36,443 bases of DNA from Limisphaerales bacterium. GTDB taxonomy: Bacteria; Verrucomicrobiota; Verrucomicrobiia; Limisphaerales; SIBE01. Under the pieces are notes generated by a model. That model did no database searches. It worked only from the letters and a program-made list of their open reading frames with translations, and had not been told where the DNA came from. This document shows, one piece after another, positions 1 through 36,443 of the stretch; within the stretch, counting starts at the first letter, position 1, and each line of letters starts with the position of its first letter. The DNA lies in contig JBGAIN010000079.1 in NCBI GenBank assembly GCA_044225505.1, positions 1-36,443 on the forward strand, written 5' to 3'. A program made the position numbers and the translations under genes.

Positions 1-311
1 ATGAGCACTGGCGTCAAGGCGTTATCTGGAGACGATCGCATCCATTTCAACACTTGCATTCCGTCGACCTTTGGCATCATCAGGTCGAGAACGACCGCAT
101 CAAAAACCTCTTGCGATAAAAGCTTGATCGCACCTTCGCCATCGGCCGTTTGCTCCGTCAAGTACCCCTCCCGCCGTAGAATGCTTTTATACAGCAGGCT
201 CAGACAAGGATCGTCTTCGACGATCAGAACCTTGGCAGCGCCCTCAGCCGCCTCCGGAGCTTCTGCGGCCGCGCTTTTGTGCGGATGAGGTATTTCCGAT
301 GCAGAGTTCAT
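1..311 (-). CDS. Response regulator receiver-domain protein (partial, runs off window start)
   Basis: Manual translation from ATG at 311: MNSASEIP...KVLIVEDDPCLSLLYKSILRREGY...FDAVVLDLMMPKVDGMQVL. Acidic pocket ED, phospho-Asp in VLDLMMP. Not in the ORF track because it is truncated. Confidence 0.9.
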   Translation of the reverse strand, partial: MNSASEIPHPHKSAAAEAPEAAEGAAKVLIVEDDPCLSLLYKSILRREGYLTEQTADGEGAIKLLSQEVFDAVVLDLMMPKVDGMQVLKWMRSSPDNALTPVL

Positions 312-538
312 ATGCAACGCCGATCAGGCGAGAAGCACTCTACGTGCCCGAGCTTCATCTCCTCGTCAGACTGCCAACTTTAAGAAGATGTACCGGCGCG
401 AATCTGGACAACACGAGGCAAAAGTGGACAGCGCCCTAGGGCCTTCCACCGGTCGCCGCAGCCCGCTTTCAGGGTCCCCCCCGATTGATTACCGCGGCCA
501 CCGCCGCTACATGAATTCGTATGATGACACGCACAATC

Positions 539-673
539 ATGTTCAAACGGACGGTGGTCGCACTCACCCTTCTGGTGGCTGTGACGGTGTTCACCGGCTG
601 CCGCAACACCGCCCACGGAATGGGTCGAGACGTCGAACGCGCCGGCGAGAAGATCCAGGAAAAAACGGAATAA
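539..673 (+). CDS. Entericidin EcnA/B-family small lipoprotein (44 aa; alternative starts at 521/524)
   Basis: MFKRTVVALTLLVAVTVFTGC-RNTAHGMGRDVERAGEKIQEKTE*: basic N-terminus, hydrophobic core, lipobox FTGC, then the NTxxGxGxDxxxxGxxI entericidin signature. Confidence 0.85.
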   Translation: MFKRTVVALTLLVAVTVFTGCRNTAHGMGRDVERAGEKIQEKTE

Positions 674-935
674 GGCGGCGATTGCGCGCCTACTGGATGC
701 ACCGCTCGTTATCAGGCTTGCGTGGCGCGTGACACCGCGCAAGCTGATTGTCTCAATCGCAGACAACCGCTCGAGACAGGCCCAGGCAGAGGAGGCTCCG
801 TCGCTTGCCTGCAAGCCTCTGTAAACGGCCTGCCGTATATAACTATTCGCGCCGTGAAGGTTTCCATGCCGGTTCTCAGGATTGCGTCCGCGGACCCGGC
901 ACGTAAGTTGCCTTGGGTGTCCAAACGGCACACGT

Positions 936-2147
936 ATGCCTTCATACACCTATCTGGCGCGAGAAGCAGGCACGGGACGAGAAGTCCGAAATTCACTGGA
1001 AGCAGCGAATGAGCAAGCCGCTATTGCCGCGCTTCTCAATCGCAATCTCCTGGTCGTCTCGATTCAAGAGAAGCTTCGAAAGGCGGGGAAGACGTCTGGC
1101 GGCAGCGTGCCGCTGGCCGACTTGGTCGTGTTTACACGGCAGTTGGCGACCATGGTGGACGCTGGCCTGGCCGTGGTGCAATCGCTCCAAGCGCTTGCCG
1201 AACAGACCACGAACAAAGTCATGCGCGACGTCATTCGTGACGTTTGCGCACGCGTCGAGGGTGGCGACAGCTTTTCCGCAGCGCTTCAAAAGCACCCGAA
1301 GGTTTTCATTCGACTCTATGTCTGTATGGTCGACGCTGGCGAAAAAGGCGGTCTTTTGGCCGAAATCCTTGCTCGCCTAGCGACCTACCTGGAAAACACC
1401 GCGCGCCTGCGAAAGAAAGTTAAATCGGCCATGATGTATCCGACGGCCGTAACCTCAATCGCGATTGGTATCACCGTCTTCCTGTTGGTCCGGGTCGTTC
1501 CCGTGTTTGCGGATATCTTTTCGGGATTCGGCGCAAAGCTACCAGCTCCAACGCTATTCCTCATTAATCTCAGCCGGTTCGTACAAGCTTCCCTCATCTA
1601 CCTGATTCCGGGTGCGGCTTTGGTTGTGTATGGCTGGTTTTCTTATATCAAGACGAAGCAAGGTCGGGAGTTTTGGGATCGCACACGAATCAAACTGCCG
1701 ATCTTCGGCTCAATTGCCCACAAAATCTGCCTCGCTCGTTTTACGCGGACCCTGGCGTCGTTGATTCGTAGCGGTGTTCCCATCCTGGAAGTCCTGAACA
1801 TCGTCGCCAACACCTGCGGCAATGTCATTATGGAGAAGTCGATCCGCACTGCCTCCGGAGATATCGAACGGGGCGAGGGCATCTCCACGGCGCTTTCGAA
1901 ACATCCCATTTTCCCCACGATGATCATCCGCATGGTTTCTGCGGGTGAACAGACCGGCAAGATCGATTCGATGCTGGAACGGGTCGCAGATTTTCTCGAT
2001 GAAGAAATTGAGACGACGTTGGCAGGGCTTACCTCGCTTATTGAGCCTTTGCTCATCGTATTCTTGGGCGTTGTGATCGGCGGAATCGTGATTTGTATGT
2101 TCCTGCCAATCTTCAAACTGGCGGATGTTGTAAGCGGCAACCGATAG
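936..2147 (+). CDS. pilC: Type IV pilus inner-membrane platform protein PilC / T2SS F family
   Basis: Motifs FTRQLATMVDAGL, AGEKGGLL, AMMYP, FTRTLASLIRSGVPIL, GEQTGKID, LIEPLLIV, MFLPIF. Start placed at ATG 936 (MPSYTY). Confidence 0.95.
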   Translation: MPSYTYLAREAGTGREVRNSLEAANEQAAIAALLNRNLLVVSIQEKLRKAGKTSGGSVPLADLVVFTRQLATMVDAGLAVVQSLQALAEQTTNKVMRDVIRDVCARVEGGDSFSAALQKHPKVFIRLYVCMVDAGEKGGLLAEILARLATYLENTARLRKKVKSAMMYPTAVTSIAIGITVFLLVRVVPVFADIFSGFGAKLPAPTLFLINLSRFVQASLIYLIPGAALVVYGWFSYIKTKQGREFWDRTRIKLPIFGSIAHKICLARFTRTLASLIRSGVPILEVLNIVANTCGNVIMEKSIRTASGDIERGEGISTALSKHPIFPTMIIRMVSAGEQTGKIDSMLERVADFLDEEIETTLAGLTSLIEPLLIVFLGVVIGGIVICMFLPIFKLADVVSGNR

Positions 2148-2155
2148 GAGTAACG

Positions 2156-3622
2156 ATGGCAAAAGTTCTGTTGCTGGACGAAGAATTGTCGGTGGTGCAG
2201 ATGGTGGGTGAACTCCTCCGTTCGGAGGGGCACCACGTGGTGCCATTTACGACCGGCACTGCCGCGATCGAAGGATTGCCCACGGTCGCGCCCGATTTGG
2301 TGATTGCGAACGTTACGGCCGAACGGACGTGGGCGACCGCGCAGCGCGTTCTGCAAAAGTCACGTTCGCTCAATCCGCCTGCCCTGGTGATCGTCATTAC
2401 GGCTCCCGAAGCCACAGCCAGTCCGGTGGAAGCCATAAGACGCGGCGCTTACGACTACCTGACCAAACCGTTTACCCTGCATGAGTTGAAGCTCCGTGTG
2501 CAACGGGCGCTATTTTACCAGGCCGCGTTCAGCGAAAACGTCAGTCTTCGCAAACAGCTTCAATCCAAGACCCAGTTTCGCGAGATCATCGGGCAATCCA
2601 ATCAACTGCAAGACGCTCTCTCTGCCGTGGAACGGGCTGCTGATTCCGAGAGTTGCATCCTGATCTACGGCCAAAGCGGCACGGGCAAAGAGTTGATCGC
2701 ACGGGCTGTCCATTTCAAAAGCCGGCGACGACTTGCTCCGTTTGTTGCCGTCGATTGCGCGATCATCCCGGAAAGTCGGATGGATGCGCAACTCTTTGGC
2801 CAGCGTAAAGGCTTAGTCGGTGAAGAACATCCCGGACTGATCCAGGAAGCGGACGGGGGCACGCTTTTTCTCAATGCCGTTCACGCTTTGCCGATCGAGT
2901 TACAGACACGCCTATTCGAACTGCTGACCGATCGTCAAATCCGCCTCTCTGGAGATTCCGTGCCAGTCCATCTCGATGTTCGTGTGCTAACGGCCACAAA
3001 TGTCCCCTTGGACCAACCCGTCGCCCAAGGCAAGTTTCTCCGGGATCTTTTCCAGAAGTTGAGTGAAGTCGCGGTCATGCTGCCGTCGCTCCAGGAGCGA
3101 TCGGAAGATATTCCCCTTCTCATCGCTCATTTCCTGGAAGGGAAAGTGCATCGGCGCTCTGGTCACGCTTTCACCATCACACCGGAAGCGGTCGAACTTT
3201 GTTGTGGCTACTCGTGGCCTGGCAATGTGCGGGAACTAGAACAGGCTATGACCCACGCCTGCAATGTCAGCCAGACGGGCAGTATCCAAATCGTCGACCT
3301 GCCCAGACCGATCCAGCAATTGCATAGTAACGGCAAGTGTGCGCTCCCCGATTCCGCTCTGCTACACCAGGACCGTTCCGAATGTGCAAGCCGCGTCCGC
3401 TTTGAGGAAACCAAGCCCTACACAAATGGCCACGGGCCGGAACTCACGGATGGCCCGGTACCTCTCAAACAGTTCCTCCGAAACCAGGAGATCTCTTACC
3501 TCCAGCGGACACTAGCCCATGTGGGCGGGAGCAAGGAACGCGCGGCCGAACTTTTGGGCATCAGTCTGGCAACGATGTACCGGAAGTTATCCGAGCCGGC
3601 GGACGGCCCCGAGGGTGATTGA
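2156..3622 (+). CDS. NtrC/PilR-like REC-AAA+-Fis HTH regulator with degenerate catalytic motifs
   Basis: GGAG RBS at 2147-2150. REC domain (GAYDYLTKPF), Walker A GQSGTGKE, WPGNVREL, HTH AAELLGISLATMYRKL. GAFTGA is missing and Walker B reads FLNAV. Confidence 0.9.
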   Translation: MAKVLLLDEELSVVQMVGELLRSEGHHVVPFTTGTAAIEGLPTVAPDLVIANVTAERTWATAQRVLQKSRSLNPPALVIVITAPEATASPVEAIRRGAYDYLTKPFTLHELKLRVQRALFYQAAFSENVSLRKQLQSKTQFREIIGQSNQLQDALSAVERAADSESCILIYGQSGTGKELIARAVHFKSRRRLAPFVAVDCAIIPESRMDAQLFGQRKGLVGEEHPGLIQEADGGTLFLNAVHALPIELQTRLFELLTDRQIRLSGDSVPVHLDVRVLTATNVPLDQPVAQGKFLRDLFQKLSEVAVMLPSLQERSEDIPLLIAHFLEGKVHRRSGHAFTITPEAVELCCGYSWPGNVRELEQAMTHACNVSQTGSIQIVDLPRPIQQLHSNGKCALPDSALLHQDRSECASRVRFEETKPYTNGHGPELTDGPVPLKQFLRNQEISYLQRTLAHVGGSKERAAELLGISLATMYRKLSEPADGPEGD

Positions 3623-3637
3623 CCCGCGGCGCTGGCT

Positions 3638-3662
3638 GGCGGATAAAAGCCGCCCCTTTTCT
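3638..3662 (+). terminator. Possible weak intrinsic terminator
   Basis: GGCGG-ATAAAAG-CCGCC hairpin followed by CCTTTTCT just after the regulator stop; the stem is short. Confidence 0.3.
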
Positions 3663-3734
3663 CAGGTTCGGAGGGCGTGTAGCCTTCGCTGAGTCCCTCC
3701 CACTTCAGCTTCCCTGGGTCTGGTTGTTCATGGA

Positions 3735-3743
3735 CTAACCCGC
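3735..3743. repeat. Target site duplication, left copy (CTAACCCGC)
   Basis: Identical to 5136-5144 and abuts the left TIR. Confidence 0.92.
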
Positions 3744-3766
3744 GGGTGCATCTTGACTGTACCACC
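3744..3766. repeat. Left terminal inverted repeat
   Basis: GGGTGCATCTTGACTGTACCACC versus the reverse complement of 5113-5135, GGGCGTATCTTTTCTGTACCACC. Confidence 0.92.
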
Positions 3767-3832
3767 ATGAGTGCATAATGGAGGGATGCATCGATCCAGT
3801 TCCGAGCTCGTGAGACAAGCAGGCAAAAGCCC

Positions 3833-5111
3833 ATGATCCTTCCAAATAATAATAAGCCCCAACGAGAGAACCGACTGATGCAGATCGAGAGGGAAGTCAG
3901 TGTCGAGGCGCGCGAATGGGAACGGCAGAGACTGGAGAAGAGGCTGCAGGAAGAGGCCGACCGCGACGGCCGAGTTTTCCCCCCTCAGCCAAAAAAAGGC
4001 GCAGCAACGGCGAGACACAGTGATAGTGCTAAGAAGCGGCGCCGGCATGGTTAAGGTGATTGCCTCCTATGGCTGGGAACCTGGGCGGGGACGGTGGGGA
4101 TGCCCGATGCGAGAACGCTGGGGCTTAGAGCCACGCCAAGAGCTCACTCCTAGCCTGGAAAAGCGACTGGCCTTCACCCTCACTGCCACCGGTTCTTTTA
4201 GCGACGCTGCGGTCGTGGCCCAGAACTGGATGGAGCAGCCGGTCGATGACACGATGCTCCACCGCCTGGCCCAACGCTTAGGCCAACGAGCTGAGGAGCA
4301 ACTGCAAGAGCGACTCAAAAGCGTGCCCCAGGAGCTGACCCCGCAGCGGGCTCCTTCGGAATTGGCGGTCTTTGAGTTAGATGGTTGGCAAGCCCGCTAC
4401 CGGGGGCCTGGATTTGGAAAGAAGAAAACCAAGAAAAAGCGCGTGGAATGGCACGAAGTGAAGTTGGGTGTTTTTTTCTTTCAGGAGCAAGCGGCCCACA
4501 TGGGAAAGGACCGGGGACTGCTCAGTGAGAAGGTGGTGGTCAGTTGGGTCGATGAGGGTGGCATGGAGTTGGGACGGCGCCTACATTGGGAAGCGATGCG
4601 CCGAGGAGTGGGACGAGCCAAACACATTCTGGTGTTGGGAGATGGCGCGCCTTGGATTTGGAACGTCGCCAAGGATCGCTGGTTAGGGGCCACCGAACTT
4701 TTGGACTTCTACCATGCCAGCGAGCATGTCTGGGCTCTGGGCAAGGCCCTCCAGGGAGAGGACAAAGCCAAGGAGTGGGTCGAAAGCCGCTTGCACGAGC
4801 TGCGCCACGGTCAAGAGAAAGCGTTTCTGGAGAACATTGCGCAAGTAAAAGTGCCCAGGGGCGAGCGTGGCGAAACGGTCCGAAAAGAACGGAAGTATTT
4901 TCCCAAACGAGCCAAGCGCCTAAACTACCAAGAGATCTCGGAACGAGGCTGGCCCATCGGCAGTGGAGCCGTTGAGTCCGCTTGCAGTGGCCATCAGGGC
5001 CGCTTCAAACGGCGGGGGCAACTTTGGACCAAGCCCGGGCTTCGAAACCTGGCTGCCCTCAAGCAGGCCCGCGAAAACAATTACTGGGATGAACTCTGGT
5101 TTGCCGCCTAA
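3833..5111 (+). CDS. ISKra4/ISLre2-family DDE transposase split over two frames (3833-4054 and 3900-5111)
   Basis: Catalytic motifs ELDG, LGDGAPWIW, LDFYHA (DxxH), IGSGAVES. The N-terminal ORF joins the main ORF by a +1 shift at TTTTCCCCCC (3975-3984). Confidence 0.9.
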
Positions 5112-5112
5112 G

Positions 5113-5135
5113 GGTGGTACAGAAAAGATACGCCC
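5113..5135. repeat. Right terminal inverted repeat
   Basis: GGTGGTACAGAAAAGATACGCCC, starting 2 nt after the last base of the transposase stop codon. Confidence 0.92.
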
Positions 5136-5144
5136 CTAACCCGC
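5136..5144. repeat. Target site duplication, right copy (CTAACCCGC)
   Basis: Identical to 3735-3743. Confidence 0.92.
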
Positions 5145-5200
5145 AGTAAATCATTGTTGCTTGTTGACGCGGCGCTTTTTCGCAACCATAAGGAATTGAC

Positions 5201-6562
5201 ATGCGTACTCTCATCAAACACGCACTAGCCGCTGCCGCTCCGTCCGAACAGGTGCAGATCGCTGGCTGGGTCCGAACGCGGCGAGACGCCAAAGGTTTTT
5301 CCTTCCTGGAAATTAATGACGGATCATGCTTGGCCAACCTCCAAGTGATCGTCGATACAACCACGGAAGGGTTCGCTGACTTGGCCCGATTTACCACGGG
5401 CGCTTCGACCGTGGTGGAGGGAAACCTGGTCCCCTCCCCGGCCGCCGGACAGAAATGGGAACTCAAAGCACGCCGTCTCGAGTTGGTGGGCGAAGCCGAT
5501 GCAAGCTATCCTCTGCAAAAGAAGGGCCATAGCATGGAATTCCTTCGGACGATCGCGCATCTTCGCCCTCGGTCCAACCTCTTCGGAGCTATCTTTCGCA
5601 CGCGGAGCCGGCTCGCCTTTGCGGTGCACCAATTCTTTCAGGAACGCGATTTCGTTTACGTCCATACCCCAATCATCACAGCGAGCGACTGCGAAGGTGC
5701 CGGCGAGATGTTTCGAGTGACAACCCTCAAAGGCCGAGCGGACGAAGACCCTTCCAAAGATTTCTTTGGTAAGCCGACGTTCTTGACGGTCAGCGGGCAA
5801 CTGGAAGGTGAGACCTTCGCATGCGCCCTTTCAAATATTTACACATTTGGCCCGACCTTTCGCGCGGAGAATTCTAATACCGCCCGCCACGCCGCGGAAT
5901 TCTGGATGATCGAGCCGGAGATGGCGTTTTGCGACTTGCAAGGAGACATGGATCTGGCGGAAGCCTTCATCAAAGGCATGGCGCGTTATACGCTGCAGCA
6001 TTGCGCTGATGACCTTGCGCTCTTCGCCAAGTTTGTCGACAAGGGCTTAATGGAGCGGCTCCAATTCGTGGCGGAACGCCCATTTCAGCGGATTCCCTAC
6101 TCGGAAGCCATTGCCATCTTGAGCAAAGCTTCCAAGCCATTTGAATACCCGGTGCGCGACGGGCTCAATCTGCAGTCCGAACACGAGCGCTATCTGACCG
6201 AAGAACATTTTCGATGTCCCGTGACGGTGTTCAATTACCCTCGCGCGATTAAACCGTTTTACATGCGAGCGAACCCGGACGGGCAAACGGTTACCGCTAT
6301 GGATGTCCTCGTCCCTGGGATCGGAGAGGTTATCGGAGGAGCTCAGCGAGAAGAACGGCCCGGCCAGTTGCGAGAGAATATGCAGTTTCACAAGCTGCGC
6401 GAGGAAGATTATCAATGGTATATGGACTTGCGCCGTTACGGAACCGTCCCACACGCCGGTTTTGGGGTGGGTTTCGAGCGACTCTTAATGTTCCTCACGG
6501 GCGTAGCCAACATTCGCGACGTGATTCCATTCGCTCGCACGCCGGGTAACGCGGAATTCTAA
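5201..6562 (+). CDS. asnS: Asparagine--tRNA ligase
   Basis: OB-fold [24 protein letters not shown], motif 2 [19 protein letters not shown], motif 3 [17 protein letters not shown] upstream. Confidence 0.98.
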
Positions 6563-6578
6563 ACCGATTCACCGAGCT

Positions 6579-7577
6579 ATGATGCGTCCCGTCCAAGTTT
6601 CCTACTTCATTCTCCTGCTCCTTTTTGCGTTGGTCGCGTGGCTTGGCTTGGCGACCCCATTCATTACCGTATTGTTTTCCTATTTCGCACTTCAAAAACT
6701 GGCCGTTCGCGGCAGCAAAACGGTTGGGATATGCCTGTTCGGCTTGTGCGTTTTGGCAGCGGCCTATATTTCCGGTTACTTCTTTAATCAGGCGCTGCAC
6801 GCCTTTCCAAAGATCGCTCAAAACGCCATTCCGGCGATCATCCGTTTTGCGGAAGAGCACAGTCTGGAGTTGCCGTTCACCGATTTAGAAAGTCTCAAAG
6901 CGCTCGCGATGGACACGGTCGTGGAGCAAGTCCGCTACGTTGGCAAGCACGCTACCCTCGCTGGCAAACAAGCGGTCCTGTTTGTCATTGGCCTCGTCGT
7001 CGCAGTCAGTCTTTTCCTGAATTCGCGCTTGGACATCGAGCAGGAAGGTCGAAGTTCGGACAATCTCTATTCATTGATTTGTCAGCAGATCGAGGCGCGG
7101 TTTCGAGCGCTCTACCAAAGTTTCACCCGGGTTATGGGGGCGCAGATCACCATCTCGACGATCAACACTGGCTTGACGGCTATCTTTATCACCTGGATGG
7201 CCTTACCCTACGCTGGGCTCGTTATCGTCGTGACGTTTTTTTGCGGCTTGCTTCCGATCATCGGCAACCTGATCAGCAATACCGTCATCGTCAGCATTGC
7301 GTTTACAATTTCGCCCAGAATGGGCGTCACCGCATTCGTGTTTCTTGTCGTCCTACACAAGCTCGAGTATTTCCTGAACAGCAAGATCATCGGCGGTCGC
7401 ATCCGCAATCCGATGTGGCTGACTTTGCTCGCTTTGATTGTGGCCGAACGCGTCATGGGAATTCCCGGAATCATCCTCGCGCCGGTGATTCTCGACTTTC
7501 TCAAGACGGAAGCTTCCAAGACTCGAATCGCGTCTCCGGTCGATGTGCAAGCTCCTACTTGGACCAACGCGGCGTAG
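6579..7577 (+). CDS. AI-2E (PerM/TqsA) family membrane transporter
   Basis: Multi-TM protein with AQITISTIN, LLPIIGNLI, LEYFLNSKIIG and GIPGIILAP motifs. Confidence 0.88.
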   Translation: MMRPVQVSYFILLLLFALVAWLGLATPFITVLFSYFALQKLAVRGSKTVGICLFGLCVLAAAYISGYFFNQALHAFPKIAQNAIPAIIRFAEEHSLELPFTDLESLKALAMDTVVEQVRYVGKHATLAGKQAVLFVIGLVVAVSLFLNSRLDIEQEGRSSDNLYSLICQQIEARFRALYQSFTRVMGAQITISTINTGLTAIFITWMALPYAGLVIVVTFFCGLLPIIGNLISNTVIVSIAFTISPRMGVTAFVFLVVLHKLEYFLNSKIIGGRIRNPMWLTLLALIVAERVMGIPGIILAPVILDFLKTEASKTRIASPVDVQAPTWTNAA

Positions 7578-7690
7578 GGGTGCAAGTCGCCGCGGCTTGG
7601 GACAACCACGCTCGGAATGGTCCTGGGCGGAGTTTGGACGCAGCCGTATTCGTCTTGAAGGCACGGTTCCCTTGCTGTTTCATACTGGCC

Positions 7691-8872
7691 ATGAACCTGC
7701 GCCTCGTTCTCTCCGTCATCCTGGCCCTCTCGGCCATGCCCACGATCTCGATCGTGAGCGCACCGGCCAGCGGTAAAACACCGTCGACCAAAGAAGCGCT
7801 CGTCTACTTCGGCACCTACACTGGCGAGAAGAGCAAAGGCATCTACGTCTCCCGGTTCGACTTGGCTTCGGGAAAGCTAAGCGCCCCGCAACTCGCGGGA
7901 GAAGTCAACAGCCCTTCTTTCCTCGCAGTTCACCCGAAAGAGCCCTGGCTTTATGCCGTCAATGAGATCTCCAATTTCCAAGGAAAGAAAAGCGGCGCCG
8001 TCTCGGCATTCGCGATCGATGCCAAGACCGGTCAACTCAAGTTGCTCAACCAGCAACCGTCGGTCGGCGATGGCCCTTGCCACGTCAATGTCGACCCATC
8101 CGGAAAAGCGGTTTTGATTGCCAACTACGGTGGCGGAAGCTGCGCAGTGCTCCCAATTCAATCCGACGGCAAAGTCGCGCCGGCGTCGGCATTCATTCAA
8201 CACCGTGGTTCGAGCGTCAATGCCCAAAGACAGGAAGGTCCTCACGCCCATGGCATCTACGTAGATGCCAGCAACCAGTTTGTCTTTGTTCCCGACCTGG
8301 GCTTGGATCGCATTCTCATTTACGGATTCGATGCGGCCAAGGGCGCCTTGACCCCTCATATTCCGCCGTTCGCTTCGGTTAAGCCCGGATCCGGTCCGCG
8401 TCATTTTGCATTCCATCCCAGCGGCAAATACGCGTATGTCATCAATGAGATGGCCTGCACAATCACGGCTTTCCGCTATGATACCGCCACAGGTGCATTG
8501 GAAGAATTTCAGTCCGCCTCCACTTTACCTGCTGGACAATCGGTCCTGCCCGAGTTCAGCACCGCCGAAATCGCGGTGCACCCGAGCGGCAAGTTCCTTT
8601 ACGGCTCCAACCGCGGCCACAATACGATCGCTGTTTTTTCAGTAAACCCAACGACTGGCGAAATTCGGCTGCAGCAGAACGCTTCGACTCAAGGTCGAAT
8701 TCCACGAGGCTTCGGCATCGATCCGACCGGCCAATACCTTCTGGCCGCTAATCAAGACTCCCATAACGTGGTCGTCTTCCGGATCGACACAAACACCGGG
8801 CAACTGAACTCAACCGGTCACTCGGTTGAGATCGGCAGTCCCGTCTGCGTTACCTTTCTGCCCCTGCATTGA
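7691..8872 (+). CDS. pgl: Lactonase family 7-bladed propeller (6-phosphogluconolactonase Pgl/YbhE-like) with signal peptide
   Basis: YFGTYT, IANYGGG, PHAH, PDLGLD, GPRH, SNRGHN motifs. Real start ATG 7691 (MNLRLVLSV), not the ORF-track start at 7079. Confidence 0.92.
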   Translation: MNLRLVLSVILALSAMPTISIVSAPASGKTPSTKEALVYFGTYTGEKSKGIYVSRFDLASGKLSAPQLAGEVNSPSFLAVHPKEPWLYAVNEISNFQGKKSGAVSAFAIDAKTGQLKLLNQQPSVGDGPCHVNVDPSGKAVLIANYGGGSCAVLPIQSDGKVAPASAFIQHRGSSVNAQRQEGPHAHGIYVDASNQFVFVPDLGLDRILIYGFDAAKGALTPHIPPFASVKPGSGPRHFAFHPSGKYAYVINEMACTITAFRYDTATGALEEFQSASTLPAGQSVLPEFSTAEIAVHPSGKFLYGSNRGHNTIAVFSVNPTTGEIRLQQNASTQGRIPRGFGIDPTGQYLLAANQDSHNVVVFRIDTNTGQLNSTGHSVEIGSPVCVTFLPLH

Positions 8873-8982
8873 CCCCCAACACCGGCGGACGCCGCGGACC
8901 GGGTTGCGCGTTCTGGATTCAGCAACGCCGCAGCAGGTAATTTCCGCTTGAAGCCTCGGGCCCCGGCGTCCATTGTCCGACC

Positions 8983-9804
8983 ATGCTGCGCCCGGGCAAA
9001 AAATACTCCGTTTACGATCTGCGCCAACTAAAAGGCAAACGGTGTTTGACGCATATTCACGTCAAGTCACCAGACGAAGCAGCTGCCGCTGAAGCCGTCG
9101 GTATTGACCTGCTCAGCTGCAGCTTTGACTCCCCCGCCTCCCAAGCTCGACTCCCCTTGCTCGTCGAAGCTGCCCCGAGAAGCTTTATCTCTGGCGCCAC
9201 TCCCCATGGGCTTGCCGCACCCGAGGAAGCCATTCGGATTGGCTTTCGCGCCCTCGAACTAGGGGCGAGCTCCGTCTATTGTTCGGCGAGCCCGCGAATG
9301 ATCGAAGCGATGGCGCGCGAAGGAATTCCTGTCGTTGGACACCTGGGCATGGTGCCTCGTCATGCGACCTGGACGAACATTCGGGCGATCGGGAAGACAG
9401 CTGACGAAGCGGCTCGCCTCTATGCCCAAATGAAAAGCTTGGAAAATGCCGGAGCCTACGCTGCGGAACTCGAGCTGGTGCCCCATAATCTAGCCAGTTT
9501 TCTATGTCGCAAAACGTCGCTCCTGCTCATGTCTTTAGGCTCCGGCAGCGGATGCGATTCGCAGTTCCTCTTTTCCGATGACATTCTGGGCGATTACGAC
9601 GAGCGCATTCCCCGGCACGCGAAGGCTTACCGTAATTTCCGCAAAGAATATGAGCGCCTGCAGAACGAACGAATCGCCGCTTTTCGTGAGTATGCGGAGG
9701 ATGTGACCAGCGGGCGGTTTCCCCAAGCCAACCATCTGGTGACTATGGAGGAAAAAGAATTGCAGCGCGCAATCGCGGTGATTGACCGAGCCACCGCCAG
9801 CTGA
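8983..9804 (+). CDS. PanB-like (ketopantoate hydroxymethyltransferase family) protein, atypical active site
   Basis: GIPVVGHLGMVP, GKTA, AGA..ELELVP, G.G..CD.Q, DILG, PRHAK.Y, V..G.FP match the PanB C-terminal half; GDS and KxE motifs are absent. Confidence 0.8.
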   Translation: MLRPGKKYSVYDLRQLKGKRCLTHIHVKSPDEAAAAEAVGIDLLSCSFDSPASQARLPLLVEAAPRSFISGATPHGLAAPEEAIRIGFRALELGASSVYCSASPRMIEAMAREGIPVVGHLGMVPRHATWTNIRAIGKTADEAARLYAQMKSLENAGAYAAELELVPHNLASFLCRKTSLLLMSLGSGSGCDSQFLFSDDILGDYDERIPRHAKAYRNFRKEYERLQNERIAAFREYAEDVTSGRFPQANHLVTMEEKELQRAIAVIDRATAS

Positions 9805-9906
9805 ACAAACGCACCGAACCCGAGCGCGAGCCCTCGGGCAACGCGAGCCGCGTCTTTAGTATCCCGTCCCGAGGGTTGATATTTTCGTGGATGCGGCCAA
9901 GCTCAG

Positions 9907-12771
9907 ATGATGCGCATCTTGCCTGGTATCCTAGGGCTGACCTTGTGCTTGACTGCACAGTTGCGGGCAGGAACTGAGGAGTGGCCCATGCTGGCCCACG
10001 ACTCGCAACGCAGCGGCGCCACCGTCACCGAAATACGTCCGCCATTCACCCGCAAATGGTACCGCCTTTTCACGGACGAAGGGGTCATGACGGGGATCCA
10101 GCCGATCGTCGCCGAAGAAACAGTGTTTCTCGGCACCCTGCGCGGAGTCTTTCACGCCATTCACGCCAAAACAGGTGCCGACCGCTGGAGTTACAACGCC
10201 GAGGCTGCCATTCTTCAAAGCGCAGCGGCGGCCAACGGCCGTGTCTTCTTTGGCACCGCTGATGGAACTATCCACGCGCTTGACATTAAGTCCGGGGCCA
10301 AGCTCTGGGACGTTCAAACAGGCTCGGCGGTGTGGAATGCGCCGGCGGTGCAGGACGATCTGGTCCTGATCGGCAGTCGCGATCAAAGGCTCTACGCCAT
10401 TGAGGCCGCCACCGGCAATGTCCGGTGGGCTGCGCCTACAGGCGGCCCTCTCTTGGGCAGCCCCGCTGTCGATGTGGCCCGCGGGCGGGTTTATATCGGG
10501 GCGGAAGATATGTTCGTTTACGCCTTCGATCTAAAACAAGGGGAACTCGTTTGGCGCGGCCCAAAGCTCCCTGGCGTAAGTCTCCGAGGATATCATCCGG
10601 TCATCGCGCCAGATGGGTCGATCTTGATCACCACCGCGCCCGGAGTCAATTTGGACACCTTCCAGGATCTGCTGCTTCAACTTGCGAAGGACGTATTCGG
10701 AGACTTCGCGAGTTGGCGGCACTCCAAAGAAGCGAACGCCGTGCTGCGGGAAGAGAACTTCGCCGTCATGGCCAAACCCGAGACTTATGCCCGACAGATG
10801 GACTTCCTGCGCAAACAGCTGACAGATCAACCAGCGCTGCAGACCTTTTTCGTTCTCGACGTCAACACGGGAGTTCCGAAATTCGTCCCTCCTATTGTCT
10901 ACTCCGAGAGCATGAACGGCCCGGGCGCACCGGCCTTAGTCTCGCCGGACGGCGAAGTGATCGTGAAGTTCCAAGCGCTGCTCCGCAGCCGCTACGAACA
11001 TTATTCTCCGTTTCTCAACGTTGGCCGTCTCAATACCACCACGGGCGAGATCGAGCCGATCATGGATCAGAGCCGGGTCTACAATTGGTTTGAAAGCCTT
11101 TTGCTGGTGCATGACGAACAATGCCAGCTCAGTTTGTCCGGCCGTGTGCTGATCAACACGCACCAGAGCGATGTCAACGCGTTGGACCTGGTGAACCTCG
11201 AAGGGTTTCCCGATCCCTTCTGCCGCAATGTGCACGAGCCCAAGCCCGGCGAAGCCCTGGCCATTTGGGCAAGTCTCCTTCGAGGCGAATCACTGCCACC
11301 GGGAAAAGAGTGGTTGGCGCGCGGAACAGCGGTCTACGGAGGAGGCTCGGTCCTCGATTCGAGCATCTCCATCGCCGGTGACAGTTTCTATTACCTTCCC
11401 ACTCACGAGCTCAATTCGGGAGCCGCCTTGATTGCCTATCAGATGAACCTCGTCGGCGATGCCAGCAAAGAAAAACTCATGCCGCCACCGACGCTCAGCT
11501 CGAACGAATGGGCAAAGGTTCAAGCGCTGCCCTGGGATTGGGACTCGCTGGAAGACCGACGGTTGACCAACCTGCTTCAGTCTCTGCCCGGACCGGTCGC
11601 AGGCACCCGTGCAGCACCACTCAAAGCCGCTGCCACCAATGTCGTGGCGAGAATTCCAGACTCGGCATTCGATGCGATTCTGTGGGAAAGCCCCCAACCC
11701 GTTTCCAATTCTATCCCGACTGTTTACCTCAAAGGAATGGTCCGCGACCTGGCCCGCGCTGTGGACGAACTCACCACGAATATCTGGCAGCCTTTGGTAT
11801 TTCCTCCAGGCAAGTTTCCCGAACACGCCTACCGTTTTTTCACCGAACCTACCGAGACGCTCTACACCTTGGCCTTGGTCTACCCGCTGCTCGACGCCCA
11901 ACAACGGGACCGACTCAAAGCACAGGTAAAGCGCTGGAGCGCTCCGGGCGGCCCATTGAGCGGACCGGTCGGGCAACGAACCGTTCCCCTGGAAACGGGT
12001 CAACAACGGTCCGCGTATGATCCGGCGCCAAATTCGCTGCTAAAGTTCCAGGAAGACGTCCTCCGGACCTCCCTCGCTCGGCTCTATCCGCTTTGGCTGT
12101 GGGCATTTCGCTCGGGCGATTGGTCGAAGCTCGAGCATGAGTGGCCGCAGCTCGCCGCCCTCATCAATCAACGTCCCAACCCCATGGAAGAGGATTGTCA
12201 CAATGGTATTCTGGCGGGCCTGATCGCTTACTGTCGTATTGCAGACCACATGAACGACTCCGCGGCCGTCGCTGCCGGAACCGAAGCGGCTAAAGCGGCG
12301 ATCCGCGATCGTTTGGCGTTCGAACTCGCGCATACCGAAGGCGGGCTTATCTGGCAGGTTCCCCGCCTGCGAAGCATTCTGGCGCGCTGGCGGTTTCTTA
12401 CTCCTGAAACAGGACGTCTGCTCGGCCAGTTTGCGCGCCCAATTCACCAGCATCTTATGGAGCGCTATATCGATTACCATCGCCCCACCTGGTGGCTCGC
12501 TTGGAACGTCGAGACCCTGGTCCGGAATGAATGCCCTTACGAATTCCCAAGTATGTCCGCGGAAGTGTTCGCCGCCCGGCGCTTGATCCTGGATGAACCC
12601 GCGGCCAAACTCGCGCCGTTTATTGACCGCCCCTGGTGTCACGCCGACCTTTACTACATCCAAAAGCTCGCCTGGACCATCGAAGCCGCCCGACCGTCGC
12701 TGTGGGTCGATATCCGAAAGGTTCCACCTTCCGCCCGCCAACCAGCTCAAGCAGAAAATCGCTTGAACTAA
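9907..12771 (+). CDS. Secreted PQQ-binding-like (BamB-type) beta-propeller protein with large uncharacterised C-terminal region
   Basis: Signal peptide, WPMLAHD.QRSG start, repeated ALDxxTGxxxW Trp-docking motifs in the N-terminal ~220 aa. Confidence 0.85.
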   Translation: MMRILPGILGLTLCLTAQLRAGTEEWPMLAHDSQRSGATVTEIRPPFTRKWYRLFTDEGVMTGIQPIVAEETVFLGTLRGVFHAIHAKTGADRWSYNAEAAILQSAAAANGRVFFGTADGTIHALDIKSGAKLWDVQTGSAVWNAPAVQDDLVLIGSRDQRLYAIEAATGNVRWAAPTGGPLLGSPAVDVARGRVYIGAEDMFVYAFDLKQGELVWRGPKLPGVSLRGYHPVIAPDGSILITTAPGVNLDTFQDLLLQLAKDVFGDFASWRHSKEANAVLREENFAVMAKPETYARQMDFLRKQLTDQPALQTFFVLDVNTGVPKFVPPIVYSESMNGPGAPALVSPDGEVIVKFQALLRSRYEHYSPFLNVGRLNTTTGEIEPIMDQSRVYNWFESLLLVHDEQCQLSLSGRVLINTHQSDVNALDLVNLEGFPDPFCRNVHEPKPGEALAIWASLLRGESLPPGKEWLARGTAVYGGGSVLDSSISIAGDSFYYLPTHELNSGAALIAYQMNLVGDASKEKLMPPPTLSSNEWAKVQALPWDWDSLEDRRLTNLLQSLPGPVAGTRAAPLKAAATNVVARIPDSAFDAILWESPQPVSNSIPTVYLKGMVRDLARAVDELTTNIWQPLVFPPGKFPEHAYRFFTEPTETLYTLALVYPLLDAQQRDRLKAQVKRWSAPGGPLSGPVGQRTVPLETGQQRSAYDPAPNSLLKFQEDVLRTSLARLYPLWLWAFRSGDWSKLEHEWPQLAALINQRPNPMEEDCHNGILAGLIAYCRIADHMNDSAAVAAGTEAAKAAIRDRLAFELAHTEGGLIWQVPRLRSILARWRFLTPETGRLLGQFARPIHQHLMERYIDYHRPTWWLAWNVETLVRNECPYEFPSMSAEVFAARRLILDEPAAKLAPFIDRPWCHADLYYIQKLAWTIEAARPSLWVDIRKVPPSARQPAQAENRLN

Positions 12772-12818
12772 CTCCGCAAGTCAGGCATGAAAAACCGCAG
12801 TCCATTCGGCTTGTAACC

Positions 12819-13670
12819 ATGAACCAACTCCTCCACGTTCTGCTCCTCTGCGCGTTCACCGTCTGTGAAACTCTTCGCGCGGCCGAACCCGCCCCCGCCG
12901 CCTCCGTCTTCCCGGATAAGAAGCTGGAAGCCGTTGTGCGCAAATACGTTTTTGAAAAACGGGATACCGACAAGCCGCTGACCGAATCGGATGTGGCGAA
13001 TATCTCGACCATCGAAGGCAAAGGAGCTGGCGTTGCCGACCTGACCGGACTCGAAAAGTGCATCAGCCTGGCCTCGCTCGACCTCGCCGGCAACAGCATT
13101 CAATCCCTGGCCTCGCTCAAAGGCTTGGCCCGCCTTCAATTCCTGAACGTCGCGAGCAACCGGATCGAAGACATCTCCCCTTTAGCAACCGTGCCAGCGC
13201 TGCAATACATCGAATTATCGCACAACCGCGTTCGTGAAGTGGAGCCGCTCAAAGGACTGACCAATCTTGCCTCGCTTTACCTCTCCGACAATCAAATCTC
13301 CGAAATTACCCCGCTCTTCGGGTTACCGAAACTCGTCTCTCTCTACCTGGACGACAATGCGATCAAGTCCTTGGACGGCGTCAACCGTTTGAAAAGCCTC
13401 GCCACGCTCTCTGCCAAAGGCAACGCGATTTGTGATCTCACCCCGCTGCAGGGACTCCAGGGGCTCTCCTGGTTGTTCCTTGAACGGAACAAGATCCGGG
13501 ATTTGGAACCCCTCGTTCAAATGGCCCAGAAAGACAAAGAACAACGCTTTGCTCCTTTCTGGAATATTTATCTCGCTGGCAATCCACTCGCCGCGGAATC
13601 ATCGAATCACGTGGCGGCCTTGAAACAAGTGGGAACTCGAATTCACGTGCCTGCGCTTCCACAGCCCTGA
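12819..13670 (+). CDS. Secreted internalin-like leucine-rich repeat protein
   Basis: Signal peptide from ATG 12819, FPDKKLE cap, ~22-residue LxxLxLxxNxIxxLxPL repeats, LAGNPL C-cap. Confidence 0.9.
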   Translation: MNQLLHVLLLCAFTVCETLRAAEPAPAASVFPDKKLEAVVRKYVFEKRDTDKPLTESDVANISTIEGKGAGVADLTGLEKCISLASLDLAGNSIQSLASLKGLARLQFLNVASNRIEDISPLATVPALQYIELSHNRVREVEPLKGLTNLASLYLSDNQISEITPLFGLPKLVSLYLDDNAIKSLDGVNRLKSLATLSAKGNAICDLTPLQGLQGLSWLFLERNKIRDLEPLVQMAQKDKEQRFAPFWNIYLAGNPLAAESSNHVAALKQVGTRIHVPALPQP

Positions 13671-13752
13671 CCGAGACTCCGTCGTCGCTTAAGCACTGGG
13701 TTGCAGGCCAATGGGCGCGCAGCCTGCGCTCGCCCTTCGTCCCATTCTCTCA

Positions 13753-14967
13753 ATGACTCCAGACCCTAACGACCTGGCTAAACCGGGAGCCGATCCGAGT
13801 CTGTGGCTGCTCGATCCCGCCCTGGCCTTCCTCAATCACGGCTCGTTCGGTAGCTGCCCTCGCGCTCTCCTCGGTTATCAGCAAGCGCTGCGCGACCGCA
13901 TGGAACGGCGCCCCATTCAGTTCTTAGTCCGTGAACTTGAAGCCTTGCTCGACGCCGCTCGTGATTCGGTGGGGCAGTTCGTCGGCGCCTCCCCGGACGA
14001 CCTGGTCTTCGTGCCAAACGCGACCGCGGGGGTCAACACCGTCCTCCGTTCCCTCACTTTCGCGCCCAATGACGAACTCATTGTTACAGATCACGAATAC
14101 AATGCCTGCCGCAACGCCCTTAACTTCGTGGCGGAGCGCTCAGGCGCCCGCGTCGTCGTTGTCCCAGTTCCTTTTCCGGTCGCTCATGAAGATGAAATCA
14201 TCGGCCCGCTGCTCCAAGCCGTAACGCCCAGGACACGCCTGGTTTTGGCCGACCATGTCACCAGCCAGACTGGCTTGGTCCTCCCCATTCAACGGTTGGC
14301 CAATGCACTCACCGCCCGCGGTGTAGATCTGCTGGTCGACGGCGCCCATGCTCCAGGGATGATCCCGCTGCACCTCGCTGAACTCGGAGCTGCCTACTAC
14401 ACGGGAAACTGTCACAAATGGCTCTGCGCCCCAAAAGGCACGGCCATCCTCTACGTTCGCCGCGATCGGCAATCTGAAATCCGGCCGCTGTCGATCAGTC
14501 ATGGTGCGAATTCGCCGAGGAAAGATCGGTCCCGGTTCCTCATTGAATTCAGTTGGACCGGCACGGCGGATGTCACGGGCTTCCTCACGATTCCCGAAGC
14601 GATTCGATGGATGAGCTCCCTGCTTCCAGGGGGCCTCACCGAGGTGATGGCACGGAACCGCCGACTCGCTCTTCGTGCCCGCCAGATCATCTGCGAAGCG
14701 TTAGGAATCAATCTTCCCTGCCCGGACTCAATGATCGGGTCTCTCGCCTCAATTCCCATCGCCGCTTCCACGGATTCGACACCGCCAAGCTCCCCGCTCT
14801 ACGCAGATCCCCTGCAAGACTGGCTGCGCGATCAGCATGCGATCGAAGTCCCCGTCATTCCCTGGCCCGCACCGCCGCGCCGGTTGCTGCGCATTTCCGC
14901 GCAACTCTACAACTCTCTGCCGCAATACCAACAACTTGCCATCGCCTTGCGCGAAGCCGGAGTTTGA
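13753..14967 (+). CDS. Class V PLP enzyme (isopenicillin N epimerase / cysteine desulfhydrase / EgtE-like)
   Basis: LNHGSFG, NAT, DH(V)TS, VDGAH, PLP lysine in GNCHKWLCAPKG, GT.D, RISAQLYN. Alternative start at 13711. Confidence 0.9.
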   Translation: MTPDPNDLAKPGADPSLWLLDPALAFLNHGSFGSCPRALLGYQQALRDRMERRPIQFLVRELEALLDAARDSVGQFVGASPDDLVFVPNATAGVNTVLRSLTFAPNDELIVTDHEYNACRNALNFVAERSGARVVVVPVPFPVAHEDEIIGPLLQAVTPRTRLVLADHVTSQTGLVLPIQRLANALTARGVDLLVDGAHAPGMIPLHLAELGAAYYTGNCHKWLCAPKGTAILYVRRDRQSEIRPLSISHGANSPRKDRSRFLIEFSWTGTADVTGFLTIPEAIRWMSSLLPGGLTEVMARNRRLALRARQIICEALGINLPCPDSMIGSLASIPIAASTDSTPPSSPLYADPLQDWLRDQHAIEVPVIPWPAPPRRLLRISAQLYNSLPQYQQLAIALREAGV

Positions 14968-15280
14968 CCCGATTCGCGAATCCAGTATTTTCTCGTGCGA
15001 GGCTTTCGTCATCACGGGTAAGGGCAACGGAGCCGCGGCGGCCAGGTCTGCAAATTTCCCCTGGGGCTAATATGTGTAAGACACCCACCGCAGGCTGTGT
15101 TTTCCTTTTCAATCCGGGAACGGACACGCAGAAACAAAAGCGGTGTTGAACCGCCGGGCGACTTTCCCAGCGACCCGCCCGGGACTCTTGCGGTTGAGGC
15201 GGACACAGCGCCGCACCGCCTTGCGGGCGAACGTTCCAGCTGCGCATCCGTAACCGAGATCCTTGGCCCCGCACGTCCAT

Positions 15281-15367
15281 ATCCTCCAGTGATCCTCCAG
15301 TGATCCTCCAGTGATCCTCCAGTGATCCTCCAGTGATCCTCCAGTGATCCTCCAGTGATCCTCCAGT
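15281..15367. repeat. Perfect 11-bp tandem repeat (ATCCTCCAGTG), 7 full copies plus 10/11
   Basis: Counted directly; intergenic between convergent genes. Confidence 0.97.
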
Positions 15368-15613
15368 AGCCCGACGTGGATCTAGCCTGGATCTCCGTAA
15401 CGTCCCAGAGGGCATGACAGCGCGCCCGCGCCTTGGGGTGCTTCCGTCCTGCGCTCTCTCGCGTTCGCCAAGGCCTCCACGAAAGCCCCATATACAACTC
15501 TAACAGCCTCCCCATAAGCAGCTTGTTAACGTTCCAAGAGTGAAGAGCATGCTCAAAATAACGCCACCCCCATCAATACAACGGCCAGGAAACGTGCAGG
15601 CGTCCTGACCAGA

Positions 15614-18600
15614 TCAGTCGCCGTCAGGTGGGTCGCTAATGTTGATGTTGCGGGATCCCGGTCGCCAGGAGGTGTGGACCGCGGTCGGATGTTCAAGATA
15701 GGCGGCCACGTCTGGGACCACGACCAACTCGCCAAACATCGTCTTGAAATGTTCCGGGTAAGTGCAGAGGTAATCGTAGTTTCCCGCTTCCTTCGGAGCC
15801 GTAAAAGACAACGTCTCCTTCTGTCCCGCTTCCAAGAGCGACGACCGATGACCTGTTAACCCATTCTTGGGAACCATAGATCCGGCCTGAGGAATCCGGA
15901 ACCGGCATGGGTACAAACGGGGGCCAATTTCGTCGCACTTCGGCCTGCAAAACCAAGGTGTGCGGCATCATGTCAGGTTTCAGTGGTCTGAAACGGTTTC
16001 CAGCTGACAATCACCAATTGGGTGGTATCTGCGCCGCGTTGCTCGCGCACGGTCTTGATCACGAACACCCGGACGCCAAGACTCAGCAGCGCCTTGCGGA
16101 TGCGATTGGCTTGCGCGGCTGGAAGCAGCGAGGCCATCTCGTCGCCAACCTGAACCGCTTCAATGAACTCTTGCATCGTCCGCCGTTCTGTCGGAACGTT
16201 TAGCCCAGGTGAGCACCGCTTCCGCCGTTTTGTCCGGCGAAGGCAGAGTCCCAAACTTGCCGAGGTAATTGCGTAACGGCGCGAGCCGCGGTGGCCAGGC
16301 TTTGGTCTTTCCGCATGAATTCGGTCAGGATCGCAAAACTTTTGCGAGCGGCGTCCGTGCCCATGAGCGGCAACGCTCGTAAGGCCGCCTCACGGACCAC
16401 ATCGGGAAGGTCGGGCACCTGCAGTGCCGCGGTCAACAACGGCTCGAACAAAGCGCGCATCGCTGGATCAATCAGCAGCACGATGGCATCGATCAAGGTC
16501 GCCCGCGCATTCGGGTCCGCTTCCGTTTGGCGCCCAAGGCATCGGGTTGGCCATCCGCCGCGACAGAAGCCGCGCTTCGGCTCTCCGGGCTTCCGGCCGC
16601 TGGCCACCAACGGCCAACTGGGTTAGGGCTTCGCGCGCCGCTGTAAGATCGGCAGCGGAGTTTGCGGCCAGCAGAGTGCCCAGGTCGGCGAAGGCCGGCA
16701 GTGATCCACCCTGCGCGTCCAATCGGCGCAACGCGGCCAGCGCTTCGGTGACGCGGTTGGTCCGGTGCCGTTCGGCAAGCAGTTCGAGGGCGCCACTGCG
16801 CGTGTTGAGATCCATCCCTTTGCGCTGTAATCGCTCCACCAGGACAGGCTCCACATCGGAAGCTTCCTTGATTTGCGCATCGGAAAGACGGGCGACTGTT
16901 CGGGCCAAGGCTTTCGGATCTTCCGGCAGGAAGATGGTATTGGATTTCTGCAACTGCCGAAGCGTTTCGTGGAACGTATAGTCGAGATAATAGTCGGTGT
17001 CATGCTTCAAGACCTCATGCGCCACTTCGAGCGCCTCTCGGCCCAAGAAGAAGCTGGCCACGCGCACCGCTTCCAATCGCACCCGCGGCGCAGAGTCGTG
17101 GGCAGCGGCGGCCCGAAGTGTGTGAGGCTGACTGACGCGGTCACGCCAGTAACCCAGCACTCTCACCGCTTGGGCGCGCGCCCGAGGTTCGGGAGACTGG
17201 AGCAATTGTCGCAGCAACGGTTCGTTCACTACGTTGTGCCATTGGTAGACCCACAGTCCTTCCAGCCAATGATGTTGGTCTTCCATTTTCGTTCGATCAA
17301 ACTGGCGCATCCAACGATCCACGGCAGCCAAGACAGTCTGGGTGTCGCGGGTTCCGAGCTCGATCTTGGCGCGGATGCGCACATTGTTTTCGGGAGTCTT
17401 AAGAAGTTCGAGAAGGCTATCGATTGACTCACCCGCGATGCGGGCGGGCGGAAGCAACGGTCTGCCATCGTAGGTCATGCGGTAAACTCGGCCGTGGCTG
17501 TGATCGCGACTGGGATCTCGAAGATGATGCTGAAGGTGACCGATGATCGGGTTATGCCAATCAAGGAAGTAAACGGAACCGTCTGGAGCAACATCCACCG
17601 CGGATGGACGGAAGTTGGGGTCGTCCGAAACCACCAGCGGCGGTTCGATCGTCTGACCCGATAATCCCGAACCCTCTTCGCTCACGCGCACGCGAAAGAT
17701 CCCCTGAAACCCGATCACATTACAATTGAGGAAGTTATTCTGGAACTCTTCAGGGAAGTGTCGACTGGAGAGCATGCCCGTTCCTGGGCAAGGCCGGGAG
17801 GGGCGATTCCAGAACTCTTTCATCCCTGAATGCTTGTTCGGATAGTCAATCTTGCCGCTAAAGGCGGGGCCAAAGTAGGTGTTATTGCCGGTCGCGTCGG
17901 TGACCAGGTCGTTGCCCCAAAAGTCGAACACGCGTCCGTGCGGGTTGGCGAACCCATACGCAATGTGCGTCTCGAACTTGCTGGAGCGCGGTTCAAAACG
18001 GAAGATGGCAGCGTCCAGGTTACGCACAGGCGGAGCCCACGGCGTCTCGATCTGCGTCCGGTGGAAGACACCGTCGCTGAGGTAAATGGCGCCGCCGGGG
18101 TCCAGGACCATGGAATTCGCTGTGTGGTGGCTATCCGCCGAGTCAAGGCCGTTGATCAGAGCTTCCTTCCAATCTGCTTTGCCGTCGCCGTCGGTATCGC
18201 GCAACCACCAAACTTCCGGTGCTTGCACGAGGATAATGCCGTCTTTATAGAACTGGAATCCCGTTGGAGCGTTCAGATCTTCGACGAAAGGAGTGCATTT
18301 GTCGGCTTTGCCATCGCCATCGGTATCTTCAAACACCAATAAGCTGTCGCCCTTGGTGCTCTGAGGGGTACGCTCGGGATAGTTCAACCACGCGGCTACC
18401 CAAAGGCGCCCGCGGGTGTCGAACGCCATTTGCACGGGATTGACCAATTCAGGGAATCGTTCCTCGGATGCAAACAGGGTGACGCGACAGCCCGGTGGCA
18501 CTTTCATATGCCCAATCGCCTCCTCGCCGCTTAGGAAGTTATAAGAGCCGTCGGGGTTGGGGCCGGGCTTATTACTCGGCACTTCGATGGCCGGAGGCAG

Positions 18601-19560
18601 GTTGCTATCATCGACCTTGAGAGATCCGCCCTGCGCGACAGCCCAAACCCGTGCGTCACGATTGGCTGTCATCACATCTCGCATCTCCATTTCGCGTTGC
18701 ATGGTGTCGCGGTTCTTCACCCCTTTGTATTCCATGTAAGAGCGTCCTCCGTAGACATTGTAGCCATCCACCGTCCGGTAACGAGAGAACCAGACGGCAT
18801 TCTTCTCGTTCACGGCGGCGCGAAGCTGATCGAACGAAGCGACATCAGTCGCCCTGGGAACGCCCTCGCCCACCAGGAGTTGAAACATGCCAGGAGCGAG
18901 CAACCGATAACCTTCGTCCGTGAGATGCACACCGTTGATGGTCAGCGGTTGCTTCGATTCTGCATAGACCCGCTGCGAAAGCTGGAATAGGTCAACAAAC
19001 GGCACATTATTTGCCTTCGCCACTTCGGCCATGGCAAAAGTGTAAAGCTGGAGGTTGGCGTTGAGATCTGCGGGATTGCGAAAATTTGGATCAGAATGAC
19101 GTTCGGCCGCGATCGGAGAGAACAGAACGAGACGGGCGGTGGCCTTGCCGCTGTAGTTCTGACTGAGCGTCTGTTTGATGAACGCATCCAGATCCTTCCG
19201 GAATTGAGGAAGTCCTTCGACACCTTGGAATGCTTCGTTGTATCCGAAGAAGGCAAACACGACATCGGCCTTCTCTTTCTTAAGCCAGTCTTCAGGCGTC
19301 CCGAATCCCTCGGATCGCAGGCGAGTGGTCAATTCATCCCCGGAGAAAGCGAGGTTCCGAAAGACTAACCGGTGGTTGGGATAGCGCGTGTAGAGAAGAC
19401 TTTCGAGCCATCCCGAATGCTGCATACGATCCCCCAGAGTATTGCCAATGACACAAACACGATCTCCAGGATTTAATTCAAAGCCTTCGGCTCCGTGAGC
19501 GTGGACGATGACAAGGATAGCGACGATCCAATGAACCAGGACAAGCTTTAGATTTCTCAT
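15614..19560 (-). pseudogene. PVC-type SGNH/GDSL + sugar-dehydrogenase-like propeller + HEAT + C-terminal azurin/plastocyanin-like protein; 3' ~1 kb broken by multiple frameshifts
   Basis: Intact ORF 16468-19560 has a signal peptide, IGNTL/NGVHL SGNH motifs, FASE..NP.QMAFD.RGRLW, EDTDGDGKAD, GHLQH, HEAT repeats. It continues in other frames (16200-16610, 15973-16254, PDMMPH at ~15960, CTYPEHFKTM at 15737-15766). Confidence 0.8.
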
Positions 19561-19614
19561 TTACGTCTTAGAACTGAGCGGGTCGCCTGATCGCATTCCT
19601 CACTCCCCAAATCC

Positions 19615-19679
19615 GCACGCACTGCGTGCCGCAAGATCCGGAACCAGGAGGACTGTGACGCAGAGACCTCTAGGTCTCT
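19615..19679. promoter_or_regulatory. Two perfect palindromes upstream of the 19560 start (candidate operators)
   Basis: GCACGCA-C-TGCGTGC (19615-19629) and AGAGACCT-CT-AGGTCTCT (19662-19679). Confidence 0.35.
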
Positions 19680-19770
19680 TTCGGGAACCGACCCAGCTTA
19701 CGTCAGGGGCATGGCGAAGCAACCTGGATTTTCAGAGAATCCGCAGGCGAGTCGACGCCGGCTCGCATCG

Positions 19771-21111
19771 CTACTCCTGAACGGCCTGGGGCAACGGATC
19801 GGAGGCGTTCGCATGCCGCGGCTGAGCAGGCAGGCATTGAGTCCGTAGACTCGCCACGTTGAGCCGACGCCCGCGCAGTGCAATCGTCACTGAGGCGAGC
19901 GCGGCTAATCCGGCCGCAAATAAGAATGTGGCGCGGAGGTCGAAGCCGAAACTGCGAGCCAAGCGGTGCGTTACGGCATTGGCAAAGAGAGGACCAAGGC
20001 CCTGACCGAAAAAGAGCAATAGTGTTTGCGCCGTGGCCCGAACCTCAGGCGCTGCCAGAGCGTTCACCAACAGGCTGACTCCTTGAATATAAAACACCAC
20101 GACTGCCCCCGCGAGCAGATAGCTTCCGGCCAGAATCCACGCGTTGGCAACGAGCCCAAAGAGCAACTGCCGAATCGCCAGGCACAAACATCCCGCCAGA
20201 ATCACAGCGCTGAACTTCCATCGGCGGACCAGCGCCGGCTGCCATTGGAACAAGGCCACCTCAAACAAGACGCCGATCGCCTGCACGGGACCGATCCAAG
20301 GACGCGGCACCCCCGCATCCTGCAGCATTGCAGGTGAATAATAAGTCAGCAACGAGAAGGATCCGGCCATCAGGAACATCGATACCAAGAGCACGACATA
20401 ATTCGGTTCCGTCACCAGAATACGCAGGGCATGACCATAGACATTCTTGCGCACTGGCCCTCGGCGCGCGTGGGGATCCGCTGCATCGGTCCTGGCTCGA
20501 GAACGTGCCCCTGGAGCCGTATGCGGAAGCCACAAACTAACTCCCGCCATCGCGACGCAGCAAGCGATCCCCAGATAGAGAGCGAAATCCAGGTCCGTCC
20601 CCGGATCACGCGCTAGCCAAAGAGAGATGGGCAAGAACGGAAGGGTCCACCCGAGCGATCCCCAGGCACGAAGCCTACCGAATTGCCGGGGTGGATTCGG
20701 GAGATGATGAAAGCTCAGGGCATTAATCAGATACAGAGTCGGATTGAAGCACGCAAAAAAAGCCGTGTAACTCAGCAGCCAACCTGTGAAGTTCCTCTGC
20801 GCTAGGAAAAAACAGAGCGCCAGTCCGGCACCGACGTTCAGCACCGTAAACAATCGGTTCAACGGCAACACCCGGTCCGCCAGCATCCCCCACAGGAACG
20901 GAAAAACGAGCAACGTGGCGGAACAAGAACTGAAAATAAGACTGGTCTGAGCCAGATCCAATCCTCGATCGCGCATCAGAAGCGTAATAAACGGGACCAC
21001 CGCGCCGCCCGCCGCAAACTGCGCCAGCATGCCTAACCGCAAGCAAAGAGGCAGTGCTGCATCGTCAATCCCTGCGCCACGCTGAAGCGTGCCCGACTGA
21101 AGTGGAGTCAT
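19771..21111 (-). CDS. MFS transporter (nucleoside:H+ symporter / MFS_1-like)
   Basis: ~12 TM segments, WGMLADR, FGRLRAWGSLGW, RATAQ motifs. Confidence 0.9.
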   Translation of the reverse strand: MTPLQSGTLQRGAGIDDAALPLCLRLGMLAQFAAGGAVVPFITLLMRDRGLDLAQTSLIFSSCSATLLVFPFLWGMLADRVLPLNRLFTVLNVGAGLALCFFLAQRNFTGWLLSYTAFFACFNPTLYLINALSFHHLPNPPRQFGRLRAWGSLGWTLPFLPISLWLARDPGTDLDFALYLGIACCVAMAGVSLWLPHTAPGARSRARTDAADPHARRGPVRKNVYGHALRILVTEPNYVVLLVSMFLMAGSFSLLTYYSPAMLQDAGVPRPWIGPVQAIGVLFEVALFQWQPALVRRWKFSAVILAGCLCLAIRQLLFGLVANAWILAGSYLLAGAVVVFYIQGVSLLVNALAAPEVRATAQTLLLFFGQGLGPLFANAVTHRLARSFGFDLRATFLFAAGLAALASVTIALRGRRLNVASLRTQCLPAQPRHANASDPLPQAVQE

Positions 21112-21398
21112 GAGTTAAGCACTGACTTGTGGTCCAAGTCGCCGGACCGACTCCACCCGTGAGTAGTCATCGCCACGCCCGGGCTTACAAGAAATCTCTC
21201 CTCGGGGAAAACACCAATGGATCGAGCAAAGCATAGCTCGAGCGAGCAGAACAGAATGCCCTGCCGGGGTCGAGCTTTGCCTCCACTGGGGGTGTGAACC
21301 GTGCGGTGCGGGAAGGAGATAAATCTGCAGGCGGCCTACGAACGGCGGGCTTTAAACGCTATCGACAGCGCGGACGCCCCCGTGCTTCAAAGTAGCTC

Positions 21399-21857
21399 TT
21401 ACGACGCTGACGCTTCTCCGTTCGTTCCCGTCACCGGTGAGCTGGCATCCTTTGGCCTGCTCGAAGTTCCAAAGGACGTGACCGATTTCTTTTTCTTCTT
21501 GGAAGCGAGCGCGACCGGCTTGGAGCTAAGATTGACGGCCGAGGGGGAATTATCTCCCTTGGACGAGGACTTTACGTTTTTCTTCTTTTCCTTCGCAATC
21601 TTCTCCAAGCAACTCTTGAGTGCTTTCTGAGAGTGTTTGGCCTCTTTGATCGCTTTCTTAGCTGCTTTCCTGGCAGATTTGAGGTCGGCCTTTGCCGCTT
21701 TGAAGCCTTTCTTCGCAGCTTTGAGCTTTGCTTTCATAGCGCGAGCTTTGCTTTTGGCAGCATTGGCCTTCTTGTCTGCTGCAAGAGCTTGAGCCGTGGC
21801 CGACTGAAGTTTAGGACTAGACGGAGTTAAAGTGACATTTCCAAGAGGAGTTTTCAT
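21399..21857 (-). CDS. Lys/Ala-rich histone H1-like basic protein (152 aa)
   Basis: From ATG 21857: KKANAAKSKARAMKAKLKAAKKGFKAAKADLKSARKAAKKAIKEAK..., with a Ser/Lys-rich tail. Confidence 0.7.
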   Translation of the reverse strand: MKTPLGNVTLTPSSPKLQSATAQALAADKKANAAKSKARAMKAKLKAAKKGFKAAKADLKSARKAAKKAIKEAKHSQKALKSCLEKIAKEKKKNVKSSSKGDNSPSAVNLSSKPVALASKKKKKSVTSFGTSSRPKDASSPVTGTNGEASAS

Positions 21858-21978
21858 AGACCATTGTCTCACTCGTTCAACTGCCCGAGGCCCATTCACC
21901 GGCACGGATGAAGACGCCAGCGTTACCCAGCCGACACCCATCCGCAGTGTATGGCCGAAATGGGAAACGGAAAGCCTC

Positions 21979-22004
21979 GAATTGTTACAAATTTGTGACA
22001 ATTC
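21979..22004. promoter_or_regulatory. 26-bp AT-rich near-perfect palindrome, candidate operator
   Basis: GAATTGTTACAAA|TTTGTGACAATTC, 12 of 13 pairs complementary, ~120 bp upstream of the H1-like gene. Confidence 0.55.
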
Positions 22005-22040
22005 CGCAGCGCGCCGCGTCCCTCACCGGTCTGGAAACTC

Positions 22041-24698
22041 CTACTTTCTAAGTCGGTAAAACTTCTTGGCGAGAGTCAACGAGACATTGAAGGGACTTAC
22101 CGCTGCGGCCACGCTCGTCCAAGGCCCAATGACCGCGTCGGCTTGCTCGAGTGCCCCCTCTGTCCAGCTTAGGCTCACGCTCGAAGCAGATTTTGCGAAG
22201 GCCAAGCGGGGACGCTCTGCGACGCGACCGATTACCTCCAACTCGGTCATTTGCAGCGCGTAGTCCTGAACCGGATTCTCGAGCGACTCAATCCGAACCC
22301 ACTGGCCCTGAAACTGGCCGGATGGATTCAAGTCTTTGGTTAAGGTAACCATTACGCCCTGCCCCACCCCAGGATTACTTCCGTCTGTGTACAGATCAGC
22401 ACTCCAAACCGTGTCACCGATAACACCTCCATTGTCCTTGTGAACGGAAACGCGGAAATTCGTTAGTCGCTCAGGGCAACAGCTATCTTGTCGCGGGTAA
22501 ATGTCGATGTGATCGATGGTGACTAATTCCCCCATATTGACTTCGTAAGCGAAGCCCGGGGCAATCTGGGCGTCGCCGTGAAAGACTCCTTTTCGGTCGC
22601 CATCGACAAGCCAACTGATGGGCCATCCTGCATACAACGGCCGATTCGAACTCGCGGTTCCCCCTCGGGCATAATTATAGTCGAAGACCAGCGTTGCCGC
22701 TTTGCTTTCGACACTCGTTGCCCCTGGGTAAGAGACAACAACGCTGAATTTGGCGTCTTGATCAGCCGAGACGAGGACAGGTGTCGTATACTTGTCGGCG
22801 TTCGCTCCTGGAATCGCCGTCCCATTACGTTTCCATTGATACGTGAGGAGTTTCGGATCGCCATTCACCACGCTGGCGGTGACGCTAAACGTTGCGACCC
22901 GCCCAGGAGCTCCTAAACCATTCGCCGGTTCCGCATTGATCGCAACCTTTGCCTGCGTCTCGAGCAAAGTGCCAAAGACGACAACCTCGCTCATCTGCAG
23001 CGCATAGTTTTGCACGGGATCTTCTAACGATAGAATGCGAATCCATTGTCCCTGAAATGTCCCCGCGGCGTCCAAATCCTTGGTCACTTTGACAACAATT
23101 CCTGGGCCCGAGCCTGGATTCGAACCGTCGGTGAACAGGTCCGTATGCCATACCGCGTCTCCAATGGCACCGCCATTGTCCTTATGGATGGAAACGCGGA
23201 AATTGGTGAGCCGCTCCGGACAGCAGCCATCTTGACGCGGATAAATCTCGATCGAATCGAAATTCACCGGTGATCGCAAATTGATGTCATAGGCGAAACC
23301 CACCGCGAGATCCGTATTGCCGTGCAGGACGTTAGCTAGATCCCCGTCGACCACCCAAGTGATCGGCCAACCAGCATACAAATCGCGATTCGAAAACGCC
23401 AGAGCGCCCAGCGCATAGTCGATTTTCAACCCGGCCTCTTTTGATGTCACCGGAGCCACTCCGGGATAGGAGGCGATAACTCGGTATTTGTTGTTTGCGT
23501 CGGAGAGCGTGATGGCCGCGGTCGTGAACGTGGCATTGGTTGCGCCGGGCAGATCGACGCCATTAAGTTGCCATTGATAGCTCAAGCGCGCGTTGTCGCC
23601 ATTGATCAAGTTCACCGTCGCGGAATACTTGGCATTCCCGCCCAACCCGACCAAGGCAGAACGTGGATCTTGTGTCAGAACGAGCTTAGTCCCCGCCTCC
23701 GGAACCCCAAACGCCTCGAGTTCGGAAATCTGCAAGGCGTAACTTGAGATAGGGTTTTCCAAGCTGGCAACTCGAATCCACTGTCCTTTGAACTGTCCTG
23801 CTGGATTCAGCGCCGCCTGGATGACATCTTTGGCGCCAGGTTCTGACCCCGGATTGCTCGCATCCGTGTGCAGATCCGCCGTCCACACGGCGTCACCAAT
23901 TGCCCCATTGTTATCCTTATGAATCGATAGCCGATAATTCGTGAGCCGTTCCGCACAGCACCCGTCTTGTCGGGCGATCACATTGATATGATCGAAGGTC
24001 ACCGCGGTTCCGAGATCAATCTCGTAGGAAAATCCTGGATCAATCGTTTCGGTTCCATGGATAAACGAGCCTCGGTCGCCGTCTACCAAAGCACCCGGGA
24101 CTTGCGTCCCAAAGAGCGAACCTTTAACCGCCACACGAGCACCGGCAGCGCGGTTTACTTGCTCCGGCAGCACCGTTGCCAAGACCTCTAGCTCGGTCAT
24201 CTGCAAGGCATAGGCTGGCACGGGATCGGCCAGGGCTAAAACGCGGACCCATCGCGCCGTCTGAGCTGCGGGAAGCGTCACGATCACCAACGAACCAGCG
24301 CTCGATCCGGCGTTCGTCCCATCCGTAAATTTATCTGTCCCCCAGACTTCCGTTCCAATCTTCCCGGTTCCATCGTCATTGTGAACGGAAACATGTATCT
24401 TGCTGAGTCGCTCTGGACAACAGCCGTCCTGGCGCGGATAGATTCGCAGTTCCGTAATCTCATACGGCTTTCCCAAATCGACGGAATAAGCAAACCCTGC
24501 GTCTAGAGTAGCGTCGCCGTGGAAAACGCCACTGCGATCGCCGTCGATCAGTTTCTTAATGTCCCAATTGCCTGGGCCCCAGAGCGGGCCGCTGGCGAAG
24601 GCGGTACCGTTGGGAGCTACATTCGCGGTTTCGGCCATACCGCTAAGTTGGAGCATGCCTGCCGATGCAAGAGCGAGGAGAGTTGCGATATTACGCAT
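22041..24698 (-). CDS. Secreted multidomain protein: 4 F-type lectin (fucolectin/discoidin-fold) domains, 2 Ig-like domains, C-terminal FYRL-type tail
   Basis: Signal peptide from ATG 24698. Four repeats with hhDGD, H-x28-RQD(G/S)CC(P/A)ERL and LQxxExE; two YQW..NG..(L/I)PGA Ig-like segments. Confidence 0.88.
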   Translation of the reverse strand: MRNIATLLALASAGMLQLSGMAETANVAPNGTAFASGPLWGPGNWDIKKLIDGDRSGVFHGDATLDAGFAYSVDLGKPYEITELRIYPRQDGCCPERLSKIHVSVHNDDGTGKIGTEVWGTDKFTDGTNAGSSAGSLVIVTLPAAQTARWVRVLALADPVPAYALQMTELEVLATVLPEQVNRAAGARVAVKGSLFGTQVPGALVDGDRGSFIHGTETIDPGFSYEIDLGTAVTFDHINVIARQDGCCAERLTNYRLSIHKDNNGAIGDAVWTADLHTDASNPGSEPGAKDVIQAALNPAGQFKGQWIRVASLENPISSYALQISELEAFGVPEAGTKLVLTQDPRSALVGLGGNAKYSATVNLINGDNARLSYQWQLNGVDLPGATNATFTTAAITLSDANNKYRVIASYPGVAPVTSKEAGLKIDYALGALAFSNRDLYAGWPITWVVDGDLANVLHGNTDLAVGFAYDINLRSPVNFDSIEIYPRQDGCCPERLTNFRVSIHKDNGGAIGDAVWHTDLFTDGSNPGSGPGIVVKVTKDLDAAGTFQGQWIRILSLEDPVQNYALQMSEVVVFGTLLETQAKVAINAEPANGLGAPGRVATFSVTASVVNGDPKLLTYQWKRNGTAIPGANADKYTTPVLVSADQDAKFSVVVSYPGATSVESKAATLVFDYNYARGGTASSNRPLYAGWPISWLVDGDRKGVFHGDAQIAPGFAYEVNMGELVTIDHIDIYPRQDSCCPERLTNFRVSVHKDNGGVIGDTVWSADLYTDGSNPGVGQGVMVTLTKDLNPSGQFQGQWVRIESLENPVQDYALQMTELEVIGRVAERPRLAFAKSASSVSLSWTEGALEQADAVIGPWTSVAAAVSPFNVSLTLAKKFYRLRK

Positions 24699-24934
24699 AG
24701 AATCCAAGGTCGAATAAACGTTAAGGTCGCCTTTCGAGTCTCAAATCCAACCCCATGGAAAACGAGACTCGCGGATACGTCGGTGAACTGGTTGAAGCGG
24801 ATTTAAGAGACCAAAATCGTGGTTGGCAAGATGAATCACTCTGCCACCAGTAACCGAAGATAATCAGAGTGGCAAATTGTTGCCCGCTTTTCGAATAAGC
24901 GCGGCCACACCGAATCCTACGGCCGGGCCGATGC

Positions 24935-27900
24935 TCAACGTCGAGGCGCTTTGCGGGCGAAGGTCCGGGCGCCAACCCAGCGGGTATTGTATTTCTTCAT
25001 CCACCAGGTTCGCTCCTCGGAGACGGCGAGCGTCTCGGCGTAGCGCTGGTCGTCCATGCCGTGAAATGGCATTGGCTCCACAGTCGTCCCGGCAAGCACA
25101 TGAAAATCGGCGTCCTTGTCCCATCCGACAGAATACAGGAAGTAATCGCGGACATACCCAGCGGGCTTTGGCGGGAGAGTTTTAATGGCGAAAGACAAGG
25201 TCAACTCGTCACCGCCGTTCAGCAGAACCAAGGCATCGTCGCTCTTCGCAACCAGTTCATCGACCGATCCGTAGCGAGTACACCAGCCTTCCGGAGTAAT
25301 CAACCATCGGGGCTGGGAATAGCTTCTGCGATAGTCCGGCGTTAACGGCTCATACCAAGGGCGGTCCTCAAATTCGCTGAATCCACGCCAATGCAAATCA
25401 GTGCCGGTGGGCGCGATGAATTTCGTCAGCGCCGTTGTTTGATCTCCACGGTCGAACAGCGCAATGCGATCCCAGTGGATTTCAAACGCCGCGGTGAGCC
25501 GGAGTCGCTGGGCACCGACCGGGAGTTTGCCTAGCAGATCCACCAAAATCGTTTTTGTTTTGCCGGCGGGAGCGCCCACCTGCACGTCGACTTTGTGCCA
25601 CTGTCCATCCGCTGTCTCCACTTCCAGCGTTGGAAAGGGAAATGGCAAATTCGGATCGTGCGATGCCGCGATATTCGCCGTTCCACCGCCAAAGCGGAGC
25701 CACCCGGTCAGCGCCAGGACGAGCGGACGATCCAAAGCGAGCGACCCAAAATCGAGCGTGACACCATGCGGCTCGGCCAAGCCGCGCAACTGGGGGACGC
25801 GCAGTTTCTGAGGGGAAAGTAATCTGCCATCCGTCTCTCGAACCAAGTCCGTCACATCCAAGCCGTCCAATCGACTTGCCTGACGGAGGGGATAGCGATT
25901 CGCCAAAAGGCGGAGTTCACTTGGTGGGAAGGGTTTTCCGGGAAGCAGTCGATCGGTGGAATGCACCTCGGTCGTCGCTGGATGGTCGACGACCACCAAC
26001 TTGGCTTCGTCCAGATAGAGAACCTCCCTCAACTCTTCCGTGATTTGAAGTTCAATGTGATCGCCGCGCGGCTGAACCATGCCGTCGTTCCCGAGCCAAA
26101 CGAGTTCATCGGGGTCCGCTTCGATCATCCGCCCCTCAGCGACGGGAAGCCCGGCAGGAGATGCGCCCAAGATGTCGGTGACAAATCGAAAGCGCTGTCC
26201 ATCCCAAGTGTACAGATATGGGCACGACCCAGTCGGCAAGAGCAACTCGAGCATGACCAAGGGAGAGCGGGAATCGACTGGCACTTCCGCCGACGGTGCC
26301 GCCACGTCCACCCAATGAATATTGATGGCATCCACCTGCTTCCTCGGGCCGACACCAATTTCAATCGGCAATTCGGAAACCGTGCGAATCGTGCGCCACT
26401 TCCCAGCGGTCACTTCCACACGCACGCCCAACCCGCTGAAATTCGAGCGGTTTCCGACGAGGCGCAGCTTGAGTTGTTGATTGGCATTGCCTCCTTCGTT
26501 GCGCAGCAATTGCAGGCCACGAGCGCCGAGGCTCGCTAGGAAATCGGTGTCTCCATCGTTATCAAAATCCGCGAACACGACTTGATCGACCGTGCCAGAA
26601 ACCAGCTTGTCCAACCCCAATTCAGACGTCATCTCCTTGAATCCCGCTTGCCCGAGATTTCGCCAGACGCGAATCCCATTGCCCCGAGCGCAAATATCCA
26701 GCCACCCATCGTTATCATAATCGACCAAGCTCAACCCACTCACCGCGAAACCACCTGTCGTTAAGGTCAGTGAGTTGGTAATACCGCCAAACCGACATTC
26801 CAAGCCCCGGTCAGTGGCAATGACGACGTCGGTCCGCAAGTCATTGTTGAGATCGCCCATGGCCGCCGCCGTCCCGGCACTCCAATTGGCCGGTGAATTG
26901 GAGCTGGTCAACGTCCCCCCGCGCTGTTTGAGCAGGAGTAACGGGGATTGTCCCTGGCGCACGACCAATAAGTCCATGATGTCGTCGTTATTCCAGTCAT
27001 CGACAATCAATTGCTGGGCGCTCGTCACGGAAGCGGGAACTCCCGAAGTGGCTGTGGTGTCCTTGAAATACATGTTCCCAAGGTTTCGCAGAACGCGGAC
27101 TGTATTCGTCTGCGGCGTCACCAGCAGCAAGTCCAGCTTGCCGGTGAAGTCCAGGTCAACGAGCGCTCCATCGATTCCCGGACAATCCTTCAAGTTCGAA
27201 AAAGCCGTCGCCTCGGTCGCAGCCCCGTTGGTTGCAAATCTAAAGGCTTGCAGGCCCTTATCCCCGACCACGATGACATCTTCGAAACGGTCGTTGTTCA
27301 AGTCCCCCACCAGACAGCGCGAATAGTGTGCGCCCGGCACCGCGGGCAACAAATCCCCTTCCACTTGGAAGGTTGAATTGCTGTTGATCAGCAATCGAAA
27401 TCCGGCATCGCCCTCCGCGACGAAGATGTCGTTTGAGCCTCGATGGTTCACGTCGAGAATGCCAATCGGACCGCGGAACGTCGACGCGCCCTCGCCAAAA
27501 AAACTCCGAGTTGAGTCGGTGAAGCGAACAGAAACGCCGTTGGCTGGAGGTTGCTCGATATCGAACGGCACATGCACTTGGGTATAAACGCAGCGTTCCA
27601 GCGCGGTCACATCCGCGGAATAGTTCGGACGCGCCGCGATCAACTTTTGATACTCGGTCAGGATTTCATTCGCCTGGTCGGTTTGGCCGAGTCGAACTAG
27701 CACCTGGCCGAGGCTATAATGCGAGGCGAGGTAAAGCGGAGCGCTATGATCTTCAAATTGGATCACCTCACGAAATTGTTCGGCAGCTTCATCGAGCTTA
27801 TTCCATCCTTGGAACGCCCGGCCCAATTGAAAGCTAACCGCATTCACCTTCGGGTCGATCTCCTTGCAGACCTGAAGCTCCTGGACAGCTTGTTCGAACT

Positions 27901-28267
27901 GGCTAAGCCGGAGATACGCACAACCCAAAATGTAGTGAGCCGCTGCCGAACCCGGGTCCAGTTGCAGAACTTCTCGAGCTTTCGCCGCCGCTTCTTCAGA
28001 ACGTCCCGCCAGGAGCAATGCATTGGCTACGTTCACCTGGAGGTCAAGCTGGACCGGATCCAAGGCAGATGCTTTGGTAAACGTCTCCAGCGCCTTTAGA
28101 GCATTCCCTGGTCATAGTAGTTCTTGCCAACATTCAGAAGGCGCGTGAACTGGTCAGGCACGCGGGCGAACTTGCCAGTAGCCGAAAAGGAATGCGACAG
28201 CCACCGCGGCAAGAATCGCCGCAAAATAACAGAGTGTCCGCGAAGTCGATGAACGCGAGGGGCTCAA
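24935..28267 (-). CDS. TPR + FG-GAP/VCBS + ASPIC/UnbV (CRTAC1-like) protein; 5' end interrupted by two compensating indels
   Basis: Main ORF 24935-28063 has TPRs, DxDNDGxxD Ca loops, GVRVEV ASPIC segment and GSCPYLY. An in-frame TTG at 28267 gives an N-terminal hydrophobic anchor. Confidence 0.85.
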
Positions 28268-28276
28268 AAACCCACC

Positions 28277-30067
28277 CTACTCTTTCTTGGGCTCTTGCTC
28301 GTCGAAAAGGCCGGGAGCAACCCGATGCACGAGAGCTTTGGCGCGGGCGAGAATCTCAGTGCCAGACTCGCAGCTCAACCCGAATTCCGCGAGGCTTTGT
28401 GCTTCACTAAGCTTTAGGCGCCGGATCAAGAATTTAAGCTGGGGAATAGACGGTGGCGACGCACTGAGTTCGTCGACCCCCAACCCCAATAACAACGGGA
28501 CGTAAACGGGATCCCCTGCCATTTCGCCACAGACGCTCACTCGAATATCCTGACGATGAGCCGAATCTACAGTCGTCTTAATGAGGTTGAGAATCGCAGG
28601 ATGCGCTGGTTCGTACAGGTGAGCGATCTTTTCATTCAGACGGTCCACCGCTAACGTGTATTGAATCAGGTCGTTCGTCCCAATGCTGAAAAACTTGGCC
28701 CGCTTCGCCAAGGCCGTCGCGGTCAACGCCGCCGACGGGATCTCGATCATGGCTCCAACTTCGAGTTCTTCGTTGAAAGGCACTTTCTCAGCGCGCAATT
28801 CAGCCCGGCACTGGTCGAGCAATTCGTTGGCCTTGGTCAACTCATCCAAACAAGAGATCATTGGGTACATGATCTTCACCGCACCGTCGACGCTGGCACG
28901 CAGGATCGCTCGGAGCTGATCGCGGAATAGGTCTCTCTCTTCGAGGCAAAAACGAATGGCGCGCCAGCCCAAAAATGGATTCATCTCTGGTGGCAACTGA
29001 AGGTGCGAGAGGAATTTATCGCCGCCAAGATCCAGAGTCCGAATAACGACCGGATGAGGCTTTAGAGCCGCCGCCACTGTTTTGTATGCCTGGTATTGCT
29101 CTTCTTCGCTCGGAGAAGTGTCGCGATTAATAAAGAGATATTCGGTTCGAAATAGGCCGACGCCGTCCGCCCCGTAAGCAGTGACACTTTCCGTATCGCT
29201 GGCTTGCTCAATATTGGCAGCCAATCGCACTCGGAATCCGTCCAACGTCACGGCTGGCTTGTCGATGACTTCGCGAAGCCGATCTTGTAAGTTAATCCGG
29301 CGGCGAACTAGTTGACCGTATTCAAAAAGAGTTTGATCTGTCGGATTGACCACCAGATAGCCGTTGAACCCATCGAGGAGGACGTAATCCCCGGTGGCCA
29401 GATGGCGACTCGCGTCGTGCAAGCCGACTACAGCCGGAATTTGCAGCGATCTTGCCATGATCGCCGTGTGGGAAGTCGTGCTCCCGATGTCCGTCGCAAA
29501 TCCGAGTACCTTGGTGCGATCGAGCGTTGCGGTCAGCGAAGGCGATAAATCGTAACTGACCAATACGCAGGGCTCCTGCAAATGGCGCAGGTCCATGTCG
29601 TGGGGCCGATTCAGCAAATTGTTCAAGACCCGCGCGGTTACATCCCGCATATCCGACGCCCGCTCACGCAGGTACTCGTCGTCGATCGCCTCGAGAGTCG
29701 TGGCATACTTTTCTGCCACTTGATGAAACGCCTGCTCCACATTGATCTTCTGACGTTCCATCAACCGAGTCACTTCATCGATTAGGGTCCGATCCTCCAA
29801 AACAAGTAAGTGCGCATCAAAGATCCCAGCATCCTCCGCACCCATCGCCTGACCGACTTTCCGCTGCACCTCGAGAATCTGATGCCGAGTTTGGACAAGC
29901 GCCTTCTCCAAGCGTTGCCATTCCCGCGGCAGATCCGCCTCCGCGATGGAATGGGCAGGGAGTGCGGTGCTGCTCTTGCCTAGAACCAGGATCTTGCCTC
30001 GACAAACGCCAGAGGAGACGGGAATTCCCCGTAACACTCGTTCCCCCGCTTTTGAGGAGTCTGGCAT
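28277..30067 (-). CDS. ptsI: Phosphoenolpyruvate-protein phosphotransferase (PTS Enzyme I)
   Basis: Phospho-His motif TSHTAIMAR, GLFRTE, RTLDLGGDK, NPFLGWRAIR, SIGTNDLIQY, CGEMAG. No N-terminal GAF domain. Confidence 0.97.
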   Translation of the reverse strand: MPDSSKAGERVLRGIPVSSGVCRGKILVLGKSSTALPAHSIAEADLPREWQRLEKALVQTRHQILEVQRKVGQAMGAEDAGIFDAHLLVLEDRTLIDEVTRLMERQKINVEQAFHQVAEKYATTLEAIDDEYLRERASDMRDVTARVLNNLLNRPHDMDLRHLQEPCVLVSYDLSPSLTATLDRTKVLGFATDIGSTTSHTAIMARSLQIPAVVGLHDASRHLATGDYVLLDGFNGYLVVNPTDQTLFEYGQLVRRRINLQDRLREVIDKPAVTLDGFRVRLAANIEQASDTESVTAYGADGVGLFRTEYLFINRDTSPSEEEQYQAYKTVAAALKPHPVVIRTLDLGGDKFLSHLQLPPEMNPFLGWRAIRFCLEERDLFRDQLRAILRASVDGAVKIMYPMISCLDELTKANELLDQCRAELRAEKVPFNEELEVGAMIEIPSAALTATALAKRAKFFSIGTNDLIQYTLAVDRLNEKIAHLYEPAHPAILNLIKTTVDSAHRQDIRVSVCGEMAGDPVYVPLLLGLGVDELSASPPSIPQLKFLIRRLKLSEAQSLAEFGLSCESGTEILARAKALVHRVAPGLFDEQEPKKE

Positions 30068-30143
30068 GAAAAATTATTAACCACGATCGCTCCCTTTGAA
30101 AATCAAATTCTTCCCCAGGTGAAGAAATCGCGTGCCCCCGTGG

Positions 30144-30162
30144 CTGGATTAAGCTAATCCAG
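30144..30162. promoter_or_regulatory. Perfect 8-bp inverted repeat in the ptsI/aroK divergent spacer
   Basis: CTGGATTA-AGC-TAATCCAG, ending 4 nt before the aroK GTG. Confidence 0.45.
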
Positions 30163-30166
30163 ACCA

Positions 30167-30736
30167 GTGCAAGAGCTCCGGCAGGTCGAAAACATTGCAT
30201 TGGTAGGATTCATGGGGACTGGCAAAAGCTCAGTCGGACATGCGATCGCGAGTATCCTCCACTTTCACTTTGTCGACACAGACGAACTTATCGAACGTCA
30301 GCTTCGCAAACGAATCTCCGAGATCTTCCAGGAAGAGGGCGAAGAACAATTTCGCAAACACGAGCGGTCCGTCGTCGCGGGCTTGGAATCGATCCAGAAA
30401 CATGTCATTGCGACCGGGGGAGGTGTGGCTGTCGATCCCCGCAATCTTGTGAGTTTAAAGCGGCACGCCCTGATCGTCTGCCTCTGGGCATCAGCCGAAA
30501 CCGTCTGGGAAAGAGTCCGTCATCAGAGCCATCGCCCCTTGCTCAACGGCGCCGAGCCACTGCTTAAAATTCAACGGTTGCTCGCCCAGCGCGAACCGTT
30601 CTATCGTCAGGCGGATGTTCTCGTGAATACCGAATTACGTTCCGTCCGGGAGGTTGCTCTCCAAGTTGTCCACCAATTTCGGCTCGTCCAAGACCGCGCT
30701 GCCCATGAGATCGATCGTCCAAGCCCTGGCCCGTGA
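30167..30736 (+). CDS. aroK: Shikimate kinase
   Basis: GFMGTGKS P-loop, DTD, GEEQFRKHE, ATGGG, RPLL, R.PFY. Confidence 0.96.
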   Translation: MQELRQVENIALVGFMGTGKSSVGHAIASILHFHFVDTDELIERQLRKRISEIFQEEGEEQFRKHERSVVAGLESIQKHVIATGGGVAVDPRNLVSLKRHALIVCLWASAETVWERVRHQSHRPLLNGAEPLLKIQRLLAQREPFYRQADVLVNTELRSVREVALQVVHQFRLVQDRAAHEIDRPSPGP

Positions 30737-31805
30737 GCTCGGGTTTGACGCCTGCCGCGTCACCACTGCCTCCACCCCGGAAAGCGCGGCCCACTTCGAG
30801 CGCTGGCTCGAAGAGGGGTGTCATGGAGAAATGGCTTATCTGCAACGGAATGCAGACAAACGAATCCACCCTCAGAGCGTACTGGCAGGCGCCAAGTCGA
30901 TCATCACCCTCGCGGCGAGCTACGGATCCCCGGAACCCATCTCACGGCGCCATCCGGGCACTTCCATCGCCGCAGATTTCCCAGGAATTCAGGAAACACC
31001 ACGGGCGCCACATGGCGTCATCGCTCGCTACGCCCGGTATTCGGACTACCACGACGTCTTGAACGAGCGGCTTCGAAGCCTTACAGAAAAACTCAAGGAG
31101 CTAGGTGGGCCTGAAACCAAATCGTTGAGTTACGTTGATACCGGCCCATTGCTGGAACGAGACATCGCCCAGCGCGCCGGAATAGGCTTTGTTGGCAAAC
31201 ACACCAACCTCATCGGCCGACAACTGGGCAATTGGTTCTTCCTCGCAGAAATTATTACAACCGTTCCACTTGCACCCGATTTGCCTGAGAAGAATCGCTG
31301 TGGTTCCTGCGTACGCTGTCTGACCGCATGTCCCACCCAAGCGATTACTCGCCCATTCCACCTCGACGCTCGACGCTGCATCTCCTACCTAACGATCGAG
31401 CTCAAAGGGCCGATCCCGGTGCAGTTCCGACGGGCCATCGGCAATCGAATCTTTGGATGTGACGACTGTCTGGAAGCTTGCCCTTGGAACCGGTTCGCGC
31501 GTGCAGCCAAATTGATGCAACCCCATGCACGCCCTGACTTGCAGCAACCTGAGTTGTTCGAACTGCTCCGCCTGGATGACGCCGCATTCAAGAGCCGCTT
31601 CCGTGGGACACCCGTGGAACGGAGCAAACGCCGCGGTTTGCTCCGTAATGTCTGTGTGGCTTTAGGGAACGTTGGGAACTCGTCCGCATTGCCCGCACTC
31701 GAAGCGGCGGCGCAAGATTGCGAACCTCTGATTGCGGAACACGCCGTGTGGGCTTTGAGCGAGATCCGGAGTCGACTAAGCCCTATCAACCATGTAAATC
31801 TGTAA
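30705..31805 (+). CDS. queG: tRNA epoxyqueuosine(34) reductase
   Basis: ARYA..DYH, VDTGP.LER, CGSCVRCLTACP, CISYLTIE, GCDDCLEACPWN, C-terminal HEAT-like repeat. Overlaps the aroK 3' end by 32 nt. Confidence 0.96.
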   Translation: MRSIVQALARELGFDACRVTTASTPESAAHFERWLEEGCHGEMAYLQRNADKRIHPQSVLAGAKSIITLAASYGSPEPISRRHPGTSIAADFPGIQETPRAPHGVIARYARYSDYHDVLNERLRSLTEKLKELGGPETKSLSYVDTGPLLERDIAQRAGIGFVGKHTNLIGRQLGNWFFLAEIITTVPLAPDLPEKNRCGSCVRCLTACPTQAITRPFHLDARRCISYLTIELKGPIPVQFRRAIGNRIFGCDDCLEACPWNRFARAAKLMQPHARPDLQQPELFELLRLDDAAFKSRFRGTPVERSKRRGLLRNVCVALGNVGNSSALPALEAAAQDCEPLIAEHAVWALSEIRSRLSPINHVNL

Positions 31806-31855
31806 CCCAGACCTCGATCAGCTCGATCCGAGGAAGTTTCCGACAGCACGAAGCC

Positions 31856-32530
31856 CTATTCCGGAACTTTCAACAACTCGTCCGACGTCCACTGGCTGCT
31901 GCGCGACGCCGTTTCCGCACGAACGGCTTTGACCTGCTCCGGTGTGATTGCCGGAGCTTTATTGCCCCACGCCTGACGGACGTAACTTAGCACAGCGGCC
32001 AGGTTCTCGTCATCGCTGAGCGGCGGTCCGCCGCCAAACGCCGGCATCTGGACACCCGTCCAAACCTGCCCTTTGACCTGGATATTCCCGGTCAGCCCAT
32101 GCAATGGAATACGAATCAACCGATTTGGAGAGCCTAGAACCCACTCGGACCCGACCAACGGTGGAAATTGACCAGGCGCCCCAAGCCCGCTTTGCTGGTG
32201 GCAAGCTGCACAGATCAAAGCGTAAACCGATTCGCCTTTGGCGACCAACATTTCCGAGCCCGATTTTGGCTGAAGATCCGAAAGTTCCTTGAACGATCGG
32301 TATGGACCGTAAACCCGATTGTTGAATCCACCGCCGTACCGGTCGAGATGGAGCATCCCCCAGTAAACGAGCGCAATCATCAGAACGAACAGCCAAGCGG
32401 GCATTGCTGCCGAATCCACTTGCGGCTCGATTTCGTCGATCGATGCCAAAGACTTTGCCTGCACCACCGAGGTCGGAGCGGGTGCAGCGCCATTGCCACC
32501 GGGACGTTTGTTGTCAGGTTTCTGCTTCAT
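31856..32530 (-). CDS. Membrane-anchored monoheme cytochrome c
   Basis: One TM helix, CAACH, FPPL, distal Met in MPAF, AAVLSYVR..WGN. ATGA overlap with the ccoO-like stop. Confidence 0.92.
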   Translation of the reverse strand: MKQKPDNKRPGGNGAAPAPTSVVQAKSLASIDEIEPQVDSAAMPAWLFVLMIALVYWGMLHLDRYGGGFNNRVYGPYRSFKELSDLQPKSGSEMLVAKGESVYALICAACHQQSGLGAPGQFPPLVGSEWVLGSPNRLIRIPLHGLTGNIQVKGQVWTGVQMPAFGGGPPLSDDENLAAVLSYVRQAWGNKAPAITPEQVKAVRAETASRSSQWTSDELLKVPE

Positions 32531-33473
32531 GGCGGCCCCCCAGGACTGGCAGCTGGGCCGTTCGTAACCGTTGATACCGTATTTGTGTCAGCCGCCGGGC
32601 CATTGGTCGTCGAGGAAGATGATACCAACGGCGGAGCTGGCGCCTCAAACAGGGGCATTTCAGCACGCAAACTCAAAAGGTAGGCCACGAGTGCCCGGGC
32701 CTCCCGGGTGGGGATCACTTCGCGGTCCCCCGAGATCGGCAGCGCCTCTGAACTCGGACGGGAACCGCGCGGTTTGATCGTAAAAAGGTACGGATATCGA
32801 GGCATGATCGACCCGGCGACCTGCGACTTGGGATCATAAAGATGGAGTAAATGCCAGTTCGCGTCTGGCTTCCGGAGCCCTACGTTGGTCAGGTCAGGTC
32901 CGAGCCGAGCCGAGCCGAGCATTAACGGAGTGGCATATAGGTAATCGCACGCGGGGTGGCATATAGGTAATCGGCACCGACGGACAAGCGGGTTCCCCAT
33001 CCACGCTGAATGTCAGGACCGGTCGGAATGACTCGAATGGCCGCCTCTGCACCCGCCGTGCTTAGGCTCTTCTGGGCTGCGTCAGCAGCCGCTTTCCGGG
33101 TGACTCGCAACACCGTCGCCGGCCGGCTGCTCAAGAGCCGCTCCGCCTCACCGGCGGATAGACCACTCCGGAGTTGCACGATCGCTTCGATCACCGCGGG
33201 CTGATTCGTGCCGGGGTCCGTCACCACGACTGCCAGTTCTGCGCCCTCCTGGCGAATGATCTGGGTGTGGCAATAGGCACATCCGTTCGCACGATAAACT
33301 TCGCGACCGAGCGCTGCGACACCGGGAGTCGCCGTCGGATACAAGACGTTCGTTGGAGGAACATTAGTGGCCTGTTGCCCACCCAACTGCAATTGAGGCG
33401 TAACCACCATGCCTAACCAAGATAAGGCCATGGCCCCAAGCAAACCCAAAAAGATAAAGGGTCCAAACCTCAT
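32527..33473 (-). CDS. ccoO: cbb3-type oxidase subunit II-like cytochrome c (CcoO-like) with L7/L12-like insert; frame broken by a 26-bp duplication
   Basis: GREVY..NGCAYCHTQ in the upstream frame; GS.R.GPDL, WH..HL..P and SIMP.Y in the downstream frame. Removing 26 bp at ~32930-32955 restores a 306-aa ORF. Confidence 0.85.
32930..32973. repeat. Direct repeat GTGGCATATAGGTAATCG x2 (period 26 bp) inside ccoO
   Basis: Copies at 32930-32947 and 32956-32973. Confidence 0.95.
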
Positions 33474-34951
33474 GCCGAACGCCTCCCCGCGCGAACGGGA
33501 GTCGCGCGACTTCCGGCGTTTGACCAAAGCGCACAAACGGGACAACAGGCCATGAGAATTCGCAGAAGCTGAACAAAAAAGATAACGTACGCCACGAGCA
33601 AGAGCAGTACCCCGAGAGAGTTAATCCCAAGGAATGGCACGGTTCGGCGGACGACCTGGACAAAGTCGATTCCAGGATCGTTGATACCCGTGCCCTGGAG
33701 CAAGCCTCCCACGAGCAAAGCGATCCCACTCGCCGCAGTCCCCACGGTGGCCATCCAAAAGTGCAACCGGGTCGCTGTAAGACGAGGAAGCTCTGGGCAT
33801 CCCGCCACTTTCGGAGCCACATAGTAAACTGCTCCGGCCAGCGCCATGGCCAAAAACCCATGCAACCGAAGTTGCGTGACGCCTTCATTGTAAATCGTAA
33901 AAGAGGTCAACTGGCTTACTGCTGGGTGGGACGCAGCCGCTGCCAACAGAGCGACCGCAACATAAACAACGGCAGCCATCAGCGTGAACCGGAGCGTCGG
34001 GTCTGCTTTTTGCAGCGACCCAGCCTGCGCCGTCTGGAACCAACTCAAGCCAAAGGCGAAGATCGGCAAAAGCAAGATTACCCGCGCCACCACCCCAACA
34101 CTACCCATCCAATTCGGAACGGGCTCCCCGACGCGCACTCCTCCCCAACCGCCAAGCAGCACGAAGAACCAAAACCCGAACAGAATCAAACCGCGACTGT
34201 ATAATGGTCGTCCCGTTAGTTTTGGCAGGAAATAGAAGATCGAGGCCAACCCGAACGAGGACGCCGCGACTTCAAAGAGATTGTGAGCATACCATCCATT
34301 AACGACCGCTTGCATGACCCCTCGAACCGGTGCCATGACCAAAAGAATCTGTGCGGTCGCATAGATCCACGGAAACCAGAGCAACGCGGCGAGCAGAAAC
34401 CACTGCGAAACGAATAAGTCCCGGTTGTTCCGCCCGTGAAGATTGATCAGAGCCCAAGCCGCCACCAGGAGATAGGCAAGAAACATTACGGGAGATGCCG
34501 TCCTGGGGATTTCCATCCATTCGTAGCCCGTGCTGTCCCCTGCCAAAATCGAAATCAATCCGATCGCCAACCCTAAATTCCAAAGGACTGTTCCAGCCCC
34601 AATGATCCAACCGCCTTGCAGTCGATTACGGCCTAGTCTTGAGGAGATCCAAAGCGCGAGGCCTAATCCCGTCTGAATAACAAAACCGTAGATAAACGCA
34701 TTGCTGCTGAACGGGCGTACCCGGCCGTAAGTCAGCCAGGAAGCTCCTGCGATAAAGCCTGACGCATGATTTTTGATTGCGGTCAGAAGTCCAAACAAAC
34801 CGCTCCAGGCTAGCCAGCAAGCGCCAGCCGCAAAGAGCAATAACACTGGCCAACGGCAGGAACGATCAATCTCCCCCACCGTCAAAGTCGTGACGCCCCC
34901 TGCCGAGGGGGAAACGACTGTCGAGGCCAGAGGTGATGAGGGAGAACTCAT
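33470..34951 (-). CDS. CcoN-like (heme-copper oxidase subunit I fold) protein lacking most metal ligands
   Basis: ~12 TM; YGRVRP, EWME, FVSQW, WYAHN, YFLPK..GRPLYS, YY..P, HFW match CcoN. The helix II His, helix VII HH and helix X HxH are absent. Confidence 0.88.
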   Translation of the reverse strand: MSSPSSPLASTVVSPSAGGVTTLTVGEIDRSCRWPVLLLFAAGACWLAWSGLFGLLTAIKNHASGFIAGASWLTYGRVRPFSSNAFIYGFVIQTGLGLALWISSRLGRNRLQGGWIIGAGTVLWNLGLAIGLISILAGDSTGYEWMEIPRTASPVMFLAYLLVAAWALINLHGRNNRDLFVSQWFLLAALLWFPWIYATAQILLVMAPVRGVMQAVVNGWYAHNLFEVAASSFGLASIFYFLPKLTGRPLYSRGLILFGFWFFVLLGGWGGVRVGEPVPNWMGSVGVVARVILLLPIFAFGLSWFQTAQAGSLQKADPTLRFTLMAAVVYVAVALLAAAASHPAVSQLTSFTIYNEGVTQLRLHGFLAMALAGAVYYVAPKVAGCPELPRLTATRLHFWMATVGTAASGIALLVGGLLQGTGINDPGIDFVQVVRRTVPFLGINSLGVLLLLVAYVIFFVQLLRILMACCPVCALWSNAGSRATPVRAGRRSA

Positions 34952-34980
34952 GAAACAAAGACGCACTATCCGGTAACAAC

Positions 34981-35361
34981 CTATTCAAATGCCGACGGTT
35001 TTTCCGGCTCTTTCGGTGGCGGCGGCGGATTGGCCTTTTCGACGCGCGCCAGCAGATTAGAACGCCCCACTGACGGGTTCTTCCATTCGCGGACGACGAG
35101 ATCCATCGCCCGTGCAATCGGCAATCGGACCAATCCTTTTGTCTGATCTTGCCAGCCGTAGTTATTGAGCGCCTCCGTGCCGGCCGCGTTAATGTCCCGC
35201 AGGTTTTTGATGCGCTCATCTATCCGGGCCTGGTTGACCGTGGCCGGTTGGGTGCGGACGTACAACAGCCAGGCCAAGGCGCCCACAATTAACAGCGCGC
35301 CTAACACGGCCACAAAGTAAACCGCGACAGAAATGATCCTTGATTCAGGTCGAGAGTTCAT
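34981..35361 (-). CDS. Single-TM protein downstream of actF (ActG-like)
   Basis: ATG 35361, N-terminal TM, LNNYGWQD...G.VRLPIARAM motif of the kind seen in small genes following actF, Pro-rich tail. The ActG label rests on position and motif memory. Confidence 0.65.
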   Translation of the reverse strand: MNSRPESRIISVAVYFVAVLGALLIVGALAWLLYVRTQPATVNQARIDERIKNLRDINAAGTEALNNYGWQDQTKGLVRLPIARAMDLVVREWKNPSVGRSNLLARVEKANPPPPPKEPEKPSAFE

Positions 35362-35404
35362 GTTCGTCACAACTCGATTTGCCAGGCCACGCGACCGCGC
35401 CAAA

Positions 35405-36443
35405 TCACTTGCCACCTCCACGTGCCGGCAATGGCTGCGCGGAAGCGCTGACAGGCGGGACATATACTTTCATCGTCTCTGCAAACCGAGGATCTTTCTG
35501 CGGGAATGCCGGATGCGCGGCAAAATAGCGCAAGAAGACCGTGGTCAAAACCCCGCCAATAAAAGCGAGACAAGAAATATCCAGCCAATGCAAAACCCAA
35601 CCGTCTGGATGGAGGACAGGCATGATGTTGAACGATAAATCGGTGAAATGCATCAACCATGCCCAGACAAAAATAAAGCCCATGACCGACAATTTGAGTT
35701 TAAAATCAATCCGCAGCAACAAGAGGAACGGCAAGAAGAAGTGACCAAATATGATCACCAATCCGACATACCACCAACTCCCCTTTTCTCGCACCACATA
35801 CCAGAAGGTTTCCTCTGGCAGATTCGCGTTCCAAATAATGAAATACTGGGAAAAGTGGATATAGGCGTAAAACACCGTAAACGCCAATTGCAGCGATCCC
35901 AGAAAGTAAAACGTCTCCTCGTGCACCACTTCGCGCAACGGGCCAGTCCGCTGCAAAACGAGGGTAATCATGTAAACCGTGGCAATCGTTGTCCAGACGC
36001 TTCCAGCAAAGTAATAAACGCCATACATGGTCGAGAACCATTGGTGCTGCAGCGCTTTCATCCACATGATCGCCGCCAGGGTCAATGTGATCGCGAAGAA
36101 GAACATTCCCACCGCAGACCATTTGCGGAGCTTAAAGGTGCACAGCGCGGCTCCTGTCTCGTCCTGTCGCAGTGACCACGAGCGAAGCTGATAAGAGAAG
36201 AGGGTCCAGACGCCAAAACAAAATGCGGCTACGACATAGAACATCGTCTTCGTAAACAAGGGCTGCTTCGCGTGCAACGCATGGTCCAGGTGCGGATTCA
36301 GATCCATCCAAGGATAAATCGGAATCGCGGGTGCAAGCAGGGCAATGGGAATAAACAGAACGGCCATCACGGGTAGAAGAAACGCCATATGCTCTTCCAA
36401 CCGCCGGATCGCCACTGACCAACTGGCGTCAAACAAATGATGG
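35405..36443 (-). CDS. actF: Alternative complex III subunit ActF (partial, start beyond window)
   Basis: Multi-TM NrfD-like protein with W...IRR..E, WFSTMYG, FSQYFIIWNANLPEET, P..DPR. Confidence 0.9.
   Translation of the reverse strand, partial: HHLFDASWSVAIRRLEEHMAFLLPVMAVLFIPIALLAPAIPIYPWMDLNPHLDHALHAKQPLFTKTMFYVVAAFCFGVWTLFSYQLRSWSLRQDETGAALCTFKLRKWSAVGMFFFAITLTLAAIMWMKALQHQWFSTMYGVYYFAGSVWTTIATVYMITLVLQRTGPLREVVHEETFYFLGSLQLAFTVFYAYIHFSQYFIIWNANLPEETFWYVVREKGSWWYVGLVIIFGHFFLPFLLLLRIDFKLKLSVMGFIFVWAWLMHFTDLSFNIMPVLHPDGWVLHWLDISCLAFIGGVLTTVFLRYFAAHPAFPQKDPRFAETMKVYVPPVSASAQPLPARGGGK

Follow-up and report, generated by a model that had tools for sequence, protein, structure and literature searches.

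A ligand-less cbb3-like subunit beside ACIII in Verrucomicrobia, probably a membrane scaffold for two cytochromes

Five genes at the end of an ACIII operon

Why should an ACIII operon end with a full-size gene for subunit I of a heme-copper oxidase from which the ligands of the cofactors have disappeared? This question is raised by the window, i.e. the whole stretch of 36,443 nucleotides of Limisphaerales DNA analysed here, in which an earlier note had described a co-oriented run of act and cbb3-like genes. The observation is confirmed, with some corrections: the five ORFs actF-actG-ccoN*-ccoO*-cytochrome c are all located on the minus strand, ATGA overlaps are present at 33470-33473 and 32527-32530, and the run ends 50 nt away from the convergent queG. 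The first ORF, actF (35405..36443, minus strand), encodes the ACIII membrane subunit F (6f0k_F, E 1.7e-58) and its 5' part is off the contig. The second, actG (34981..35361, minus strand), encodes a single-TM ACIII subunit of 126 aa, the family profile of which matches ActG 8k9e_G (E 3.5e-5). The upstream act genes, placed outside the window by the note, were found on contig C252 of the same genome, which carries actA-E and ends within actE. The set actABCDEF(G) is therefore present, with actF and actG in the window, and the full ACIII operon can be seen in the loci of relatives. A scan of the window for promoters and terminators gave the same counts as shuffled sequences. The reads of RNA run X18 cover only part of actF (35942-36312), a small share that does not reach ccoN*; the module is transcribed in a relative, M. 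caldifontis (ccoN 110/83 TPM, ccoO 239/81, ccoP 245/115; PMC11102522, dataset 7).

The third ORF, ccoN* (33470..34951, minus strand), encodes a ligand-less C-family heme-copper oxidase subunit I of 493 aa with about 12 long helices, detected by PF00115 (120 bits) and scoring 124 bits with TIGR00780 against a cut-off of 583. It is separated from actG by 29 nt, which leaves no space for ccoS, the gene that intact operons carry at that place. The next gene, ccoO* (32527..33473, minus strand; PF02433), encodes a membrane-anchored monoheme cytochrome c and is split over two frames in the window by a tandem duplication of 26 nt (32930..32955), recognizable by a 17-mer repeated at distance 26. These 26 nt are absent from the contigs of three DNA runs (X1, X4 and X6, from three studies; one of these runs may be the source of the window). 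A real frameshift was rejected on this basis and the duplication is regarded as an assembly artefact. Without it, ccoO* is a single ORF of 306 aa, the CxxCH of which lies at 65 and the Met at 215. After the heme motif, an additional domain is encoded at 33021..33251 (minus strand; PF00542, 29.1 bits for a cut-off of 25.9). Its profile matches the rplL of the same genome (E 6.4e-14), and the model of an orthologous insert superimposes on 1ctf with a TM score of 0.92, an rmsd of 1.1 A and 37% identity; by sequence profile and predicted fold, the insert is a ribosomal L7/L12 C-terminal domain.

The last gene (31856..32530, minus strand) encodes a single-TM monoheme cytochrome c of 224 aa with a c552-type domain. 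The run does end at queG, but the claim that no intact ccoN, ccoP or ccoQ lies downstream is to be qualified: the N-terminus of this very cytochrome resembles CcoP (TIGR00782, E 9.5e-7; also 3mk7_C), so that a P-type subunit is not strictly absent. Both cytochromes were said to keep CxxCH and a distal Met, and this holds across the class: the heme motif is invariant in 51/51 O rows and 54/54 P rows, the axial Met being found in 48/51 and 54/54 rows, respectively.

Cofactor sites lost from a conserved fold

In the alignment of CcoN* with the CcoN of P. stutzeri (3mk7_A), H60 is replaced by Ser, H257 by Arg, H258 by Val or a gap, H345 by Val, H347 by Gln, and the cross-linked Tyr (Y251) by Gly; this Tyr is found in 0/58 ligand-less rows. 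H60, H345 and H347 are presumably the histidines of hemes b and b3. The subunit had been called His-less; five of the six metal histidines and the Tyr are indeed gone, but one, H223 (codon 34283..34285, minus strand, equivalent to H207 by alignment), remains. It was rejected as a conserved ligand, being present in 61 of the 120 homologs listed and in 24% of the 58 ligand-less rows. In the CuB trio H207, H257 and H258, the numbering of which agrees with PMC3578206, only H207 survives.

No conserved replacement ligand was found, since His reaches 90% or more in just two columns, H62 and H397, and both are off the ligand positions. Similarly, the columns of the NO-reductase pattern (three His plus Glu/Asp, two heme His) hold no conserved His or acidic residue, and the residues of the former cofactor sites vary freely within the ligand-less family. 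Some subclades contain stray histidines at up to three of the six positions, and 78% of the ligand-less rows retain Glu147. The residues T215, Y223, S240 and Y317, which we take to be the polar residues of a K-channel-like path, are kept in 100% of the 18 intact rows versus 19, 45, 7 and 48% of the 58 ligand-less ones, the channel Ser (S240 equivalent) having become Ala in 83% of the latter. According to the same comparison of 58 with 18 rows, the loss concerns residues of the cofactor sites and of the channel, structural Trp, Gly and Pro being preserved. On the basis of its residues, the CcoN* protein would carry no heme. Its AlphaFold model (pLDDT 93) has 3mk7_A as top Foldseek match (TM 0.85/0.89, about 22% identity), and in this model CcoN* holds the 12-helix fold of cbb3 subunit I.

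The absence of ligands is not a peculiarity of one genome. CcoN* is ligand-less in all of the 19 ACIII loci fetched from the order of the window, and on the list of homologs a complete set of six His is first met at rank 62. Retention of the ligands in close homologs, which would have pointed to a decaying copy, is thus not observed. Purifying selection, proposed as a check by the note, is observed in 7/7 ligand-less pairs (dN/dS 0.10-0.26); the corresponding values for two intact pairs are 0.13 and 0.14, a third pair being saturated. N* evolves faster than ActF in 6/6 measurable pairs. The N frames are whole in 77/80 loci, at 36-57% identity; N is split in 3/80 loci, O is split in 3/80, and O is short in locus L088, cases that could reflect either errors of assembly or true decay. 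As to the link to ACIII, actG adjoins the module in 80/80 loci, N* is present in all 34 related genomes having an ActC of its own type (at least 73%), two genomes lack both, and no case of N* lost without ACIII was met among the relatives searched. Taken together, the sequences support a subunit that is ligand-less family-wide, conserved under purifying selection, tied to ACIII and accompanied by intact heme-c partners.

Intact orthologs, repeated loss and annotation

Three elements are new with respect to the earlier note, namely an ancestral form, still intact, at an identical place of the operon, a loss that recurs along with that of ccoS, and a consequence for the annotation of Methylacidiphilum. 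In other parts of the class, the corresponding place of the operon is occupied by intact orthologs. The presence of ccoS follows the state of the subunit, with 14/14 intact versus 0/39 ligand-less loci in one set, and 5/5 versus 0/75 in a second set. The available text of PMC12648545 describes CcoS as helping to assemble the heme b-CuB centre. In the ACIII tree (ActC+ActF), at least nine changes between the intact and ligand-less states are required. The tree of N with all 81 rows contains four changes; in the AU test on 80 rows, the long-branch L048 being excluded, a single ligand-less clade with three changes is not rejected (p 0.055). It is thus the ActC+ActF tree that carries the case for repeated loss; an exchange of genes inside the operon may be an alternative to such loss.

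The ACIII-linked 'cbb3' of Methylacidiphilum and of Opitutus terrae belong to the ligand-less group. They are called functional in published papers, in which the Methylacidiphilum gene is counted as a high-affinity cbb3. No description of the ligand loss was found in the literature searched. Since databases also give the ligand-less family the name cbb3 oxidase, surveys of Verrucomicrobia from soil and freshwater overstate microaerobic capacity. Under the wider pseudoenzyme formulation given below, Methylacidiphilum would be devoid of a cbb3 oxidase, and another source would be needed for its high O2 affinity. The family also constitutes a large natural experiment on a central enzyme of respiration, in which one operon carries an intact or an empty oxidase with repeated switches on the ACIII tree and ccoS only beside the intact form. 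The cultured M. fumariolicum, O. terrae and N. aquaticus (intact) make the ACIII electron hand-off testable.

Candidate roles and known systems

The full-size ligand-less CcoN* found beside ACIII in many Verrucomicrobia is probably a membrane scaffold for two cytochromes. More precisely, a cofactor-free scaffold carrying the two cytochromes as an electron exit of ACIII is the reading preferred here, with a probability of about 60%. The ancestor would have been a C-family oxidase of divergent type with three subunits (N', O' and a monoheme P', with ccoS), its genes lying behind those of ACIII. Across many lineages, the whole order of the window among them, N' would have dropped heme b, heme b3, CuB, the Tyr and the proton-channel residues, with deletion of ccoS, and the empty 12-helix N* would have been retained in the membrane, holding the two heme-c subunits beside ACIII. 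Quinol electrons would then exit ACIII through ActA/ActE to the hemes of O* and P* and continue to separately encoded acceptors, mainly an aa3 oxidase, the subunit II of which has CuA and no heme c in this genome.

The note had already proposed a scaffold. The part of its proposal concerning a ligand-less, conserved, selected and ACIII-linked subunit with intact cytochromes stands on observation; the binding of O* and P* by N*, the docking of the three on ACIII and the route of the electrons are suggested by gene order, co-occurrence, fusions and analogy. N*-O* fusions are found in 4/150 representatives, all ligand-less and one irregular. In the available text of PMC5928083, the R. marinus oxidase docks on ACIII and takes ActE electrons via a heme-c domain. 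A complex prediction of N* (residues 22-470) with its own ActC and ActG scored 0.00, a value with no bearing either way. A wider formulation, held tentatively and at slightly less than even odds, sees N* as a cofactor-free heme-copper pseudoenzyme that arose repeatedly in Verrucomicrobia as the electron-exit arm of ACIII and would have made, out of an ACIII-cbb3 supercomplex with fixed wiring, a hub for several acceptors, via two tethered cytochromes, one of which would carry a captured ribosomal L7/L12 domain as a docking surface.

Alternatively, the module could bind a terminal oxidase (aa3 or canonical cbb3) as a fixed cytochrome c donor or dummy partner, its link to the act genes reflecting co-regulation. 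This is unlikely. It agrees with the position of coxA or coxB after the module in L062, L068, L072-74, L078 and L087-89, where CoxB has no heme c; however, N* tracks ACIII and not the oxidase, with actG adjacent in all 80 loci, genome G013 with two A-type oxidases has neither ACIII nor N*, and in the order of the window the aa3 oxidase is encoded elsewhere. For the preferred scaffold reading, it counts that an A-type oxidase is found in 33/37 N* genomes, and that CuA is present and CxxCH absent in the CoxB of the present genome and in the nine CoxB encoded next to the module. Against it, an A-type oxidase was not seen in the other four genomes, and in G029, which is 83% complete, no further heme-copper oxidase was seen; the faster evolution of N* than of ActF and the few split or short genes point the same way. 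Also against it, genomes G100 and G229 keep the module while their five A-type CoxB matches bear their own heme c, so that the module is not simply a replacement for a missing c domain. The separate intact ccoN that the note suggested looking for does exist, as a ccoNO fusion; this fusion, an aa3 oxidase and a qNOR are all encoded elsewhere in the genome. An intact catalytic N' hidden in this genome was also considered and rejected, as tblastn gives only C160 and the canonical C189.

A comparably low chance is given to N* as a structural or assembly subunit stabilizing the membrane arm of ACIII, its cytochromes carrying little flux. Its constant association with ACIII would fit, as would W101, N125, F193-P194-W195 and Q214, residues common to the intact and ligand-less forms and different in canonical CcoN; but across the class the two cytochromes show hardly any variation in their heme motifs, and the R. 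marinus ACIII structure, as presented in the available text of PMC5928083, has no such subunit. Less probable still is a new activity of N*, either as an ion or small-molecule conduit via the emptied cavities or by accommodating a different cofactor or a quinone: the whole helical bundle is kept, and the stray His and Glu147 could be invoked, but the former-site residues vary freely, the channel Ser is mostly Ala, and conservation is lacking at the remaining polar positions of the channel. Finally, a decaying pseudogene held by its operon position, suggested by the ccoO frameshift of the window and the few split genes of relatives, is very improbable and largely refuted by the artefactual nature of this frameshift, the whole N frames and dN/dS values well below 1.

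The scaffold reading can be placed among known systems. One is the intact, divergent ACIII-linked CcoN' of Verrucomicrobia (for example Nibricoccus aquaticus ATC62872.1) with related Comamonadaceae proteins, which shares operon position, partners and family residues with N* at about 41% identity, but has all six His, the Tyr and an upstream ccoS. By eye, one intact CcoN' (P0282) is fused to a CcoS-like N-terminus. The CcoNOP oxidase of P. stutzeri (PDB 3MK7/5DJQ) is alike in the fold of N, the monoheme CcoO, the CcoP-like third subunit and the N-O-P order, whereas the present module, at about 22% identity, has lost five of six His and the Tyr, has a monoheme P and an L7/L12 insert in O, and belongs to an operon without ccoS, ccoQ and ccoGHI. 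In the ACIII-caa3 and ACIII-aa3 supercomplexes of R. marinus and F. johnsoniae, the oxidase genes likewise follow the act genes and a heme-c domain takes the ACIII electrons, according to the available text of PMC5928083; their docked subunit I is catalytic, in contrast to the C-family subunit described here, which lacks cofactor ligands. The variant heme-copper families described by Murali et al. 2024 (gNOR, eNOR, sNOR, nNOR and a putative N2O reductase) likewise combine the scaffold of subunit I with a changed active site, and gNOR is called, in the available text of PMC11214002, the first family in which so much as a single active-site His is substituted, whereas N* is devoid of nearly all of them.

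Cofactor ligands of the CcoN-like subunit

The gene calls agree with the five co-oriented genes listed in the earlier note, all on the minus strand: actF (35405-36443, truncated by the end of the contig, which the window covers entirely, and matching R. marinus 6f0k_F), actG (34981-35361), a CcoN-like gene of 493 aa (33470-34951), a CcoO-like gene (32527-33473) and a 224-aa cytochrome c (31856-32530), the run stopping 50 nt short of the convergent queG. A profile from 47 ActG-like proteins has ActG 8k9e_G as its sole match under E 0.01. The other act genes, expected outside the window, are indeed found on a separate contig of the same genome, C252, where actA-E are present and the contig breaks off inside actE; the ORF immediately upstream of actA (L115:6862-8214, plus strand) is presumably transposase-like. 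The window's neighboring genes (22041-31805) are unrelated to the module and encode an F5/8-type repeat protein (22041-24707), a TPR plus FG-GAP protein (24935-28063), PTS enzyme I (28277-30067), shikimate kinase (30167-30736) and QueG (30654-31805).

The CcoN-like protein had been described as catalytically dead. Alignment to P. stutzeri CcoN (3mk7_A numbering) bears this out, since five of the six metal-ligand His are replaced (H60 by S, H257 by R, H258 by V, H345 by V, H347 by Q), as is the cross-link Tyr (Y251 by G), leaving H207 (H223 in the window) as the only metal His. The predicted model of this ligand-less protein, N*, has a pLDDT of 93 and cbb3 as nearest structure (TM 0.85/0.89); N* falls outside both the cbb3 O2 reductases and the NO reductases. 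Matches bear the names Verrucomicrobia, Pedosphaera and Limisphaerales. Among the best 120 of 225 homologues, 103 carry zero to four of the six His, and in 17 the full set is present together with the Tyr. The first intact one ranks only 62nd, which argues against a single decaying copy, the reading under which close homologues should keep the His. Full-length sequences account for 142 of the best 150 50%-identity representatives and contain none (81), one (44), two (11), three (1), four (1) or six (4) of these His. No conserved substitute ligand was seen in the N* homologues. When 58 ligand-less rows are compared with 18 intact ones, the positions lost are cofactor and proton-channel residues, the latter being those we take from the P. 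stutzeri structure, and many Trp, Gly and Pro are retained. The window module is a real, conserved and mis-annotated pseudoenzyme module.

Conservation of the operon and its cytochromes

In 60 regions, hand-picked over the homologue score range and thus not countable as a random sample, the ACIII operon is followed by actG, N, O and cytochrome c in 53. All 19 Limisphaerales loci are ligand-less; the 34 other loci of the class comprise 14 intact and 20 ligand-less. A small ccoS gene, identified by TIGR00847 at E 0.004, under the family cut-off, and by a motif composed after inspection of the intact loci, lies between actG and N in 14/14 intact versus 0/39 ligand-less loci. A profile of these 14 gave one weak match elsewhere, at a locus also carrying a canonical cbb3 operon; at 80 further loci, overlapping in part with the first set, it matched at 5/5 intact and 0/75 ligand-less ones.

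At L074 and L084 the gene between actF and ccoN* joins ActG to a monoheme cytochrome c domain, and a 7-kb gap between actF and actG splits the act operon at L089; Awala et al., in the part available, place a nos cluster comparably. Two complete ACIII-N* operons in one genome bin (G012; L037 and L038) reflect either duplication or a mixed bin. In addition to the ligand-less copy at ACIII, a same-genus genome carries an intact N'-O'-P' operon that stands by itself, with a copper-type P-ATPase after it (L036:9599-15262, G002:C18); this operon was possibly re-acquired. The intact subfamily reaches Comamonadaceae with P0282 (cluster named Ottowia/Alicycliphilus), which by eye has a CcoS-like N-terminal extension. 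At L116:3947-7125, a very divergent heme-copper subunit I of 444 aa has 5/6 His in a pairwise alignment that leaves H207 and Y251 unmatched, with ABC-transporter genes upstream and a membrane protein-CcoO-cytochrome c fusion downstream.

N* is maintained. By a simple counting method, ligand-less N shows purifying selection in seven pairs (dN/dS 0.134, 0.132, 0.097, 0.259, 0.157, 0.246 and 0.128), above ActF in all six measurable pairs, yet far below neutral. Frames are unsplit at the 80 loci for 77/80 N and 76/79 O found, and ligand-less N is fused to O in four representatives. The heme-c partners keep their ligands as claimed: all 51 O rows and all 54 P rows have CxxCH, and the axial Met is present in 48/51 and 54/54. 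By hand count, N* occurs in 37/41 related genomes and in 34/34 with the window's type of ActC; G011 (67% complete) and G018 are without N*, G013 and G022 have neither N* nor ActC, and the fragmented G034 and G040 have N* without an ActC match.

The window ccoO is in two frames, broken at a 26-nt duplication. A genuine frameshift is ruled out: three studies each supplied a DNA run (one run possibly the window's source), and the contigs of all three runs lack the 26 nt, whose removal yields a single 306-aa frame with CxxCH and axial Met. Downstream of the heme motif lies a 73-residue insert that scores above Pfam's threshold for the C-terminal domain of ribosomal L7/L12 (33021-33251, minus strand); its profile search finds the genome's own rplL, and an ortholog's model matches 1ctf at 1.1 A. 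The insert is present in 7/18 Limisphaerales versus 0/33 other rows of the O alignment. Among the 80 further loci (L118-L197), 57 O frames carry it, eight of them in two copies. One might guess at a periplasmic docking surface or spacer.

Ligand losses and published annotations

The ActC+ActF tree (50 rows) requires at least nine state changes and rejects a single ligand-less clade (p 5.6e-8), both states occurring within one genus, whereas the N tree gets by with three to four changes and does not reject such a clade (p 0.055). This leaves the number of losses uncertain; transfers are possible.

In the parts available, a review restricts C-type oxidases beside ACIII to verrucomicrobial methanotrophs and Opitutaceae and takes them as functional (PMC8498564), as do PMC6688271, PMC10205796 and Awala et al. 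(preprint; PMC11102522 supplement). The proteins in question have ligand-less counterparts of identical sequence at the loci analysed here: CCG92522.1 (M. fumariolicum), WP_242524344.1 (M. caldifontis) and ACB77202.1 (O. terrae). The M. caldifontis gene is reported as transcribed (110 and 83 TPM; PMC11102522, in part). Each of three genomes of this methanotroph group has, as its remaining PF00115 matches, two of A-type, one or two of B-type and one of NOR-type, with motifs checked for six matches and the NOR motif in one genome. A table of Murali et al. gives zero C-family oxidases for M. fumariolicum, which fits the ligand-less protein there; the available part of that paper (PMC11214002) makes no mention of a ligand-less N family. 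No description of the ligand loss was found in a literature search, most subscription papers lying outside its scope.

Proposed electron route

Electrons would be unable to terminate in an N without cofactors; with both cytochromes retained, these would have to hand electrons elsewhere. The window's genome encodes an aa3 oxidase (subunit II with CuA and without heme c), a qNOR, and a canonical ccoNO-P operon that brings its own set of maturation genes and supplies the separate intact ccoN that was to be looked for. An A-type oxidase is found in 33/37 N* genomes, and heme-less coxB adjoins the module at nine loci. A scaffold and electron-exit role of N*/O*/P*, with the module presumably bound to ACIII, is favored at a probability of roughly 0.6. 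Its narrow form is weakened by two genomes that retain the module though their own CoxB bear heme c, and by the four of 37 in which no A-type oxidase was seen.

In R. marinus, according to the part available of PMC5928083, the docking site of the oxidase is next to ActC, and its heme-c domain receives electrons from ActE. We read the intact Verrucomicrobial operon as the C-family counterpart of this arrangement, and N*/O*/P* probably plays a part similar to that of the frame carrying the cytochromes in an ACIII-oxidase supercomplex.

Follow-up and report, generated by a model that had tools for sequence, protein, structure and literature searches.

The cbb3-type oxidases contain a CcoO/FixO subunit (PF02433; 3MK7, 8SMR) with a membrane anchor, a CxxCH heme motif, a GPDL motif, and an axial Met, and their genes follow the order ccoN-ccoO-cytochrome c. 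In Verrucomicrobiota, alternative complex III (ACIII) genes lie directly upstream of C-type oxidase genes (PMC8498564); the accessible part of that report mentions neither a subunit I lacking histidines nor an insert in CcoO. In contrast to the cluster described there, the version that we find in Limisphaerales (Verrucomicrobia subdivision 3) has a mostly His-less subunit I and an insert in about half of the CcoO copies. In the open-access literature, we found no description of L12 together with CcoO, of an L12 domain insertion, or of an exported non-ribosomal L12, and none of a verrucomicrobial sequon, a His-less CcoN with ACIII, or this loop position in CcoO.

We analyzed a window of 36,443 nucleotides from a Limisphaerales bacterium, in which an original prediction had placed a domain resembling the C-terminal domain (CTD) of ribosomal protein bL12 (L7/L12) inside a CcoO-like cytochrome. 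The folds of bL12 and of the ClpS adaptor are both protein-binding folds. Residues K65, K70, R73, and K84 of bL12 bind translation GTPases, a role for which our open-access literature search returned no paper. The N-degron pocket of ClpS holds acidic and His residues. The locus is a clear-cut natural example of a ribosomal domain within a respiratory cytochrome fold. On balance, we consider it most likely that the insert was captured and now forms a dispensable appendage at the surface of the cytochrome, which would belong to a relay attached to ACIII and built around a dead cbb3 scaffold.

A bL12-like domain in the heme domain of a CcoO-like protein

The insert comprises 73 amino acids, A78-P150 of the CcoO-like protein (33024..33242, minus strand), as defined by Pfam, phmmer against the PDB, a homolog model, and an indel. 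It splits the loop that directly follows the heme motif. The spacing from this motif to GPDL is 118 residues in the insert-bearing form and 45 in insert-free relatives, a clean indel; thus, the true size of the insert is 73 amino acids. The stretch initially assigned to the domain, 33033-33239, corresponds to residues E79-R147 in the translation of the minus-strand ORF 33473->32922. Its placement directly behind the heme motif segment was right as to location, except that three residues, EGA (76-78), intervene.

Against Pfam PF00542, the insert scored 32.1 bits alone and 29.1 within the ORF (cut-off, 25.9), and its best phmmer match in the PDB was the CTD of Escherichia coli L7/L12 (1ctf, E 8.8e-6). 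A profile of 26 inserts aligned with the genome's own bL12 CTD at 98.5% in hhalign, and 19 of these 26 matched PF00542 singly (E<=0.01). The bL12 dimerisation domain (PF16320) had no match in the insert-bearing protein, which also lacks the hinge, and the full-length bL12 profile TIGR00855 gave 32.4 against a cut-off of 84.4. The true rplL lies on a separate contig of the same genome (G000:C221). ClpS was not matched in Pfam by the window insert at E<=1, nor by the 26 inserts at E<=0.01. Judged by these profiles, the insert belongs to PF00542 at the level of the domain, but is neither a ribosomal protein nor ClpS. A PF00542 match is therefore not in itself evidence of rplL.

The fold was examined in an AlphaFold2 model of a same-genus homolog (G002), built from a 22-sequence alignment and not representing the window protein itself. 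Here, the insert was predicted at pLDDT ~90 as strand-helix-helix-strand-helix-strand, the topology of bL12, while the CcoO core was poorly resolved (pLDDT <50 at 66-75 and 158-184). Foldseek superposed the modeled insert on 1ctf with an rmsd of 1.1 Å over 68 columns and on 8yeq with 1.8 Å. VIA-align likewise ranked bL12 first (8yeq, Z 12.7, rmsd 1.8, 72 aligned), followed by ClpS (7d34, 9ayn, and 3o2o; Z 9.0-10.0, rmsd 2.2-2.7 Å). Both the Pfam score and the model thus bear out an L7/L12 CTD-like domain within the CcoO heme c domain. As to the proposed ClpS-related ribosomal fold, the bL12 fold held, but the likeness to ClpS was weaker, with 11-18% identity and no sequence-family match. The N-degron pocket residues of ClpS are not evident in the insert consensus, which has no conserved Asp or His. 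A weak structural likeness to a subdomain of Bacillus subtilis PBP3 (Z 6.9) was rejected, as it fell within the background.

The insert shares with the bL12 CTD (PF00542; 1ctf, 8yeq) essentially the full 67-position family model (positions 2-66), a fold within 1.1-1.8 Å rmsd in the homolog model, and the core and turn residues. It differs from it in being internal to a presumably periplasmic cytochrome, without the N-terminal dimerisation domain or hinge, in lacking the basic factor-binding positions, and in having a new T-N motif. The alignment with the order's own bL12 is ungapped, including a helix1-helix2 link one residue longer, while that with the E. coli protein needs a gap. A G-A-K turn is also common to both, with K in 17/18 native bL12 and in 65/80 inserts from the best 80 of 293 loci. 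The link and the turn point to the native rplL of the order as the probable donor.

The host gene and its operon

The ccoO-like gene (32527..33473, minus strand) was read across a 26-bp artefact and has FixO matches on both halves. It encodes an N-terminal membrane helix, CxxCH (C65, C68, H69), the insert, GPDL, the axial Met, and a Thr-Asn-rich low-complexity tail; the second half scored 61 against PF02433 (cut-off, 29.6). The anchor, the motifs, and the position downstream of ccoN are those of CcoO/FixO in cbb3 oxidases, whereas the 73-amino acid insert and the T-N-rich linker and tail set the protein apart. Against TIGR00781, the G002 homolog reached 64.5, far below the cut-off of 200.65. 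The single N-terminal membrane helix and the c-type heme motif support the periplasmic location that had been proposed for the insert.

In the window, a 26-bp duplicated segment (~32930..32955; a direct repeat with a spacing of 26) shifts the reading frame of ccoO 70 bp beyond the insert and leads to an early stop. Such a lesion could point to an assembly chimera or a pseudogene. However, the 26 bp were missing from the contigs of 4/4 runs (4 studies), and in two of these runs a single contig covers the entire region, with the insert but without the duplication. Thus, the gene is intact in nature, with GPDL and the axial Met in frame, and true pseudogenisation was rejected. Together with the intact insert-bearing genes of 29 relatives and the inserts in the best 80 of 293 loci, the independent runs refute the chimera explanation, to which we assign a negligible probability.

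The neighboring CcoN-like subunit I (33470..34951, minus strand) matched COX1 with 120 bits and TIGR00780 with 124 (cut-off, 583). Compared to the canonical CcoN of the same genome, it retains one of the six heme/CuB histidines (only the H207 equivalent), a count accurate to plus or minus one owing to gaps in the alignment around the CuB pair, and its cross-link Tyr is replaced. In contrast to the cbb3 oxidases, the CcoN partner thus lacks the ligands of heme b, heme b3, and CuB. By its residues, it is a pseudo-oxidase scaffold, and the complex does not qualify as a working cbb3 oxidase. The gene pair is nonetheless annotated as a cbb3 oxidase, which affects inferences on microaerobic respiration in an order widespread in soil, peat, and sludge.

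The remaining genes of the cluster are encoded on the same strand. A membrane-anchored monoheme cytochrome c in a CcoP-like position (31856..32530) is a conserved downstream neighbor and matched Cytochrom_C and Cytochrome_CBB3 over cut-off. A conserved small membrane protein (34981..35361), with no family match over cut-off, lies between the ccoN-like gene and the 3' part of actF (35405..36443), the sixth ACIII gene, assigned by position and without a family match. In relatives, the conserved cluster consists of six ACIII genes, the small membrane protein, the CcoN-like and ccoO-like genes, and the monoheme cytochrome c. The upstream genes of G002 match the ActD, NrfD, c7, and 4Fe-4S families; ActD is the only named match, and we assume the labels actA-C, E, and F from the established gene order. 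Elsewhere, the genome encodes a canonical fused ccoNO and, as read from their sequences, a probable A-type subunit I and a qNOR-like protein. The window also contains, at 22041-24707 and 24935-28063, what reads as a large, exported protein composed of discoidin-like and Ig-like repeats, adjoining a putative TPR and FG-GAP (CRTAC1-like) protein.

Distribution of the insert

Among 60 Limisphaerales relatives, the locus was recovered from 52, and after one non-CcoO match and one truncated gene were dropped, 54 ccoO copies could be scored. The insert was present in 29 and lacking in 25. All 29 insert-bearing copies adjoin a CcoN with <=2 His, while the insert-free copies comprise 21 with a His-less CcoN, 3 with all six His, and 1 without CcoN on the contig. 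A genome-wide scan confirmed 293 loci, of which the best 80 (68 of them new) were chosen by score and are hence biased to inserts; all 80 carry it, and 71/71 scorable CcoN have 0-1 His. The anticipated co-occurrence of the insert with His-less CcoN is therefore found, but it is one-way: a His-less CcoN needs no insert, which was lacking in 21/50 of the His-less systems scored.

Outside the order, we sampled 300 genomes across the remaining phylum; 78 matched, and none of the matches listed spans the insert. None of 20 outside-order loci carried it; 13 have six His and 7 (L152, L154, L158, L159, L161, L163, and L167) lack them. Thus, the pseudo-oxidase is wider than the insert. Word-seeded protein searches returned only 4 and 3 close relatives, too few for mapping the distribution.

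This pattern bears on the proposal that the insert is a specific docking module. Its partner would be ActE, ActA, the downstream cytochrome c, or a terminal oxidase, and the contact would serve to route electrons out of ACIII now that CcoN can no longer accept them. The restriction of the insert to His-less systems, with none in 3 in-order and 13 outside-order His-intact systems, is in line with such a function. The 21 His-less systems in the order and the 7 outside it that do without an insert argue against it, and we consider this role unlikely.

Trees were built from 52 rows, leaving out G005, G021, G027b, and G044b, and in addition G042 for CcoN and the window for CcoO. Presence or absence of the insert required 8 changes on the concatenated tree and 12 on each single-gene tree. 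A single clade of insert-bearers was rejected by the AU test (p 0.007 for the CcoO core, 6e-56 for CcoN), and well-supported sisters differ in the insert (G008/G003 in both the CcoO and CcoN trees, G049/G020 in the CcoN tree). Many insert-free forms retain an ancestral-looking loop, a feature that makes recombinational exchange no less plausible than deletion and that suggests recombination over a simple deletion.

A cultured strain, Limisphaera sp. VF-2 (locus L290), likewise carries the insert, and its CcoN at this locus has 0/6 His. Together with the sister lineages with and without the insert, this strain makes its role testable. In the 2026 description of Limisphaera (PMC13608581), CcoN and CcoO are listed for the cbb3 oxidase as a pair of separate proteins; this pair probably corresponds to the genes of the VF-2 locus.

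Constraint and plasticity of the insert

In an alignment to the genome's own bL12, the equivalents of K65, K70, R73, and K84 are Q91, E96, V99, and E111, which confirms the loss of the basic factor-binding residues noted earlier. No insert from the best 80 of 293 loci keeps all four basic positions, and each of them is basic in only 8-11 of these 80, as compared to 18/18 native CTDs. At window position 33186, residue 96 (the K70 equivalent) is Asp in three other assemblies; the difference may be either a strain variant or an error of the window.

These substitutions weigh on the idea that the domain retains bL12 or ClpS biochemistry, that is, binding of translation factors or N-degrons. The fold does match both proteins. 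However, the basic positions are gone, translation GTPases are absent from the periplasmic side, the dimerisation domain is missing, and rplL is encoded elsewhere; for ClpS, the acidic and His pocket residues have no conserved counterpart in the insert consensus. This explanation is already largely refuted, and we regard it as very improbable.

Across 20 sequences, the mean identity was 29% for the insert versus 62-64% for the flanking heme core. Inserts are as similar to one another (0.30) as to native bL12 (0.31); thus, no new conserved surface arose. In the single unsaturated pair, dN was 0.025 and dS 0.177; the remaining pairs were saturated, and a family-level genome search added no new genomes. 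By these measures, the insert is under purifying selection, yet about twice as variable as the core. Its length ranges over 57-100 amino acids in the best 80 of 293 loci, and three inserts (L069, L078, and L092) contain nested additions of 60-150 amino acids, giving totals of 137, 169, and 224. In some loci, helix 2 is deleted or broken up by such additions, and the CcoO of G361 (L115:235-1545) carries two bL12 domains in tandem. In a scan of eight operon partners, no column of ActA-F, the small ORF, or cytochrome c co-varied significantly with the insert after correction (best p 2.4e-4 among 599 tests). As far as the sequences indicate, the insert behaves as a domain whose fold is maintained but which is not tied to a particular partner.

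The original designation as a docking module thus finds little backing here: no conserved surface patch, no co-varying operon partner, and a helix 2 that can be lost or interrupted all speak against it. In its favor, bL12 and ClpS are protein-binding folds, and G-T-N, P, and G-A-K should, from the strand order, come together at the tip distal to the cytochrome. In ClpS, peptides bind at the tip corresponding to these conserved insert residues.

We regard the captured appendage as somewhat more likely than not. In a single event in Limisphaerales, the CTD part of the lineage's own rplL would have entered, in frame, a surface loop of the CcoO heme domain; the CcoN of these systems would by then have lost its hemes and copper. 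As the first and last strands of the insert pair, placing its termini side by side, a two-strand stalk would connect the domain with the cytochrome and leave heme binding undisturbed. Selection would preserve the fold (hydrophobic core, turn glycines, and helix cap) and not the bL12 surface. The insert may then be a passive and dispensable part of the ACIII-attached electron-relay module, spacing or shielding its periplasmic face, and would be neither an obligatory docking site nor active in translation; CcoO and cytochrome c would relay electrons between ACIII and working terminal oxidases encoded elsewhere. Several observations fit a passive appendage less well. Frame and fold are retained across dozens of families, a persistence that might not be expected of an entirely neutral passenger, and G-T-N is conserved beyond the bL12 pattern. 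Likewise, the ancestral-looking loop of many insert-free forms, the poorly resolved CcoO core of the model, and a dN/dS from one pair count against it.

The Thr-Asn motif

The motif G88-T89-N90 (33204..33212, minus strand) lies in the strand1-helix1 loop and is conserved in inserts but not in the order's bL12, with G, T, and N found in 24, 22, and 24 of 26 inserts, respectively. In these alignments, it is the sole conserved feature of the insert unexplained by bL12. T-N occupies this loop in 60/80 inserts (best 80 of 293 loci) versus 17/366 other L12-type domains and 0/18 native CTDs.

Thr-Asn is also frequent in the rest of CcoO, with 114 per 10,672 residues in the order versus 4 per 3,896 outside; the observed/expected ratio in the CcoO core is 7.1 as compared to 0.97. 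In the CcoO C-tails, Asn is preceded by Thr in 85/123 cases (best 80 of 293 loci) and in 57/72 of the first set (12 loci common to both). The 69-79% in these unalignable periplasmic tails contrasts with 2-9% (1-7 events) for the operon's cytoplasmic tails, and outside-order CcoO tails and linkers have 0 Thr-Asn. In the window, the Thr-Asn-rich tail and linker are located at 32527-32660 and 33350-33380. Within the operon, ActE and ActA likewise show an enrichment of Thr-Asn, as opposed to a depletion in ActB, ActD, and cytochrome c.

One reading of these data, which we hold to be rather unlikely, is that the insert serves as a display pedestal for a Thr-Asn mark, putatively a Thr O-glycosylated by a GT-C/PglL-type transferase. 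It would hold the modified site off the heme face, the same job as that of the Thr-Asn-rich linker and tail of CcoO. The excess at the insert loop, in the C-tails, and in the core supports this reading, as do exported proteins. In the window's genome (G000), T-N is the top non-Cys dipeptide of predicted exported proteins (1.46, CI 1.36-1.57; 1.48 de-replicated; range 1.46-1.52), compared to 1.06 (1.06-1.11) for cytoplasmic ones. The figure for G059 is 2.01, versus 0.83 and 0.98 for the outside-order G240 and G249. These values rest on export classes from a crude hydropathy rule and on related genomes that are not independent, and the Tat-class comparison included 10 proteins only. The genome-wide signal was not confirmed in G055 (0.44, 18 proteins) or G052 (1.29, 9 proteins, CI spanning 1).

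Other evidence weakens the pedestal further. The periplasmic C-tail of the neighboring cytochrome c shows no T-N enrichment (2/28 Asn), Asn already is the helix-cap position in many bL12, and the inserts of the GntP and OPT transporters described below lack G-T-N. Candidate GT-C enzymes over cut-off are present (6 Wzy_C, 2 PMT), but both families also occur in most control genomes. STT3 was found in 1/41 genomes, making classical N-glycosylation unlikely; being absent from the other 40, it was rejected as the enzyme for T-N. A lineage-specific O-glycosylation mark thus stays a putative and doubtful assignment for Thr-Asn. If it were a true modification motif, the enrichment would amount to a new bacterial sequon. 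Equally tentative is the broader scheme in which Limisphaerales would combine a new Thr-Asn modification motif on exported proteins with a rigid rplL-derived bL12 pedestal displaying the site on the dead-cbb3 cytochrome, the same domain being recruited repeatedly into loops of further membrane proteins in the order.

bL12 domains in other proteins

Out of 1.84 billion proteins, 6106 matched the 26-insert profile at E<=0.001. In a ranking that favors multi-copy proteins, the top 149 matches (the window's own excluded) comprised 11 CcoO-type proteins, 42 with a hydrophobic N terminus, suggesting export, and 96 without. PF00542 was found in 110 of 111 proteins scanned and the bL12 dimerisation domain in only 2; partner domains included TIR, kinase, caspase, HSP70, Ig-like, and EF-Tu. 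These uncharacterised non-ribosomal proteins resemble the CcoO case in using the bL12 CTD as a mobile module, with export-like N termini in the 42 top matches. In contrast to it, they are mostly multi-copy, terminal, or linker-joined, whereas CcoO carries one domain within another fold, and they often keep the four basic positions (213/366 domains) that the CcoO insert has lost.

Insertions into other folds were also found. A bL12 domain resides in the loop of a GntP permease in G003 (L112:416-1984) and G011 (L111), in a TPR protein of G375 (L118:154-1554), and, under cut-off but at 88% in hhalign, in the loop of an OPT transporter of G026 (L113:445-2919). The GntP, OPT, and TPR insertions, all within the order, are independent of that in CcoO, in line with the reading of a captured appendage. 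The domains in transporter loops and exported proteins imply that periplasmic use of the fold is not unique to CcoO. The suggested co-option of a ribosomal fold therefore stands as far as non-ribosomal use is concerned, but such use is common among other proteins.

Three of the matched proteins (P0020, P0021, and P0028) have several bL12 CTDs fused to EF-Tu domains 2 and 3 behind signal-peptide-like N termini, and one of them also has a PASTA domain; they would be exported proteins made of translation-factor parts. Last, a small predicted membrane protein of the window's genome (G000:C280:125562-125663) contains a partial bL12-like helical segment with 24 bits, under the cut-off.

Follow-up and report, generated by a model that had tools for sequence, protein, structure and literature searches.

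Results

Genes at the locus

The window analysed here is the whole of a 36,443-nucleotide stretch of DNA from a Limisphaerales bacterium (contig JBGAIN010000079.1). Close to its end lies an operon on the reverse strand with the following genes and features.

35405..36442, reverse strand: actF, second NrfD-like membrane subunit of alternative complex III (ACIII); phmmer match to ActF, 6f0k_F, E 1.7e-58
34981..35361, reverse strand: gene for an ActG-like small subunit, likely starting at Met35 of the listed ORF 34981..35463
33470..34951, reverse strand: ccoN', a ligand-poor CcoN homologue, 493 aa from the ATG at 34951
32527..33473, reverse strand: ccoO', monoheme cytochrome c subunit; Pfam FixO matches on both halves, NCBIfam ccoO matches
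32920..32975, reverse strand: imperfect 26-nt tandem duplication in ccoO', with a 17-nt identical core present twice, 26 nt apart
31856..32530, reverse strand: membrane-anchored monoheme cytochrome c (CAACH), CcoP-like; Cytochrom_C 40.5 bits, Cytochrome_CBB3 32.6 bits

The stop codon of ccoN' and the start of ccoO' overlap in the sequence ATGA, as do the stop of ccoO' and the start of the downstream cytochrome c gene. The latter is the last gene of the operon and is followed by queG on the plus strand, in convergent orientation. At the other side, the 5' end of actF is cut by the contig end. The actA-actE genes were found by tblastn with the ActA-E proteins of locus L008 at the end of another contig of the same genome (C252:6425..6), and that end abuts the actF contig. 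Locus L008 itself has a complete actABCDEF-G-ccoN'-ccoO'-cytochrome c operon.

The ActG-like protein has one N-terminal TM helix, the conserved motif GW.D..KG.VR.PI..A and a PEKPSAFE tail. No Pfam or NCBIfam family matches it; its profile matches ActG (8k9e_G) weakly, with E 0.47, over the motif IPI.RAM. CcoO' contains CAYCH and the Met motif SIMPRYPYLF, and its insert after CxxCH resembles the C-terminal domain (CTD) of L7/L12 (Pfam Ribosomal_L12, 28.8 bits, cut-off 25.9). As in a ccoNOP operon, ccoN' is adjacent to a ccoO with a CxxCH motif. The downstream cytochrome c has a single CxxCH, unlike a diheme CcoP, and scores 28.4 bits with the ccoP model TIGR00782, whose cut-off is 180.

ccoN' is clustered with the act genes and runs in the same direction. 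Among 35 loci, actF lies upstream in 34, ccoO' downstream in all 35, the ActG-like gene between actF and ccoN' in 27 (by tblastn), and the CcoP-like gene is present in 29. All 29 census loci with flanks (see below for the census) have the order actF, ccoN, ccoO, cytochrome c. The CxxCH motif is invariant in 30 of 30 CcoO' relatives and is retained in the cytochrome c of 28 of the 29 loci that have this gene.

The CcoN homologue

The longest frame for ccoN' (33470..34966, reverse strand, GTG start) encodes 498 aa and is open throughout, in agreement with the full-length ORF without stops reported in a preliminary description of this DNA. The ATG at 34951 is Met6 of this ORF, and from there the product is 100% identical to a database protein of 493 aa (P0001). 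CcoN' residue numbers (S87, H228, G272, R278, V279, V363, Q365) are counted on the 498-aa ORF.

CcoN' scores 120.2 bits with Pfam COX1 (PF00115) over residues 41-454, above the gathering cut-off of 34.8, and a phmmer search of the PDB finds CcoN of P. stutzeri (3mk7_A, E 3.1e-26). Its AlphaFold2 model (pLDDT 92.6) has the 12-TM subunit I fold of the heme-copper oxidase (HCO) superfamily and superposes globally on 3mk7_A in Foldseek (TM 0.84/0.89, rmsd 2.2 Å, 452 columns). The structural motifs said to be retained, GRVRP, the ExxE loop and RPLYS, are all there. With the NCBIfam CcoN equivalog model TIGR00780, CcoN' scores 124.1 bits, well short of the cut-off of 583.15; the true CcoNO of the same genome scores 661.7 bits. 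Sources label such genes 'cbb3-type cytochrome c oxidase subunit I'.

Loss of heme and copper ligands

In CcoN of P. stutzeri, we take His60 and His347 to be the ligands of heme b and His345 that of heme b3; His207, His257 and His258 are presumably the CuB ligands and Tyr251 the cross-link Tyr. The phmmer alignment gives the following counterparts.

P. stutzeri His60 (RPLHTN): CcoN' Ser87 (RPFSSN), lost
P. stutzeri His207 (WYGHN): CcoN' His228 (WYAHN), kept
P. stutzeri Tyr251: CcoN' Gly272, lost
P. stutzeri His257 / His258: CcoN' Arg278 / Val279, both lost
P. stutzeri His345 / His347 (GHVH): CcoN' Val363 / Gln365 (GVTQ), both lost

Only one of the six heme/CuB histidines, the His207 equivalent, is retained. 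Both His of the low-spin heme b are absent (Ser87 and Gln365), the position of the high-spin heme b3 His is occupied by Val363, and the CuB trio is reduced to His228, with Arg278 and Val279 at the other two places. Gly272 stands at the cross-link Tyr position, which is occupied by G or A in 113 of 135 ligand-poor representatives. The loss of five of six histidines and of the Tyr had been claimed before from the changes RPLHTN to RPFSSN, YIWAGPHH to GGWGGVRV and GHVH to GVTQ, with WYAHN as the sole site kept. It is borne out at every one of these motifs by the alignment to P. stutzeri CcoN and by a homologue alignment, and the nucleotide ranges given for the motifs agree with the residues in ORF coordinates. 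It had also been asked whether another histidine, such as the one in LRLHG, could take a ligand position. This residue, His369, lies four residues past the His347 position, and its column is unconserved (Y 59, H 32, L 20 among 120 homologues). Ligand placement comes from sequence alignments, Foldseek giving global scores only; on this basis heme b and Cu would be absent from the CcoN' protein.

A family of ligand-poor homologues

We call a homologue ligand-poor when it retains 0-4 of the seven sites (six His and the Tyr). Among the 120 nearest homologues, 103 are ligand-poor and 17 have the full HHYHHHH pattern. At E <= 1e-30 there are 324 representatives of 50%-identity clusters; 147 of the best 150 are ligand-poor, and at least 135 ungapped ligand-poor ones have normal length. 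The ligand columns vary freely within the ligand-poor clade, while about 80 other positions are at least 85% conserved. The commonest residues at the seven sites are A, N/H/G, G/A, P, A/R/S, L and Q, and no conserved replacement ligand was found at any of the seven among the ligand-poor cluster representatives. An equivalent of His228 is present in 61 of 120 homologues. Some sub-clades retain two or three CuB His (patterns AHGHH.K and QGGHHRQ), and judging from these some members of the clade might still bind metal. In the clade, two further histidines show about 90% conservation. One of them, His402, is just as conserved in canonical CcoN, and the other, His67, is so in the full-ligand ACIII-linked sisters; each of these two groups has all six normal ligands besides.

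The census covered an even sample of 401 Verrucomicrobiota genomes, including the present one, of which 93 have an ACIII-clade CcoN. Outside the present genome it gave 93 ACIII-clade CcoN matches, 42 ligand-poor and 51 full-ligand, where 'HHYH.HH' was scored as full because the His258 column is shifted in all rows of the census alignment, canonical anchors included. All ligand-poor rows fall into a single clade (131 of 131, SH-like 89; in the census tree 52 of 52, SH-like 84) beside full-ligand relatives, with the qualification that the trees were made by FastTree only and that support of 84-89 is not decisive. Two loci with a split ccoN' (L034 and L038) were left out of pattern counts and trees, and two proteins shorter than 400 aa (P0047 and P0119) out of the tree.

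The median dN/dS of ligand-poor ccoN' is 0.17 (range 0.05-0.36; 14 of 15 pairs usable), far under 1 but about 2.6 times the 0.065 of the full-ligand sisters (12 of 18 pairs usable); pairs with saturated dS, one and six respectively, were excluded from these medians. On ORFs, the pairs L011/L012 and L013/L017 gave 0.196 and 0.147. The dN/dS of ccoN' resembles that of actF in the same pairs. These values support purifying selection on ccoN', and the raised dN/dS of the ligand-poor clade fits a loss of catalytic constraint. Family size, the single clade, purifying selection and the pattern of variation together favour the earlier suggestion that selection acts on the fold and not on O2 reduction.

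The frameshift in ccoO'

The 26-nt insertion in ccoO' breaks the gene into two ORFs, and deleting 26 nt restores a single frame; in relatives ccoO' is one ORF. All the runs compared, four from four studies, have contigs without exactly these 26 nt. The frameshift would weaken the case for a scaffold only if it were real in the organism, and the four runs speak against this. In this region the window shows three differences from the contigs of other runs, all of them non-synonymous: V408L, L396P and, in ccoO', E120D. In six RNA runs, 0.05-0.06 of the sampled words were found.

Predicted contact between CcoN' and CcoO'

For the CcoN'+CcoO' pair of locus L016 the predicted-complex score is 0.89, and that of the best control 0.00; 94% or more of the contacts are common to the runs, and the partner has a pLDDT of 85 or higher. 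The mark used is attained by 116 of 157 solved complexes and by 2 of 215 mismatched pairs. Since cbb3 complexes have already been solved, this result indicates resemblance to them and could reflect memorisation by the predictor. Residue positions that the ligand-poor clade conserves are enriched in the predicted interface (23/78 versus 59/404, Fisher p 0.003). The modelling predicts that a CcoN-CcoO-like interface is retained in the ligand-poor pair. The AlphaFold2 model of CcoO' has pLDDT 76.

Other oxidases

The same genome also encodes a fused CcoNO (NF011053, 1260.7 bits) with CcoP, an aa3 CtaD and a qNOR. It has a cytochrome b gene as well, which provides a route to cytochrome c besides ACIII. 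All 42 ligand-poor census genomes have at least two PF00115 matches (best E <= 1e-125); of the 50 genomes with full-ligand copies (51 copies in all), five have no PF00115 match other than the ACIII-linked one. Six of the 35 loci have COX genes downstream. In two early-branching ligand-poor loci, L027 and L032, a complete aa3 operon, COX1-COX3-(COX4)-COX2-CtaA-CtaB, follows directly after the cytochrome c gene, and in at least 8 of the 42 ligand-poor census genomes an A-type COX1 is encoded on the same strand no more than about 4 kb away. The COX2 of L027 and L032 has no cytochrome c domain, hence this oxidase needs an external cytochrome c donor. In the crown sub-clade to which the present locus belongs, no oxidase gene adjoins the operon, which ends at the cytochrome c gene and faces a convergent queG.

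Discussion

What CcoN' might do

Nearly all the residues that hold heme and Cu are missing, which makes CcoN' a probable membrane scaffold for two cytochromes c rather than an oxidase. We consider it rather probable that it serves an ACIII supercomplex as a redox-dead scaffold or as an electron-relay module. Its ancestor would have been the catalytic subunit of a cbb3 oxidase linked to ACIII; CcoN' would have lost heme b, heme b3 and CuB and would have been maintained as a 12-helix membrane scaffold that still holds two c-type partners, CcoO' and the monoheme CcoP-like protein. Made from one operon with ACIII, it would probably be found in one supercomplex with it. The pair of hemes c might then form a membrane-fixed relay from ACIII (the ActA/ActE hemes) to functional terminal enzymes, which could be an aa3 oxidase, a real cbb3 or other cytochrome-c-dependent reductases. 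The module itself would not reduce O2. The physical association of CcoN' with ACIII is something that we infer, as are the direction of electron flow and its acceptor.

A more specific suggestion can be made, to which we would give a little less than an even chance. A former cbb3 oxidase, after one loss, would now be a permanent redox-dead subunit of an ACIII supercomplex that places two hemes c as an exit wire. The hemes of CcoO' and of the CcoP-like protein would lead electrons out of ACIII to aa3-type oxidases and other acceptors, and the crown-group CcoO' would carry an added periplasmic domain like the L7/L12 CTD. The single loss probably would have occurred in an ancestor with both cbb3 and aa3 genes in the operon. 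If so, redundancy between cbb3 and aa3 would have made the catalytic centre of cbb3 dispensable, with the scaffold still essential.

Other explanations have to be considered. The dead subunit might only assemble or stabilise ACIII, or conduct ions or protons, with the cytochromes c forming no essential relay. Such a non-redox role is unlikely in our opinion. It would agree with purifying selection and with the strict linkage to actF and actG that full-ligand and ligand-poor ccoN have alike; heme ligands within TM helices are often replaced by R, K or Q, which are polar or charged, and Glu152 and other residues common to canonical CcoN are at least 85% conserved. However, the heme-c motifs of the partners are kept almost without exception, and these would be needless for pure structure. 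Could CcoN' instead still be a redox enzyme, with hemes or metal on non-canonical ligands and a new activity on, for example, NO, peroxide or another acceptor? We regard this as improbable. Its case consists of His228 in CcoN' and in about half of the homologues, the conserved His67 and His402, sub-clades with all three CuB His, and the remodelled active sites of other HCO families, such as Asp for His in gNOR (Murali et al. 2024, PMC11214002, in the passages used here). Against this, none of the seven sites has a conserved replacement ligand, His402 and His67 are equally conserved where all six normal ligands are present, His369 is unconserved, and the higher dN/dS fits a loss of catalytic constraint.

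It might also be supposed that a gene whose ligands are gone, whose neighbour ccoO' is frameshifted in the assembly and which is split in L034 and L038 is a decaying pseudogene, an operon remnant without function. The open 498-aa frame, the normal length of at least 135 ungapped ligand-poor representatives, the dN/dS range, the preserved translational coupling and the four runs from four studies whose contigs are missing the 26-nt insertion make this very improbable. We give hardly any credence to an alignment artefact in which the ligands are present but shifted. One MAFFT run did displace the His258 column by one, but in all rows, canonical anchors included. HMMER alignments to two solved CcoN chains and three independent MSAs agree, the flanking motifs W-Y-x-H-N and G-x-T-x are aligned, and CcoN' contains just six His, all of them more than one residue away from any lost site. 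The HHYHHHH pattern seen at these columns in the canonical anchors and in 17 of the 120 nearest homologues likewise speaks against an artefact.

Relation to known systems

Mitochondrial bc1 contains pseudo-enzyme scaffold subunits, its inactive peptidase-like core proteins. A catalytic fold that has lost its active-site residues is there reused structurally, and CcoN' may be likened to them by analogy only, not by homology. Homology does exist with canonical CcoN (P. stutzeri 3MK7/5DJQ, P. aeruginosa 8SMR; E 3e-26), with which CcoN' shares the 12-TM fold (TM 0.84-0.90), downstream genes for a monoheme partner of CcoO type and for a CcoP-like cytochrome, and a predicted CcoN-CcoO-like interface. 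In contrast to canonical CcoN, it keeps one of six metal His and no cross-link Tyr, sits on a branch 1-2 substitutions per site away, is encoded inside an ACIII operon and has a CcoP-like partner with one heme motif instead of two.

Much closer are the full-ligand ACIII-linked CcoN of Verrucomicrobiota and Planctomycetota, a sister clade with 35-40% identity to CcoN'. They keep all seven sites, evolve more slowly (dN/dS 0.065) and are the only HCO in five census genomes. Full-ligand and ligand-poor ccoN share one operon: actABCDEF, the ActG-like gene, ccoN, ccoO and cytochrome c. From actF onward this order holds for the full-ligand loci L026 and L030 and not for L036, in which tblastn found no actF match. 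A 'C-type oxidase next to ACIII' is mentioned for verrucomicrobial methanotrophs and Opitutaceae in the relevant part of PMC8498564, citing Refojo 2010.

The ACIII-caa3 supercomplex of Flavobacterium johnsoniae (6BTM; Sun et al. 2018, as presented in parts of PMC8498564 and PMC6688271) shares with the present operon the co-location of ACIII and oxidase genes and, according to these accounts, the notion that electrons are handed over directly, with no soluble cytochrome c in between. Its ActF is homologous to that of the window (6btm_F, E 8.9e-24). The partner there is described as a functional A-type oxidase that carries a cytochrome c domain itself, whereas the core of CcoN' is predicted to be without cofactors; also unlike that caa3, the aa3 operon that follows a ligand-poor module has a COX2 without a cytochrome c domain.

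Remodelled HCO families (cNOR, qNOR, NOD, eNOR, sNOR, gNOR and nNOR) arose from O2 reductases and lost the cross-link Tyr, as stated in the passages of PMC11214002 considered here. To that extent they share descent and Tyr loss with CcoN'. The same passages have them retain heme and metal sites, with FeB on three His and Glu and, in gNOR, Asp for one His; the ccoN' clade has no conserved ligand at any of its seven sites.

Implications

A full-text literature search, covering main texts, found no description of ligand loss in ACIII-linked CcoN. If the proposed conversion is true, CcoN' would be, as far as that search showed, the first pseudo-enzyme of the heme-copper oxidase superfamily, and calls of 'cbb3 oxidase present' would be wrong for about 45% (42/93) of the ACIII-linked copies in the sampled Verrucomicrobiota. 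Genome papers on this phylum, in the parts that deal with the matter, take the ACIII-adjacent ccoN as a high-affinity oxidase (PMC6688271, PMC8498564, PMC13608581). With 42 of 93 such copies being ligand-poor, micro-aerobic respiration inferred from annotation can be wrong, whichever form the organisms of the cited papers may carry.

For bioenergetics, a conserved and putatively cofactor-less HCO core on ACIII would be a testable case of an enzyme turned structural or relay subunit, and the ligand-poor module bears on how ACIII passes electrons to oxidases. For evolution, the full-ligand sisters, the ligand-poor modules with aa3 and the ligand-poor modules alone offer a natural series in which the loss could be dated and ordered.

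The ccoN' gene and its lost ligands

The longest open reading frame of ccoN' (the ligand-poor CcoN homologue) opens with GTG and encodes 498 aa; the ATG at 34951, where the preliminary description placed the start, is its Met6, and the product from this ATG is 100% identical to a 493-aa database protein (P0001). Residues 41-454 match COX1 of Pfam (PF00115, 120.2 bits; cut-off 34.8), and the score against the NCBIfam ccoN equivalog is below its cut-off (124.1 versus 583.15 bits). Among all PDB chains searched with phmmer, ccoN' matched Pseudomonas stutzeri CcoN (3mk7_A, E 3.1e-26). An AlphaFold2 model built from 120 homologues (pLDDT 92.6) superposes on this chain (TM 0.84/0.89; rmsd 2.2 A).

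P. stutzeri CcoN residues that we take to be the ligands of heme b, heme b3 and CuB and the cross-link Tyr, with ccoN' equivalents (phmmer alignment)
His60: Ser87
His207: His228, retained
Tyr251: Gly272
His257 / His258: Arg278 / Val279
His345 / His347: Val363 / Gln365

The preliminary description held that five of the six heme/CuB histidines and the cross-link Tyr are gone, and the alignment confirms this: only His228 is kept relative to 3mk7_A. It had also named the histidine of LRLHG as a possible substitute ligand. This residue, His369, lies four residues past the His347 position, in a variable column (Y 59, H 32, L 20 among 120 homologues).

Operon context

Features of the operon and its border
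truncated by the contig end at window end 36442, minus strand: actF (6f0k_F, E 1.7e-58)
between actF and ccoN', minus strand: ActG-like gene, 126 aa, with a weak 8k9e_G match (E 0.47) over an IPI.RAM motif
33470..34966, minus strand: ccoN' (PF00115)
3' of ccoN', minus strand: ccoO', partner cytochrome c subunit (CAYCH; FixO matches)
3' of ccoO', minus strand: CcoP-like monoheme cytochrome c (CAACH)
30654-31805, plus strand: queG, epoxyqueuosine reductase, convergent with the operon end

ATGA overlaps join ccoN' to ccoO' and ccoO' to the cytochrome c gene. The genes actA-actE of alternative complex III (ACIII) lie at the end of another contig of the same genome (C252:6-6425), and this end and the window-contig end (36442) almost certainly abut. 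In 35 Verrucomicrobiota and Planctomycetota loci with 10-kb flanks, actF is 5' of ccoN in 34, the ActG-like gene is present in 27, ccoO' in all 35 and the cytochrome c gene in 29, three of the six misses being loci that stop there. One locus, L008, holds the entire actABCDEF-G-ccoN'-ccoO'-cyt c operon. Its CcoN' has 39% identity and its queG is also convergent at the operon end (13053-14117, minus strand), and synteny is kept past the operon limits. The CxxCH of CcoO' is invariant (30/30), and 28 of 29 loci have CxxCH in the cytochrome c.

The CcoO' subunit

An imperfect 26-nt tandem duplication at 32920-32975 breaks the ccoO' of the window into two ORFs, 32922..33545 and 32527..33000. Contigs from four runs, each of a different study (metagenomes of activated sludge and bioreactors), lack exactly the same 26 nt and have 0-3 further differences from the window; one of these runs is perhaps the source sample, and the other three lack the 26 nt as well. 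With the 26 nt removed, the frames rejoin (33545-33000 = 545, 2 mod 3) into a product of about 306 aa. We take the duplication for a probable misassembly at a site that varies between strains, or for a rare variant, rather than for operon decay. The three sole base differences between the window and contigs of other runs in a 3.7-kb stretch (33186, 33745, 33780) are all non-synonymous: ccoO' E120D, ccoN' V408L and ccoN' L396P.

Directly after its CxxCH, CcoO' carries an insert like the L7/L12 C-terminal domain (33036-33233, minus strand; residues 105-170 of ORF 32922..33545), which scores 28.8 bits against Pfam Ribosomal_L12 (cut-off 25.9) and is modelled as beta-alpha-alpha-beta with pLDDT 87-94. 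The same match occurs in 5 of 30 relatives; an insert is limited to crown ligand-poor lineages, and full-ligand lineages are without one. Four early-branching ligand-poor lineages (L023, L027, L033, L039) have Cys for Met in the S.MPP motif of CcoO' (for example GSICPP and NSTCPP; alignment A3). This Met is presumably the sixth heme ligand, and the substitution hints at His/Cys ligation of the heme.

A complex prediction for CcoN' and CcoO' of L016, whose CcoN' keeps none of the seven ligand sites (six His and the Tyr), scored 0.89, against 0.00 for the best control; since solved cbb3 complexes exist, this score shows likeness and may reflect memory. Of 157 solved complexes 116 attain this mark, as do 2 of 215 mismatched pairs. 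At least 94% of contacts are common to the runs, and partner pLDDT is at least 85. The predicted interface holds an excess of conserved positions (23/78 versus 59/404, p 0.003), and the L7/L12-like insert of this CcoO' (residues ~77-132) is outside it.

Spread and evolution of the ligand-poor family

A nearest-homologue search of 5.8 billion protein sequences listed 120 homologues, of which 17 keep all seven sites (HHYHHHH) and 103 keep 0-4 (none in 38, one in 37, two in 23, three in 4, four in 1). An exhaustive HMMER search of 1.84 billion representatives of 50%-identity clusters gave 324 at E <= 1e-30; the best 150 comprise 147 ligand-poor and three full-ligand sequences, and 135 of the 147 are ungapped at every site. 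Site by site, the residues that these ligand-poor representatives carry most often are A, N (then H, G), G, P, A/R/S, L and Q, and none of the seven sites has a conserved replacement ligand. The matches are mostly ligand-poor because the query itself is.

We also took an even census of 401 Verrucomicrobiota genomes, the window's own among them. An ACIII-clade CcoN match at E <= 1e-40 is present in 93, and the 93 matches outside the own genome (92 genomes) divide into 42 ligand-poor and 51 full-ligand. The two forms are about equally frequent phylum-wide. Neighbours are identical for both at all 29 flanked census loci (21 full-ligand, 8 ligand-poor), and G366 alone has both forms, on separate contigs (L090 and L174).

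In FastTree trees rooted on proteobacterial CcoN, the ACIII-linked branch lies 1-2 substitutions per site from canonical CcoN and from the own genome's CcoNO. Ligand-poor sequences form a single clade (131/131, SH-like 89, in one tree; 52/52, SH-like 84, in another). Its neighbours are a Planctomycetota clade and one that unites 46 full-ligand sequences of Verrucomicrobiota. A single loss of the ligands would be most parsimonious, on moderate FastTree support (SH-like 84-89).

Nei-Gojobori dN/dS has a median of 0.17 (range 0.05-0.36; 14 of 15 pairs usable) for ligand-poor pairs and 0.065 (12 of 18 usable) for full-ligand pairs; for actF in the same genome pairs it is 0.04-0.23. Clearly, ccoN' is under purifying selection, relaxed about 2.6-fold compared with its catalytic sisters. 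In the ligand-poor clade, about 80 positions are at least 85% conserved, most of them common to the full-ligand sisters or to all CcoN.

Other terminal oxidases

Besides ccoN', the own genome carries a true fused CcoNO (NF011053, 1260.7 bits; TIGR00780, 661.7 bits) with CcoP 3' and a P-type ATPase fragment 5', an aa3-type CtaD with CtaB and CoxC, a qNOR and a cytochrome b. All 42 ligand-poor census genomes have at least two PF00115 matches (best E <= 1e-125), and the ACIII-linked copy is the sole such match in five full-ligand genomes; these counts are descriptive only, kin genomes not being independent.

COX genes follow the operon in 6 of 35 loci (L023, L027, L031, L032, L037, L039). In the early-branching ligand-poor L032 and L027, COX1, COX3, (COX4), COX2, CtaA and CtaB stand directly 3' of the cytochrome c gene.

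Complete aa3 operons 3' of the ccoN' module, on its strand
L027, 13257-18519: COX genes; two T6SS Hcp genes next
L032, 12970-20157: COX1, COX3, COX4, COX2, then CtaA, CtaB

COX2 of both loci lacks a cytochrome c domain. Judged by the best 150 of 364 matches, at least 8 of the 42 ligand-poor census genomes and at least two early-branching full-ligand ones have a same-strand A-type COX1 within ~4 kb 3'. No adjacent oxidase occurs in the query's crown sub-clade. In one 2.0-Mb genome of the phylum, a match to A-type COX1 (G070:C3:14026-15366) has 10 in-frame TGA codons and a second COX1 copy has zero; either recoding of TGA or contamination may explain this.

Possible function

That ACIII and C-type oxidase genes lie together in Verrucomicrobiota is already published (PMC8498564, citing Refojo 2010), and the oxidase is read there as a working cbb3. 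A full-text literature search found no description of ligand loss, and the accessible text of the broad HCO survey of Murali et al. 2024 does not list a cofactor-less family.

We lean towards the suggestion that ccoN' encodes a redox-dead core acting as a scaffold. It would hold two hemes c fixed next to ACIII, and electrons would be relayed via these hemes to working terminal enzymes. Ligand loss, fold, clade, selection, operon and intact heme-c motifs are the observed basis of this suggestion; we infer a CcoN' protein without cofactors, its association with ACIII and the electron acceptor.

Several other explanations can be considered. We give a purely structural or ion-conducting role a minority chance, in view of the intact heme-c motifs. 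Continuing redox activity of ccoN' through atypical ligands is improbable: His228 is kept, but no replacement ligand is conserved. The split ccoO' might suggest a pseudogene, which is very unlikely given the selection on ccoN'. The chance of an alignment artefact is close to negligible.

Variation within the family

CuB-His equivalents persist in two sub-clades (L008, L009, L014, L015, L020; P0095, P0117): one (AHGHH.K) keeps all three and is without the three heme His and the Tyr, and a second (QGGHHRQ) keeps two. Judging from these residues, a metal site without hemes would be conceivable in both. The ACIII-linked ccoN matches of three genomes (G072, G021, G219) each have a single TAA in frame within the span of the match, which may be mere upstream read-through of that match.
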